Shown in pieces: positions 1-64,000 of a stretch of 64,000 bases of DNA. Below the pieces are notes generated by a model. The model saw nothing but the letters and a program-made list of their open reading frames with translations. It ran no database searches and was not told the DNA's origin. Numbering within the stretch: the stretch's first letter is position 1; every line of letters starts with the position of its first letter. Source of the DNA: an uncultured delta proteobacterium (lineage in GTDB: Bacteria > Desulfobacterota > Syntrophobacteria > Syntrophobacterales > Syntrophobacteraceae); the NCBI GenBank assembly GCA_963808625.1, contig CAWEHK010000025.1, positions 1 through 64,000 on the forward strand, written 5' to 3'. Position numbers and translations under genes: made by a program.

Positions 1-28
1 CCTGGTAGTTCATGGTGAGTGTGTGTCC

Positions 29-121
29 AACTAACCCCAGCGTAACCGGCGCGCGGCCAGGGGACTTCAGGAAAGCGCAACCACTTGTCCCCCGCGCGTC
101 CGGTTGACGCACTCGTTATCT
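29..121 (-). other. attC site downstream of vapC (integron cassette recombination site)
   Basis: Minus strand reads AGATAAC (R'') ... TCAACCGGACGCGCGG ... CCGCGCGCCGGTTA ... GTTAGTT (R'). The arms pair with two extrahelical bases (G and T on the bottom strand). The next ORF starts at ATG 13..11 and runs off the window. Confidence 0.88.
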
Positions 122-490
122 GAGTTGCAGCGGGTCGTATCTTATACGCAGCCCTTCGCTGACCTCATTAAGCTTCTTGTCATAGCTCAAGATCGGGACT
201 CCACTTAATACGGCGGAGGCAGCGAGATGAACGTCAATGTAGCCGAGGCCTTTTCCCATCAGATGGTTCATTTCTATGAACTGGAGGATCTCTTCGTGTC
301 TTGCCAAGGTTGCCAGGGGAAGAAGCTGCAAGAGTGAGAGGACTTCGTGTCTGTTCTTCATGTTACCACAGGCGAGCTCGCCAACAATATATGGGTGACA
401 CATCACTTCTCCATTATTCAGCAGCTGTTCAAGGTCTGAGTCGCCCTCTCGAAGGTGACGTACCCACACTGATGTGTCTACAAGAACCAT
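116..490 (-). CDS. vapC: VapC PIN-domain toxin
   Basis: N-terminal VLVDTSVW, GELACG, GYIDVHL and YDKKL PIN-domain pattern; 124 aa. Confidence 0.92.
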   Translation of the reverse strand: MVLVDTSVWVRHLREGDSDLEQLLNNGEVMCHPYIVGELACGNMKNRHEVLSLLQLLPLATLARHEEILQFIEMNHLMGKGLGYIDVHLAASAVLSGVPILSYDKKLNEVSEGLRIRYDPLQLR

Positions 491-492
491 CT

Positions 493-690
493 TTACTGCT
501 CCGCGATTCTTCTCCGGGGAATGGCCTTCAATTGCTTCTCTGTCCCGCCGAGCTTCGCCAGCCGTCTGGCACTCTCTCTCGCTACCAACGCCTCGAGTCC
601 AAGCTTTACCAATGTGGTTTTTTCCCTAATCCCCGTCAATTCCGAAGCCTTTTCAATTAATGTGTCTTCAATGTTCAGCGTAGTTCTCAT
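493..690 (-). CDS. vapB: VapB antitoxin
   Basis: 65 aa MRTTLNIEDTLIEKASELTG...; directly upstream of vapC. Confidence 0.9.
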   Translation of the reverse strand: MRTTLNIEDTLIEKASELTGIREKTTLVKLGLEALVARESARRLAKLGGTEKQLKAIPRRRIAEQ

Positions 691-717
691 CTCCGTGCAC
701 CTCTCATCTGAATCGTA

Positions 718-752
718 TGTATCAATATGCATCTTTTGCATGCGTTTGTCAA
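718..752 (-). promoter_or_regulatory. vapBC cassette promoter and operator
   Basis: Minus strand TTGACA-17 nt-CATATT overlapped by the inverted repeat ATGCA-N5-TGCAT. Confidence 0.55.
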
Positions 753-770
753 TGGCCCGGACTCTTTGCG

Positions 771-832
771 AGATAACGTGAGGCTGTGGATTCGGCGCGT
801 CAGCGACGATATCCACCAGCCTCCAGTTGGCG
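771..832 (-). other. attC site downstream of the ZIP transporter
   Basis: Minus strand CGCCAAC ... GAGGCTGGTGGATATCG-loop-CGAATCCACAGCCTC ... GTTATCT, with two extrahelical bases. R' GTTATCT is the exact complement of the next cassette's R'' AGATAAC. Confidence 0.85.
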
Positions 833-861
833 CTTGCTGTTTTGATTCCAGATCAACTCCA

Positions 862-1677
862 TCATCCCAGTGCCACATCGAGTAGCATCATCACCGCAAA
901 GCCCGCCATAGTTGCCATGGTTACCAGGTCAATGTTCGCCTCGTTCCGCTGAGATTCCGGGATGAGTTCTTCCACCACTACAAAAATCATTGCACCGGCA
1001 GCAAAGCAAAGTGCATAGGGCAGGATACTCTGCATGTGCAGTACAAATGCAGCCCCGAGTGCGCCTGCAATGGGCTCGACAATGCCGGACGCCTGCCCCA
1101 TCAGGAAGCTCTTCGTCCGCCCCATTCCTTCTCTCCTCAACGGCAATGACACCGCCGCCCCTTCGGGAAAATTCTGGAGGCCGATTCCGATTGCCAGCGC
1201 AATGGCCCCGCCCAGCGTCGCAGAAGAAAGATGGGCCGCCACAGCCCCGAAAGCAACGCCGACCGCCAGACCTTCAGGAATATTGTGCAATGTGATCGCA
1301 AGGACCAGCAGTGTGCTTCGCTGCCAGGATGTTTTGATCCCCTCGCTTTGCCCCATCGCCAGACCTGGATGAAGATGCGGGAGGACGCGGTCCACCAGTC
1401 TCATGAAGAGCCCGCCAACCATGAATCCGATAACGGCTGTCAGCCAGGGGATTTGCCCCATCTGTTCCGCCATTTCGATGCCCGGCGCGAGCAATGACCA
1501 GAAGCTTGCGGCAATCATAACGCCAGCCGCGAAACCAAGCATCGAATCCATGAGTCTCGGCTTGACCGTCTTGGTGAAGAAAACGAGCGCCGCTCCCGCC
1601 GCCGTCACGCCCCACGTGAAGAGCGTGGCCATCAGCGCCTGCGTGATGGGGCTGTATTGCTGAAGGAATTCGATCAT
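862..1677 (-). CDS. ZIP family (ZupT/GufA-like) metal transporter, integron cassette
   Basis: HNIPEG and QNFPEG motifs, multiple hydrophobic helices, VEELIPE. Confidence 0.93.
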   Translation of the reverse strand: MIEFLQQYSPITQALMATLFTWGVTAAGAALVFFTKTVKPRLMDSMLGFAAGVMIAASFWSLLAPGIEMAEQMGQIPWLTAVIGFMVGGLFMRLVDRVLPHLHPGLAMGQSEGIKTSWQRSTLLVLAITLHNIPEGLAVGVAFGAVAAHLSSATLGGAIALAIGIGLQNFPEGAAVSLPLRREGMGRTKSFLMGQASGIVEPIAGALGAAFVLHMQSILPYALCFAAGAMIFVVVEELIPESQRNEANIDLVTMATMAGFAVMMLLDVALG

Positions 1678-1698
1678 TAGGTGTCCTGTGTTTATGCT

Positions 1699-1735
1699 CG
1701 CCAACAAGTGATTCTGTAGTTTCTGTACAACTCCA
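1699..1735 (-). other. attI-like site at the head of the cassette array
   Basis: Minus strand GTTGGCG (1705..1699) is complementary to the ZIP cassette R'' CGCCAAC. Upstream has no attC hairpin but a TACAGAA direct repeat; the site lies next to the intI remnant. Confidence 0.6.
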
Positions 1736-1935
1736 CGGCGTGGGAAGAAGGTGGGGCCAGCCCCTAATCGAATGGCAGGTCCCGTGGGCGTCAGCTCTTG
1801 CCCTGATTTCCCACATCGCTTTGTTTTTACGCTATGTTAAGCCCAGCTTCTTGACAAGTGCTTTCTCATACTCTAATCCGCTCTCATAGCATACCATGCT
1901 AATTGGAAGGATATCCCCAAATAGCAGAACTCCCG

Positions 1936-2052
1936 ATGCGCAACATCGCTTTTGCATTACTGGCGCAGTTCGAGGTCGGTTTGCGGGAAAGGGCGGTCCC
2001 GAATAGCGCCCATGGATCCTACAAAAAATGGTTGCGCTGTTACCAGAAAATA
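1936..2052 (+). pseudogene. intI: Truncated N-terminus of a probable integron integrase
   Basis: MRNIAFALLAQFEVGLRERAVPNSAHGSYKKWLRCY resembles from memory the N-terminal extension (..YxKWLRYYLDFC) of long IntI proteins. It is divergent to the cassettes and breaks off at a 7-nt repeat array. Confidence 0.55.
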
Positions 2053-2517
2053 GTGCTGAGTGCTGGGTGCTGGGTGCTGAGTCGTGCCATGGGGTCCTTG
2101 CTCGGTCCCATAACTCATAGGTACGTTTGATGAATGGCGATTCACATGGATACCGTGAGCAACCTTGCCGGCAAAGCGACCAGATCTCTCAAAATTAGCA
2201 TTCTGCGGTTACCTTTACCACCTGCACTTTGACTCTCGTTTTCTGATCGGCCTTCTCTGGAAATCTCGATAGTCACCCAAAAGACCGTATGGCTTCGCTG
2301 AGGATTTCTGATGCCGGCCTTTCTCAAGGAAGTCCAAGCCCGCGTTGCTCTGCTGACAGTGTTGTATTTTGTTGATGGGCGAGGTAAAAAAACAGGCGAT
2401 GTTCAGCAGATTTTTCCAGTGTCACTCTCGCGAGCATTTGTTGACTGCTGAATAGGAGCCACTTGTCCCGACCACTGAGGGTCAAGTCCTTTTGAACGGT
2501 CTAAGGCTGGTTCACCG

Positions 2518-3054
2518 ATGTCCATAAACTCGAAAATGCCTCATCGTTTGTGCTTCCTTTGGGTGGTTGCATTGCTCCTGGTTTTTCCGGGACAGGCTGC
2601 CGCGACCCAGGTTCATGTTCCGTCCGAGGGGCTTTATGTCCATCAGATCGGCCACCTCTTTTTTGCGGCGGCCATGGCCCTTCTGCTCTACTGGCTGCGC
2701 GCCAGGCAGCTGGTGAAAACCCGCGGGTGGCGCCTGATCCAACTGGCGACGTTCTTTTTTATCCTGTGGAACATCGATGCGTTTGCGGTCCATATTCTCG
2801 ATGATCGGAGCGACCTCTTCACCACCATCGATGAAGGCACCTGGCATGAATCGATTCAGTTTGATCCGCATCTCGAACTGCTGGCCGTGCTTTACTACCT
2901 TGGCAAGATGGACCATCTGTGGTGCGCGCCGGGCATGATCCTGCTTTACTTGGGCCTGCGCAGTCTGCTCCAGGATGCGGAAAGACGCAGGGCATCCTCC
3001 CTATCGACCGGGGAGTTGCCCGCTCTTCGTGATAGCCAACGAGCAGGGTATTGA
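2518..3054 (+). CDS. Hypothetical membrane protein upstream of the sensor kinase
   Basis: 178 aa ORF with a signal-like N-terminus, several TM segments and His-containing motifs (HQIGH, KMDH). Confidence 0.7.
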   Translation: MSINSKMPHRLCFLWVVALLLVFPGQAAATQVHVPSEGLYVHQIGHLFFAAAMALLLYWLRARQLVKTRGWRLIQLATFFFILWNIDAFAVHILDDRSDLFTTIDEGTWHESIQFDPHLELLAVLYYLGKMDHLWCAPGMILLYLGLRSLLQDAERRRASSLSTGELPALRDSQRAGY

Positions 3055-3603
3055 AAAACCCTCTCCCAACATGACCCTGGGGGAGACCGGGGTCCAGCAA
3101 GTCTTGTGGAGGCTGGATTCCGGTTTTCACCGGAATGACGAATCGGGCCTTTGCTCCAGGTCCGGAAGATTGGCTTTCGAGGTCTGGATTCCGGTTTTCC
3201 CCGGAATGACGGAGAGGGCTTTTACGAGATTTTGTCAGCAGGCCCTTATACTGGTTAAGGTTAGGAATCCGCCTGTAGGAGCGGCACTTTGCCGCGACCT
3301 CGATAGAGTCGCGCCTAGGAGGGTGCCAAAAAAGTCGCTCCAAGCGTCACCCCGGCAAGTTTTTGGCCGGGGTCAGGGCATTTGAAACAGCCTGGATTCC
3401 GGCCAGAGGCATGCCGGAATGCGATCCCTGGGGGGGCCATGCGAGACTTCTTGCAGGTGCCCTCATTTTAGGTTTTTAGACACCCTCTGAGAGGCGCTCC
3501 TACAGAGGGGTGGTGGTTCTGCCGAAGTAAAAGATCTCTACCCTGATCGGTATAGAAATTTCTCCTGACCGGTGAGACGGGCTTCACTGCTGGATGTTTC
3601 TTC

Positions 3604-5322
3604 ATGACTTTGCCGCTTCTGCCTATATGGATTGCCGATCTTCTGGGGTCCGGCCTCATGTGCGTGTTCTCCGTCCTCGCCGTGGGAGCGGCCGTGCGCC
3701 TCCGCCGCACCGATCCCAACAACGTGGTCTGGACCTATCTGCTCTGGCTGTGCTATGCCCTCGCCGCCTTTGCGCTGTCGCGATCGGTCGGGCATATCGT
3801 CAAACGGCTGCTCCTGTCCGGGGGCTACGACGCTCTCTGGTCTTCGCTTCAGCCTTTCAGCGGCGCCGTCAATTCACTGCTCTTCGCCGTCGTGGCCTCG
3901 ATCACCCTCTTTTTCGAACGGGTATGGCGGATCTATCAGCAGATCCTCGGAGATCAACGGGCGCTTCAGGAGGCCCATGGCGAGCTCGTTTATCTGAACC
4001 GCAACCTGGAGCAGATCGTCCACGAGAGAACGCTCGAGCTGAGCGCCTCGGAGCGCAAGTATCGCCGCATCTTCGAGGCTTCCCAGGACATGATCCTGAT
4101 GACCACCATCGAGGGCACCGTGGTGGATGTAAACGATGCGGGTCTCACGATGCTGGGGATTCCTGCCTCCGTCGCAGCAGCCGGGGGTGATCGTTGGCGA
4201 GACTCTTACACCGGCATGTCGGGGGCGACTGCGATCGCAGGGGCAACCACTGTGGTAGGGGCGACCAGCCGGTCGCCCCTACGTGGGGCTGGTCAAACTC
4301 ATCGTTTTCAGGACTTCTTCAGCAACCCCAGGGAATGGGACGAGCTGCTGGGCAAGCTGACCCGGGAAGGAGCTGTCATCAACCAGGAAATCCAGCTCCA
4401 GGGGCATGACGGGCGGCGGTTCAGCGCCCTCATCAGCGCCAAGGTCGAGCGTGCGGAACAGGCTCTACCTGCTGGGTCTCATCCGGAACTGCCTGACAAA
4501 TCCTTGATGAAGACCAGGCTGGAGCGCACGGAACAGGGCGAGGCCCTCGAAGCGATTCACTTCCTGGTAAAGGATATTTCTCAGCGGAAAGCGATGGAAA
4601 AGCAACTGCTCCTCGCCGACAAGCTCTCCTCCATCGGCCAGCTCGCCGCCGGCATCGCCCACGAAGTCAACAACCCCCTCGGCATGATCCTCGGCTACAC
4701 CCAGCTCCTCATTCGCAGCGAAGAAGCCGGAACGCAGCGCTACGACGATCTCCGGACCATCGAAAAGCACACCCGCACCTGCAAGACCATCGTCGAAAGG
4801 CTGCTCAATTTTGCCCGCAGCACCCAGACCCGCAAGGAACGGGGTCATATTCACACCGTGATCGAGGAGGTCCTGGGGCTCCTCAAGCGCCCGCTGGAGC
4901 TCGACGGAATTACCATTGAGAAGGATTTCGACGAGCGCGTGCCGCCCCTGCTGCTGGATCGGGAGAAAATGAGGCAGGTCTTCATGAATCTGCTGGTGAA
5001 CGCCAGGCAGGCCATCGGCAAACAGGGTAAGATCACACTTACCACCCGCTATGATGCAACTCGAGAGGAAGTTGTGATCCGGGTGAGCGACAGCGGCTGC
5101 GGCATCGACGCCGCTGATCTGTCGCGAATCTTCGATCCCTTCTTTACGACCAAACCCACTGGAGAAGGAACGGGGCTCGGACTGTCCGTAAGCTACGGCA
5201 TCGTCCAGGACCACAAGGGCCAGATTACGGTAAGCAGCGAGGCGGGGAAGGGGTCCGTATTCACCATTGTGTTGCCGAACACTACTGTGGAAATTGGTGA
5301 GGGGCTGCACCAAGACAAGTGA
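3604..5322 (+). CDS. Membrane-bound PAS-domain sensor histidine kinase
   Basis: TM N-terminus, PAS, H-box AHEVNNPL, N-box NLLVNA, DSGCG, FDPFFTTK, GTGLGL. Confidence 0.95.
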   Translation: MTLPLLPIWIADLLGSGLMCVFSVLAVGAAVRLRRTDPNNVVWTYLLWLCYALAAFALSRSVGHIVKRLLLSGGYDALWSSLQPFSGAVNSLLFAVVASITLFFERVWRIYQQILGDQRALQEAHGELVYLNRNLEQIVHERTLELSASERKYRRIFEASQDMILMTTIEGTVVDVNDAGLTMLGIPASVAAAGGDRWRDSYTGMSGATAIAGATTVVGATSRSPLRGAGQTHRFQDFFSNPREWDELLGKLTREGAVINQEIQLQGHDGRRFSALISAKVERAEQALPAGSHPELPDKSLMKTRLERTEQGEALEAIHFLVKDISQRKAMEKQLLLADKLSSIGQLAAGIAHEVNNPLGMILGYTQLLIRSEEAGTQRYDDLRTIEKHTRTCKTIVERLLNFARSTQTRKERGHIHTVIEEVLGLLKRPLELDGITIEKDFDERVPPLLLDREKMRQVFMNLLVNARQAIGKQGKITLTTRYDATREEVVIRVSDSGCGIDAADLSRIFDPFFTTKPTGEGTGLGLSVSYGIVQDHKGQITVSSEAGKGSVFTIVLPNTTVEIGEGLHQDK

Positions 5323-5735
5323 TTCGTTTCGAAGCTCGATTGTGGTGCAGGCTTTGGAGGCTGCATCGAGGATGGCAGGCTGGAAAGCCTGCCCCACAAA
5401 GGCACCTGGCAATGAATGATCATCCAAGACTGAACCTTGTTCGTCATTCCCGTGTGCTGTTAGAAACTGTCCAAAGACAACTTGCGCGCATTTCAGTCGT
5501 CTTTCAAACCACAAAGAACACGAAGGAATCACTTCGTGTCCTTCGTGTTCTTCGTGGTAGAAGTAGGCGTTCTATTTTTAGGCGTCCCCTTAACGGGAAT
5601 CCAGGCTGCACAAGTTTTCTGGATTCCCGCCAGGGACATGCGGGAATGACAACGGTAGAGTTGGCCGGACAATTATTTCCTGTCATCCACCAAAGTGATT
5701 GGGCCGGATCTTTATTGATGGAAGTTTAAGGATCT

Positions 5736-7139
5736 ATGAAAGAGACTCTGCTGGTTGTCGATGACGAACAAGATATGCTGCAGCTTCTGAAAAGGACCCT
5801 GGAGCCGGACCTGGGCTGCACGGTGGAAACGGCCATGTCGGGAGAGGAGGCCGTTCGCATGGTCCAGGAACGACCGATCAACCTTATCCTGGCCGATATC
5901 AAAATGCCGGACATGGACGGTCTGGAACTGCTGAACCACGTCCGCAGGGAGCATCCCTGGCTCACCGTGGTGCTGATGACCGCCTACGGCCGCATCGAGC
6001 TCGCTGTCCAGGCCATCAAAGCCGGGGCCTATGACTTCATCACCAAACCCTTCGATCATGACGGGCTGGTGCTGACCTTGAGCAAGGCACTCGAGCGCAG
6101 TCGCCTGCTCCGTGAAAACCTGCGGTTGCAGCGCTGGGTTCAGGAGGAATCGGCGTTTCAGAACCTGGTGGGAAGAAGCCGGGCGATGCAGCGCGTCTAC
6201 GAAGCCATCCAGATGGTTGCCAAAACCGATCTGACCGTGCTCATCACCGGTGAGTCGGGCACCGGCAAAGACCTGACGGCGCGGGCCATTCACGCCCTCA
6301 GCGGCCGCAGTCGCCAATCCTTCGTGGTGGTCAACTGCCCGGCGGTGCCGGAAAACATCCTCGAGAGCGAGCTCTTCGGCTACCGCAAAGGCGCCTTCAC
6401 CCATGCCACGCAGAACAAGATCGGACTGTTTCAGGAAGCCCACGGCGGCACCATCTTCCTGGACGAAATCGGCGACATCAACAACCCCATTCAAACGAAA
6501 CTGCTGCGGGTCTTGCAGGAAAAGGAGATCAAGCCGCTGGGAGACACCCGCTCAATCCACGTCGATGTGCGGGTGGTCGCTTCCACCAACCGTAATCTTG
6601 AAGAAAAAATCAGGCGCAGCGAATTCCGGGAAGACCTCTACTACCGCCTCAATGTCCTGCCCATCGTCCTGCCGCCCCTGCGCGAGCGGCGGGAAGACAT
6701 TCCGCTCCTGGTGGACCATCTTCTTGCCAAGCGCTGCGCGGAGCTCGGCAAGCCGCTTAAGACCGTTTCTCCCGAATTGATGAATCTCTTCCTCAAGCAT
6801 CCGTGGGAGGGCAATGTGCGCCAGTTGGAAAATATTATTCTGCGAGGAATCCTGTTCGCCCCGCGGGAGCAGATTCGCCCTGAAGATGTGGGGTTCGGCG
6901 AGGCTTCCAGGGGCGGCGTTGCCCCTGCGGTGGACAACGACCTTCGGCAACGGCCCTATCGTGAAGCCAAAGAAGACGCGTTGCGCCGGTTTCATTCCGA
7001 ATACCTGCGAAGGCTGCTGGAGGCCACGCACGGCAATGTGAGTCAGGCCGCTCTGCTGTGCGGCCTCGAGCGGCAGGGGCTGCAGCAGATTATGCGACGC
7101 TACGGCATCAGGGCGGAGGAGTATCGGCAATATTCTTGA
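5736..7139 (+). CDS. Sigma54-dependent response regulator (NtrC/AtoC family)
   Basis: Receiver domain, Walker A GESGTGK, GAFTHA variant of GAFTGA, C-terminal Fis-type HTH. Confidence 0.96.
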   Translation: MKETLLVVDDEQDMLQLLKRTLEPDLGCTVETAMSGEEAVRMVQERPINLILADIKMPDMDGLELLNHVRREHPWLTVVLMTAYGRIELAVQAIKAGAYDFITKPFDHDGLVLTLSKALERSRLLRENLRLQRWVQEESAFQNLVGRSRAMQRVYEAIQMVAKTDLTVLITGESGTGKDLTARAIHALSGRSRQSFVVVNCPAVPENILESELFGYRKGAFTHATQNKIGLFQEAHGGTIFLDEIGDINNPIQTKLLRVLQEKEIKPLGDTRSIHVDVRVVASTNRNLEEKIRRSEFREDLYYRLNVLPIVLPPLRERREDIPLLVDHLLAKRCAELGKPLKTVSPELMNLFLKHPWEGNVRQLENIILRGILFAPREQIRPEDVGFGEASRGGVAPAVDNDLRQRPYREAKEDALRRFHSEYLRRLLEATHGNVSQAALLCGLERQGLQQIMRRYGIRAEEYRQYS

Positions 7140-7148
7140 ATTGTTAAT

Positions 7149-7559
7149 TCAACAACATCGAGGAGTATCAGGGGCTGGCCCGAGTTTCCCGCGCTCATTC
7201 TGTAAGCAGTTGTTCCTAAGGGAGAAAGTGTCCATTTTTGGGATGACCTGACTCGCATAGCGCTCAGGATCGAGGGCTTGGTAGATTTGTTTTTGTTCGT
7301 TAGTCATTGTGATAAGAGAAGTCTTCATGATCGGTTTGCCCTTCCTCTTTTCAGATGGGAAAAACATGGTCATTTCCCGAATCTCGCTGAGGGATTCGAT
7401 GATTCGTCGGCTTGACAGGTCAATGCCCTTGCGGTGCAGCTCCCGGCGCACAAGGCTCAACAACATCAGCGCTACCACACAGGTGAACACGTGGACGCGG
7501 ACTTTCTGATCGGTCCAATGATACTGCGGGCGTAGCGCGATGTGGTGCGGATTCTTCAT
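7149..7559 (-). pseudogene. IS1634-family transposase C-terminal fragment
   Basis: LRPQYHWTDQKVRVHVFTCVVAL motif; no N-terminal part present. Confidence 0.8.
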
Positions 7560-7696
7560 CTAACCTCAACGAGCATAATTTGTTCTTGGACAGCGAATAA
7601 CCAGGCAGGATGTAGAATACGGTGGAGGGTTACTCCCCGAACATCCCAACAGTAATATCAATAGAGCAGGTCACTTTCATAAACAGGAGGTTGGCG

Positions 7697-8518
7697 ATGA
7701 AGCTTTTCGAGGTCGATCAACAAACGTGCAACCGGGATGGAATCTGTGCGGCCGTGTGTCCCATAGGGATTATTGATTTCCCAAAAGGCGGTCATCCCTC
7801 CCCCATAGGCGAGGCCGAGGAACTGTGCGTCAGGTGTGGACACTGTGTGGCGGCCTGCCCAACGGGGAGCCTCTCCCATCGTGAGATACCGGGAGCGCAG
7901 TGTCCGCCCGTCCAGAAAGATCTTCAACTAACCGCAGAACACTGTGAGCATTTCCTGCGCTGTCGTCGTTCGGTTCGCGTCTACAAGGACCAAGCGGTTC
8001 CTCGGGCTGATCTTGCCCGGCTCATCGAAGTAGCCCGGTACGCGCCCTCGGGACACAACTCTCAGTGTGCGGAGTGGTTGGTTCTGGACAATAGGGATGA
8101 ATTGCAAAGACTTGCAGGCATCGTTTCCGACTGGATGCGCTGGATGCTCGGCAATATGCGGGAATTCGCCCTCGCCATGCATATGGACCGGACGCTGCAG
8201 CGCTGGGAAGATGGCAGCGATGTCATTCTTCGTGACGCACCGGTGCTGATCATCACTCATGCTGAAGAAAACAATCGCCTGGCCCCCACCACCTGCACCA
8301 TTGCCCTGACGTATCTCGAACTCGCCGCGACCAGCATGGGTCTGGGATGCTGCTGGGCCGGTTACTTCAACGCTGCGGCAACCACTTTTCCCCCGATGAA
8401 GCAGGTGCTGGCGCTTCCCGCCGGTCACCAGTGCTTCGGCGCCATGATGGTCGGATATCCCAAGTTCAGCTATCATCGACTGCCCACGCGTAAGCCCCCG
8501 CCGATTTCCTGGCGTTGA
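7697..8518 (+). CDS. Nitroreductase family protein with N-terminal 4Fe-4S domain
   Basis: CNRDGICAAVCP and CVRCGHCVAACP; RRSVR, APSGHN, LGCCW motifs; RBS GGAGG. Confidence 0.93.
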   Translation: MKLFEVDQQTCNRDGICAAVCPIGIIDFPKGGHPSPIGEAEELCVRCGHCVAACPTGSLSHREIPGAQCPPVQKDLQLTAEHCEHFLRCRRSVRVYKDQAVPRADLARLIEVARYAPSGHNSQCAEWLVLDNRDELQRLAGIVSDWMRWMLGNMREFALAMHMDRTLQRWEDGSDVILRDAPVLIITHAEENNRLAPTTCTIALTYLELAATSMGLGCCWAGYFNAAATTFPPMKQVLALPAGHQCFGAMMVGYPKFSYHRLPTRKPPPISWR

Positions 8519-8586
8519 TTGTGAGTGAATAAAGTATGGGCGGTTGGTATGAATGAGAAGAAAGAGCCTTTGGTTGTGAGTGAGGT

Positions 8587-8650
8587 AAAGGAGGGCGGGT
8601 TTTCCAACCCGCCCGCAAAAAGCGGCGGACAGGAATGTCCGCCCTCCGTT
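8587..8650. repeat. REP doublet left of RAYT
   Basis: GGAGGGCGGGTTTTCCAACCCGCC...GGCGGACAGGAATGTCCGCCCTCC; identical 64-bp copy at 9340..9403. Confidence 0.93.
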
Positions 8651-8665
8651 AAGTCCTCCTCTACG

Positions 8666-9406
8666 ATGTCCTTTACGTCCCCCGTTGCGGCTTTTACCAC
8701 ACCCTCATTTGCTTCGTTCGCTCTGTCCTCGAACGAGCATTGTTTTCTCAACCCTTATGCGCCGCTTGACCGGCACAAGCATCGTCTACCCCATTGGCAA
8801 CAAGGGGGAGTGTTCTATTTCGTGACCTGGCGACTGGTGGATTCGCTCTCTTCGACAAAACTCAAGAGGTGGAAATACGAACGGGAAGTCTGGCTGCAGC
8901 TACACCCGAAACCCTGGGACGAGGAGGTTGAGGACGAGTTCCACGAGCGTTTTTCGCGGAAGATCGAGGAGTGGCTCGATCAGGGCGAAGGCTCTTGCTT
9001 GTTGCGTGACGTCTCATGTTCTCGAATCGTTGCGGACGCCATTCGTCATTTCGACGGTGAACGCTACACACTGGCAGCTTTTGCGATCATGCCCAACCAT
9101 GTCCACGTGCTTTTCAGGCTGAAGAGCCCATACCGGCTGGAGCGAATAATCAAATCGTGGAAAGGATTTACCGCACGGGAGATCAATCGCCTCTTGAACA
9201 AAGCCGGATCGCTGTGGCAGGAAGATTACTGGGACCGGTTCATCCGAAACCCGGGGCACTTCTATAAATGCCTGCAATACATAAGGGAGAACCCCGTCAA
9301 GGCACATCTTCGAGATAACGAATTCGTCCTTTACGAAGCAAAGGAGGGCGGGTTTTCCAACCCGCCCGCAAAAAGCGGCGGACAGGAATGTCCGCCCTCC
9401 GTTTGA
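8666..9406 (+). mobile_element. REP-associated tyrosine transposase (RAYT, Y1 HUH)
   Basis: LPHW, FVTWRL, MPNHVH (HUH), KSWKGFTAREIN, WQEDYWDRFIRN, YIRENP; start codon uncertain. Confidence 0.92.
9340..9403. repeat. REP doublet right of RAYT (overlaps its 3' end)
   Basis: Identical to 8587..8650. Confidence 0.93.
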
Positions 9407-9593
9407 GGGTGGCTCTATTAACCCTGCACAAACAGAAGAATACCCCGGGGTCGGGTTCTGCTTTAAGCATTGCGGGACCAAACACACAGGTTGAGGTCCT
9501 CCGGCCAACGCCGATTGCCCATGGAGACAAATCTGTGCTATTTGTTATTATCTTACCGGTGAGGTAAAAGGATCTTATGCGGGAGGGTGTCGG

Positions 9594-10091
9594 ATGAAGA
9601 TCTTGTTAACGCTTGCAGTATTGGTGCTTGCAGGTTTTATGGCCGCTTCCGGGGGCATCGCAGCGGGGTCGGGGACAGGCAAGAATGCAGCTTATTCGGT
9701 TGAGAGCGGGCAGGACGCCGTGGGAACGAGTGGAACCGTCGGGAGAGAAGCGGGGTATCTGGTGAGCAATCAGGAAGGTTCCGACAAAGAGAGCGCCGGC
9801 AGTCGGTTCGAGGTGACCGTCGGTCAGCAGTTCAGCATCACCCTGGCTTCGAATGTAACCACCGGGTATCATTGGGAGTTGGCGGAACCGCTGGATGAAG
9901 CGATGGTGCAATTGGTGGGGAGCGAATACCAGGCGCCCGAAACCCGGCGGGTTGGAGCCGGCGGTCAGGAGGTCTGGACCTTTCGGGCGGTGGGTCCGGG
10001 CCAGACCTCCATCAACCTCAAGTATGTGCGGCCCTGGGAAAAGGATGTGGCGCCCGTCAGAACGGCGACCTACGTGGTCATCATCCAGTGA
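9594..10091 (+). CDS. Chagasin-family (I42) protease inhibitor
   Basis: Signal peptide; SNVTTGYHW, VGAGG, YVRPWE motifs. Confidence 0.9.
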   Translation: MKILLTLAVLVLAGFMAASGGIAAGSGTGKNAAYSVESGQDAVGTSGTVGREAGYLVSNQEGSDKESAGSRFEVTVGQQFSITLASNVTTGYHWELAEPLDEAMVQLVGSEYQAPETRRVGAGGQEVWTFRAVGPGQTSINLKYVRPWEKDVAPVRTATYVVIIQ

Positions 10092-10182
10092 CCGGGATCA
10101 CTCTTCACCAGCCCCCGCTCACAAGACTACTATTCACCAGCCACTATTCGCTAACCACTATTCACTGACCACTGACCACTGA

Positions 10183-11239
10183 TCACTTCTTCAGCCATCG
10201 GGCCAATTCTTCGCTCTCGCCGGGAAGCAGCGGATAAGCGCAGTCATTTCCGAGGTAATCTTTCAACAGCAACCTGCCGTCCTCGATGTCCTTCCACGGA
10301 ATCCGGAACCAGCGGCACTTTTCCGCGTCCTCCCGGAAGATCGACAACAAAATGGGGCATGGCCAAACCGGAAATGCGGTTGCGCAGGGACTTGAGGATA
10401 CTCAGACCGGTGCTCAACGGGGTTCGGAAATGGGCGGCGCCCTGGATCAGGTCCATCTGCATCAGGTAATAGGGGCGTACCCTCACGGCGAGGAGCTTCT
10501 GGAACAGGGCGGCAAGGACCTCGGCCCGATCGTTTATGCCGCGAAGCAGGACCGTCTGGCTGCCGAGGGGAATGCCCGCATCCGCCAGCATGGTGCATGC
10601 CCGGCTCGATTCCCGGGTGATTTCCAGGGGATGGTTGAAATGAACGTTCATAAAGACCGGATGGTGCCGAGCGAGGATATCGACCAGTTCCGGGGTGATT
10701 TTTTCCGGGAGGGCGCAGGGAACGCGGGTGCCGATGCGGATGATCTCCACATGGGGGATTTTTCTGAGGTTCATCAGGATGGCTTCGAGCCCGGGCAGAG
10801 GCAGCAGGAGCGGGTCACCGCCGGAGAGGAGCACATCTCGGACCTCAGGGTGTGAGTCGATGTAGTCCAAGGCTCCATGAAAATATTCCTCGGTCAGCGG
10901 CAGGGGTTCTTGCCATCTTCGCTTTCGCGTGCAGAAACGGCAGTGCAGAGCGCACTCCGGGGACACCAGCCAGAGCACCCGGTTGGGGTAGCGATGCACG
11001 AGATTGGGAACGGGTGAGAGGTTTTCCTCGGCCAGAGGATCTTCCCATCCCGTTGCATCTTCCAGTTCCATGGCATCCGGAACCACCTGCCGCCAGATGG
11101 GGTCTCCCGGAGCCTGGATAAGACCGGCATAGTAGCGGCTGACGCGAAAGGGATAGCGTTGCAGCACATCGTCGAGGTCGAGATCAGGAGCAGACCACCG
11201 GCGACGGAAATCGTTTAAGGACGCAATGAATGTTTCCAT
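10183..11239 (-). CDS. KamA-family radical SAM protein (lysine 2,3-aminomutase-like); frameshift near the 3' end
   Basis: HRYPNR, CALHCRFCTR, LSGGDPL, HFNHP, QTVLL, DLPGGRGK. Confidence 0.9.
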
Positions 11240-11567
11240 AGGTAAGGACTGACTGATATCCCATCCTGTCAAAATGAGCGACAGCACAAAAAATTCGTGG
11301 TTCCTGTTGCTGCTCTTCGATAGGGAACGTTTTCCAGCCGGTCACACTCCCGGCAGGCTGGAAAGCCTGCCCCACCTTCGGAGCAATCCACACATTGGAT
11401 CGTTCACAAACTGAATCGTTATTCCAGCTATTTTATACAGTCTCTTTGAGTCCTTGCCATCCTACCACATGCCTTTTTGTTTGTAAGGCTCACCTTGATC
11501 GGCTAGATTGCACCTCCTGGCAAACCGAACCAAGGGAACCATCTGAAGATCAATTCAGGAAGTCACG

Positions 11568-12813
11568 ATGCGCGATTGGCTAAAGGTCTACGGCAACCGG
11601 CGAGTGCTCAGCCTGCTCGGGCTTGGCTTCTCCTCCGGCCTGCCCCTTGCGCTCATCGGCACCACCCTCCAAGCCTGGATGACCTCCGAAAATGTCGACC
11701 TCCGCGTCATCGGCATCTTCTCCCTGGTGGGGTTGCCTTACACCCTGAAGGTCCTCTGGGCGCCGATCATGGACCGCTTCACTCCTCCCTGGCTGGGACG
11801 GCGCCGGGGCTGGATCATGATCACCCAACTCCTTCTTGCTGCTCTCGATCCTGGCCGTGGGGCTCACCTCGCCCAGCACCATGCCCTGGGTGGTGGCGTC
11901 CTTGGCTCTCGTTATCGCCTTTTGCAGCGCCAGCCAGGATATCGTGGTCGATGCCTATCGGGCCGATGTCCTGCACGAGCAGGAAATGGGAGCGGGCGCC
12001 GCCACCACGGTCGTTGGATATCGCCTTGCCCTCCTCGATCTCCGGGGCAATTGCCCTCATTCTCTCCGATTATATTGCCGTGGCGCATCATTTATCTCGT
12101 CATGGCAGCACTGATGGTGGCCAATATGCTTTTTACCTTCACTGCCCCGGAACCTTCGGAGCGAGTCATCCCTCCCAAGACCTTGAAGGATGCCGTGTGG
12201 GGGCCGTTGACAAGCTACTTTCAACCGTTCGGGGGCGGTCGAGATGCTCATCTTCGTCATGGTCTATAAGCTGAGCGACGCCATTGCCGGGGCGATGACC
12301 ACGCCCTTCCTCCTCGATCTCGGGTTTACCCGCACCGATGTGGGACGGTAAACAAGGCCTTTGGTTTATTGAGCACGATTCTGGGCACCCTGGCGGGAGG
12401 CAGCATCATTGCGAAGATCGGAATCAACCGCTCGTCTGTGGATTTTCGCCTTCCTCCAGGCCCTTCCCCATCTTGCGTTCACGGTGCTGGCCTTGATTGG
12501 CAAAAATTATACCGCCATGGTGGCGGCCATCGGCCTGGAAAATATCTGCGGAGGCATGGGAACAGCCGCTTTCGTGGCTTTCATGATGCGCCTCTGCGAC
12601 AAGCGTTTCACGGCAACTCAATATGCTCTGGTGACCAGTTTCATGGCGGTCACGCGCGTGCTGGCCGGAGTCCCCACCGGGCTTCATGGCCAATTCCATG
12701 GGCTGGCCCATGTTTTTCGCGGTGAGTATGCTGGGCGCCTTGCCGGGGATTTTGCTGCTGCCCCGTTTTGCACCATGGAAGGCGGAAAGGCAGGGAGTAG
12801 GGCGTAGGGAGTA
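11568..12813 (+). CDS. ampG: AmpG-family muropeptide MFS permease (several frameshifts)
   Basis: GFSSGLP, KVLWAPIMD, GRRRGW, SASQDIVVDAY, ATQYAL spread across ORF pieces. Confidence 0.88.
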
Positions 12814-13032
12814 AGGAGTAAGGAGTAAGGAGTAAGGAGTAGGGAGTAGGGAGTAGGGAGTAGGGAGTAAAGGAGCAAGAGAGCATCCAGAGAGGGTGGG
12901 GACCAGCCTTCTTTCACTTCTCGAAATATCCGCTCCCCCCACGTCCCCGTATCTCCCACTCTCCGCATCCCCGTAAACCCCCATCTCCGCGTCTCGCTGT
13001 CCCCGCGTCTCCCCATCTCGCCATCCCCGCGT

Positions 13033-14178
13033 CTAGCTTCTCGTTCCCACAAGGTGGCGATTGCCGAGATGCACCCGCTTCAGGCCGGCTTGCTTGGCCG
13101 CTTCGAGGCAGGCTTCGACCTGCTCGAAGGAGGTGGTGGGGAAATCTCCCATGCAGAATTGAGGAGCGAAGGCCAGCAGCGTATACGGGATTTCCGGGTT
13201 GCAGGCGGCAATGAAGGCGGCGATATGCTTCACCTCGGCCTCGCCGACATAGCCCGGGACGAGCAGCGTGCTGGCAATGAGGAGCGGCGGGTCCGGACGC
13301 TGGGTGGTGTACTTCGCCAGCGCGGCAAAATTCTCGAGCACCTGGCGGTTGTCACATCCGCACAGGGCCTTATGGATTTGAGGATGCCATGCCTTCAGGT
13401 CCACTTTGATGCAGCCACCGGACTCCATGGAGAGGCGCATCATTTGTTTCAGCCAGGCAGGGTGCACACTGCCGTTGGTTTCCCAGCAGATTCTCAGGAT
13501 CTGATCGGGATTTTTCGCCCGCGCCCGCTCCGAAGCGCGAAGGGCATAGGCGATCTGGGGCGTTGGGTCGCCGCCGAAATAACAAATGCAGCTCGTCTTT
13601 GGGTTCACCGCGTCGATGAGGCACGAGATCGGCTGCCATTCCCGGTTGGCGATATCGGCTTTCTTGAAAGACCAGTTCTGGCAGAAGAGACAGTTGAAAT
13701 TACAGGCCTCAAAGAACACCGCCAGGTTGTAATAGCCCGCCTCGGGACCGCGTTCATGAGCGTAGAGGGGATGTCCCGCGCCGGTGCCTCCGGGACATAC
13801 CCAGTCAGCCACGCAATTGGTGGGGAGCGGATCGTAGTAATAGCAGACCGCAGCGTGCGAGCGACCATCGTGCCGCAAGCTCGCCTTCGTCCCCCGCCGG
13901 ATCCCGCAGTAACCGTACTCGTCCGGACCCATCCGGCATTGGTGCATGCAGAGATTGCAGAGCATGCCGCCGGGCGTTGACGGCGGCCGTAAGGGCAGGC
14001 GGAAGGCTTCTCGCGAGTCGGCATGAATGGCTTTCAGATGTTGCCGGCTCTCTTCCCAGCGCACCTGGATGCATTCCGGGCAGACCCCGAGACTGCTCCC
14101 CAGGTCTGCAGCCGTTCTTCCGCAAACGAGGCAGACGAGGCGCGTCTTGCCCCCTTCCTCCCAATTGGTGATCATCAT
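13033..14178 (-). CDS. Radical SAM protein (PFL-activase/AmmeMemoRadiSam-like)
   Basis: CNFNCLFCQN, FGGDP, ETNG, extra N-terminal Cys clusters. Confidence 0.85.
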   Translation of the reverse strand: MMITNWEEGGKTRLVCLVCGRTAADLGSSLGVCPECIQVRWEESRQHLKAIHADSREAFRLPLRPPSTPGGMLCNLCMHQCRMGPDEYGYCGIRRGTKASLRHDGRSHAAVCYYYDPLPTNCVADWVCPGGTGAGHPLYAHERGPEAGYYNLAVFFEACNFNCLFCQNWSFKKADIANREWQPISCLIDAVNPKTSCICYFGGDPTPQIAYALRASERARAKNPDQILRICWETNGSVHPAWLKQMMRLSMESGGCIKVDLKAWHPQIHKALCGCDNRQVLENFAALAKYTTQRPDPPLLIASTLLVPGYVGEAEVKHIAAFIAACNPEIPYTLLAFAPQFCMGDFPTTSFEQVEACLEAAKQAGLKRVHLGNRHLVGTRS

Positions 14179-15190
14179 CTAACAGATCCTGGGGAGCTGC
14201 TCTCCGCGCAGCATATCGACGAGGCGATGACCGCCAATGTGAGTCCGGAGAAACACCCGCCCGGTGTCGCCGGCGACCACTTCCCCGATCCGGCAGGCCC
14301 GTTTCCCAAGAGGATGCCTGCGCATGGCCTCGAGCACCACTTCCGCCGAAGCGGCCGGCACACATGCCAGGACCTTCCCTTCGTTGGCCACATAGAGCGG
14401 GTCAAGACCCAGCAACTCGCAGGCCCCGGCGACATCTTCCCGGACCGGCACGGCTTCCTCGAACAACCTGATGCCGACACCCGATTGCCTGGCAATTTCG
14501 TTCAGGGTCGTTGCCACGCCCCCGCGCGTGGGGTCGCGGAGCACATGAATGTCCGGGCACACTTCCAGCATTTCTGCCACCAGACCATTCAAAGATGCCG
14601 CGTCACTTCGGATTTCATTTTCGAAGGCCAGCCCTTCCCGCTTGCACAGGACCGCCATGCCGTGGTCTCCGATGGTCCCATTGATGAGCACGGCATCTCC
14701 CGGCTGAGCGTACTGGCCGCCAATCTTGAGACCGGGAGGCACCACGCCGATGCCCGCCGTATTGATGAAAATCTTGTCGGCTTTGCCTCGCGGAACCACT
14801 TTTGTGTCTCCCGCCACAATCAAAACCCCTGCTTCGCGTGCGGCTTCCGCCATGGAGGCCACGATCTGCGACAGCAACTCCAGCGACAGCCCCTCTTCCA
14901 GGATAAAGCCGGCGGTGAGGTACAGTGGTTTAGCTCCGAGCATGGAAAGGTCATTGACCGTGCCATGGACCGCCAGGCTGCCGATATTGCCGCCCGGAAA
15001 GAAAATCGGGTCCACGACGTAGGAATCGGTGGTCATGGCAAGCCGCCCGCCGGGCACATGCCACCAGGGCGCTGTCGTTCATCTCTCCGAGGTATTCATT
15101 GCGCAGAAACTTGATGAAAAGCTCTTCCACGAGCTCATGGGTCGCTCTCCCGCCGCTTCCCTGGTCAAGCTGTATGGTTCCGGAATTCAT
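14179..15190 (-). CDS. hypE: Hydrogenase maturation protein HypE (frameshift near 15060)
   Basis: GSGG, TTDSYVVDPIFFPGG, GDTKVV, RDPTRGG, C-terminal PRIC. Confidence 0.95.
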
Positions 15191-15421
15191 TACGATCTGC
15201 CTTTAAGCTGGTGATTAGTAGTGATTGAGTGACTGAGTAATGAGTACTAAGTACTGGGTGCTGAGTGTTAGGTACTGAGTAATAGTTATTAGTTATCGGC
15301 TACTGAGTTATTGGTTATTGGTTATCGGTTATTACGTGGCTTAGCTCGCACCTGGTGCGTTACGTGACTCAGTCGTCAGTAACCAACAGCCAAGAGCTAA
15401 GAGCTAACGAGCCTTCTCTCT

Positions 15422-16510
15422 TTACTCATGATAGCGATAATAGGCGCCGCAGGTGCCTTCACTGGACACCATGCACGGGCCCATCGGGTTTGCGGGCGTG
15501 CAGGCCTTGCGAAAAAGGCCGCACTCGGGCGGGGTCATCACGCCCCGGAGGACTTCGCCACAGCGGCACCCGGGGTGTTCCTTAACCTGGATATCCGGCA
15601 TGGAAAAGCGCCTGGTGGCGTCATATTTTTCCCATTCGGGCCGCAGTTTGAGCCCGCTTTGAGGAATTGGTCCCAGGCCGCGCCAGGTCGAATCCGCCGG
15701 TTCGAAGATAGCGCTCATGAGTCTCCGCGCCGCGACATTTCCCTCCCAGCTCACCGCCCGCCGGTATTGGTTGACGACTTCCGCCTTGCCGCTTTCCAGT
15801 TGATCCACGAGGGTGTAGATCCCCTGCAGCAGGTCCAGGGGCTCAAACCCGGTGACCACGCAAGGGATATGGTAGCGGTTGACGACTTCCTCGTAGGCTG
15901 CCGCACCAATGATGGTGCTCACATGCCCCGGGCAAAGGAAACCGTCCAGGCGCAGATCCTCAGCCTCGAGCAGGGCCCTCATCGCCGGAGGAAGGAGCTT
16001 ATGGGCGGAGAACACCGTGAAATTATCCAAGCCTTCCGCCGCGGCCTGCTTGACTGCCGCAGCAACGGTCGGCGCCGTCGTTTCAAAACCGATCCCGAGG
16101 AAGACGACCTGATGGCCGGGGTTGTCCCGGGCAATCTGCAGCGCATCAAAGCTCGCGTAAACAATGCGAACATCCGCCCCTTTACTGCGCTCCGTATTCA
16201 GCGACGAGCTGGAACCGGGCACCCTCACCAAATCACCGAAGGTGGTGATGATTACCTGGGGCTGCTGGGCCAGCCAGATCGCGCGATCGATGTCCTCATT
16301 GGCGGTGACACAGACCGGGCATCCCGGACCGCTGATAAGCTGTATGGATGCGGGGAGAAGCTGCCGCAACCCAAGGCGGAAAATCGCCACGGTATGCGTC
16401 CCGCAGATCTCCATCAGCTTGTAGGTCCGGTTGGTGGCGCCGCGCCGCTGCAGCGCTTCGAGAATGCTCCTGGCGAGTTGCGGGTCCCGATATTCATCAA
16501 GATATTTCAA
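15422..16510 (-). CDS. hypD: Hydrogenase maturation protein HypD
   Basis: MEICGTH, GPGCPVC, GFETT, PGHVS, CMVSSEGTC. Confidence 0.97.
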   Translation of the reverse strand: MKYLDEYRDPQLARSILEALQRRGATNRTYKLMEICGTHTVAIFRLGLRQLLPASIQLISGPGCPVCVTANEDIDRAIWLAQQPQVIITTFGDLVRVPGSSSSLNTERSKGADVRIVYASFDALQIARDNPGHQVVFLGIGFETTAPTVAAAVKQAAAEGLDNFTVFSAHKLLPPAMRALLEAEDLRLDGFLCPGHVSTIIGAAAYEEVVNRYHIPCVVTGFEPLDLLQGIYTLVDQLESGKAEVVNQYRRAVSWEGNVAARRLMSAIFEPADSTWRGLGPIPQSGLKLRPEWEKYDATRRFSMPDIQVKEHPGCRCGEVLRGVMTPPECGLFRKACTPANPMGPCMVSSEGTCGAYYRYHE

Positions 16511-16595
16511 TGCTCATGCTCCCTAGAAATTGAACACTATTCATGCAATGGCCGTCGCCAAACGACAAAGGGCACACACTGGCAAGGTTAACGTG

Positions 16596-19013
16596 TTATT
16601 CTGACTCCTGACTCCTGTCTCCTGTCTCCTGTCTTCTGTCTCCTGACCTCTCCTCACCACTCTTTGCCCCTTTCATCAGCCAATGGGCGGCGACGTATGC
16701 CTGACCAAGGGCAATGCAGGCGTCATTGGCCGGCACTTCAACGTGGCTGTAGACTTCGAAGCCCCGCTCGTTGAGCGCGCTCACCACGTGCTCAAAAAGA
16801 TAGGCGTTCTGGAAAACGCCCCCGCTCAGAGCGATGCGCTTCAATCCCGTGTCGTCGCTCACCCGGAGGGCGGCGTCGGCAAGCAGGGAAACCACGCCGT
16901 TGTGAAAGCGTGCCGAGATGATTCCGGGCGGGTGCCCACTTCGCACATCCTTGACGACCTGCGCGATCATTGGGAGGGGATCGAGCAGCCACCGCCCCTC
17001 CTTCTTGATTAAAACACCTTCGTACTTGCCGCGGTCATCTGCGATCGCCTGTTCGAGTTCAATGGCCGCCTGCCCTTCATAGTTGATGACGTCGCGCAAA
17101 CCCGCCAGGGAAGAAACCGCATCGAAGAGGCGGCCGCAGGAGGAAGTCAAGGGCGTATTGATGTTTCGGTCCAGCATCTGGAGAACGATCTTGATTTTCT
17201 CCTGCGGGCCACCGGTCCAGGAAATCCTTGTAGGCGCTCCGGACCTGCTCCGGATCAAGGCTCCACAGGTAAGCCAGGGCCATTCTCCAGGGTTCTTTTA
17301 TCGCTTTGGCTCCGCCCGGAAGCGGCACGTTGCGAAAATGCCCCAGACGCTCGAAGCGATCGTCCTCCACCAGGAGGATTTCTCCTCCCCAGATGGTGCC
17401 ATCCGTGCCATAACCCGTGCCGTCCATGGCCAGGCCAAGAACGGGGCCGGCGAGTTTTTGTTCCGCCACAACCGAGGCGATATGGGCATGGTGATGCTGC
17501 ACCGCCAATCGCGGCGACGTGGTCCCGGGAGAGCGCCCACTGGGTGCTCAGATAGTCGGGATGGAGGTCATGGGCGATGCACTCGGGCTTGATCTCGAGG
17601 ATCTTCTCGAGGTGGGCGATGGCATGGTCAAAGGAATGAAGGGTCTCGAGGTTCTCCAGATCGCCGATATGCTGACTCAGGAAGGCTTCTTTCCCCCGGG
17701 TAAGGCAGACCGTGTTTTTCAGCTCCGCGCCGACCCCCAGCACCGATGGTATGGCCTCTCCCATAAAGACCGGAACCGGGACGTAGCCCCGAGCGCGCCG
17801 CAGCGGCCGGGATTCCCCATGAAGGACGCGGGTCACGGAATCATCGCAGCGCATATAGATGTCGCGGTTATGCAGCAAAAAGCAGTCGGCAATGTCCTTC
17901 AGTCTTTCCCTGGCTTCTTCGTTGGACATGACGATGGGTTCATCGCTCTGATTGCCGCTCGTCATCACCAGGGCCTGGTAGGAGCTCCCATCGAACAGCA
18001 GGAAATGCAGCGGCGTGTAGGGCAGGAAGGCGCCGAGAAAGCGGTTGCGCGGCGCCACGCTCGGGGCGATGGTTTTTCCCTCGAGCACCCGCTTCCGCTT
18101 CAGAAGCACAATGGGCCGCTTCGGGCTTTGCAGCAGCTCCGCCTCCGATGCGCTCACTTCGCAGGTGCGCTTGACGGTCTCGAGATCGGAAAACATCACG
18201 GCGAAGGGCTTGTCTTCCCGGATCTTGCGGCCCCGGAGGCGGCTCACGGCGCCTTCGTCGGTGGCGAGCACGGCGAGATGAAAGCCGCCCAACCCCTTGA
18301 TGGCGAGAATCGCCCCGTCCTGCAGGCGGGAGATGGCCGCCACCACCGCCCCGTCGCGCTCGGCAAGCCTTTCGCCCTCGGGCGACTCGAGCCACACCTC
18401 CGGCCCGCATTCCCAGCAGGCATTGGGCTGCGCATGAAAGCGCCGGTCCCTCGGGTTGTCGTATTCAGCCTGGCACGCGGGACACATGACGAAGCGAGCC
18501 ATGGTGGTCTTGTCGCGGTCGTAGGGGATGTCCTTGATGATGGTGTAGCGCGGCCCGCAGTTGGTGCAGTTGATAAAGGGATAGCGGAAGCGGCGATCCC
18601 GGGGATCGCCAAGCTCATGAAGACAATCGGAACAGGTGCAGACATCGGGAGCGATCAGCGTCGTGCGCGCGTGCTCCCCTCGGCTCGTGACGATATGGAA
18701 ACCGTCGAGAGGACGGAAGGACCTGTTCCGAAACCTCGACCTCTACGACCCGGGCAAGCGGCGGCGCTTTGGCGGTGATCTCCCGAACGAACGCTTCGAT
18801 TTCCTCCGTCGGCCCCGCCACCTCAACTTCGACGCCATCCGATTGGTTCCGGACCCAGCCGTCGAGCCGGTGTTGATGGGCCAACTGGAAGATGAAAGGT
18901 CGAAAACCAACGCCCTGGACAATGCCTCGGACGCGTACGAGGACACGGCGAGAAGCCGCGTTCGCATCCGCCTCCAGGCTGATACTCTGCTCCGCAGTCA
19001 ATCCGGTGCTCAC
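16596..19013 (-). CDS. hypF: Carbamoyltransferase HypF (several frameshifts)
   Basis: GIVQGVGFRP, HAQPNAC, KGLGGFH, QHHHAH, DGTGYG, TSSCGRLFD. Confidence 0.95.
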
Positions 19014-19033
19014 CGCTACAGCCGTAGTGTCGA

Positions 19034-19711
19034 TTAGCTTTTCCAGGTTTGCTTCTTCTCTCTAACCTTCTCTTCCAACCAGGAGAACCAGGCGGGTAAG
19101 CCCTCCCCCGTGCGGCACGAAATCTCGAAAATCTGCTGTTTGGCATTGAGCTGGCGCGCCTGTTCACGGATTCTTGCCACATCACAGTCGATGTAGGGCA
19201 GCAGATCGACCTTATTGATCAAAAGGACGGAGGTGAGCTGAAACATCAGGGGATACTTCGATGGTTTGTCGTCACCCTCGGTTACGCTCAGGATCATGAC
19301 CTTCTCATCCTCTCCCAGATTGAATTCAGCGGGGCAAACCAGATTGCCGACATTTTCGATGATCAGCAGATCCAGGTCGTTCAGGTTCAAGGATTCAAGG
19401 GCAATCTGGATCATGTTCCCATCCAGGTGGCACCCGCCGTCCGTATTGATCTGGACTGCCTGGACCCCTTTGCGCTGGATGCGCTCGGCATCAAAGGAAC
19501 ATTGCAGATCTCCCTCGATTACCGCCATTTTGATGCGATCGGCCAGACCATCAACGGTCTTTTCCAGGAGCGAGGTCTTGCCGGCCCCGGGAGAGCTCAT
19601 CAGGTTGAACACAAAGATACCCGCATCATCAAAACGCTTGCGATTCGCTGCCGCCAGCCGCTCATTGGCCTGCAGGATATTCCGCACCACCGGAACCTTA
19701 ATCTCCGCCAT
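19034..19711 (-). CDS. hypB: Hydrogenase nickel incorporation GTPase HypB
   Basis: SSPGAGKT, CHLD, ENVGNLVCP, NKVD. Confidence 0.97.
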   Translation of the reverse strand: MAEIKVPVVRNILQANERLAAANRKRFDDAGIFVFNLMSSPGAGKTSLLEKTVDGLADRIKMAVIEGDLQCSFDAERIQRKGVQAVQINTDGGCHLDGNMIQIALESLNLNDLDLLIIENVGNLVCPAEFNLGEDEKVMILSVTEGDDKPSKYPLMFQLTSVLLINKVDLLPYIDCDVARIREQARQLNAKQQIFEISCRTGEGLPAWFSWLEEKVREKKQTWKS

Positions 19712-20063
19712 CATCATCCCTCGTTTCACCATCAAGATTCACCAGCGAAAGCTCTCTTCCGCTAACCAGCTCCAAAGTCGGCTCCCCGCAGCGTGGGCAT
19801 AGAAACACGTTGTCTTTCACTTCGAAACGCTCACCACATGCAGAACACCGGGCTACGATCGGAAGGGTCTCGATTTCCAGAACAGCTTCTGAAGCAATGG
19901 TATTTGCTCGCACCATCTCAAAAGAAAACGTCAAAGCTTCGGGAATAACATTCGCCAGGGCCCCGATCTGAAGCCTGATGACGTTTACCTTTTCGAGATT
20001 ATGCCGGCGCCCTTCGTCCAGCACGATCTGCAGGAGGCTCTCCGCTATCGCCAATTCGTGCAT
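19698..20063 (-). CDS. hypA: Hydrogenase nickel metallochaperone HypA
   Basis: MHELAI and two CxxC motifs. Confidence 0.96.
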   Translation of the reverse strand: MHELAIAESLLQIVLDEGRRHNLEKVNVIRLQIGALANVIPEALTFSFEMVRANTIASEAVLEIETLPIVARCSACGERFEVKDNVFLCPRCGEPTLELVSGRELSLVNLDGETRDDDGGD

Positions 20064-20620
20064 GCAAAATCCTCACTCAGTAGTATTCAAAACCTTGTAT
20101 CTATAACATTTGAGACGGGAGCTGGCAATTAACATGCGGTTTTAAAAGGGTCAAGAAGGGCGGGGAAGTGGTCAGTGGTCAGTGATGAGTGATGAGTGAT
20201 GAGTGGATGAGGGTGATGCGTGAAGGGTGAGGGGTGAAGGGTGAGGGGTGAGGGGTGAAGAGTGGAGAGTGGAGAAGAGGGCCATAGTTTTGCTTGTTTG
20301 AAAACGACTTTCGACTTAAATAACGAAACAGGCCTTTCGAGGTCCTGAGTACCGGTCCGCTGAGATGGGTGTCCGGATTCCGATCGTCATACCGGCGAAA
20401 GCCGTATCCAGGGAGTTTTTCTGGATTCCCGCCAAAAGCATGCGGGTATGACAACCGGGGATGATGGTCAGCTTGTTCTCTGGTGCTATACTGAGGGGGC
20501 TGGAGCAGACGCCCCCTCGATGCTCGGCAATGGCACTCCACGCTATGCGGCGGCCTCGCTGTTTCCGTGCCAGGGTCCCGACAGTGAGGGAGGGGCACAA
20601 ACGGGAGCTGAGCGATCGCC

Positions 20621-21706
20621 ATGATATTGCAGCGAAATAAAAGGATCAGTCGGGTGGAAGCGACGGAACAGACGATTTCAAAAATCGCCTCATCGCCATC
20701 AGCTTGTCCCTGTTGGTGGGTACGGCGCTGATGCTGCTTAAATTCTATGTTTACTGGCTGACCGGGTCTTCGGCGATTCTATCCGATGCCCTGGAATCAA
20801 TCATCAACGTCGTGGCCAGCTCCTTTGCCCTTGGCAGCGTGATTCTCTCAGCCAAGCCGCCCGACTCGACGCACCCTTACGGACACGAGAAAATTGAGTA
20901 TTTTTCTGCCGGTTTCGAGGGAGCGCTCATCATCTTGGCCGCGCTCGGCATTGCCTGGACGGCCTGGCCGCAAATTTTGCGCCCCCATGAACTGCCCAAT
21001 CTTGGAAGCGGCCTGCTGATTCTGCTTGGTGCCAGTGCTGTGAATTTGGCTTTGGGCATTGGGCTCATTCGCGTCGGCAAGCGCACCAACTTCTCTGGTG
21101 TTGGTGGCTGATGGCCAGCACGTAATGACCGATGTCTACACTTCTGCGGGTGTGGTGCTCGGGCTGGTTCTGGTTCGGCAGACGGGGTGGTACTGGCTGG
21201 ATGGCGCCATCGCCTGCCTCGTGGCGGTCAATATCCTCGTTATCGGTACGAAACTGGTGCTCCAGTCCTTCGCGGGCCTGATGCACGCATCCGATCCGGC
21301 GCTGCTCGAAGAGATCTCGGAGCTTATTGTCAAACACCGGCGGCCGACCTGGATTGAAATCCACCGGCTTCGGGCCTGGCGCGCAGGGAATCGCATCCAT
21401 GCAGACTTTCATTTGATCCTGCCGCGCGATCTGACCCTCGACGTTGCGCATAATGAAGCGGCGCTCCTGCAGGCTAACCTTCAGACCCATCTCGGAGGAA
21501 TGATTGATGCCCTCATCCACGTGGAACCCTGCATCGAACCGGAATGTCCCATCTGCGGATATGACCCCTGCAAATTGCGGCAAGCCCCGATGCGCCATCA
21601 AAACCTGTGGCATCGCGACATGCTGACCTCCCAGGTGGACGAGGAAGAGCGCGAGGTGGCCGCGGAAAACTTAAATGACTCACAGGACCCCGAGCAGGCG
21701 AAATGA
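20621..21706 (+). CDS. Cation diffusion facilitator family transporter (frameshifted)
   Basis: SDALES, HPYGHEKIEY, HVMTD, IHVEPC. Confidence 0.9.
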
Positions 21707-21827
21707 GTCCCGACAGCCCGTCACTCATTCTACTGACCACTGGTCACTTTTCACTGACCACTTTTCTCTCTTCACCCTTCACTTTTCACTTTTCACTCAC
21801 TGACCACTATTTCCCAGGAGGCAAGCA

Positions 21828-22755
21828 ATGCGCATCGTACTCATCGGCCAGGCGGCGTTCGGCGCGAAAACCCTCGAAGCCCTGTTGTCGCGAGGGGAAG
21901 AGATCGCTGCCGTGTACACCCGACCGGACGTGCCGGGAGCCAAACCCGACCCCTTGAAGGAGTTGGCCTCATCGCGAGGGATACCGGTATTTCAGCCAGT
22001 CCACGTACAAGAATGACCAGGTATTTGCGCAATATCGGGAGCTCGAACCTGACCTGACGATCCTGGCCTTTGTCACCGACATCATCCCTGCGCCCTACTT
22101 TGAGGCCCCCAGTCGCGGGGCCATTTGCTACCATCCCTCGCTGTTGCCGCGCCACCGCGGGGGAAGCGCCATCAACTGGGCGCTCATCATGGGAGATACC
22201 CGCACCGGCCTCACCATTTTCTGGCCGGACGGCGGCATTGACACCGGCCCCATTCTCCTGCAGAAGGAGATTGCCATCGGCCCAGACGACACGACGGGGT
22301 CCCTTTACTTCAGCCATCTCTTCCCGATGGGGATTGAGGCCATCGTCGAATCGGTCGAGCTGATCAAAGCAAACCGGGCGCCAAGGCTTCCCCAGGATGA
22401 AGCCGACGCGACCTACGAGCCGCTCTGTGACGACCGGGTGGCAGCGATTGACTGGTCAAAGTCCGCGGAGGAGGTCCACAATCTGGTGCGGGGCTGTGAC
22501 CCTCAACCCGGCGCCTATACCTTCTGGAACGACGAGAAAGTGAGGTTTTTCGGAGCGACATTGCAGCGTGAGGCCACAAGCCAGGCGCCCGGCACCATCG
22601 TGGGGATCAGCCAGGAAGGAATCCATGTGGCGCTCACCGGGGGCAGGCTGGTCGTGAGCAGCATGCGCGGGGCAACCGGAGGAAAGGTCTCGGCATTCAC
22701 CTGGAGCGCCGAGAAAGGCCTCAAGGAAGGCGATCGTCTCGGAAAGCCCGCATGA
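21828..22755 (+). CDS. Formyltransferase family protein (Fmt / 10-formyl-THF hydrolase-like); frameshift near 22010
   Basis: YHPSLLPRHRGGSAINW, DGGIDTGP, RGCDPQPGA. Confidence 0.88.
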
Positions 22756-22787
22756 CCAGCGGGCATATTGGTTACGGACAAAAAATT

Positions 22788-22864
22788 CACCGCAGAGACG
22801 CAGAGAGCGCAGAGAAAGATTGCTGCTCTGTATTTTTCTCTGCGTCCTCTGCGTCTCTGCGGTG
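22788..22864. repeat. CACCGCAGAG(A/G)CGCAGAG palindrome family (also 24136..24209, 35501..35578, 36840..36973)
   Basis: Inverted arms built from 8-9 nt CGCAGAG units. Confidence 0.85.
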
Positions 22865-22939
22865 GAAGAGAAGATTTTCAACCTTATGAGGATAACATCA
22901 CTCAGGATCTAACACCATTTTCCATGAAAGGAGTACAAT

Positions 22940-23593
22940 ATGGACAAACCAATCGAGCATTACTGGCACCGGCGCTTGGCTGATCTCAAAAAGGCCCTCG
23001 AAGCGAACAATTTTGAAGTGTTTCTTGCAGAGAACGCGGCAGAAGCTCATAAGATCTTACTGGAGGAGATTTTGCCCAAGCTCGAAGCAAAAAGCATTGC
23101 CTGGGGTGGATCGCTGACTTTTGGGGCCACCGGGCTTTACGAGGTGCTGAAGAACAATCCCGACCTGGAAGTGATCGATACCTATGATCGCACCATCCCG
23201 GCTGAGGAGGTCCTCGCGCGCAGGAGAAGAGCCCTGCTCGTGGACCTCTTTATCACGGGGACGAACGCCGTTACGGAAACCGGCGAATTGGTCAATCTCG
23301 ACATGATCGGCAATCGTGCTGCCGCCATTGTCTTCGGCCCGAAGAACGTGATCGTGTTCGTTGGGCGAAACAAGATGGTTACCGACCTGGATGAGGCCAT
23401 GTTCCGGGTGAAAAACTATGCGGCGCCGGTAAACGCCATGCGCCTGGACAAAAAAACGCCGTGCGTCGAGACTGCCTACTGTGAGGACTGCAAGAGCCCC
23501 GACCGTATCTGCAATGCCTGGTCCATTGTCGAGAAGTCATTTCCCAAAGGCCGGATAAAAGTAGTCTTGATCAATGAGAACCTGGGGTTTTGA
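22940..23593 (+). CDS. LUD-domain (lactate utilization B/C-like) protein
   Basis: GGSLT, GTNAVT, NLDMIGNR, GRNK, Cys-rich C-terminus. Confidence 0.85.
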   Translation: MDKPIEHYWHRRLADLKKALEANNFEVFLAENAAEAHKILLEEILPKLEAKSIAWGGSLTFGATGLYEVLKNNPDLEVIDTYDRTIPAEEVLARRRRALLVDLFITGTNAVTETGELVNLDMIGNRAAAIVFGPKNVIVFVGRNKMVTDLDEAMFRVKNYAAPVNAMRLDKKTPCVETAYCEDCKSPDRICNAWSIVEKSFPKGRIKVVLINENLGF

Positions 23594-23602
23594 TAACGAC
23601 CG

Positions 23603-24119
23603 ATGATGCGCCGCCCGTCAATCGCCCCAAGCACCGTGGTGCTGAAAGCAATCGGGAAGAGTTTTGCCGTTCATTACACGAATGGAAGAGCAAGCGGCTT
23701 GCAGTTGACCCAGCCCACCCATTCGGACCTTGAGCTGCATGGCAGGGTGAGCAACCAGAAAGGGATGCCTGGCCCTGCTGCGCTGGTGGTTACAGCGGCA
23801 GGGCCGGTTGCATCTCGTGCCATGGACCGAACGGATCGGCCTTGAGACGGGACTCACTTTTAAGGCCATCCAGGTGCGCGGTCAGAAGACCAGGTGGGGT
23901 AGTTGTTCAAGCAAGGGAACGATCAGCCTCAACTACAAGCTGCTCTTTCTGCCCTCACACCTGGTGCGCTACATCATCCTGCACGAGCTTTGCCATACGG
24001 TGCATCTCAACCATTCCCGGGACTTCTGGTCGTTTCTGTCATCTTTCGAACCCGACTGCAGAATGCTGAGCAACGAGATGAAGGAAGCAGGTCAGCTCGT
24101 TCCCCGTTGGGTGAGCTGA
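23603..24119 (+). pseudogene. YgjP/M48-like metallopeptidase, fragmentary
   Basis: KTRWGSCS, YIILHELCH, NHSRDFW; N-terminus broken or shortened. Confidence 0.75.
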
Positions 24120-24269
24120 GGATGAAATTCTCTCTCACCGCAGAGGCGCAGAGGACGCAGAGAATTCATCTTGGTGGCCTTCCTCTGCGCTCTCTGCGTC
24201 TCTGCGGTAAGTTTCCAAAACCGTCAAAGCCAAGGATCGCAGCCTGAACGGGCATAATAGAGGGAGCGC

Positions 24270-25139
24270 ATGGTAAAGAATACATTCTGCCATATCCCAG
24301 GTATTGGGGCCCGCACGGAGCAGCAGTTCTGGGACCTGGGAATCCATTCCTGGGACGACTTCGATGAGTCCAGGCGCGAGCGCCTGCCCCTCGGCCGCCG
24401 GCGAATCCGCAACATCAGTCATTACCTTGATCAGTCCTTCGCCCGGCTCCAAGCCAACGACCCCAACTATTTCGGGAACCTGCTGCCTTCCGATCAGCAC
24501 TGGCGGCTTTTTCGAGACTTTCGCGACGGGGTTGCCTACCTCGACATCGAAACGACGGGAATGGGGACGCCGGAGGATACCATCACCACGATCGCCCTGT
24601 ACGATGGCAAGACCATCTTCTGGTATGTTCAGGGTGAAAATCTTGAACAGTTTGCAGACGACATCCGGAACTATCGGCTCCTTATCACCTACAACGGCAA
24701 GTGCTTCGATCTCCCGTTTATCAGGAACACCCTGAGGGTCCGCATGGATCAGGCGCATATCGATCTGCGGTATGTTTTGGCGAGCCAGGGATATCGCGGG
24801 GGACTGAAAGGATGTGAACGGCAACTGGGGATCGATCGGGAAGAACTGGATGGGGTTGACGGCTTTTTCGCGGTTCTGCTCTGGGACGAGTTCCGCCGAA
24901 ATCACAACCGGCGCGCGCTGGAGACCCTGCTGGCTTATAACATCCTCGACGTGGTCAACCTCGAAACCCTTATGGTTCTGTCCTACAACATGAAGTTGGC
25001 TCAGACCCCCTTCGCACAAACGCACAGGCTGCCCATGCCGTCGCCTCCGCCCGGTCCTTTCGTTCCGGACCGGCCTACCGTCGAGCGAATACAAGCCAGG
25101 CTTCACACGATGAACTATTTCCATCGCGGTTATGCATGA
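24270..25139 (+). CDS. YprB-like RNase H-fold exonuclease domain protein
   Basis: LDIETTG, TYNGKCFDLP, HIDL, GGLK, YNILD. Confidence 0.88.
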   Translation: MVKNTFCHIPGIGARTEQQFWDLGIHSWDDFDESRRERLPLGRRRIRNISHYLDQSFARLQANDPNYFGNLLPSDQHWRLFRDFRDGVAYLDIETTGMGTPEDTITTIALYDGKTIFWYVQGENLEQFADDIRNYRLLITYNGKCFDLPFIRNTLRVRMDQAHIDLRYVLASQGYRGGLKGCERQLGIDREELDGVDGFFAVLLWDEFRRNHNRRALETLLAYNILDVVNLETLMVLSYNMKLAQTPFAQTHRLPMPSPPPGPFVPDRPTVERIQARLHTMNYFHRGYA

Positions 25140-25215
25140 GGCGCCTCCTGGCTGGTATCAACCCCGGTCAGGATTTGTCTAAATTGAGCGATTCTTATTC
25201 GATGAACCCTCGTCC

Positions 25216-25286
25216 GTCATTCCTGCGAAAGCAGGAATCCAGGAAATTTGAGTCACCAACGGGATGCCGGCTTTCGCCGGTATGAC
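25216..25286. repeat. GTCATTCC..GGAATCCAG REP-like family (about 11 loci, e.g. 3112, 5442, 20385, 31594, 31814, 34482, 39649, 40928, 44019, 54620)
   Basis: Recurrent paired palindromes GTCAT(T/A)CC(C/G)GC..GC(G/C)GG(A/T)ATCCAG and their inverse. Confidence 0.85.
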
Positions 25287-25323
25287 GAAGGGTTGCCGTT
25301 GAGTTCGCTCAATTTGGGATTGC

Positions 25324-26705
25324 TCATTGGTTGACGCGGCGTGCCTGCCGGGCGAGCTCTTTGAGGTGCAGCAGGTCCTCGTAGGAAAAATCCGGCCGGC
25401 GGCAGGCGAAGAAAGTATTGTTGTGGTACAGCGGTTCACCGGCAAGGTCGAAGGGACTCAACGCCACCGCATCATCCCACATTTTCGTCCCCGGAATCGG
25501 GGAATACTCCGCAATATACGGCAGAGCTCCGGTCTTTGCGACCACCCGGATCGCTTCGGCAACTTCCTCGGGGGTCTGCCCGGGAAGACCGCACAGGAGA
25601 TAGACGCCGATCTGATCTGACGAAAAACCGGCACGCGATAAGATGCTCAACGGCGGCGACAAACATTTCGGTTTTGACTTTGCCGCCCCACTCTTTTTGG
25701 TTGGCCGGCTGAGTTGTCTCGAGTCCCAGGCGGATGGTTGTAAAACCGCATTCGTAGAGCAACCGACAGCACTCCGCCGTCAGCGCACGGATGTGGACGG
25801 CATTGGGCGTATGGAAGCGAAGGCCGGGAAGTTCTTCCGACGATCCTTCTCAAGGCCGGCTCGACACTGCTTTCCGCCTGGATCAGCAAGGCATCATCGT
25901 AAAAGGCAAAGTCAACCACCCCGTATTCTCGATGCCATCGGCAGATTTCCTCAAAGATTGCGTCCGCGCTGCGCCTCTCCCATGTTGGCTGCAGGATTCC
26001 CGAGGCACAGTAAGGGCACTTGAACATACATCCCTGACCGGTCAGCAAGGGGGCGTAGGTCAGCTTGGAGAGAAGCTCCAATGCCGGCGAGGGAAATAGT
26101 TCGAAGCGCGTCCATTGATGCCTGTTTTTCAACGAAAAACCCGTTTTCGCCGCGATTTTGTCCGGCAATTCACGGAGGGGAAGCGTAACCACCTCCGTGG
26201 CGCCGCTCGTCTCCCGCGCATGTTGCGGGCAGAGCTGAGCATAGATCCCCCCCAGCCAGATGGGCGTATCGGGAAAGACCTCCCGGATCACCTCAATGGT
26301 CTGCCGGATGCCCGGATACCAGTAAGTCATGGTTGAGGTCACGCAGATCAGGTCGGGTTTTTCAACGGCCTCGAGTTTCCGGCGGAGACTCTCCGGATGA
26401 ATGCCATGGCGATAGTAGTGCCGCGGAATTTCCGCATAGGCTTCCGGTTTGGGAAGGAGCATCTTGGGGTATTTGCCGGTGCCGTATCGGCGCTGGACCC
26501 CGGGGATGACTTCAGGATGGCTATTGGTAAAAGCATCATGCCGATCAACGCAGTCGATGAGGGCAATGCCGCACCCTCCCGCGCGAAGCAGTGCTCCGAG
26601 CAGGAGCAGACCCAAAGGCCTGGCCCAGAAGTCATACGCGGCAAAATCGGTAATCCAGGGATTTACCAGAAGAATAAACGGGGCCTTCGGCATGGACACC
26701 ATCAT
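25324..26705 (-). CDS. B12-binding-domain radical SAM protein (frameshifted)
   Basis: DFAAYDFWARPLG, TYWYPG, CMFKCPYC, RLGLET. Confidence 0.85.
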
Positions 26706-26723
26706 TCATCCATCGAACAAAAG

Positions 26724-27605
26724 TTACGCTTTTGCCCCAGCGAATTGTTTCTCCCGTTCGCGGATGGCGCGAGCCCCAATGAACTCAAAGTAATCATCGA
26801 AGGTCAGCATGTGGTCAAGATAAGCTGCCGTGCTGCCGTGTTCTTTCAGGTGGCGCGCCCAGTCCTGCAACGCCTTTACCGCGGTGAAGACCGACCCGCA
26901 GGGATGGGCAACCACGCTGTAACCCAGATCCTGAAGATCCTTTGCGCGAAGAAGAGGCGTCTTCCCGCCTTCGACCATGTTCGCCATGCTCGGGGTCTTC
27001 ACCTCGGCCAAGGCCGTATTGACGCTTCTCATCTCCTCCACAGTATGCACTGCTTCCACAAAAACCATGTCGGCTCCCGTCCGGGCATAGAGCACGGCCC
27101 TGCGAAGGGCCTCTTCGATGCCATGTACGGCGTAAGCGTCGGTGCGGGCCGTGATCACAAAATCCGGGTCTTCCCTGGCCCAAAGAGCGGCCTTCAGCTT
27201 CGGGAGGTATTCCTCCACCGAGACGACACTTTTCCCGCCCATGTGGCCGCACCGTTTGGGGTAGGTCTGGTCCTCGATGAAAAGCCCGGCGACCCCGGCC
27301 TTTTCACAGTCTTTCACGGCGCGGATGACGTTGTTCACATCTCCGAAACCGGTGTCGATATCGACAAAAACAGGGACCTCCACAGCACGGCAGATGTTCC
27401 GATATTGCGTGATCATTTCCGAGCCGGTCAGGACGGCGATGTCCGGCATCCCGAGCAGGCTGCCGGAAAGCCCATAACCGGCAGCCGCAATGGCCTTGAA
27501 TCCGGCCTGCTCTAACACCCTGGCGGAAAGGCCATCATGGCAGCACGGCAATTGCAGGATTTCTGCATCATGAATCAGTTGCCGAAATACTGTCGTTTTT
27601 TTCAT
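26724..27605 (-). CDS. Isocitrate lyase/PEP mutase family enzyme
   Basis: DIDTGFG, IEDQ..PKRCGH, ARTDA, NMVEGGKTP. Confidence 0.92.
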   Translation of the reverse strand: MKKTTVFRQLIHDAEILQLPCCHDGLSARVLEQAGFKAIAAAGYGLSGSLLGMPDIAVLTGSEMITQYRNICRAVEVPVFVDIDTGFGDVNNVIRAVKDCEKAGVAGLFIEDQTYPKRCGHMGGKSVVSVEEYLPKLKAALWAREDPDFVITARTDAYAVHGIEEALRRAVLYARTGADMVFVEAVHTVEEMRSVNTALAEVKTPSMANMVEGGKTPLLRAKDLQDLGYSVVAHPCGSVFTAVKALQDWARHLKEHGSTAAYLDHMLTFDDYFEFIGARAIREREKQFAGAKA

Positions 27606-27621
27606 CGTCTTTATTCTTTCT

Positions 27622-27683
27622 GCCCAACGACAGCTATCCGGCACGCAGCTTTTTTGGACGGCCGGTTCCGCGCTTGGTTGGGC
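27622..27683 (-). other. attC-like site after the HTH antitoxin
   Basis: Minus strand GCCCAAC...GAACCGGC...GCCGGATA...GTTGGGC; 62 bp; complementary R''/R' boxes. Confidence 0.6.
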
Positions 27684-27993
27684 AAGAATTAGGAACCAAC
27701 TTGATTTCCAGATGACAACCGACAGCCTGAGCGTACTTTCTAAGGGTCGTCAGAGACGGAGCGTGCTTTCCCATAGCTTCCAGGCGTGAAATTGCGCTCT
27801 TTGTCGTCCCCATCAATTCAGCAACCGCCTCTTGAGTGAGGCCGGACTTTGAACGGGCCGCAAGCATCTCGCGGACAAGGCTATATTCTTCCTCCAAGTC
27901 TTCGTATGCCTTACGGAATCCTTCCCGCTTTTGGGCATTCTTGAGAAATGCCTCGTGGTCATGGCAAACAGGCGCATATCTCAATTCAGCCAT
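27634..27993 (-). CDS. HigA-like XRE-HTH antitoxin
   Basis: GLTQEAVAELMGTTKSAISRLE HTH; overlaps the upstream toxin. Confidence 0.88.
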   Translation of the reverse strand: MAELRYAPVCHDHEAFLKNAQKREGFRKAYEDLEEEYSLVREMLAARSKSGLTQEAVAELMGTTKSAISRLEAMGKHAPSLTTLRKYAQAVGCHLEIKLVPNSCPTKRGTGRPKKLRAG

Positions 27994-28313
27994 TCTGCAC
28001 CTCCTTCATCCTTTTCCTGGCTATCCTCAATTCTTGCTCCGGAGTAATCTCGTGTCTTCTTGAAGAACGCATGAAGGATCACGACACGTTGACCGGCGAC
28101 AAAACAGTAAAGCGCCCTTCCAATGCCTTCCCGCCCGCGCGGCCTTAACTCGAATAGTCCGCCCCCCATGGCCCGTGAATGCGGCATGCGTAAATTTGGC
28201 CCGAACTCCATCAACAGCTCAACCATCCGTGCATAATCGGCCAATACGCCGTCAGGCCAACTTTCGATTTCCGCCTTAACGCGCGAATGAAAATAGTCGA
28301 CAGAGTAGCTCAT
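27981..28313 (-). CDS. RelE/HigB (Gp49-like) toxin; probable frameshift near the 3' end
   Basis: MPHSRAMGGGLFELRP...LHAFFKKT. Confidence 0.88.
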   Translation of the reverse strand: MSYSVDYFHSRVKAEIESWPDGVLADYARMVELLMEFGPNLRMPHSRAMGGGLFELRPRGREGIGRALYCFVAGQRVVILHAFFKKTRDYSGARIEDSQEKDEGGAEWLN

Positions 28314-28324
28314 CGCCAATAAAG

Positions 28325-28342
28325 GTTAGCATATCCGCTAAC
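28325..28342. promoter_or_regulatory. Palindromic operator of the higBA-like operon
   Basis: GTTAGC-ATATCC-GCTAAC just upstream of the toxin start. Confidence 0.6.
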
Positions 28343-28430
28343 ACCCATCAACTGTGTTTTGCAGAATTCGGGCATTCTGACCATCGCCTCGAACCAAAGG
28401 GCAACGCAAGGAACATGCAGATCCGTCTGC

Positions 28431-29297
28431 TCAGACCCGCGCATTCATCACGTGGGTGAAGCCGCCGACTCGCAACTTGTCCGGGCGTCCCTGGAAGTAT
28501 CGGGAATTGATTTCCCCGGGTCCTAAGTCCTCGACCTGTCCGAAGCCCATGGCCCTGAGATCGCACTGAAGCTGGGAAGGATCGAAGAAAGTCTCAAAGG
28601 GCTCACCTGCCAGGCCCACGTGATGCGCCAGGCGATCAAAGGCCAGGCGTGCGGTCGGATTCAGCAACGATGGCGAAATCGTATAATCAAAAACTATTCC
28701 GCTGCCGACCGGCATGGATGCAACGAATCGCAGCGTCGCGGTGACCGCACTGTTCGTTAAATACTGAGTCACCCCAAGCCATGAGAAGAACGTGCCCTTA
28801 CCGGTATCGAAGCCCGCGCGCCGCAGGCCTTCCTCAAGGGTCTGAGTTTCGAAGTCTACGGGTGAAAAAGTGAGTGTTCGGGGGATGGGGATGGCTGCTT
28901 CCTCGAGACGCGTGCGCTTCCAGGTCTGGGTAGCCGGATGGTCCACTTCAAAAACATGGAGAACATCCTCGGGGTATGGGTTCCGGTAGGCGAAGGTGTC
29001 AAGACCTGCGCCGAGCACAACATATTGGCGAACGCCCCGCTTGATGGCGCTATGGAGCTCGTCTTCAGCGAAGCGACTGCGTGCGGCCAGGAAGGCCCGA
29101 AGCCCACACGATAGCGGAGTCTGCTCTGACCACTTCGGATCCGACTGCGCCGTTGAAGCATTCTCCACACCCAAAATGCGAAGTGCCAGGGGATCGTCGA
29201 ATACCTTGGGATCATCCATAATCTGGTGTGCGGCACGGCGCATCGCAACTCGCAGTGCCGTCGTACTGGGGCAGTTCTCTTTCATAGGGTACTCCAA
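28431..29297 (-). CDS. SAM-dependent methyltransferase (leucine carboxyl methyltransferase-like family)
   Basis: TALRVAMRRA, QYVVLGAGLDT, FEVDHP, WLGVTQYL. Confidence 0.9.
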   Translation of the reverse strand: MEYPMKENCPSTTALRVAMRRAAHQIMDDPKVFDDPLALRILGVENASTAQSDPKWSEQTPLSCGLRAFLAARSRFAEDELHSAIKRGVRQYVVLGAGLDTFAYRNPYPEDVLHVFEVDHPATQTWKRTRLEEAAIPIPRTLTFSPVDFETQTLEEGLRRAGFDTGKGTFFSWLGVTQYLTNSAVTATLRFVASMPVGSGIVFDYTISPSLLNPTARLAFDRLAHHVGLAGEPFETFFDPSQLQCDLRAMGFGQVEDLGPGEINSRYFQGRPDKLRVGGFTHVMNARV

Positions 29298-29320
29298 TTC
29301 ATGGACCAGGAGCAGCCGGA

Positions 29321-29418
29321 GGCCAAGGTTAAGCAGCCCGAATCACGCCAGTACTGAGCTTGAAGACACACCACTGAATTTGCGCGGCGTGGTTCGGGTC
29401 CGCTTGAGCCCTTTAGGC
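29321..29418 (-). other. Degenerate attC between mqsA and the methyltransferase
   Basis: Minus strand TCAAGCGGACCCGAACCACGCC...GGCGTGATTCGGGCTGCTTA with two canonical unpaired positions; both R boxes eroded. Confidence 0.55.
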
Positions 29419-29474
29419 GTTTTCAATGTATCCTGTGAGTTCCTTGGGCCTGGCAACGCAGCTTGGAGCGCATA

Positions 29475-29870
29475 TCATACGTTGTGCATTTCCTTTAACA
29501 AGTCTGGATGCCGCTCCAGCAGCTTGAGGAGCTTGACCAATGGTGTGGGTGGACGCGTCTCGCCCCGTTCATAGCGAGAGAAAGCCACTTTGCCCACACC
29601 GAAGGCTTCAGCCAATTGTGCTTGCGTGAGCTTCAAGTTCTTTCGGATACGCCGGATTTCGCCGCTTACATCGCCTTTCACCGCTCGCAGCAGTGCCGCT
29701 TGAGCTTCAGTGTAGCGGCGATAGCTCTCCGTGTCCCATACGCCCTCGCCACAGACTGGACAGAATTCGCCCCGCATCGCGTGAAGTGTTAGCGATTGAC
29801 TACCGTAGGACAGGGTTTCATCCTGGGTCTTTGACACCATTTCCGCGTGGCCGCAAGCCGGACATTTCAT
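29475..29870 (-). CDS. mqsA: MqsA-family antitoxin
   Basis: MKCPACG...CPVCGE zinc finger plus HTH (FSRYERGE). Confidence 0.92.
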   Translation of the reverse strand: MKCPACGHAEMVSKTQDETLSYGSQSLTLHAMRGEFCPVCGEGVWDTESYRRYTEAQAALLRAVKGDVSGEIRRIRKNLKLTQAQLAEAFGVGKVAFSRYERGETRPPTPLVKLLKLLERHPDLLKEMHNV

Positions 29871-29879
29871 GATCGCACC

Positions 29880-30191
29880 TCACTTCGCCTTGAATTGGAT
29901 GACAGGCGCTCGGCCACCAGTGAAGCCAGTGACCTTAATGTAGACGACAATTCCGTCCTCCGTCATGCCGTGATAGACGTCCTGCCACACCTGATGGTCT
30001 GCATGCGAAGTCATCGCCTCGTAAAAATCGCGTCGAGACAGCTTCAACACCACTTGCCGCATCTCCGGTTCTGTCAGGCCCAAAGCGAGTCCATTTCGTA
30101 AAGCTGTCACCGTGAAGGGTTGACTCCCCGGATCGGCCACCAAGGCCTGGACCTCGGATAACTTGTAGTGGGGTTTGCGCTTCTCCATCAC
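29880..30191 (-). CDS. mqsR: MqsR-family toxin
   Basis: MEKRKPHY, DHQVWQDVY, YIK, IQFK. Confidence 0.92.
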   Translation of the reverse strand: MMEKRKPHYKLSEVQALVADPGSQPFTVTALRNGLALGLTEPEMRQVVLKLSRRDFYEAMTSHADHQVWQDVYHGMTEDGIVVYIKVTGFTGGRAPVIQFKAK

Positions 30192-30199
30192 TCATAAAA

Positions 30200-30214
30200 T
30201 AATCAATTTGATTA
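30200..30214. promoter_or_regulatory. Putative MqsA operator
   Basis: TAATCA-ATT-TGATTA palindrome immediately upstream of mqsR. Confidence 0.55.
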
Positions 30215-30501
30215 AATGTATCAAATCGATAATTGCAGTGACCAAATAATCGATGACGAAGAGGACGATAGTGACGGCCTCACATGGCCATCAGCAAGAG
30301 GCGCATTTTGCCGATTTGATGCATGGCATGGTTAGCCTCTGAAGTGCCCGTATCGTATAGTAATAAAAGTGACGTGCACCTTCAGCTTGGATTCGATCCG
30401 CAAACGTATTATATGGTAACGGTCGTTTATCGCCTTTTCGTAGCGGCGGACGGCCTGACAGAGGTTGTACGGCTAAGCGGTTTTCCATCCAGGAGCAAGA
30501 C

Positions 30502-30951
30502 GTGCGGGCAGTAGTGCAGCGGGTGCTGGAAGCGAGCGTTTCTATCAGGGAGAAAACCACCGGCCGGATTGGCAGGGGGATTTTGATCTTCCTTGGAGTT
30601 GGTCAGGAGGACACCCTTGAAGATGCGCGCACCCTGGCGGAAAAGGTTGTCAACCTGCGCATTTTCCCGGACGCGGACGACAAGATGAACCTCTCCGTCC
30701 TGGATGTTGAAGGCGGCGTTCTGGTGATCTCCCAGTTCACTCTCTTCGGGGACTGTCGCAAGGGAAGGCGGCCCTCCTACGCCTCCGCCGCCGCCCCGGA
30801 ACAAGCGAAAATCTTGTATCAAGCGTTTGTGGATGAAGTTCGTCAATACACTCTGTCGGTCGAAACAGGCCAATTTCAGGAAATGATGCAGGTCCATCTG
30901 ATCAACGATGGACCCGTAACTTTGCTCATAGACTCCAAGAAAACATTTTAG
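30502..30951 (+). CDS. dtd: D-aminoacyl-tRNA deacylase
   Basis: RAVVQRV, SQFTL, NDGPVT. Confidence 0.97.
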   Translation: MRAVVQRVLEASVSIREKTTGRIGRGILIFLGVGQEDTLEDARTLAEKVVNLRIFPDADDKMNLSVLDVEGGVLVISQFTLFGDCRKGRRPSYASAAAPEQAKILYQAFVDEVRQYTLSVETGQFQEMMQVHLINDGPVTLLIDSKKTF

Positions 30952-30969
30952 CGGCGCCAAGAGGTTAAG

Positions 30970-31492
30970 GTGGACCCCAAAAACATACCGTGCAGATTCC
31001 GAAAAACCCCCGGAGCGCATCCTTTCTTCCGGTATCACCGTGGATCGGGAAGGGGATTGGTATTACCAGGATGCCAAGATCATCCGCCAGGACATTCTCG
31101 AACTCTTTCTTTCAAACCTCCACCTATCTTCCGGCGGCGACTTTCTGATTGCCTGGCGGGGACAACGTTGCGCCCTGGAAGTGGCCGACACGCCGTTTGT
31201 CGTCGCAAGGGTTGACCGCGTCACCTCGGAAGAGACGAAACACGAGGTGATCCTGATCCAGCTGAAGCATCTTCCGGTTCCGGAAGTGCTTGACCCTTCT
31301 ACGTTCCACGTGGGCGAAGGCAACATTCCTTATTGCTCGATTCGAAACGGTAAATTTCGCGCCCGGTTTTCCCGCCCCGCCTATTACCAGCTGGCGGCAT
31401 GGATTGAATGTGATCCGGATACGGGTACATTTTACCTCGAACTGAACGGCAACCGCTATCCGATCACGATCGGCAGAGCCATTGCCACCTGA
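30970..31492 (+). CDS. DUF1285-like hypothetical protein (possible 5' frameshift)
   Basis: DREGDWYY, VADTPFVV, ARFSRPAYYQL. Confidence 0.65.
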
Positions 31493-31988
31493 AGACGACG
31501 TTTGCCAGTGAGCACAGCGGGGCGCCTTCCGCTCCTGATCGCTGCGCAACCCTCAGCACAGCACGGCAGAATAAAGCGATCATATTCCTGCCGCGTCATC
31601 CCGGTGAACACCGGAATCCAGAAAGATTGCCTGGATACCGGCTAAGATCGCCGGGCATGACATTTATCACTTCGGACAGTTCATTTATGCGGAGCTGTAC
31701 TCGGCACTTTTCCATCGAGTTATTTTTTGGTTGTTACCCATCGCCAAGGTAAGGTAATTTGACCTGAGTTTCCGGATTTCAGAAGGTTCGGTTTATTTAT
31801 GTGAAATTGCTCCCGTCATACCGGCGTAAGCCGGTATCCAGGCTCATTCTTTTGGATTCCGGTTTACGCCGGAATGACGCAGAGGACTTTCATGCTTTGT
31901 TGTGACCCGCTGGGTCATGGAGGTTAGCTGTTTTTTGAGATTTGAGCAGAGTACATTGCAGATTCCTTTAACCATTCGAGGAGGGACT

Positions 31989-32396
31989 ATGAGTTCACCG
32001 TTTCAACCCGGCATGACCCATGAACTGAAGGTGAAGACCAAGCCCGAAGATTCCGCGCAGAAGTTCTATCCCCACCTTCCCGACGTTTTTGCCACGCCGT
32101 TTCTGGCAGGCCTGATGGAGAGGGTTTCGGCCGAGCTCATCAACATGCACCTGCAGCCCGGCGAACAGTCGGTCGGGATCTCGATGGACTTGAAGCACAT
32201 GGCGGCCACGCCCCTGGGCATGGAGGTCCAAGTCAAGACGGAAGTGACTGCGGTCGAAGGCAAGAAGTTGACTTTCCGCCTCGAAGCCTTCGATGAAGTG
32301 GAAAAGATCGGCGAAGCCACCCATGAGCGTTTCGTTATCCAGGCCGACAAGTTCAATTCACGAGTTGCTCAAAAAGCAAAGAAAATGGCATCTTAA
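31989..32396 (+). CDS. FlK-like hot-dog thioesterase
   Basis: VFATP..LME, SVG, HMAATPLG, GEATHERF. Confidence 0.88.
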   Translation: MSSPFQPGMTHELKVKTKPEDSAQKFYPHLPDVFATPFLAGLMERVSAELINMHLQPGEQSVGISMDLKHMAATPLGMEVQVKTEVTAVEGKKLTFRLEAFDEVEKIGEATHERFVIQADKFNSRVAQKAKKMAS

Positions 32397-32450
32397 GGGA
32401 TGGGTCAACCTTTTTCGATATTTTGGCCATGACGGCGGGAGGTCTGTGTT

Positions 32451-34462
32451 ATGGGTACCACCGACTTGCGCGCGTTTTTTCATCCGTCAAGTATTGCGGT
32501 CATTGGGGCCTCGGAGAGTGCGGGGAAACTGGGCCATGAGATCCTCAAGAACCTCGTGGAAGGTGGTTTTCCAGGCGCTCTCTATCCGATCAATCCGAAG
32601 AGCGACCGGATTCTGGGCCTGACCTGTTTCAGGAATGTCAAGGATGTTCCGGAGAAGGTCGACCTGACCGTCCTGATCATTCCTGCCCGTCTCGTACCGC
32701 AGGCGCTTCAGGATTGTGGCGAAAAGGGGGTAAAGGGGGCGGTCATCATTTCGGGCGGGTTCAGCGAAGCAGGACCCGAAGGAGAAGAACTCCAGAAAGC
32801 GGCGGCAAGCGTTGCCGCCCGTTACGGAGTCCGGATCATCGGACCGAACTGCCAGGGCGTGAACAATCCCTACCATCCTCTGTGCGCCTCCTGGCCGCTC
32901 TTGACCCGCAAGGGAGCGGTCGCCGTGATCAGCCAGAGCGGCACCGTCGGCGCGGCCATGATGGACTGGTTTTCGCTCGAAGAGCTGGGGGTTTCCAGCT
33001 TTGTGAGCCTGGGTAATCGCGCCGATGTGGACGAAATCGACCTGATCCAATACTTCGAGAATGATCCCAACACCAGGGTCATTGCGGCCTATATCGAGGG
33101 TGTTAAAGAACCCGGACCGCTTCCGCAAGGTCCTGGAATCCCTGAGCAAGCCGTTGGTCGTGCTGAAGTCCGGGCGGACTCCGGGGGGGCGGGTCGCGGC
33201 CGAATCGCATACCAAGTCCCTGGCCGGGACCGATGCCATCTATACGTCACTCTTTCAGCACCACAAAGTATGCCGGGCGGAAACCATTGAAGAATTCTTC
33301 GACTTCGCGAAAGGCTTTGCCTACCTGGCGCCTCCCGCCGGGAACCGGATCGTTTTTATCACCACTTCCGGGGGCGCCGCCATTCTGGCCACCGACGCCG
33401 CCGAACAGGAAGGGTTGCAGGTCGCGCCGCTCCCGGCGGAACTCGCGGCAAAGATGGAAGGCGTCATTCCCGCGCACGCCATTCGTGCCAATCCTCTGGA
33501 TTTGACCGGTGACGCCAACGCCCGGATGTTTCAGTGAAGTCATCGAGCGGGCTCGTCCCTACTACGACACCCTGGGCGTCATCTTTGGCGATCCCATCCT
33601 GGATGCCTCGCAGGTCGTCACTCCCGGCGCCAACGAGCTCATCATCTATCTGGGCGGCGCCGAAGTGGAGCGATCCGAAAAACTGAAAATGCACCACCAG
33701 GGCATACCCGTTTTCCCGACTCCCGAGCGGGCCATTCGCACCCTGGCGCAGCTCCTTCCTGCCGAAAAGAAGGCCACACGGGCAAAACACACCTTCCCGG
33801 CCGCAACCGGGCGATCCCAGTTGGGTGTCTTCGACAGCCTCAACTTTATCAAATCCAAGGGCTTTGATTGCATCGTCAACCGATTCGCCGAAAGCCCGGG
33901 GAAGGCCGTTCACCATGCCCACCTGATCGGTTTTCCGATCTCGATGAAAATCGATTCGCCGGATATCCTGCACAAGTCGGACTGCGGGGGAGTGCGGCTC
34001 AATCTCCAGACCCCTCACGGCCTGCGGAGCGCCTACGACCGGATGATGGAGCAAGTCCGGGCGCACCACCCGAAGGCCCGCATCAACGGCGTGGTGGTGA
34101 GCGCCATGGCGGCCCCGGGAGTGGAAGTGATCCTCGGGATGAACCGTGATCCCCAGTTTGGACCCGTCATTCTGTTCGGGTTGGGCGGGATCGCCGTCGA
34201 GTTGTTCCGTGACATTTCGATGCGCTTGCTGCCCCTTGATCGCGCTGAAGCCGTGAACATGATCAATGAGATCAAGAGCGCCTCGTTGCTGAAAGGGTTC
34301 CGCGGTCAGCAGGCGGTCGACGAGAACGCTCTCGTGGATGGGCTGCTCAAGCTGGCCCAAATTGCCGAGGAACATGAGGACATTGCGGAAATCGATCTGA
34401 ACCCGGTATTTGCTTATCCGGAAGGGATTGTCGTGGTCGATGCCCGGATTCTAAGAGTTTAA
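32451..34462 (+). CDS. ADP-forming acyl-CoA synthetase family protein, fused domains (two frameshifts)
   Basis: IAVIGAS, IIGPNC, SQSG, AESHT, NPLDL, HKSDCGGV, EIDLNP. Confidence 0.9.
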
Positions 34463-34737
34463 TGGCTGTCCTAATTCCGCCCGTCATACCGGCGGAAGCC
34501 GGTATCCAGGAAGTTCTGCCCCACAATCAGGGTTTGATCGACGGCGATCAAGGGCCAGGTTGATTGAGAAATTGTCCAAAAACAACTTGCATTCATTTCA
34601 GCCCTTTTTCGAACCACAGAACACGAAGAGCACGAAGAAATCGACTTCGTGTTCTTCGTGGTGGAAGAAGGCCTTTTCTTTTTGGACGTCCTCATACGGC
34701 ATAGGGCTGGAAGGGCTGCCCCATGATCAAGGTTTGA

Positions 34738-35373
34738 TCAGAAGGCCAGCTTTTCGAGTTTCGCCAGGGCATCAATCGGTAAGGGGGAAGGAGGGGCGTT
34801 GCCGAGAAGGTGGGCAAAGAAGAGAATGCGTGCCGCGTGTTCCAGTTTTTCCAGGCGCAGGTAGGCTTCCGTCAGGTTCCTCCCAAGCGTCAGCGAGCCA
34901 TGCCGTTCGAGAAGGATGGCCTGGTGCTTTTCCAGGAAAGGGGCAAGGGCTTCAGGGACTTCCGCGGTGCACGGCGTCGCGTACGGAGCCGTGGGGACCG
35001 GGCCGAAGGTCAACCACACTTCCGGCAAGGCGTCCGCCACAAAGGGGATGCCCGCCAGCGTGAAGGCCGTCAGCATGGGCGGGTGCGCGTGCACGATGGC
35101 CGCAACATCGGCGCGCCGACGATACACTTCAAGATGCATGCGGATCTCACTGGACGGTTTCTCCCTCCCCGCGAGAACTTCGCCGTCAAGATCGAGAAGC
35201 AGAAGATCAACGGGTTTGAGTCCGCCTTTGGGTTTCCCACTGGGCGTAACGAGCAATCTGCCTTCACCAACCCTGCAGCTGACATTGCCGTCGGTTGCCG
35301 CGATCAAATCCTTTTCCGCAAGCTTCCGGCAGACTGCGATCACTTCCACCCGGGCACTGTTCTCTTCCTTCAT
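34738..35373 (-). CDS. Class II aldolase/adducin family protein
   Basis: DGNVS, TPSG, PSSE..MH, HAHP, HG. Confidence 0.92.
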   Translation of the reverse strand: MKEENSARVEVIAVCRKLAEKDLIAATDGNVSCRVGEGRLLVTPSGKPKGGLKPVDLLLLDLDGEVLAGREKPSSEIRMHLEVYRRRADVAAIVHAHPPMLTAFTLAGIPFVADALPEVWLTFGPVPTAPYATPCTAEVPEALAPFLEKHQAILLERHGSLTLGRNLTEAYLRLEKLEHAARILFFAHLLGNAPPSPLPIDALAKLEKLAF

Positions 35374-35633
35374 GGAATCTCTCCCTGTGAGTATTCACCG
35401 TTCCAGGCATTTTCCTGAATCATGGTGCGTGCTTTGCGTTTTTGGCCGGGATCTGTTACAAGTTATACCCGTGACGTGAAGGTTGAAATTCTTATCTCTT
35501 AGCCCAGAGACCACGGAGGACGCCAGAGAATGCTTCTTGTTGCCGGTCTTTCTCTGCGCTCTTTGCGCCTCTGCGGTGAGTATTCAGGTCCCTCAAAGTG
35601 AAGGATCTCATTCAGAGAGGAAATGCATTATCC

Positions 35634-36791
35634 ATGATCAAATGGTTCAAACGCAAGCAAAAGGCTACCCCTGAAGCCACCGCAGAAATACCTCAAATGG
35701 TTGTGCCGGCATCTGAATTCGTTGCCGACGAGGTCCCGGAAGATGAGACCGTCGTTTCCGAAAAAGACCTGAGAGAAACCGTTCCGGATGCTGCCGAAGA
35801 GGCTGAGGTATCCCCGGATGCCGGCACTCCGCCGACTGAGACGGAGGAGGAAGAACCTCAACTTGACTCTGGTCGCGAAAAGGGGCGATTCTTCAAGCGC
35901 TTGCGGGAGCGTCTCCAGAAGACTCGCGAACAGTTGAGCAACCGCGTTGATCGGCTCGTCCTCGGGAAAAAGACCATCGACCTCGACCTGCTGGACGAAC
36001 TCGAGGAGGTGCTGATTACCTCCGATCTCGGCGTCCGCACCGCTCAGGTGCTCCTGCAAAAAGTGACGGAAAAGATCAAACGGGATGAGCTCAAAGATCC
36101 GGCAAAGCTCAGGGACCAGTTGCGCGAGGAGATTCAAACCCTGCTCTCGGTGCCTGCGGAACCTTTTAATTTCCAGGCCGGTCGTCCCTTCGTCATCATG
36201 GTCATCGGCGTAAACGGGGTGGGAAAGACCACGACCATTGGCAAGCTTGCTCATCAGCTCAAACAGGAAGGCTTAAAAGTGATGCTGGTCGCTGCGGATA
36301 CCTTCCGGGCCGCGGCCATCGAGCAACTCACGCTTTGGGCGGAACGGGTGGACGTCCCGATCGTTCGCCAGAAGAGCGGGTCCGATCCATCCGCTGTCGC
36401 CTTTGATGCCATCGAGGCCGCAATCGCGCGGGATATGGATGTGGTCATATTGGACACGGCGGGGCGGATGCATACCAAGGTCAACCTCATGGAGGAGCTC
36501 AAGAAAGTTCAGCGGGTGCTCAACAAGAAAATTCCTGCCGCACCCCACGAAGTCCTGCTGGTTCTCGACGCCTCGACCGGCCAGAATGCACTGTCTCAAG
36601 CCCGGCTCTTCAAGGAAAGCATCGGGGTAACCGGCCTGGTCCTGACCAAACTGGACGGGACGGCCAAGGGCGGGATTGTTGCTGCCATTTGTGACGAACT
36701 GAAACTGCCTGTGCGCTACATCGGTATCGGCGAAACTCTGGAAGACCTGCGACCCTTCAATCCCGAAGAATTCACCATGGCGCTCTTTTGA
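35634..36791 (+). CDS. ftsY: Signal recognition particle receptor FtsY
   Basis: Acidic N-domain, [31 protein letters not shown]. Confidence 0.98.
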
Positions 36792-37170
36792 CAGCGGCTG
36801 CAGCGCAGCCTCAGCCACTAACCACAACCACAAAAGATTCACCGCAGAGACGCAGAGGACGCAGAGAAAACAATAAGTTAGGAAAAAATCCTGACAAGAT
36901 TTCAAGAATTCGCAGGATCACAGTGCAGAGAGAATCAATTGGTTTTCTCCGCGCTCTCTGCGCCTTTGCGGTGAGTCATTGGGCACGAGCTGGCTGGCAT
37001 TTGCGCGGAAATAGCGTCGCGAAGTCGTCTGGGTAATTGTCATTCCGGGGCGGTAGCCTTTAACGATGAAAATGACCCAGGATCGCATGCTGTTACTCAG
37101 CACCCAGCACTCAGCACTCAGCACTCAGCACTCAGCACTATTCTCTATGTAAAGCTTTATGGAGGCGAAG

Positions 37171-38349
37171 ATGGAAGGGGCATTGGCAGGTGTCAAGAGT
37201 ATTGGATTTGTCGCGTCTTCTTCCCGGTCCCTTTTGCTCGATGCTCCTTGCTGACATGGGGGCGGACGTGATCAAGGTTGAAGACCCCGACGGGGGCGAC
37301 TACATCCGCTCGTGGCCGCCCCTCATCGGGAAGAACAGCGGTTTTCATGTCGTCCTCAACCGGAACAAGCGATCCCTCACCCTCAATCTGAAGCTCACCG
37401 AGGGGAAAAGCCTTTTTCAGCGGCTCGTCAAAGGGGCCGACGTCGTCCTTGAGAGCTTCCGACCGGGGGTCATGGCACGGCTGGGTCTGGGTTACGAAAC
37501 CTTGAAAGCCATCAATCCACGCCTCGTCTACTGCACGATCACCGGGTACGGGTGCGACGGGCAGCGATCCCGGAAAGCCGGCCACGACCTCAACTTCCTC
37601 GCCCTCAATGGCGTGCTGTCTTACAGTGGAAGGGACGGCCAACCCACGCTCACCGCCGTGCAAATCGCCGACCTGGGAGGCGGGGCCCTGTACGCGGCTT
37701 TCAGTATCGTGACCGCCCTGCTGGCCCGCGAACGCCTGGGCGAGGGACAGTTCATCGATGTTCCCCTGATGGATAGCTCACTTACCTGGAATTGTCTGAG
37801 GTGGGGGAAATATCTCGGTGATGGAAAAATCCCCTATCCCGGCGACGATCTCCTCAATCATGGATTTGCCTGCTACAACCTTTATGAAACCCGGGATGGC
37901 CGCTATATGAGCCTGGGCGCTCTCGAACCTCAATTCTGGAAGGCTTTTTGTAAAGCTGCTGGGCATCCCGAGTGGAACCAACCGAACTACTTCGAGCCGG
38001 GACCTCACCAGCAAGTATTGCAACAAGAAGTTGCCTCGTTCTTCAGGCAAAGAACCCTGGCGGAATGGGTGGACCATTTTGAAGGCATTGATTGCTGCTG
38101 CGAGCCGATACTGAATTTGGCGGAAGTGATGGATGACCCTGACATGCGGGCTCGGCAGATGGTCGTCGAGATGGTGCATGAAAGCTGGGGGGCCTATCGA
38201 CAGATGGGAATCGCTCCCAAGTTTTCTTTGACTCCCGGAGCTCTCAGGACTCACGCCCCGGAGCTGGGAGAGCACACCCATGCCATCTTAGCGGAATGGG
38301 GGTGTCGCCGGTCGAAATTGAGGCCTTGCAGATTGAGGGCGCGATTTGA
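37171..38349 (+). CDS. CaiB/BaiF family CoA-transferase (frameshifts at both ends)
   Basis: DLSRLLPGP, NRNKRS, FRPGVM, GHD, APELGEHT. Confidence 0.9.
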
Positions 38350-38378
38350 GGCTGTTGTTGAGTTATGCTGTTGTAGAG

Positions 38379-38627
38379 TTATTTCGAATGACCCGGCAAC
38401 TCGATGGTGGTGCAGCTTTTTCCAGGCCCACAGGTCTTGCTGGTCACGCTTGGCGAAGCATCATTGCCGCCGGAGGAACCCATAGCGTAGCTCACCCGGC
38501 TGAGGACCCGTTCGAGCTCCTCTCCCTGGCAGGCTCCGCATTTCATTTCAATCTGCTCAGCGGCGTTGGTGAGCAGAAATTCCTGGAGGTTTCCACATTG
38601 GGTGCATCGAAACTCGTAAATGGGCAT
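38379..38627 (-). CDS. FmdB-family zinc-ribbon protein
   Basis: MPIYEFRCTQCG...CGAC. Confidence 0.85.
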   Translation of the reverse strand: MPIYEFRCTQCGNLQEFLLTNAAEQIEMKCGACQGEELERVLSRVSYAMGSSGGNDASPSVTSKTCGPGKSCTTIELPGHSK

Positions 38628-38779
38628 TATTTCTCCTTGTCGTTTGGCACCGATTCATGTTCATGAGGCACGCGGGGATTTTTAACCAATGACTCAAAGG
38701 CTGTCAATTGCCGAGTCCGGCAAACGGCTGCTGAGCTCAGCTTTTTGGTGAAGAATGAGAGAGAGGTTCGAGACCAGAG

Positions 38780-39379
38780 ATGGACCACATCAACAGCACC
38801 ACCCCGGTTTGTGTCCAGTGCGGCGAATGCTGCCGCAAAGGGAGCCCCACGCTGCATCTTGAGGATCTTGAACTGCTGCGGGAAGGAAAGATTCCCTGGC
38901 GGCAACTGGTCACCCTGAGGGCCGGCGAGCCGGCCTATTCACCCTTTGACGAGAAGCCCTTCCAGCTCCCTTCCGAATGCATCAAAATTCGGGAAGAGCC
39001 CGGAGCAAACCGCTGTGTCTTTCTCGACGACCAGACCACCCAATGCCGGATCTACAGAGATCGGCCGGTGCAGTGCCGAGCCCAGACCTGCTGGGACCCG
39101 ACGCCGGCCAGGCAGTTGTCCAAGCTGCCCCATCTTACCCGTCGGGACATCTTTGGTGACGTTGAGCTGCTGGGCGAGATCCTGGCCGAGCACGATCAGC
39201 GATGCTCCTTCAAAAAACTGAGCGAAGTCTTCACCCGCTTGACTGAGGGCGAAGGTGCAGCGGTCGATGCCGCCCTCGAGCTCCTTGCCTACGAAGATCA
39301 TTTTCGCCATTTCTTTGCGGAACGTTTGAAGGTCCCCGAGGACAACTCTCGATCTCGTTTTCGGAAGGAGTTTTGTTGA
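38780..39379 (+). CDS. YkgJ-family Cys-cluster protein (3' end uncertain, probable frameshift)
   Basis: CVQCGECC, CVFL, CRIY..RP..CR. Confidence 0.8.
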   Translation: MDHINSTTPVCVQCGECCRKGSPTLHLEDLELLREGKIPWRQLVTLRAGEPAYSPFDEKPFQLPSECIKIREEPGANRCVFLDDQTTQCRIYRDRPVQCRAQTCWDPTPARQLSKLPHLTRRDIFGDVELLGEILAEHDQRCSFKKLSEVFTRLTEGEGAAVDAALELLAYEDHFRHFFAERLKVPEDNSRSRFRKEFC

Positions 39380-39891
39380 GCTGGTACCGCTCTTCGGCTT
39401 CCGTGTGGTGACCGAACCCGACGGCAGTCGCTGCCTGATCCTCAGAGACTGCCTGAGATCAATTCATCATCTTCAGAGCTGCACTGAATACACGGAAGTT
39501 ACCAGAGATACTAGAGCTTGGGAAGCGGATTGTTGCGATTTTTCCAGTTTCTATCGTGGTTTTAATCGGGTGCAAAACTGAGAGCCGGTTACTTTTGAAC
39601 AGCGCCTTAGTGCAGCACAGCTGGTAAAGTGTCCAGTACCACCCGGTCGTCATTCCCGCATGCTGCGAGCTGGGAACCGGAATGCACGCCTGGATGCCCG
39701 CGAAACGCGCGGGAATGACGAGTGGCAATCGAGACGCATTTATGCAGGGCGGTACTTGGAAGCGGGCTGAAGCTGGATCTCTGAGTCTTTCAAGTTCCTC
39801 ATCAGTGATCACTCCCTGCGGTCCTGCGGCCAAATTTTTGACTCCCTGTCCACTGACCACTTTCTACTCACTACTTCCTACTGCTCACTGC

Positions 39892-40793
39892 TTACTCCGA
39901 CTCCCTACTCCCTACTTCTACTGCTTCTACTCTCTCACTCTCTACTCCCCTGCCTCTGATCCAGGTCCCCGTCTGGGTATAGCGCTGAGTGACGGCCTTG
40001 AGCTCTTTGCGCCGTTCCAGGAACTTCTCCTTCATCCCCTGCAGCCACCGGGCATGGCGTTCAACACCCTGGTAGCTTAAGAACAGGGGATGGTCACCAG
40101 GTGCCGTGTGAACCTCGAGGCCTTCCTCCGCGCACCGGTAATGACCCGAACTGCTGCAAAGCATGCATCGAAGCCGGCCGTCGCCCAGGAAACGAAAGGT
40201 ATCTCCCCCACAGAGGGGACAGTGCGGAATTGTCCGATCAACCGCCGCGTCCTTCTCCTGGAGTACTTTTGCCAGACGCTGAGCCGCGGCGGCCCCGTCA
40301 CCTTCAAGGAAAATCTCACCGGGAAGAGCGCCATAGACGACGGCGGTGCCCCTAGATCCCCGAAAGTAAGTTTGACAAAGCTTTCCACAGCAAGCTTGGT
40401 ATACCCTTCCATGCCCGTGATGCCGGCAATGGCAACCCCCACCGCGGGCTTCCCCCAGAGCCTGTCGAGATGAGCATAGAAGGCGAGCCCCCGGTCCAGA
40501 AAGCGCTTGAGACTGGCGTTTGGCCCCAGCAGGTACGTCGGCGCAGCAACCACATAGGCATCGGACTCGATGAGGGCCTGCAGGACCACCGCAAAGTCGT
40601 CATCCTGGCGGCACTGCATTTCTCCAAAAAGACACTGGTAGCAGGCCCGGCACGGTCGAATATCCAACTCGGGAAGCCGCACGAGGGTGAGCCTCCACTC
40701 GCCCGTGAGCTGCCGGTAAAGCTCCTTGATAAAGAGTTCCGAGTTGCCGAATTTGCGGGGGGAGCAGACGATGCCTAAGAGGTCCTTCACCAT
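39892..40793 (-). CDS. Flavodoxin-like / iron-sulfur flavoprotein family protein (frameshifted)
   Basis: SPRKFGNS, CRACYQC...C, APTY. Confidence 0.82.
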
Positions 40794-41104
40794 ATCTACA
40801 ACACTCCATGCAAGCTATTACCAGGAAAAATTTCCTCGCCTTAGAAGGTGTCCAAAAAGACGAAAAAAGTGCCGTTACAACGATTTCCGCGATGCTCGCC
40901 AGAACGCTGGGGAAAATGCCCAGATCTGTCATTCCCGCAGGCCTTAAGCGGGAATCCAGGCGCCGATTGCTCCCCGGCCCCTCGCCAAAGCTTGTCCCCC
41001 GAAGGTTTTAGGCGGGGAGCACGCGGGGGTGACGAGCCGAGGACGTTCTTGGAGAGTTCTTAAGCGTGAATCCCGGAGGCGCGCCGCCGTGTCGAACGAT
41101 GCAC

Positions 41105-41140
41105 AAAAAAAAACTAACCGGCGGGGCTAGGACCGGTTAG
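41105..41140 (-). terminator. Rho-independent terminator
   Basis: Minus strand CTAACCGG-11 nt-CCGGTTAG followed by T9. Confidence 0.85.
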
Positions 41141-41175
41141 CTTTTGAGGAGGAAAGAGTTGGTTTCTCTTGTCGC
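41105..41175 (-). ncRNA. Candidate ~70-nt sigma54-dependent small RNA
   Basis: Sits between a perfect -24/-12 promoter and an intrinsic terminator with no ORF; 5' hairpin AAGAG/CTCTT followed by TCCTCCTC. Confidence 0.6.
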
Positions 41176-41185
41176 GTTATGATTA

Positions 41186-41201
41186 AGCAAGAACGATGCC
41201 A
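41186..41201 (-). promoter_or_regulatory. Sigma54 (-24/-12) promoter
   Basis: Minus strand TGGCATCGTTCTTGCT; GG-N10-GC spacing exact. Confidence 0.75.
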
Positions 41202-41372
41202 TGTCATCACCAACTTCCCAATTTTCTCTTCGACGCGCATTACTCAACACTCCCACGGGTAACTGCCGGTTACAACCCAAAACCCTAAATCCCGCCTTTT
41301 TGAACTATTCCCGCCACAATCCCGCCATATCCCGCCATGCCCGCTGAGCTATCCGGCTAATCTGTCTGGTTT

Positions 41373-42621
41373 CTACAGGTGCCGGCCGCCATCAGTTCCC
41401 TGAAAGAACGCCCCGTATTGCGCAGCAATAATCCGCCAGTCATATCTTGTCTTTACAAAATCCCTGCCAGCCTTCCCCAAGGACAAACGAATTGCCGGAT
41501 CGTCGAGCAGGTCGATGATTTTTTCGGCCAGCGCGCCGGAGTCCTTTGCGGGGACGATGAGACCGGTTTTACCGTCCACAATGATATCACGCATGGCGGG
41601 AAGGTCCGTAGCGATGACTGCACATTCGCACCCCATGGCCTCGACCAGAACCAGACCGAAGCCTTCCTGATCGCCATCCCGGCCAACAATGGAAGGAAAG
41701 ACCACAATCTCGGCTGCCTGGTACAGTGCAGGAATGTCCGTGTTCGGAACGGCGCCAAGAAATCGAACATGCCGTTCCAGGCCAAGCGCAGCGACAAGCC
41801 GGCGAACGGCTTCCTCTTCGGGCCCACTTCCGGCAATGGTCAGGCTGGCCGCCGGGTGTTTTTCCAGAACCATCGGCATGGCCCTGATAAGGTAGGGCAG
41901 CCCTTTCTTTTCGACCAGTCTTCCCACAAACAGCAAAGACTGCTTCCGCCGCCTGCCTGATTGCGCGAGAAATCGCCCTTCCAGATCGACCCCCATAGGG
42001 ATGACACGGATCTTGTCACCATCAGCACCCATGGCAATCAACCGCTCCCGCATCACTCGGCTCACCACCGTAAGACCGCTGCAGGACGCGACGATAAAGC
42101 CGCTTGAGGCCCTCCCAGATCGACCCTCTGAGGGCAAACAGGTCAGCGCCATGGGAGGTACAAAGGACGGGCGCCGAAACGCGAGCGATCCTGACCGCAA
42201 GGACCGCCGCCAGACCCTGAGGAACCAGCCAGTGCGCATGAATAAGGTCGAATTTTTGCCGGCGGAGCATGAGTACAAGGCTGACCAACTGAGCGCAAAG
42301 AAAGAAGGGCACCAGGCCATAGCACCAGGGTTGTCGCCTCAGATTGGCGAGAATTCCTCCTCCCCCCTGTTCGCTGCCGTAGGCCAGCACCTCGCCTTTC
42401 TCCCAAAAGTACCGGAAGCGATGAACCGCCAGCCCGTTGAGCTCTTCCTTCGCTTTTGCACCCGGCGCATGAGGTGAAAGAACGTGTATCCGGAAGGCAC
42501 CGCGGAGCCGGCAACAGAGTTCAAATACAAAAGGAGGGTCTCGGTCATTATGCCACCTGGGAAAGGTGGACGTCAGGACCAGGACGCTTTTGATAGAAGA
42601 AGACGAGGGCTGCGAATTCAT
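41373..42621 (-). CDS. GT4 glycosyltransferase (frameshifted)
   Basis: LTSTFPRW, HAHWLVPQG, VGRLVEKKG, EGFGLVLVEA. Confidence 0.92.
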
Positions 42622-42680
42622 GGAGGTTGCCGGCACCAGCATTGGAAATGGATGATAAAACCGGATGACCGGACCGCTTG

Positions 42681-43541
42681 TCAGCCACCTTTTTCGATGC
42701 GGTCATACCGCAGTTGGGTGATCTGTTCACTGACCAGTCCGATCATGAAAATAATCACGGAACTGATCAGGAGCAGCGCCGACATATTCGTAAAGCGGCC
42801 GGCGGTAAAGTAGGTGAAAGCGTAATTGACGAGCCCCGAAAGGAGAAAGAGAACGCTGACGGGAAGAAAGATGCGAAGAGGGGAAAAAAAAGTGATGATT
42901 TTAATAAGGATTAAGAAGAACTTGCCGCCATCTCCAAAAATTCTGATTTTGCTCTTCCCTTCCCCTCGCTTCCTGGCTTGAATGGGAGCATAAAGGACGG
43001 TGCGGCCACTCCGCAGATAAGCCAGCGTCAAGGTCGTCGGGTAAGAGAAAGAATTCGGAAGAAGATAAAGATAACGGGTTACGGTCTCTCTTTCCACCAC
43101 CCTGAACCCCGACGTCAGGTCCTCGATGGGGAACTTGGTCGCGTACCGGGCAATCAAATTATAGACTTGATTCGCCGCAAACCGAAACCGGTTAGCGTGG
43201 CCTCCGGGGTCGCGCGCGCCCACAACCATGTCGTAGGTCTCGGCAGCTTCAAGGAGCTTCGGTATGTCCTTCGGATCATGCTGCCCGTCGCCGTCCATGA
43301 GGACAATTTTACTCCCTGACGCAAGGCGAATGCCGGTCTTCACGGCAGCGCCATTGCCGATGTTATAGGGATGACTCCAGACGTAAGCCCCAGCCTCACG
43401 TGCCACCGCTCCACTGCCGTCCGTGGAGCCATCGTCAACCACCAGGATTTCCGCATCGGGGAGGTATTTGCGAATGTTGCGAACGGTTTCTCCAATCGCT
43501 TGCGCTTCGTTATAAACGGGAATCACGACCGAAATTTTCAT
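42681..43541 (-). CDS. GT2 glycosyltransferase
   Basis: SVVIPVYNE, VDDGSTD, DGDGQH, two C-terminal TM helices. Confidence 0.94.
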   Translation of the reverse strand: MKISVVIPVYNEAQAIGETVRNIRKYLPDAEILVVDDGSTDGSGAVAREAGAYVWSHPYNIGNGAAVKTGIRLASGSKIVLMDGDGQHDPKDIPKLLEAAETYDMVVGARDPGGHANRFRFAANQVYNLIARYATKFPIEDLTSGFRVVERETVTRYLYLLPNSFSYPTTLTLAYLRSGRTVLYAPIQARKRGEGKSKIRIFGDGGKFFLILIKIITFFSPLRIFLPVSVLFLLSGLVNYAFTYFTAGRFTNMSALLLISSVIIFMIGLVSEQITQLRYDRIEKGG

Positions 43542-43711
43542 ACCCAAAAGCTCACCGGAAAAGGTTGAAAAGACCCGAAGGAACAGGTGGAGCGGTTACA
43601 GCCAACTGACCGGACCCCATCCTCAAGCAGGCTGTGAGCTTATGCCCTCAGCAGCGAAAAAGCAAGGAACAAGTAGTAGTCGAGGAGACGAAAGCGGGGC
43701 CCCAACGCTTA

Positions 43712-44163
43712 GGGGGCGTCCAAAAATAAAAGGCCTTCTTTTGCCACGAAGAACACGAAGGACAGGAAGTGAATTCTTCGTGCTCTTCGCGGTTTGAAAA
43801 AGGGCTGAAATGAGTGCAAGTTGTTTTTGGAAAGTGTCTCAGTACTACAACGGTACTTTGAGGAAGGCTCAAACTGCGTGGGGCAGGCTTTCCAGCCTGC
43901 CATGCCCAACTGGCCAAAAGGCAGGCTGGAAAGCCTGCCCCACAAATCAAGGCTGCCTGCGGAAACCTCGTTGTAATGTTAGTACAGCTCCGCATAAATG
44001 AGTGTCCGAATTCGAGTCGTCATTCCCGCGCGCTTCTGGCGGGAATCCAGGCCCTGCAAATTCTCTGGATCCCCGCTAAGGCTTGTCCCCGCAGGCCATA
44101 GGCGGGGAGCATGCGGGAATGACGTCCTGAGATTAAGGTCACTTTATTCTGTGGAGCTGTACT
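43712..44163. mobile_element. Stack of three adjacent MITE-like elements
   Basis: 43712..43838, 43841..43980 and 43981..44163, each with its own terminal inverted repeats and a different internal palindrome. Confidence 0.7.
43878..43943. repeat. GTGGGGCAGGCTTTCCAGCCTGC REP doublet family (also 5341..5397, 11322..11376)
   Basis: GTGG/GTAG-headed palindromes in inverted pairs. Confidence 0.85.
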
Positions 44164-46225
44164 TAGAGGAGTCCAGGGTTCGCTGCAATTCCTCGAGATC
44201 GGTTATCGGACTGCGGCAGGCCCGGTCCTGACAGAGGTAAACCGTCGGCTGACGGTCGCCTGGCCGCAGATTCTCGGTATATGGGGCCAACGCAGCCAGT
44301 TTCCCGGCATCGTCCTCCCTTCCGCGAAACATCAAAACCCGATTGGGCAGGAACGCCGTATGCACGGCCGCAACCATTTTCCGCGTCGTTTCCTCATCGG
44401 GGTCTCCGGCAATCACGATTTCCTGGCCGGGCCCCAGCGCAAAGTCCACCGCGTTGAGGAATTGCGTGTACGCGGAAGGGAAGTCCGAAACGAGGTGGAA
44501 AAAGGCCCTGAATAAGCGCTCGGCCTTTTCCTCCCAGGCCGGTATTCCCCGTCATCCGGGCCAGGCGCAGGAGATTCAGCGCCGCGATGGAATTGCTCGA
44601 GGGCACGGCGCCGTCATAGATTTCCTTGTCCCGCACAATCAACTGCTCTCCGTCATGAGCCGTATAATAGAAACCACCCTCCTGCTCATCCCAAAAGAGC
44701 TCGAGCATCAGTTGTTGAATGCGGAGCGCCTCCTCAAGATAACGCACCTCGAATGCCGATTCATAAAGCTCAATGAGGCCCCATACCAGGAACGCGTAAT
44801 CATCCGCACAGCCCGGGTGGGCCACATCCCCATGGCGGTAGCGCCGAAAGAGCTTACCGGAATCCCGGCGCAACGAACCGAGGATGAAATCCGCTGCGCG
44901 CACCGCAGCCTGAAGGTGGCGAGGGTCGTGCAAGGCCTGATAACCCTTTGCCAGGGCCGCGATCATGAGTCCATTCCAGGACGTCAGAATTTTGTCATCC
45001 TTCAGGGGATGAAGGCGTTGCTCCCGCGCGGCGAAAAGCTTCCTGTTTGCTTCTTCGAGGACGCTGCCGAGTTTTTCCGCATCCATCCCGACCTCCCACT
45101 GCCCCGCGGCAAAAGGCCTCAGGACATGGGCAATACTCAGGCCGTCTTCAAAGTTTCCTTCCGGGCTGATGTCATAGAAGCGGCAATAGATCTTACCTGC
45201 CTCTTCCCCCAGAACAGCTTTGACCTCTTCCGGCTTCCAGACATAAAAGAGACCTTCTTTCCCTTCGCTGTCTGCATCCTCTGCCGAGTAGAACCCTCCC
45301 AGGGGGTCCGTCATATCACGGAGCACATATTCGATAACCTCCCGGCAAGCCTTCTCATAGGCCGGCTTCCGGGTGACTTGAAAAGCCTCCGCGTAGACCA
45401 TGGCAAGCATCGCCTGATCGTAGAGCATCTTCTCGAAATGCGGCACGAGCCACCTTTCGTCCACGGAATAGCGATGGAATCCGAAACCGACCTGATCGAA
45501 AATCCCTCCATGATGCATGGCGTCAAGGGTTTTTTCCACCATCGCAAGCGCTTCCGATCCGGGGTTGCGGCGGTGCCATCGCAAAAGGAAGGTAAGGTGA
45601 TGCGGACTGGGGAATTTCGGGGCCGGGCCAAAGCCGCCCCACCGCGAATCATACCTCGTACGGAGCTGTTTGTAACCCGTGTCGAGATCCGTTGAACCGA
45701 AGACTCCTCTCCAGTTGCCTGCGACTTTTTCGGCTGGATCGCCTTCGTGATCTCTTCGCCTGCTTGAAGTACCTTGGCGCGTTGGTTCTGCCAAACGTGG
45801 GCCAATTGCAGGATGATGTCGATCAGGCCGGGCATCCCCTGCCGGGCGGACTTCGGGAAATAGCTGCCGGCGAAGAAGGGCTTCCGGTCAGGAGTCATGA
45901 AGATGGACAGCGGCCAGCCTCCACTTCCTCTAAGCGCCTGGCATACCGCCATATAGATATGATCGACATCGGGACGTTCTTCCCGATCTACCTTTATCGA
46001 CACGAAATAGCGGTTGAGGAGCTCCGCTACTCCTTCATCTTCAAATGATTCTCGCTCCATGACATGGCACCAGTGGCAGGTGGCATAGCCAATGGAGAGG
46101 AAGATGGGTTTGTCTTCGGCTGCCGCTCTCTGAAATGCCTCTTCTCCCCAGGGGAACCAATCCACGGGATTGTTGGCATGCTGCAACAGATAGGGGCTCT
46201 TTTCCCGGCTGAGACGATTGGGCAT
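44144..46225 (-). CDS. YyaL/SSP411-like thioredoxin-domain protein (two frameshifts)
   Basis: [36 protein letters not shown]. Confidence 0.93.
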
Positions 46226-46379
46226 GGCATCCACTCCTTTCAACGTCAACGAGCTCCAATGAAAAAATGGAGGGGCAGAGCTTTGTTTCCCTTCCCTCCT
46301 CCAGGGTTTCCGCTCAGAAAGGATGGGTAAGCAGGCTGGACGGCTGCCGAAATGCCATGCTGCCCAAATATGGAAGGTC

Positions 46380-46583
46380 CTAGCGTGGGTCCCTGCCGGT
46401 GCCGGAACCCTCTAAAGTGCACTTCGAAAAATCGATTTCCTTACCACATCCCTTGCAGATATGCGCTTTATTGAATTCGTCGGAAAAAATTTCCTTTTCT
46501 TTTCCACATTCCGGACATTTGCACACAAACGATTGCAGATCTTTAAAGCTCTCCCACCCCGGGCAATGTGCAGGTGTTTTCAT
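46380..46583 (-). CDS. Small Cys-rich (zinc-ribbon-like) protein
   Basis: 67 aa; CPG, CPECG, CKGCG; RBS GGGAGG. Confidence 0.7.
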
Positions 46584-46660
46584 CGTTCCCTCCCTTTTCG
46601 ATCTCGCCGTCTATGACCCGCTTCCAATAACACAAACTCCCCCATGCCCCCTGGGGACAA

Positions 46661-46852
46661 TCAGTCAGACCCCTCTTCTTGGATGGTCAGTTTGCCCTTG
46701 TGCCTGGTACCGCAACTGGGACAAAGGATTTCCACTTCCTGCTCGGGACCGACGTATTTCTCCTTCATGGTCTCCGGCGCAATGAACGATACATCCCCAC
46801 ACGCGCATTGAGGACACTCACCGTGGACAATGTGTCTTTCCCTCTTCGCCAT
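46661..46852 (-). CDS. Small Cys-rich protein
   Basis: 63 aa; CPQCAC and CPSCG; RBS GGGGAG. Confidence 0.65.
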   Translation of the reverse strand: MAKRERHIVHGECPQCACGDVSFIAPETMKEKYVGPEQEVEILCPSCGTRHKGKLTIQEEGSD

Positions 46853-46992
46853 TGGTCTCCCCCCATATGAATCAGCAATGCCCTGTTCTCTGGTTCAGCT
46901 CTTGTGTCTCTCAAACTCAACCATCAACCTTCACCATCAACTATCAACCATCAACCATCAACCATCAACCATCAACCATCAACCATCACCCC

Positions 46993-47604
46993 CTAGCTCT
47001 TGAGTTTCTCGAGCTCGTGGACCAGCCCTTCCAGGTTCGGTCGGTCGTTGATGTCATGCACATCCACATAGCGGATGATGCCCTGCTTATCGACAATAAA
47101 AACGGCCCGCTCGGAGGTGCCGTTCGAACGCAGGACGCCGTATTTGCCTGCGACTTCTCCGTGCGGCCAAAAATCGGAGAGCACCGCGAACCACACCCCG
47201 CCCATTTGCTGAGTCCAGGCGAAGAGGGTGGGAATGTTATCCACGGTAATGCCCAGAATGACGGCGTCATTCTGCTCGAACAAGCTTTTTGCGATGTTGT
47301 ATCCCGGCCATTGTTCCGAACAAACAGGAGTCCACGCTGCGGGGACAAAGGAGATTACCACATTTTTCTTTCCCAGGAACTGACTGAGCGAAACCGTCTC
47401 CCCGGAAAGTGACGGCAGGCTGAAGTCCGGAGCTTTGTCTCCGGCCTTGAGCTTAGGCTGACTGTCTAAGGGTTTTAACTCTCCCACCGCATAGGTCCGC
47501 CCTTCGAACTGGGCCGAAGCACCAAACGCCGTAGCTGCGGACCACACGAGGGCAAGCAAAACAACCGCTCCGGCAAACCCAAGGGATGCTCTTCTTGTCA
47601 CCAT
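46993..47604 (-). CDS. Exported peroxiredoxin (AhpC/TSA family)
   Basis: Signal peptide; FVPAAWTPVC, LSDFWPHG, ERAVF. Confidence 0.9.
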   Translation of the reverse strand: MVTRRASLGFAGAVVLLALVWSAATAFGASAQFEGRTYAVGELKPLDSQPKLKAGDKAPDFSLPSLSGETVSLSQFLGKKNVVISFVPAAWTPVCSEQWPGYNIAKSLFEQNDAVILGITVDNIPTLFAWTQQMGGVWFAVLSDFWPHGEVAGKYGVLRSNGTSERAVFIVDKQGIIRYVDVHDINDRPNLEGLVHELEKLKS

Positions 47605-47607
47605 CGG

Positions 47608-48240
47608 CTAGGCTCCTTTCTTCATTCCCGATTCTTTAGTGATTAGCTCCAGAAAACTGCGGGGCTCGCCAAACGTTCCCAGTTTTGAATAGATGACCTT
47701 GTGGGAGCCGTCCTGGTTAATCTTGATCACGATGAAATAAGGGGTATTGACCTTTCCCAGGGCGCTATGGATCGAAGAGTCAGGGTCTGGAAAGTGGGGA
47801 AAGGGCATGGCGTAGGCATTCCGGTAGGTGTTGACTTCAAACATGGAATTGCTGGCTCCGATCCCGATCATTTTGATGCGCCCCTTCAGGTCCTCGTTCT
47901 GGTTGATCATGCCGTAGAGCGCCTTCACATTGGGAGCTTCCTTCTGGCAAAACGGGCAATACATACTGAAGATCTCGATGATGACCACCTCGGCCTGGAT
48001 CTTCGGGATCGTGAAGGTCCCTGTGCCGCTTAATCCGAGATATTGCTGCTCTTCCGGCTTTTCCGGGATCGGGAGGCTGATATCCGGGAGCACTCCCCCT
48101 TCCGGCGGGGGCGCATCTGCCGCCTGACAAGGCGGAGTCTGACCGCCGAACCCGCCAACCATGAGCATCAAACAGAACACCATCAAAATCGCTTTCGGCA
48201 TGAGTACGCGTTTCAATGTCATAAACGGTGATCCTTTCAC
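47608..48240 (-). CDS. TlpA-like thiol-disulfide oxidoreductase
   Basis: Signal-like N-terminus; FSMYCPFC, TPYF. Confidence 0.85.
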   Translation of the reverse strand: MKGSPFMTLKRVLMPKAILMVFCLMLMVGGFGGQTPPCQAADAPPPEGGVLPDISLPIPEKPEEQQYLGLSGTGTFTIPKIQAEVVIIEIFSMYCPFCQKEAPNVKALYGMINQNEDLKGRIKMIGIGASNSMFEVNTYRNAYAMPFPHFPDPDSSIHSALGKVNTPYFIVIKINQDGSHKVIYSKLGTFGEPRSFLELITKESGMKKGA

Positions 48241-48337
48241 TTATTGAATTCAAGGAGGATGAGCGGGACTTTTTCGCTCGAGTCTGCTCATCCTACCATT
48301 GACGGCCAGGCGTGGCAAGGACGCAAAGCTGCTCCCA

Positions 48338-48883
48338 TTATGCCCCCGCTCCCGCACCATCCAGTATCTGGTGGCCCTTTTCGAGGAACCAGTTCTCGGT
48401 GTCTTCATAATAGAACTTCAAATCCGCAAGCATCCAGTGATGTTGCCTTTCTTCAGCAATCAGGCGCTCGAGAAAGTTGCGTTCCACGGGGTCCGTCGCT
48501 CCCGCGAAATGTTTGTCGAAGAGCTCAATCGCCTCGTTTTCGAGCAACATCCCCGTCTGGATAGCAGCAAGGTCGTCAAGACAGTCTTTTCGAGCTCTCC
48601 CGCGTTCTTCAGCGATTTTTCTCAAAAAAGTCTTCTTTTCGTCCACTTTGAATTCATGGAACTGGCAGGCATCGGCTGGGACCTTTCCCTTTTTCGCCTC
48701 TTCATAGGCTGAATTGATACGCCCAAGCTGGTCCTCCTCGGCAACTTTCAGCATGCGGAAAGTTTCTTTGCCAACCGCATCCGGGCAATTCTCCGTTGCC
48801 TCATCATAGAAGGCCTTTTTCTTCTCCTTCAAGGCGATGGCGGCGCAAAAAATATCCAGGGTTTTGTCTTGTACATTACTCAT
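48338..48883 (-). CDS. Ferritin/rubrerythrin-like protein
   Basis: AIALKE..FY, AEE, EERQH four-helix pattern. Confidence 0.75.
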   Translation of the reverse strand: MSNVQDKTLDIFCAAIALKEKKKAFYDEATENCPDAVGKETFRMLKVAEEDQLGRINSAYEEAKKGKVPADACQFHEFKVDEKKTFLRKIAEERGRARKDCLDDLAAIQTGMLLENEAIELFDKHFAGATDPVERNFLERLIAEERQHHWMLADLKFYYEDTENWFLEKGHQILDGAGAGA

Positions 48884-49068
48884 GTCAGGCTCCTTCGTAT
48901 CTCGGGTGTTTGAGATGGTTTCGAGTTCTAAAAAACTTGGTGTCTAAAGTATAAGGACGCCCCAGGGAGTTGTCTAGAAACGGCCAGCAAGGAAACGATG
49001 CACTTGAAGCGAACACGAAGTCGATGATTGCTAAAGAGGGGAGAAGACCGAGGACAATCCCGGCATGT

Positions 49069-50022
49069 TCACGATTGACGAGGCATAGAGTGCAAGCCTT
49101 CGCTAAGAATTGCTTTTGCTTTTTCCACATCCTTGGCGATCTGCACGGCTAATTCATCCGGCCCGGAAAAGCGTTTTTCGTCCCGCAATCGTTCGATAAA
49201 ACGCACCCTGATGGACCTGTCATAAATGTTCTCCTGGAAATCAAAAACAAAGACTTCAACGCTCAGTTCGGTCCCCCCAAAGGTCGGGTTGTACCCGACA
49301 TTCGCGGCGCCGCCATAGGTCCTTTGGTCTATTTCCACTTCCACCGCGTAAACTCCGGGTTTCGGAGGGGCCTGACCGGACAGGCTGATATTGGCGGTAG
49401 GGAACCCGAGCAGCCGCCCGCCTCGTTGATGACCCGGCACGACCAACCCTGCGACTTCGTAAGGCCGACCCAGAAGTCGGTTTGCTTCCCGCAAATTCCC
49501 CTCCTGGATGAACTGGCGAATCAGGGTGCTGCTCACCACCGTCCCATCCATTTCCACGCCGGAAACCGTTTCCACGCGGAAGCCGTACTGCTCCCCCATC
49601 CTTTGCAGAAACTCGGTATCCCCCTCACGGCCAGAGCCGAACCGGTAATCTTCGCCAACAATGATCGCCTTGGGCCCGATCTTGCCGACCAGGAGGGTCT
49701 TCACGAAATCGCCTGCAGACATCTGCGCAAACTTCCTGCTAAAGGGGACCACGACGGCGACATCAATGCCGCACAAGGCGATCAATTCCAGCTTTCGTTC
49801 ATGCGGGGTGATGAAAGGCGGTCCCTGTCCGGGCGCCAGGACCTGAAGGGGATGCGGATGAAAAGTGATGACCACGGACTCACCGCTGAGCGTTGCAGCC
49901 CATTCCCTGGCTTTCTGAAAAAGGGTCTGATGGCCGCGATGAACACCATCAAAGTTGCCGATGGTGAGCACCGGATTTTTAAGAGATCTTCGAATATTTT
50001 CAATGCCCTCAAAAACTTCCAT
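49069..50022 (-). CDS. ribF: Bifunctional riboflavin kinase/FAD synthetase
   Basis: GNFDGVHRGH, SSTLIR, GFPTAN, NPTF, LRDEKRF. Confidence 0.97.
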   Translation of the reverse strand: MEVFEGIENIRRSLKNPVLTIGNFDGVHRGHQTLFQKAREWAATLSGESVVITFHPHPLQVLAPGQGPPFITPHERKLELIALCGIDVAVVVPFSRKFAQMSAGDFVKTLLVGKIGPKAIIVGEDYRFGSGREGDTEFLQRMGEQYGFRVETVSGVEMDGTVVSSTLIRQFIQEGNLREANRLLGRPYEVAGLVVPGHQRGGRLLGFPTANISLSGQAPPKPGVYAVEVEIDQRTYGGAANVGYNPTFGGTELSVEVFVFDFQENIYDRSIRVRFIERLRDEKRFSGPDELAVQIAKDVEKAKAILSEGLHSMPRQS

Positions 50023-50119
50023 GCGAGGCTGGTGCTCCTCTGTTGAGAAAAAATAGACCTTGACACTAAAACCTTTTTAACATACGTTACGCACCTCTTG
50101 ATTGCAACGATTTTTGTTT

Positions 50120-50206
50120 GCCGAAGTGGCGGAACTGGTAGACGCGCTAGGTTCAGGGTCTAGTGGGCGTACGCCTGTCGGGGTTCGAGTCCCCGCTTCG
50201 GCACCA
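50120..50206 (+). tRNA. tRNA-Leu (CAG)
   Basis: GCCGAAG acceptor stem, D-loop, anticodon loop TTCAGGG, long variable arm, GTTCGAGT T-loop, CCA end. Confidence 0.97.
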
Positions 50207-50216
50207 GAATAAAACA

Positions 50217-50248
50217 AGGGGTTAGCCAGAGAGTGCTAACCCCTTTTT
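50217..50248 (+). terminator. Hairpin/terminator after tRNA-Leu
   Basis: AGGGGTTAGC-N8-GCTAACCCCT followed by a T-run. Confidence 0.75.
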
Positions 50249-50462
50249 GCTTGCGCCAAGAGCTGCGTGCATGTCGCGTCCGCGCCTGTCAGGGCGGACG
50301 CATGAGCGTTACACGCGGGACTCCATTAAAAAAACGATCGCAGATCACATACGGACTTGAGCCTCCTCAAGCTCGGTCTGTCGTTGATCGACTTCTTGTT
50401 CACCAAGCGGATTGCCAACCCCCGTCGGCTCTTTGGCACCTTCGACCATCTAAAAACCGTCA

Positions 50463-50580
50463 GGGAGTGAAAACCGCCACAACGGAGGGTTGGCGGGTCG
50501 AGCACCAAGTATTCCCCACGGGCGTGGGGATGAACCACGTTATATGGTGCTGAAGGGGCGTAACCATGTGCATTCCCCAC
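50463..50580 (+). CRISPR. Degenerate type I-E-like CRISPR remnant (1 intact and 2 partial repeats, 2 spacers)
   Basis: GTATTCCCCACGGGCGTGGGGATGAACCA at 50509..50537; GCATTCCCCAC exactly 61 nt later; upstream repeat tail ...GTGAAAACCG followed by 32 nt. Confidence 0.7.
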
Positions 50581-50599
50581 CAACCTGGATTATGCAAGG

Positions 50600-51122
50600 C
50601 TAATCTATGCGTGCCCGCAAGCCCAATACCCCGGAAACATAATTGATTGGAGCGTGGTCGGCTAAGTCCCGCAGAAACACAGTGCCAGGCAAAAAGGAAT
50701 GGTGGATGAGATACCAAGCCGCCGCTTTATGACGATCAGCATTGATTGTGTCGTCAGTTGGCGATTCCAGTAGCTGGCCATTTCTGTCTACAAGGTGTAA
50801 GAACAAAGTTGGCATCGGTGAATAGATCTGAAGGATCATCCAGCTCCGTTCCACGAAAGGCGACTACCGCCAGATTGTTCTCCTGCTTGCTGGCAATAAA
50901 CACCGGTGTTCCCCTGTTGCCATAGCCAAGAGCCAGACCTTGATGAAACCCAACCTGGCCAAGATATTGTGCTAAAAGCCTCTCATCTTTGACATAGGCA
51001 AGGCGTGACATCTCAGCGCACAGAGCAGCGTCGGTCGAAATAGAGCCAAGTTCGAAGAAATTGTCCGCCTCACCGGGATGATAAAGCGACTTGCGGCTTG
51101 GATCGTAAGGTATGGACAACAT
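50600..51122 (-). pseudogene. Class 3 lipase with internal deletion
   Basis: AEMSRLAY, VVAFRGT..D..TD joined out of frame to C-terminal DHAPINY; GxSxG region missing. Confidence 0.75.
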
Positions 51123-51303
51123 CTTCCTCTCCTCGTTAAGGTTTGACTGCTTATGGAGTGACGAAAGAGCTCATGGGGCAAGCTCACAATCAGTGAAAAA
51201 AGAGCAGCCAAAAAACCAGTGCGAGATGCTGCGCTGATTTTCCCGCATCTCGATGGTTATTGCAACATCTCTCCACGCAGTTGGCGTGATTAGAAGCGTT
51301 ACC

Positions 51304-52764
51304 GGGGTCAGTTTGAGGAAGGTTCAAAAAAGATCGGCTGAGGAGTCAGAAAAACTTCGGGACATGGCGAATGAAATGTATTAGTAGAGTATGGGAAACC
51401 ATCAAATAGGAGGGCTCCATGCCGGAGAACCAAGGAAAGCTGGAGCGACTTCTGAGCGCCCATCCCGAACTGAGGGAAAGAACGGAGAGTCTGCTGGAGA
51501 TGGTCATCGACTCAAAGGGGGAGTTGGACCGTGCTGATGACGTAGAGGAAGCATTAATTTCGGGATTGCAGCAGATGGGCAAGGAATTGTTGAGCAGTTG
51601 GGCCGAGGAGAAGGAATCCCAGAAGGTAGCCCAATTCCAGGAAGGGGAGAGCAAGGTAAAGAAACACGGTAAAAAAAAGTCCAGTGGTACACGACCTATG
51701 GCGAGATTGAGTTGAGGGAGCGTTGCTTTATTCGAGATGGGAAGCTGGAGCGGCCTTTTTCCTACAGTGCGCAAGTTCACACGAGGGGGTATTCGCTGCC
51801 ATTGCAGCGACGGATCACTGACTTTGGTGCAGATGATTCCTTTGGCAAGATCAGTAAGAAACTACAGGAACATTATGGAATCAGTGTACCGGTGAGCTCG
51901 GCACGCGTGGTAACGCTCAGACACACCGAGCAGATGCGAGAAACAGAAAAGGTGCGAACAGATATTCCTAAGCTCAAGGGCGTTGAGTGTGTGATTGGTG
52001 AGACAGATGGGAGCATGATCCCGATTGTGGACAACACTCCGGAGCCTTCTCCAGAAGGTCGTGTGGATCGGCGCAAAACGAAACAGCTTCGGTGGCAAAA
52101 AGCGTGCCTTACCGTGGCCCATGCGCAAGGCGCGGTGACTTCCTTCTTTGGGGCTACGATGGGAAGCTGTGATGAAGCGGGCAACCGTTTGGTTCACTGT
52201 GCCATCCTCACAGGCATGGGTCAGGAAACGATTGTGTGGGTGATGGTGCTCCATGGATAGCAGAGCAGGTGAATCGAGTATTCGGCCCCAGGGAGACTAT
52301 CTCATTGATTTCTATCATCTGTGTGAATATTTGAGGGAGGCTGCCCACAGTTGTGCTCCTCCAGTCCAGCGACAGGGATGGATTGAGCAACAGAAAACAG
52401 CCGCAAGAGAAAGCCGTATTACCGATATCCTTGCTGCCTTGGAACCACACTCGGAACCCGAATCCGTTTCTAACAAAGATGCTCCGGTACGTTCAGCTTA
52501 TCGCTGCATCAAAAATCGTCTCGATCAGTTTGACTACAAGAGCGCACAAGAAGCCGGGCTTCCAATTGGCTCAGGTGAAGTTGAAGGGGGCCATCGGTCC
52601 GTCATCCAAGAAAGGCTCAAAATCTCTGCCGCATGGTGGAAGGAGGGCAATACTGATCACATGCTAGCTCTTCGAACCCTTCGAGCCAACGAGGACTGGG
52701 ATCGGCACTGGCAAGGCTAAAAATCACCTCAAAGAATAATGCGCCAGTATTTTTAATCGCACCC
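51304..52764 (+). mobile_element. ISKra4/UPF0236-like insertion sequence (transposase in three pieces, 51419..52720)
   Basis: DGSMIP, GDGAPWI, LIDFYHLCEYL, PIGSGEVEG.HR, WW motifs; right end TTTTAATCGCACCC; left end degenerate. Confidence 0.82.
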
Positions 52765-53362
52765 GAATGCAATTGCTCCAGCCGCCCGTCAGAATATCCT
52801 CAAAATACCCAGAAATACACCAAAATACCCGCAAAGTACCTTTGACAAATGTTTGCGACTGATGTATTGGGGTGGCGAAATGATGTGGGAAGTCAGGACA
52901 GCCTCAGATGCCCGCAGGACAGGTCGCCCGATGGCCTCACTGACTCCACCATCTTTGCACAGTGTCTTGCTCTACTCAAACGATAGAATCTCCAGTTCTC
53001 CGAAAGATAATTGTACACACTCCAAGTGAACCATAACGTGGAGTGGTCTCCTTTTTGCGGGTGCTCAAAGATAGTGCTGGGCATTGCAGTTCACAAGAAT
53101 CAGATTTCTTAGATATTTTCTTAGATATTTTGTAGGTGCCAGGCAACTAAATCGGAAGGTGCATGCTGAGAGCCTGGACACTTTTTAAGGTTGTACTAAT
53201 GGTCCGCCAAAGCTGATCTATAGCGCCGAATAGACGATAGGCTCGTTTATTAGGTGTAAGAAATGAAAAAAGGAAAAAGAGATTCGGTGTGCACAGGAGG
53301 CAAGTATCGCTGCTGATCGTGAATTTGGTTTCTCTGCCGATCGGGCTTTCGGAGTTTCCATC

Positions 53363-53728
53363 ATGAACCCTTCGCCATGTTTGGTTGTTATTGCCATGTG
53401 CTGTACCCTCGCGGGGTGTGCCGTTCACTACTCGGACTCTTCAACCGGGGCGGAACATATCTGGGGATTTGGGCACATGGTTATGAAGGCGACGGTCCCG
53501 AATGAGGGCAAGAAGGCAATCGTTCGAGGCGTCAGCCTTTTCGGAGTCGGACTCGGGGTGGAGGAAGGTTCGCCCTTTCTCATCCTGGGGTGGGAGGAAA
53601 GGCAACGGGTGGATATCGTGGATGAGAACACAACGATTTCACTGGATGGTTTCCACAATGATTTTCTAAGACTTCGGATCGGCAGCAAATTTCCCAGCAC
53701 TGACGTCCCAGCAAAGGAGGAGCAATGA
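53363..53728 (+). CDS. Putative lipoprotein
   Basis: Lipobox LAGC after a hydrophobic leader; stop overlaps the next start (ATGA). Confidence 0.7.
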   Translation: MNPSPCLVVIAMCCTLAGCAVHYSDSSTGAEHIWGFGHMVMKATVPNEGKKAIVRGVSLFGVGLGVEEGSPFLILGWEERQRVDIVDENTTISLDGFHNDFLRLRIGSKFPSTDVPAKEEQ

Positions 53729-54513
53729 TGCGTCTATTCTTGAGGTTTGTGATGCTCTTGACGCTGTGCGCTCTGCAGAACGCCTGCACGCTTGGCTACA
53801 ACCGCATGTTGTTCATGACCAAGACCAACGTTGGTCTGGATGTGGACTCAAGGCCACCAACGGCCGAGGTGTCGATAGCCCGTCGCGAGGGATTCATCGG
53901 GCCGAGTTTTGAAGAAGGAAAAGCTTTACCAGTATTCGGGGGCTTTCGTCTTGAAGGCAATTGGTTCTCGCCGAAGATTTCGGGCGCTTTTGCCGGTGGC
54001 AAGGCGGCCATCGCACTTGCGAGATTTTTTGACGATAATACAACGGACGACAACACAACAAGGATATACGTAGAGAAACTAGAAGACAAAATATGCCTGA
54101 GCCAAAAACCTGCCAATTGGAACCCAGGAATCCTCAATGAAGAAGGTTTTGATGCGCGCCCCTTCTTCTTCGCCACGGACACCACATTTGGTCTTAAGGT
54201 TGCGTGGTCTGGAGCGAGTGAGGCTGTCCCTGATTCGTTCAAAATGGGCTACAATCGGAAGGAATTCGCCTATGCTCCGGTTTTCGGGCGGCAAGGTAAT
54301 AGTGGCAAGAACGAACAGTGCGGGTCCAATGAGTACCAGATAAACATTCCTTCGTTCATTGCCACCATCCAGAATGACGTAACCATTGCTACACTTGTAG
54401 CCAGTAACCTGATACATGTTCAATTCTTCGCTACCGGTGAAGCCGCAGTCCAATTATCGGCCAGACCCAAGATCCGTAAATGGTTCGCCCGCCCGCTAAA
54501 CCCTAACCCTTAA
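53725..54513 (+). CDS. Putative lipoprotein of unknown function
   Basis: Signal peptide ending NAC; RBS GGAGG; beta-rich sequence. Confidence 0.7.
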   Translation: MMRLFLRFVMLLTLCALQNACTLGYNRMLFMTKTNVGLDVDSRPPTAEVSIARREGFIGPSFEEGKALPVFGGFRLEGNWFSPKISGAFAGGKAAIALARFFDDNTTDDNTTRIYVEKLEDKICLSQKPANWNPGILNEEGFDARPFFFATDTTFGLKVAWSGASEAVPDSFKMGYNRKEFAYAPVFGRQGNSGKNEQCGSNEYQINIPSFIATIQNDVTIATLVASNLIHVQFFATGEAAVQLSARPKIRKWFARPLNPNP

Positions 54514-54549
54514 GGGCAAATTTGATGTTGGCGACGAAACCTTCACTTA

Positions 54550-54725
54550 GAGGGTGTCTAAAGACCCTCAACAAATGGCTTTGCGATGACTGCCGTGTCG
54601 CATGCAAGATTCCAAAATCGTCATTCCCGCGATGTTTTTGGCGGGAATCCAGGTGCTTTTTGTTCCCTGAACCCCCGCCGGAAGCATGCGGGGGTGACGG
54701 CTGGATGGCCTTTTTAGACAAGCTC
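54550..54725. mobile_element. MITE with TTA target-site duplication
   Basis: tta-GAGGGTGTCTAAAG...TTTAGACAAGCTC-tta; internal REP-like pair. Confidence 0.8.
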
Positions 54726-54756
54726 TTAAGCCGCAATCTGGAAGGAGCCGTATCCT

Positions 54757-55389
54757 ATGAAAACGCTTGGCACCATTACCAATGAAGGCTATTCGTGCAC
54801 GATCATGGAAGATGATGACGGGCGCGTGTTCTATACAGCCGATGGCGATATTGATGCCGATGGAGCAAACGGCCAGAATGAGGCTGCGGCAGCCTATAGA
54901 GCAGACGACAAGGGCACGGAGAGTCTTGCCAACGGCGGCATGGCGATCCGCGACGGTAAAGTCATCTGTGCAAAGCCGTGGGCGCGGGACATCGTAATTC
55001 TTGGGCCGGACAACGAGCCGAAGATTTTTCCCGGTGGTATCATTGCATCTTGCACATGGTATCGCTACCCGGGCACGCCTGCCAATGATCCTGCGGCTTA
55101 CGTGGATGCCGAGACAGTGCCCTACATTGTCGTTCCCCCGCTCGTTATCCAAGCCACAGCTGGCGTGGTACGCGGATGCAAGGCCCGCGTAACCTGGCGC
55201 AGCAAATCCGTCGATTGCGTTGTTGCTGACAGAGGCCCGAGGAACAAGATCGGTGAGTTGAGTATTGCCGCAGCGCGTGCTATTGGTCTCCCATCCAGCC
55301 CCCGCAACGGCGGAACTGATAAGCCCGAGCTTCTTTACGAACTTTGGCCGGGCGTTGCAGCGCCAGGTTTCGAGCTTCAGCCAGCGTAG
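54757..55389 (+). CDS. Glycoside hydrolase family 75 (chitosanase-like) protein
   Basis: DIDADG, DAETVPYIVVP, VVADRGP..KIGELS motifs. Confidence 0.8.
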   Translation: MKTLGTITNEGYSCTIMEDDDGRVFYTADGDIDADGANGQNEAAAAYRADDKGTESLANGGMAIRDGKVICAKPWARDIVILGPDNEPKIFPGGIIASCTWYRYPGTPANDPAAYVDAETVPYIVVPPLVIQATAGVVRGCKARVTWRSKSVDCVVADRGPRNKIGELSIAAARAIGLPSSPRNGGTDKPELLYELWPGVAAPGFELQPA

Positions 55390-55972
55390 TGGCCGTTTGC
55401 TGCCAGTGGGGTCGCGTTCAACGCTCAAACACTCAAACTGCAGTGTGACCTACGAGTGAGAGCAGGGCAATTCCACAAAATCATGAGATCTGACCTGGAT
55501 GGACAATGGCAGGTGGATTCGCTCATGGACAACACGATCAAAAGGAATCACGCCAGTTTCCTGAATTCTTCCGAGGAAGCCAGCGTGACGTTCGATAGCG
55601 GGAGTCTACGTGACCAAAGAACAATGATTGGTTAACAACTCTCTCCAGATGGCGATCCTGCCGAACCAGGAAGGAACGTTGCAAATCGGCTGGAATGGAT
55701 CTGCTAATTGCCTTCCCGGCCTTCATCAATACGTGGTTGGGTATCTCTTATGTGAAGATCATTCGCTGAACCGTATCTTTGCCTGCGAGGCCGGCTTTGC
55801 TGGATTGGGGGATTCCCGCCCTGCACCCCAGGTGCTTCTCCGAAGCGCAGTGAAGGGGGTCGGGCGCAACGTCAAAGCGGTCAGGCAGTTCATCTGCCAA
55901 CGCTCCAAGGATTCCGTTGCGACCCATCTGCTAAATTAGGCTAGAACCAGGCATTGTTCGAGGGAGTATCCC

Positions 55973-56602
55973 ATGGAAGAAGCGACAAAAGGAAGACGTT
56001 GGTTCGGTGACCGCATCGGAAAAATGTATTTACCATCATCCATAGTTCAGACCCTATTGTTTTTAATAATTGCATTTACCTCAGTTTTCGCAACTGCGGA
56101 GCTTGCTGCACGTGAAAGTCTTCTTTCGGCGATCACTGGGTATATTACTTCTCTCAAGGCCGAGTTCGTTGAGCGGAATCGTGATCCGGGGGCCCTGAGA
56201 TCACTTCAAAGAGAAATGGGTGATAACTCCACCCATGATTATATACTGGAGAGGAAAAAGTTGCTGGAAGATATCAGTGTGGCAGAACTGCTGAAGCGGA
56301 AGCTGCAAACATTGATCGCCCTTGGCACGGATAATCGTTAATTCTCTTTGCGTGGAATAGAAAACAAGTTCAACCGGTCCATGACTGCACCGAAAGGTGA
56401 TGATAGCACAGCAAATTCCTTGCCCACATTGTCTGCATTTGTCCTACGGAGTTCGAAAATCCTGCTACCTCTTAGTTCGGACCAGTTACTCGCCATAGCA
56501 ATAATGGCTTGCGGCGCCATTGGAGCAGCAATTCCCGCAACCCATGGAAAGGGGCTGTTGGTCAGGATTTACGATCTGAGTTTTCGTAAACATCAACAAT
56601 AG
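55973..56602 (+). pseudogene. Hypothetical membrane protein, split or truncated
   Basis: Two consecutive ORFs with TM segments; RBS GGGAG. Confidence 0.45.
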
Positions 56603-57007
56603 AGTGTAGGGCGAACAGCTCGTCAAAAGAGCTTCTCGGTCGGTTCGCTTTTCACGGGACAGTCGCCTTCCTTGATCCACATGGGAATCTCCGGGCAACC
56701 TAAGCTGATGCCTTCCGCTCCCCGTGCGACCAATTCACTAATGACCTCTTTGAATTGACTGATTCGCATAGCATGCATTCATCACCTTTATTCTAGCCTA
56801 AGTCTGGATTATCTTTTAAAACTCCGGTCACTCGTCCAGCATCGACGTGAACTTGTCTGTGAGGTATTGATATAAGGCAGGTCGCGCGCCACGAGGCGGC
56901 ACGAGAGATGAGGGAAGGCCCCTCGAGACCGGCGTGCAGACGCCGATTTCAAACCACCTCAAGCGGCTCTGGTAAAGAGTCGGAGGGGATTTTGACGGAT
57001 GCTTTCG

Positions 57008-58370
57008 ATGGTAAATGATCATCTACCCGCCGTGCTCCGCGTCCTCCGCGGGATGCGCGGCTTATTACGCCCTCCTCCAAGGACTCGAGACGCGGTCGTC
57101 TCCTTCCAGGATGCCTGTGTGCGTGACCTGATCCGGCATGCCTACGCCCGCGTCCCATACTACCGCCGGCTCTTCGAGAGAGCCGGGCTGGAACCCGTTG
57201 ACGTGCGCGGAGTTGCCGACCTTGCAGCGGTTCCCCTCACGTCTCGTGAAGACCTCCAGCACCTGCCGCCCAGTGAGATCTGCGCCATGCGCGCGCCGGT
57301 CGATGCGCTTTACACGGTCACGACAAGCGGCTCGACGGGGGTGCCACTCACGGTGCGACGCTCGATGGCGGAAGAGCGGCTGCTGCTGGCGTATCGCGTG
57401 CGCGCCATGGGCGCTTGGGGGCTCGGCCCGGGGGCCCGGCGGGCGCGCATCGATCATCTCCACCCGGGAAGGCAGGGCCCCGATGCGGCACGACGGTGGC
57501 TTCACGGGAGGCACGGCGCGATGCCGAGGCTGTGGATCGACTGGCGGACTCCGAAGCATGAGATCTTGGCAGCCCTCGAGCGGTTTCAACCTCACATTGT
57601 CAACGGGCCGCCCTCCATCCTTTCGTGGCTCGCCGACGAACTGACCGACGACGACCGACGCCGCATCCCGGCGCACCTGATCGTGACCGGCAGCGAGACC
57701 TTGACGCCCCGGATGCGCGGGCAGATCGAGCGGGGCTTTGGCTTACCCGTCGCCGACGTCTACGGCAGCCACGAGGTCGTATTCATTGCCATGCAGGTGC
57801 CACAGCCGGGTGCCGACGCCCCCCTCTACCGAGTGTGCGAGGAGTCAGTCGCCATCGAAGTCTTACGCGATGGCTCGCCGGCCCGCCCCGGCGAAACCGG
57901 CGAGGTCGTCGTCACCGCGCTGCAATCGTTCATGATGCCGTTCATCCGTTACCGGTTGGGGGACCACGTTACGCTGGGCGAGGCGCCCGGCGGGTCGGCC
58001 GGACCATACACCACGCTCCGTTCCGTCAACGGCCGCACGCTCGAGCGCTTCATCTTGCCCAAGGGCCGCACCGTGCTCTGCTACCTACTCGGCGAGGCCG
58101 TGGAGGAGAGTGGACTCCGCGTCCGCCGCTTCCAGGTCGTCCAGGAGCGACCCGAGGCATTTCACATCGCCCTCGCCCTCTACGAGCCTCCCCGAGGAGA
58201 ACTGGAGTGGACTGGCGGGTCGGCTCCGGGACATCCTCGGGCCGGCGGTCACGGCGTCCATCGACATCGTGCCGGCGCTCACCGCAAGGGGCCCCGGGAA
58301 GTTCTCGCCGTACGTCCCCTGCGAGCGCCTCACCGCGGGGGCCAGGACCAACGGGCACGACCGGCTGTGA
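57008..58370 (+). CDS. Phenylacetate-CoA ligase/CapK-like adenylate-forming enzyme (frameshift near 58200)
   Basis: HAYARVPYY, TSGSTG.P, YGSHE, PFIRYRLGD, FQVVQ. Confidence 0.85.
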
Positions 58371-58459
58371 CCCCGATCTGCGGATATGGCGAATCGGGTA
58401 AATTGATTATGGTTGAAGGCGTCGAGTCACGACTGCACAATCGATAGAGAGGAGCTTTT

Positions 58460-59284
58460 TTGTCGATGCAGGCAATAACCCTCAGGCTCAAAATATTTCT
58501 TGTTCTATTTGTGGTCCTTATCGTTTTCGGGACGGTTGGTTTCGCTCTAATTGAAGAGAAATCAATTATAGAAGCTGTCTACTTTACCATTGTTACCATG
58601 GCTACGGTCGGATACGGAGACATCCATCCGGTAACGCAACCAGGGAGGGTCTTCACCATCTTCCTCATTGTGACCGGTGTAGGCACCTTTCTCGGGGTCA
58701 TCGCAAACCTGACGGAGTTGATGCTGGCGAAACGAGAGATTCAGGGCCTGATGAAGAAGCTCAACATGCTCATAGGGATTTTTTTTAGCGTGGTCGGTAT
58801 TGACCTCATGGCCATGTTCTCACGGAGCGATCGCGAGGTCGAGAAGATCAGGTCTGAACTTCTCGTGTCGGCCAACTGGACTGATAAACAATTTCAGAGC
58901 GCAATCAATGATCTCAAAAAGTATGATTTCAGTATTGAAATGGCACTGATTGACTTAGAAGTCCTGAAAGACTTTATCTGCGACAAAAGGGATTTCCTTG
59001 TGCGGCTTCTTGAAAACCCGATCCTCCTCGAGCACCAGTCATTCACGGATCTCCTTCTGGCAGTTTTTCATTTCATGGAGGAGCTTGCCTATCGAGATGA
59101 TGTGAAAGCGATCCCGGAGTCGGACAGGCGCCACCTTGCGAATGACCTCGAGAGGGCTTACCGGTTGCTCATAAACGAGTGGCTCGACTACATGAGGTAC
59201 CTCAAAGCGAACTATCCTTTTCTTTTTCATCTCGCGATGCGAACAAATCCCTTCGACCGTTCAGCATCTATCTTGGTAAAATGA
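58460..59284 (+). CDS. Potassium channel family protein (2-TM pore domain)
   Basis: TMATVGYGD selectivity filter. Confidence 0.9.
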   Translation: MSMQAITLRLKIFLVLFVVLIVFGTVGFALIEEKSIIEAVYFTIVTMATVGYGDIHPVTQPGRVFTIFLIVTGVGTFLGVIANLTELMLAKREIQGLMKKLNMLIGIFFSVVGIDLMAMFSRSDREVEKIRSELLVSANWTDKQFQSAINDLKKYDFSIEMALIDLEVLKDFICDKRDFLVRLLENPILLEHQSFTDLLLAVFHFMEELAYRDDVKAIPESDRRHLANDLERAYRLLINEWLDYMRYLKANYPFLFHLAMRTNPFDRSASILVK

Positions 59285-59403
59285 AGGGGCGATGGGGTTT
59301 GAACGGCGTTCGCTACGGATAAAACCAGGAAAAGAACCGGTGTTCATCTGCGTGGATCGCTGGTCAGCAAACGGTTACGCGTACTATTTGCCCGCATTCG
59401 CCC

Positions 59404-60198
59404 ATGAGCAGCGCCCTGAAGGAGATACCGATTCCAATGGACCCCATCATCATCGCCTTACTCTGCCTCATGTCGTTCCTTGCAGGATTCATTGACAGCG
59501 TTGCCGGAGGCGGAGGGTTGGTCCTGCTGCCCGCGTTGCTGCTGGCTGGAATTCCGCCCCAGGCCGCGCTCGGGACCAATAAGTTCGCAGCGATCTTCGG
59601 GACCTCGACGGCGCTGGCCAATTTCATGAAAAATGGCAAGGTGATCTGGAAAATCGCCGGTTGTGGGTTGGCGTTCTCAGTGCTGGGTTCAGTGATAGGG
59701 ACAAAGATCATCCTCTATGTCGATCAAAACACCACGGCAAAGATCATCGTTGTGATGCTGCCGATCACGGCTGTCGTTACCTTCCTTCCGAAACGACGGT
59801 TGAAAACATCGATATCCGAGTTCTCAAAGAAAGATCTGTACCTTTACACCCCCTTGCTTTGCGGTATCGTTGGCTTCTACGATGGCTTCTTCGGGCCGGG
59901 GACGGGGACCTTCCTGATCTTTGCCTTCTACGTATTCCTGGGACTCCACTTGATCAATGCCTCCGCCTTATCAAAGGTATTCAATCTGGCGTCCAATGTT
60001 GGCTCCTTTGTTACCTTCGCCTTTGCTGATAGAGTTCTCTATGGCATTGGCATGCCCATCGCCGTGTCCAATCTGGTGGGAGGTTATTTAGGGAGTATTC
60101 TGGCCATCAAAAAAGGCCAGCAATTCATCAAGACCTTTCTTCTGATCGTGTTCGGGATTCTCTTTCTTACTCTGATCCATCGAGTATGGCAGGAGTAA
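59404..60198 (+). CDS. TSUP (TauE/SafE) family transporter
   Basis: AGFIDSVAGGGG, ALGTNK, GFYDGFFGPGTG. Confidence 0.92.
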   Translation: MSSALKEIPIPMDPIIIALLCLMSFLAGFIDSVAGGGGLVLLPALLLAGIPPQAALGTNKFAAIFGTSTALANFMKNGKVIWKIAGCGLAFSVLGSVIGTKIILYVDQNTTAKIIVVMLPITAVVTFLPKRRLKTSISEFSKKDLYLYTPLLCGIVGFYDGFFGPGTGTFLIFAFYVFLGLHLINASALSKVFNLASNVGSFVTFAFADRVLYGIGMPIAVSNLVGGYLGSILAIKKGQQFIKTFLLIVFGILFLTLIHRVWQE

Positions 60199-60483
60199 GC
60201 CACAAACGATGAAACCGGCAGCTTCGCCTCCTCGCCATAATGGAAAGATAAAGATGAGAGTGAGCAAATCGATCATATTTATGGCAAACCGCTTTTGACA
60301 TCGAGGAACGCTATGCAGCACCATGGGATAGGCCGGGTTCCTTACGACGCTCGACAATTCAACCAACATCGGGATTTCATTTAAATGAGAAATGATCTAG
60401 TATTTGGAAATCTGCAAGCACGGCAATTCCCACCCCCTGCAAGGGTGTTTTTTTGAATCGACAGCACAGGTTGAGTTGAGCTC

Positions 60484-60910
60484 ATGAAGCAGGTGAAATA
60501 CTATGATGCCTCTCATAAAGAACGCCTGGTAACCGGCGACCGGATAGCTGCCTGCCTTGCAGAGCAAACCGAAATCATGTTCGCCTTTCTCTACGGATCA
60601 TTCATTTCGGAGCCGCTCTTTCGCGATATTGATGTGGGCATTTATGTTGCCGGAATCGAGCCGTCGCAGTATTTTGCCTGTGAGAACAGACTCACCCGGC
60701 TGAGTGAGGATGCCGTCGGCTTCCTGTTTCCCGGTAGATGTGAGGATCATCAATACGGCCCCGATCTTCTTTTGTTTTGAAGTAATAAGGGGAAAGTTGA
60801 TTTTTTCCCGAAGTGAACAGCTTCTGGTTGACTTCATGACCAGCATTGCCAGAAGGCGGCTGGACATGGCATCGTTAAGACTTCATTACCTGCGCGAGGC
60901 TATGGGCTAA
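60484..60910 (+). CDS. MntA-like minimal nucleotidyltransferase antitoxin (frameshifted)
   Basis: LYGSF..RDIDVGIY, VDVRIIN. Confidence 0.85.
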
Positions 60911-61353
60911 TGCCGCTGAATATTGAAAAGATATACACCAGATTCGAGGACATCAACGAATCGATTGCCCGGCTCAGGCAGCTCGGAAGCATTCCCGTCG
61001 CTGATTTCATTGCGGACCAGGACAAGCTTGACGTGGCCAGTTTCCGGCTGATCGTAGCCACGGAAGCCGCCATTGATATCTGCTTGCATGCATCGGCAAA
61101 GCTCCTCAAGAAGGTTCCCGATGACTATGCCGGCTGTTTCAAATTGCTCGCCGAGCAGGCCCTGATCGACAAAGACCTCGCCACGCGCCTGGCTCTGATG
61201 GCAAGATTCAGAAACCTGCTGGTTCATCATTACTGGAAGATCGATTACACCCGGCTCCATCAAATCATCAGCGGACCTGACCTCGACGATCTCAGTGAAT
61301 TCATCCGACAGATCAACAGGTTAGTTGGCGAAAAAGACCCGCCGACAAGGTAG
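60910..61353 (+). CDS. HepT/DUF86 HEPN RNase toxin
   Basis: FRNLLVHHY (RX4HXY) motif; abuts the MNT gene. Confidence 0.9.
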   Translation: MPLNIEKIYTRFEDINESIARLRQLGSIPVADFIADQDKLDVASFRLIVATEAAIDICLHASAKLLKKVPDDYAGCFKLLAEQALIDKDLATRLALMARFRNLLVHHYWKIDYTRLHQIISGPDLDDLSEFIRQINRLVGEKDPPTR

Positions 61354-61437
61354 TTTGTTTCCAACCTCGACTCAAACCCGGCACGATGCTTCCCTGCTTT
61401 CTGCCCAATCTCATAAGATGATGGTTTTCCCCCTCTT

Positions 61438-61570
61438 TCAGAAGGCAGCCTCGATAAGCCGGTGGAAAGCGGCGGGGTCTTCCAGGTGTTCCCGGTCCAA
61501 TTCCTGAACGATGCGGCCCTCCCGCAGCACGCAAACCCGGTCGGCGAGGCGCCGCGTTTCGCTCAGGGTG
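61438..61570 (-). pseudogene. ABC-type ATP-binding protein C-terminal fragment
   Basis: VSHTLSETRRLADRVCVLREGRIV (H-loop region). Confidence 0.55.
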
Positions 61571-61574
61571 TGTG

Positions 61575-61850
61575 AGACGGCCCGGGCACGACGCCCTGGC
61601 CAGCACCGACAAGCTGCTCCAGCTCCTCGCAGAGTTTCCCCATGCTGTCGGTAAAGCACATGGGATCATCATAGAAGCTGATCTGGTTGGCGAGCAGCAC
61701 ATCGCGGCCGGAAATCGGAACGGGCTGCACGCCGCGGAGGCGGTTGATACGCTGCAGCACACGCCGACGATGGTTCACGAGAAGGATCGCTTCCTGGAGC
61801 TTTGTGGGGGTAATGGTCTTCCCCGTCACCTCTTCGACCTTGTCCTTGAA
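61575..61850 (-). pseudogene. Internal fragment of a 2-hydroxyacyl-CoA dehydratase/double-cubane-like protein
   Basis: EEVTGKTIT..L.EAI..VN..R, PISGRD, FYDDP. Confidence 0.65.
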
Positions 61851-61961
61851 GGGCGGAGCAGATAAGAGCGTGGCTGAAGATGTCATCTCGTCTTCACCTC
61901 GGATGCTTCCCGCCGAAAGCCTGCGGGGACACGTGTTGGTGCAGGTCCGGGGATCAGGTTC

Positions 61962-62387
61962 CTAGGCGGCTTGGCGAATGCCAACCACCAATTGTTTCCC
62001 CAAGGTTGCAAGGGCCGCCTCAACCTGCTCAATCCGGCTGGGATGGCTCAGGCTGAGCAAACGATCGACAAGTGTCGGCGAAACCTTGAGTTTGCGTGCC
62101 AGATCAGCTTTGCGGAGACCGGCATCAATCATCGCATTCCAAAGCAGGATCTTGGCGGCAATACCAACGGGCAAGGTTACTCCCTGCCTCCCTTTTAGCG
62201 GGGTGGGCATGGGGATGGGCTGTCGGTCATCCATATACGCCGAAAACATAGCAACCAGGGCAGCAACAGCACGGTTCCTGGCTTCCGCTTCATCCTCGCC
62301 AAAGGTCACAGCCTCGGGAACGTCCGGGAAAGTGACCATAAGGGTTTCGTTGGTGTCCGCTTCCAGACAAATCGGATAGATCAGCAC
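61962..62387 (-). CDS. hicB: HicB antitoxin
   Basis: VTFPDVPEAVTFG plus C-terminal HTH. Confidence 0.9.
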   Translation of the reverse strand: MLIYPICLEADTNETLMVTFPDVPEAVTFGEDEAEARNRAVAALVAMFSAYMDDRQPIPMPTPLKGRQGVTLPVGIAAKILLWNAMIDAGLRKADLARKLKVSPTLVDRLLSLSHPSRIEQVEAALATLGKQLVVGIRQAA

Positions 62388-62404
62388 GGGCGCTCCTTTT
62401 GAGC

Positions 62405-62590
62405 CTATTTTAGTCCCAAATCTCTCTTTATTTTCTCGACCAAACCTTTACCAAGTTCTTTGCTGCCACCGTGCATGGGTAGTTCAGATTTCCTGTCACC
62501 CCGCCGGATAATCACGTGCCCGGTCCCCCGTTTGGTTTCAACCGTGCATCCTCGTTTCTTGAGCCAGGCTTTGAACTGGTTCGAGTTCAT
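62405..62590 (-). CDS. hicA: HicA toxin
   Basis: 61 aa; GTGH, LPMHG, IKRDLGL. Confidence 0.9.
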   Translation of the reverse strand: MNSNQFKAWLKKRGCTVETKRGTGHVIIRRGDRKSELPMHGGSKELGKGLVEKIKRDLGLK

Positions 62591-62600
62591 GGCTTCTACA

Positions 62601-62652
62601 ATAAACAAAAATGTTTATGGGTTCAAGGGGATAAATACACATAAGTGTTTAT
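62601..62652. promoter_or_regulatory. Two putative HicB operators
   Basis: ATAAACA-N4-TGTTTAT and ATACACA-N4-TGTTTAT upstream of hicA. Confidence 0.6.
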
Positions 62653-63236
62653 GCCCCGCACGATTTGGAGATGCAGTTCAGACGGTTATCCCTTCGGGCT
62701 TGGTTCGGTGCCGTCGAGCATTCTGGCGAGCGAGAGGGCGAGGCGTTCGACGGCCTGATCGTCGGGCAGCGCACGGTCCTTTGGAGGCGCCCTTGCTCGT
62801 CGCGGTCCATGCAGGTGGCGAGCTTGCTCTTGAGGGCCTCAGCCAGTTCCCGGTCGGACGAGGTGGGTTCCTGGGCGGAAAAGACCTCACCGAGAAAGGA
62901 GAAGGCGGCGTTGAACAATTGTCCCCCGCCGGCGGCCATTTTCTCGTTGCGGACCAGGGCGGCGGCCTCGGCTTCGGTTTTCCGGCGTTGGCTTTCATCG
63001 ACGGGAGCGAGGGGCCTGGCGTCAAAGAGCTGTTCCAGCCTCCGTTTCAGCTCCTCGATGCCGCTCACCAGGTTGACCGCGGTAACATCGGAGTCCGGGT
63101 CGAGGACCGCCAGGGCCAATTCCTGCTTGTCCGCAAGGGTCGCCAGCAGGTTCTCCTCGAGCGTGGCTTCGGTAACCAGCAGATAGACCTGCACCGGCCG
63201 CTTCTGACCCATGCGATGGGCCCGGGCGATGCGCTG
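62649..63236 (-). pseudogene. SNF2-family helicase C-terminal fragment
   Basis: QRIARAHRMGQKRPVQVYLLVTE.TLEE (motif VI region); upstream part absent. Confidence 0.8.
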
Positions 63237-63470
63237 GGAAAGGCTTTGAATCGAATTTCGGCTAGCGAAGCAGGAATCGCAGAATGCCTAAGGCAAAATT
63301 CTATCATTGGAAATTCATTATTCGTTATTCGATATTTGCTGTTTAACTTTTAAACGCCGCTGCCCAGGAAAGATGTAGTCAGAGACCGGGTGAGGTCTTA
63401 TCATTGATGGGTCGAGGAGAGCATTGATCCCGGGATTGGGTGTCACCCAGAAAAGAAGGCTTTAGACTGT

Positions 63471-64000
63471 ATGGTTCGACTCGCAACCATCCTTGTGGGT
63501 ATCCTGACGCTCTGGGCGTGGGTTGACGTGCAGGCGGCGGTGCTCAAGGGCGTGGTTCTTGCCAATGAGTTGGGGGGACCGCCGGTGGCAGGAGTCGAGA
63601 TCGCCGCCACGGGAGGCGAAGCTCATGCCGTCACCGATGCCACGGGCTCATTCACCCTGCTCTTCCCGGACAAACATGCCGGCGATCCCGTGACCTTGAC
63701 GGTCCGCAAGGAGGGTCACGAGGTAGTCAATGGCCTCGAGTTGGAACCCTCCCTCAGAGAAGCAGGTGAAGGCGATCCTCTGGTGCTTCTCCTTTGCAGG
63801 GAAGGCAACCGGCAGGAAATGCTCCGGCGCCTGGTCCTTCTTATGGCCGTGAAAGCCATTGAAGAGAGTTACCGACTGCGGTTGAAGGAATTGGAAAGCC
63901 AAAAGGAGAACGCGCTCGCCGGATTACCTGACCTCCGCAGACGGCTCGAGCAGGCCGATGCCGCCCTCGCGACGATCCCGAGGGCATTGGCGAAAGAGCG
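63471..64000 (+). CDS. Exported protein with carboxypeptidase-regulatory-like N-terminal domain (partial, runs off the window)
   Basis: Manual translation MVRLATILVGILTLWAWVDVQAAVLKGVV...TDATGSFTL; open to the window end. Confidence 0.65.
   Translation, partial: MVRLATILVGILTLWAWVDVQAAVLKGVVLANELGGPPVAGVEIAATGGEAHAVTDATGSFTLLFPDKHAGDPVTLTVRKEGHEVVNGLELEPSLREAGEGDPLVLLLCREGNRQEMLRRLVLLMAVKAIEESYRLRLKELESQKENALAGLPDLRRRLEQADAALATIPRALAKE

Follow-up and report, generated by a model that had tools for sequence, protein, structure and literature searches.

A candidate sigma54-driven small RNA conserved in Syntrophobacterales and its predicted pairing with a porin mRNA

The small RNAs MicF, MicC, MicA, RybB and VrrA repress porins, and MicL represses Lpp. 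Mic-type RNAs are associated with Hfq and driven by sigmaE, OmpR or sigma70. The pair of MicC and ompD is the subject of PMC11347162. According to the consulted sections of PMC5568312, Pxr of the Nla19-Pxr system in Myxococcus xanthus is a 108-nt RNA with a sigma54 promoter and three stem-loops that controls development. In Desulfovibrio vulgaris, four sigma54 ncRNAs are placed under DVU0653, DVU0679, DVU1419 and DVU2359, and the consulted parts of the two reports give no targets for them (PMC4641369, PMC3333781).

The locus described here lies in a 64,000-nt stretch (hereafter, the window) from an uncultured delta proteobacterium of the Syntrophobacteraceae. An earlier note on this DNA had proposed an unannotated enhancer-promoter-sRNA unit acting by Shine-Dalgarno (SD) pairing, a prediction now supported comparatively by conservation, covariation, repeats and porin complementarity, with all elements lying where the note had placed them (Table 1). 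The expected RNA of about 70 nt without an ORF measures 71 nt, ends in a hairpin and T9, and folds with z = −3.6, none of 200 shuffled sequences being equally stable. The strict −24 consensus of sigma54 promoters is TGGCAC; the −24/−12 element that had been called perfect is present as TGGCATCGTTCTTGCT but deviates from this consensus by one base. Sites matching TGGCA[CT]N5TTGC[AT] number 15 in the 4.8-Mb genome. The supposed four to five CCCGCC copies resolve into four full copies (starts at 41291, 41310, 41321 and 41331) and a partial fifth, and the repeat unit, although real, is an 11-12-bp ATGGCG[GTC]GATT read on the RNA strand rather than (T)CCCGCC. The 5' hairpin AAGAG/CTCTT folds in the window copy but is not a conserved feature of the family. 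The anti-SD seed is borne out by comparison, and the conserved 13 nt of CUCUUUCCUCCUC reach beyond the anti-SD core.

Table 1. Coordinates of the predicted elements and neighbouring genes in the window, with sibling RNA candidates elsewhere (G, genome; C, contig; L, locus).
Feature	Position	Strand	Remark
Enhancer, four ATGGCG[GTC]GATT-type direct repeats	41287..41338	−	Candidate winged-helix activator sites
sigma54 −24/−12 promoter TGGCATCGTTCTTGCT	41186..41201	−	Predicted +1 at 41175
Predicted ~70-nt small RNA, ORF-less, 71 nt	41105..41175	−	Fold and conservation
Weak 5' hairpin AAGAG/CUCUU	41154..41170	−	Predicted for window copy; poorly conserved family-wide
Seed CUCUUUCCUCCUC	41146..41158	−	Complement of GAGGAGGAAAGAG, extended SD of porin and HU mRNAs
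AAAAGCUAACCGG, 5' strand of terminator stem	41133..41145	−	Predicted duplex extension onto (G)UUAGCUUUU of own-family porin leaders
Terminator loop UCCUAGCCCCG	41122..41132	−	CUAGCCCC is complement of GGGGCUAG; predicted second contact
Intrinsic terminator, stem and U9	41105..41145	−	Two-sided changes at 8/11 pairs
GT4 glycosyltransferase, C-terminal part, upstream neighbour	41373..42320	−	Adjacency to RNA not conserved
NADPH-dependent FMN reductase family, downstream neighbour	40077..40793	−	Common beside main copy, absent beside many others
Sibling RNAs, own genome	G000:C17:14204-14282; C51:22917-22990; C52 near 14101	−; −; +	
Sibling RNAs, other loci	L271, L274, L279, L280, L289-L291, L294, L296, L298 (two), L300, L320		

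The promoter-seed-terminator unit occurs in 71 copies in 49 of the 52 genomes of the order, with one copy in 30 genomes, two in 16 and three in 3; promoter and seed are kept order-wide, a condition that the earlier note had set. Promoter, seed, C-rich loop and U-tract are all present at 71 of 72 loci fetched; the exception, L049, has no promoter match. The unit was not found in three genomes that possess the activator and the porin discussed below (G021, G045 and G049). Of the 71 copies, 67 carry the 13-nt seed CTCTTTCCTCCTC unchanged. When promoters were parsed at 60 loci (3 failed to parse), the element was present at 56 of 57, and 50 of these 56 are separated from the seed by 28-32 nt; rpoN was present in all five genomes tested. 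Across 56 distinct homologues, 96% of cells keep the terminator paired, and 8 of its 11 pairs show two-sided changes; for the 5' hairpin the figures are 78% and one of five pairs. The G and CCC columns of the terminator loop are invariant in the homologue alignment.

A blastn search of 60 relatives gave strong matches across the order and missed the sister-order homologues, which were found only via the activator gene. In a phylum-wide search with an RNA model, strong matches were confined to the order, and the weaker ones mixed true relatives with chance. Named records among the model matches included Syntrophobacteraceae, Syntrophobacter, Desulfoferrobacter, unclassified deltaproteobacteria and one titled Desulfarculales, from which we infer that the host order of the family is Syntrophobacterales. 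A loose pattern scan of genome contigs, covering 11 of 64 parts, returned at least 119 loci; 100 were model-scored and 18 were strong. The description of the RNA as unannotated agrees with Rfam, where the window RNA had no match (the best was SNORD82 at E = 7) and 12 homologous and sibling loci gave none at gathering score. No description of it was found in the open-access literature, nor in the consulted portions of PMC10102598 and bioRxiv 10.1101/803072. As for RNA chaperones, Hfq was above the cut-off in 0 of 61 genomes, with one weak match, and ProQ was found in 0 of 5.

Expression data consisted of assembled contigs only, which show neither starts nor levels; 23 runs were listed and 7 distinct runs were mapped. 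At locus L009, contigs of X1 and X5 span the whole stretch and are uninformative, and X16 does not reach the RNA. At L014, a 78-nt contig of run X9 has its first base at 1527, the predicted +1, no listed X9 contig covers 1337-1526, and further contigs continue beyond the terminator; X12 and X14 had no contigs mapped there and X10 had one partial piece. The X9 contig was not counted as evidence because contigs lack starts and levels and only one run is involved.

The enhancer motif ATGGCG[GTC]GATT was found at 284 sites in 78 loci, against 35 on the opposite strand. Spacings between repeats peak at 11, 20-22, 30-32 and 40-42 bp, 11 bp being the commonest (91 pairs); in the window the repeats start at 41338, 41328, 41317 and 41298 on the minus strand, at spacings of 10, 11 and 19. 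The window cluster scores top among 64 clusters in the genome (62.8 vs 48.7 for the next) with a matrix that was trained on the RNA loci themselves. An IHF site in the spacer was considered and found unconvincing (10 of 83 loci vs 6.2 in shuffles). As a separate observation, 7-bp units of the ATTTCGG/ATGTCGG/ATGGCGG type stand in tandem at several places across the genome (G000:C50:92718, C51:6536, C39, C12 and C42).

The host genome encodes about 22 sigma54 activators. The candidate activator is a receiver-AAA+-winged-helix protein on contig C33 (G000:C33:128148-129722(-)), whose gene adjoins that of a membrane histidine kinase (G000:C33:129802-131316). It has no Fis tail and gave reciprocal best hits in six of six test genomes, judged on partial activator sets. 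Its tail is predicted to fold as a winged helix (pLDDT 95.5); the best fold matches were the Fic C-terminus, MarR and DsrD, all at E > 0.001, and the Pfam match to DIP2311-like_C was weak and below the cut-off. This C-terminal domain is present in 52 of 52 genomes of the order and, beyond the order, in 8 of 9 genomes from the same class. We take the tail to resemble the C-termini of RecG/ATP-binding-like genes, a label assigned by sequence. The NtrC-type gene at 5736 of the window, which the earlier note had named as one possible activator, has no winged-helix tail and was a reciprocal best hit in no more than 4 of the 6 partial test sets; the C33 protein is the likelier choice.

The arrangement in sister orders bears on this assignment. 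In all seven genomes with a strong match, out of the eight non-order genomes that have the domain, the stop codon of the activator gene is followed by three to five tandem 11-bp repeats, a sigma54 box and a seed-bearing RNA. The repeats are ATGTCCGGATT, ATGGCCGGATT and ATGGCGCGATT, the last occurring exactly in G052, and the RNAs carry an AAC(U/C)CUUU..CUCCU seed and a CCCC loop. Within the order, the activator gene lies beside the RNA at none of the ten loci examined. Among 25 further top-match loci whose activators have a Fis-type tail, 10 have an adjacent promoter and pyrimidine-rich RNA; a GT(A/T)(C/A)AAA-type palindrome (e.g., GTACAAAAATTTGTAC) is present in 8 of these 10, and the direct repeat is absent from all 10. 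The type of binding domain and the geometry of the enhancer change together, winged helix with direct repeat and Fis-type domain with palindrome, which makes the C33 protein the likely activator; on these comparative grounds it very probably activates the promoter of the window RNA.

One RecG/ATP-binding-like gene, with a winged helix similar to that of the activator, has ATGGC(A/G)CGATT repeats lying across its 3' end (G000:C6:19510-19780); it points to a possible donor family of domain and site, a hint at the origin of both. Tentatively, and with more doubt than confidence, we sketch a history in which an ancient module of kinase, activator and sRNA exchanged, in the class ancestor, its entire code for DNA recognition, a winged helix from a mobile RecG/Fic-like gene and its 11-bp repeats replacing the Fis helix-turn-helix and palindrome. 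The RNA gene would then have left the activator and duplicated, and its RNA would capture porin mRNA with no known chaperone, making contact first through the loop and thereby opening its own terminator stem.

Among the predicted targets, the mRNA of an outer-membrane porin stands first. Exact seed complements in relatives fall in the leaders of one such porin in 13 of 50 fetched regions; against NF033939 the protein gives E values of about 1e-25 to 1e-28 on 200-residue pieces and stays below the whole-protein cut-off. In the host genome the leader of the NF033939-like porin (C24:62003) has the best duplex energy of 6655 candidate starts, ahead of the next by only 0.6 kcal/mol, and is fifth by co-folding among the top 300. 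Among 816 starts it ranks first both by seed plus stem and by seed plus loop (−55.4 vs −48.4 for the next). The seed and stem form a predicted duplex of −35.3 kcal/mol with this leader, and the loop an 8-bp duplex about 52 nt upstream of the start codon.

An extended SD is retained in the porin leaders of 46 genomes. Immediately ahead of it, most leaders of family f1 also retain (G)TTAGCTTTT, the complement of the 5' stem strand of the RNA; this stem extension is absent from the f2 and f3 leaders. GGGGC occurs 25-75 nt upstream in 36 of the 46 leaders, compared with 6.1% of 816 starts in the host genome, and is absent from the other 10, including all six of f3, although the f3 RNAs keep the loop. 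When cognate RNA-porin pairs of 42 genomes were compared with shuffled pairs, none of 5000 shuffles was as good for seed plus stem, also within families, and 4-6 of 5000 (first copy) or 41-64 of 5000 (best copy) were as good for the loop, kin among these genomes not being independent. In f2 the loop reads CAGCCCC, and GGGGCTG is found in six of seven leaders with a parsed RNA; in f1, TAGCCCC copies mostly face GGGGCT(A). The f1/f2 loop change is essentially a single event, and loop-edge mismatches occur in some copies (G009, G014 and G019). From this complementarity, the RNA quite probably represses translation of the porin, and the GCCCC of the terminator loop is likely a second pairing arm.

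The porin ORF of the host is frameshifted in the assembly (G000:C24:62003-63600), as are the glycosyltransferase (window 41373-42642) and a DUF255 gene (window 44394-46249); the porin frameshift and the split window ORFs together suggest assembly indels. In many porin leaders GGAAAGAG occurs a second time, some 20-35 nt ahead of the SD (L304, L305, L307, L308, L316, L331, L339, L349 and L357), a possible extra seed site.

The reading that we consider likely on the comparative evidence is a two-component system acting through sigma54 on a stand-alone sRNA, which would repress porin mRNA by two-site pairing. The C33 membrane histidine kinase would phosphorylate the adjacent receiver-AAA+-winged-helix protein, which, to judge from the sister-order linkage, would bind the 11-bp direct repeats and activate the −24/−12 promoter. 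The elements present in the sequence predict an RNA of about 70 nt, made from 41175 to the U-tract. Its GCCCC loop, complementary to GGGGC of the porin leader, would bind there, and the seed, joined in the own family by the 5' stem strand, would cover the SD up to the AUG and block translation. Porin synthesis would then fall and, by analogy with Mic-type RNAs, lower outer-membrane permeability.

A seed of the anti-SD type will pair with every strong ribosome-binding site, and the RNA might instead be a broad regulator of many strongly translated mRNAs (HU, an Lpp/OprI-like lipoprotein, secreted proteins), with the porin one among equals. Just one other site in the host genome, the ribosome-binding site of HU, is perfectly complementary over all 13 nt, and at least 12 perfect pairs are found in 22 of the 30 closest HU leaders, compared with 6 of 1299 background starts; full complements also occur in lipoprotein leaders at L303, L306 and L376. 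However, in families f2 and f3 HU pairing shrinks to 6-12 nt, a pattern search found no such lipoprotein in the host genome, and the conserved loop and stem sequences are explained by the porin alone. HU may, moreover, belong to other RNAs. Sibling candidates of about 70 nt (Table 1) share the CUUUCCUCCUC seed and have a GGAAAG/CUUUCC 5' hairpin and a C/U-rich terminator loop, with promoters that are sigma70-like, not sigma54; two of them (L274 and L289) had no Rfam match. These siblings may be HU regulators, and could account for part of the conservation of target sites. We consider broad regulation unlikely, and HU mRNA a likely secondary target of the porin-directed RNA by its predicted pairing.

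Four further genes of the host (G000:C8:193584, C8:195072, C23:10499 and C50:71953) can form 12-13 perfect pairs with the seed region of the RNA, and three of the four begin with what looks like a signal peptide. Family f14 (L185, L187, L188 and L204) has an RNA candidate with a seed-like CTCTTT(C/T)CTCCTC, lacking a sigma54 box and divergent from a small conserved gene.

The C/U-rich single strands could also serve as a decoy or sponge for a protein factor or other RNAs instead of binding mRNA. The near-invariance of seed and loop, the sharing of the seed with sibling RNAs and the lack of detected Hfq and ProQ in the genomes searched would fit this role, but sibling seeds are identical rather than complementary, a GGA motif, as needed for CsrA-type titration, is missing from the RNA, and cognate porin leaders track changes in the RNA sequence. 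This role is very improbable beside porin repression.

Co-oriented genes flank the window RNA, and a reductase homologue is found at 23 of 80 annotated loci, as would be expected if the element were only the terminator of the glycosyltransferase operon, an outcome the earlier note had named as fatal to its proposal, or a leader or attenuator of the downstream FMN reductase. Against this, promoter, enhancer and seed travel as a set to unrelated sites, whichever way the neighbouring genes face, and in sister orders the unit sits behind the activator gene; we give this reading hardly any credence. Because neighbouring genes and their orientations vary between loci, and the frame on the opposite strand has no constant length, the RNA gene is taken to be free-standing, and the locus is almost certainly a conserved stand-alone small-RNA gene. 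It agrees with the class of sigma54-dependent sRNAs in its conserved −24/−12 promoter at fixed distance together with rpoN, in its intrinsic terminator, absence of a conserved ORF and independence from neighbours, and, by comparison only, in its putative upstream activator sites and cognate enhancer-binding protein. A small peptide encoded on the opposite strand (GAGGAGG then TTG) has a practically negligible chance, since a start codon follows the SD-like word at 55 of 83 loci but is missing at the other 28, ORF length is unconstrained (2 to 40+ codons), and both promoter and terminator are oriented for the other strand. A link to PEP-CTERM/PrsR, raised by the neighbouring glycosyltransferase, was rejected because that gene context is not conserved.

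For the Syntrophobacterales that live by syntrophy or sulfate reduction, this is a first candidate riboregulatory circuit in which signal path, RNA and target are all named, so that each link is directly testable. It suggests Hfq-free control of a porin through two-site pairing that uses the terminator, and offers a natural experiment in which the DNA-binding fold of a sigma54 activator and its enhancer geometry (palindrome as against 11-bp direct repeat) changed together.

Among known systems, Qrr and cuckoo-type CCUCCUCCC RNAs are set apart by the lack of a match to their Rfam models. The D. vulgaris sigma54 ncRNAs are alike in belonging to the same phylum and in being driven by sigma54 with an enhancer-binding protein (PMC4641369, PMC3333781, in the parts consulted). 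The sites of DVU0653, DVU0679 and DVU2359 are palindromic in the consulted part of PMC4641369, compared with 11-bp direct repeats here, so that, judged on these three sites, the window RNA does not share an activator site with that group (e.g., Dv_sRNA2). The DNA-binding domain of DVU3305 resembles that of the Fis-type orthologues, a likeness by domain only; unlike the window system, DVU3305 binds TGTTGC-N5-GCAACA and controls protein operons. A literature passage on DVU3303-3305 deals with mutants under chlorate. That a sigma54 activator can bear a winged helix has a precedent in the DVU0151 orthologues; DVU0151 itself differs in regulating transport genes as a one-component protein.

With Nla19-Pxr, as far as the consulted sections of PMC5568312 describe it, the locus shares a sigma54 promoter, paralogues and a host without Hfq, and also, in sister orders only, an sRNA gene downstream of a sigma54 response regulator. 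This position directly behind the regulator was found in 7 of 7 sister-order genomes and at 0 of 10 loci in the order. Unlike Pxr, the window RNA has one conserved hairpin instead of three stem-loops, a predicted porin target and no match to the Rfam model. The likeness to Mic-type RNAs lies in complementarity to a porin translation start and in a predicted seed pairing with an outer-membrane protein mRNA that would, by analogy, stop its synthesis. Unlike these RNAs, the window RNA is sigma54-driven, has no sequence-family match and no Hfq found in its host, and apparently uses its terminator loop as a second arm. The RNA is arranged like Nla19-Pxr, would work like the Mic-type RNAs, and is a member of neither.
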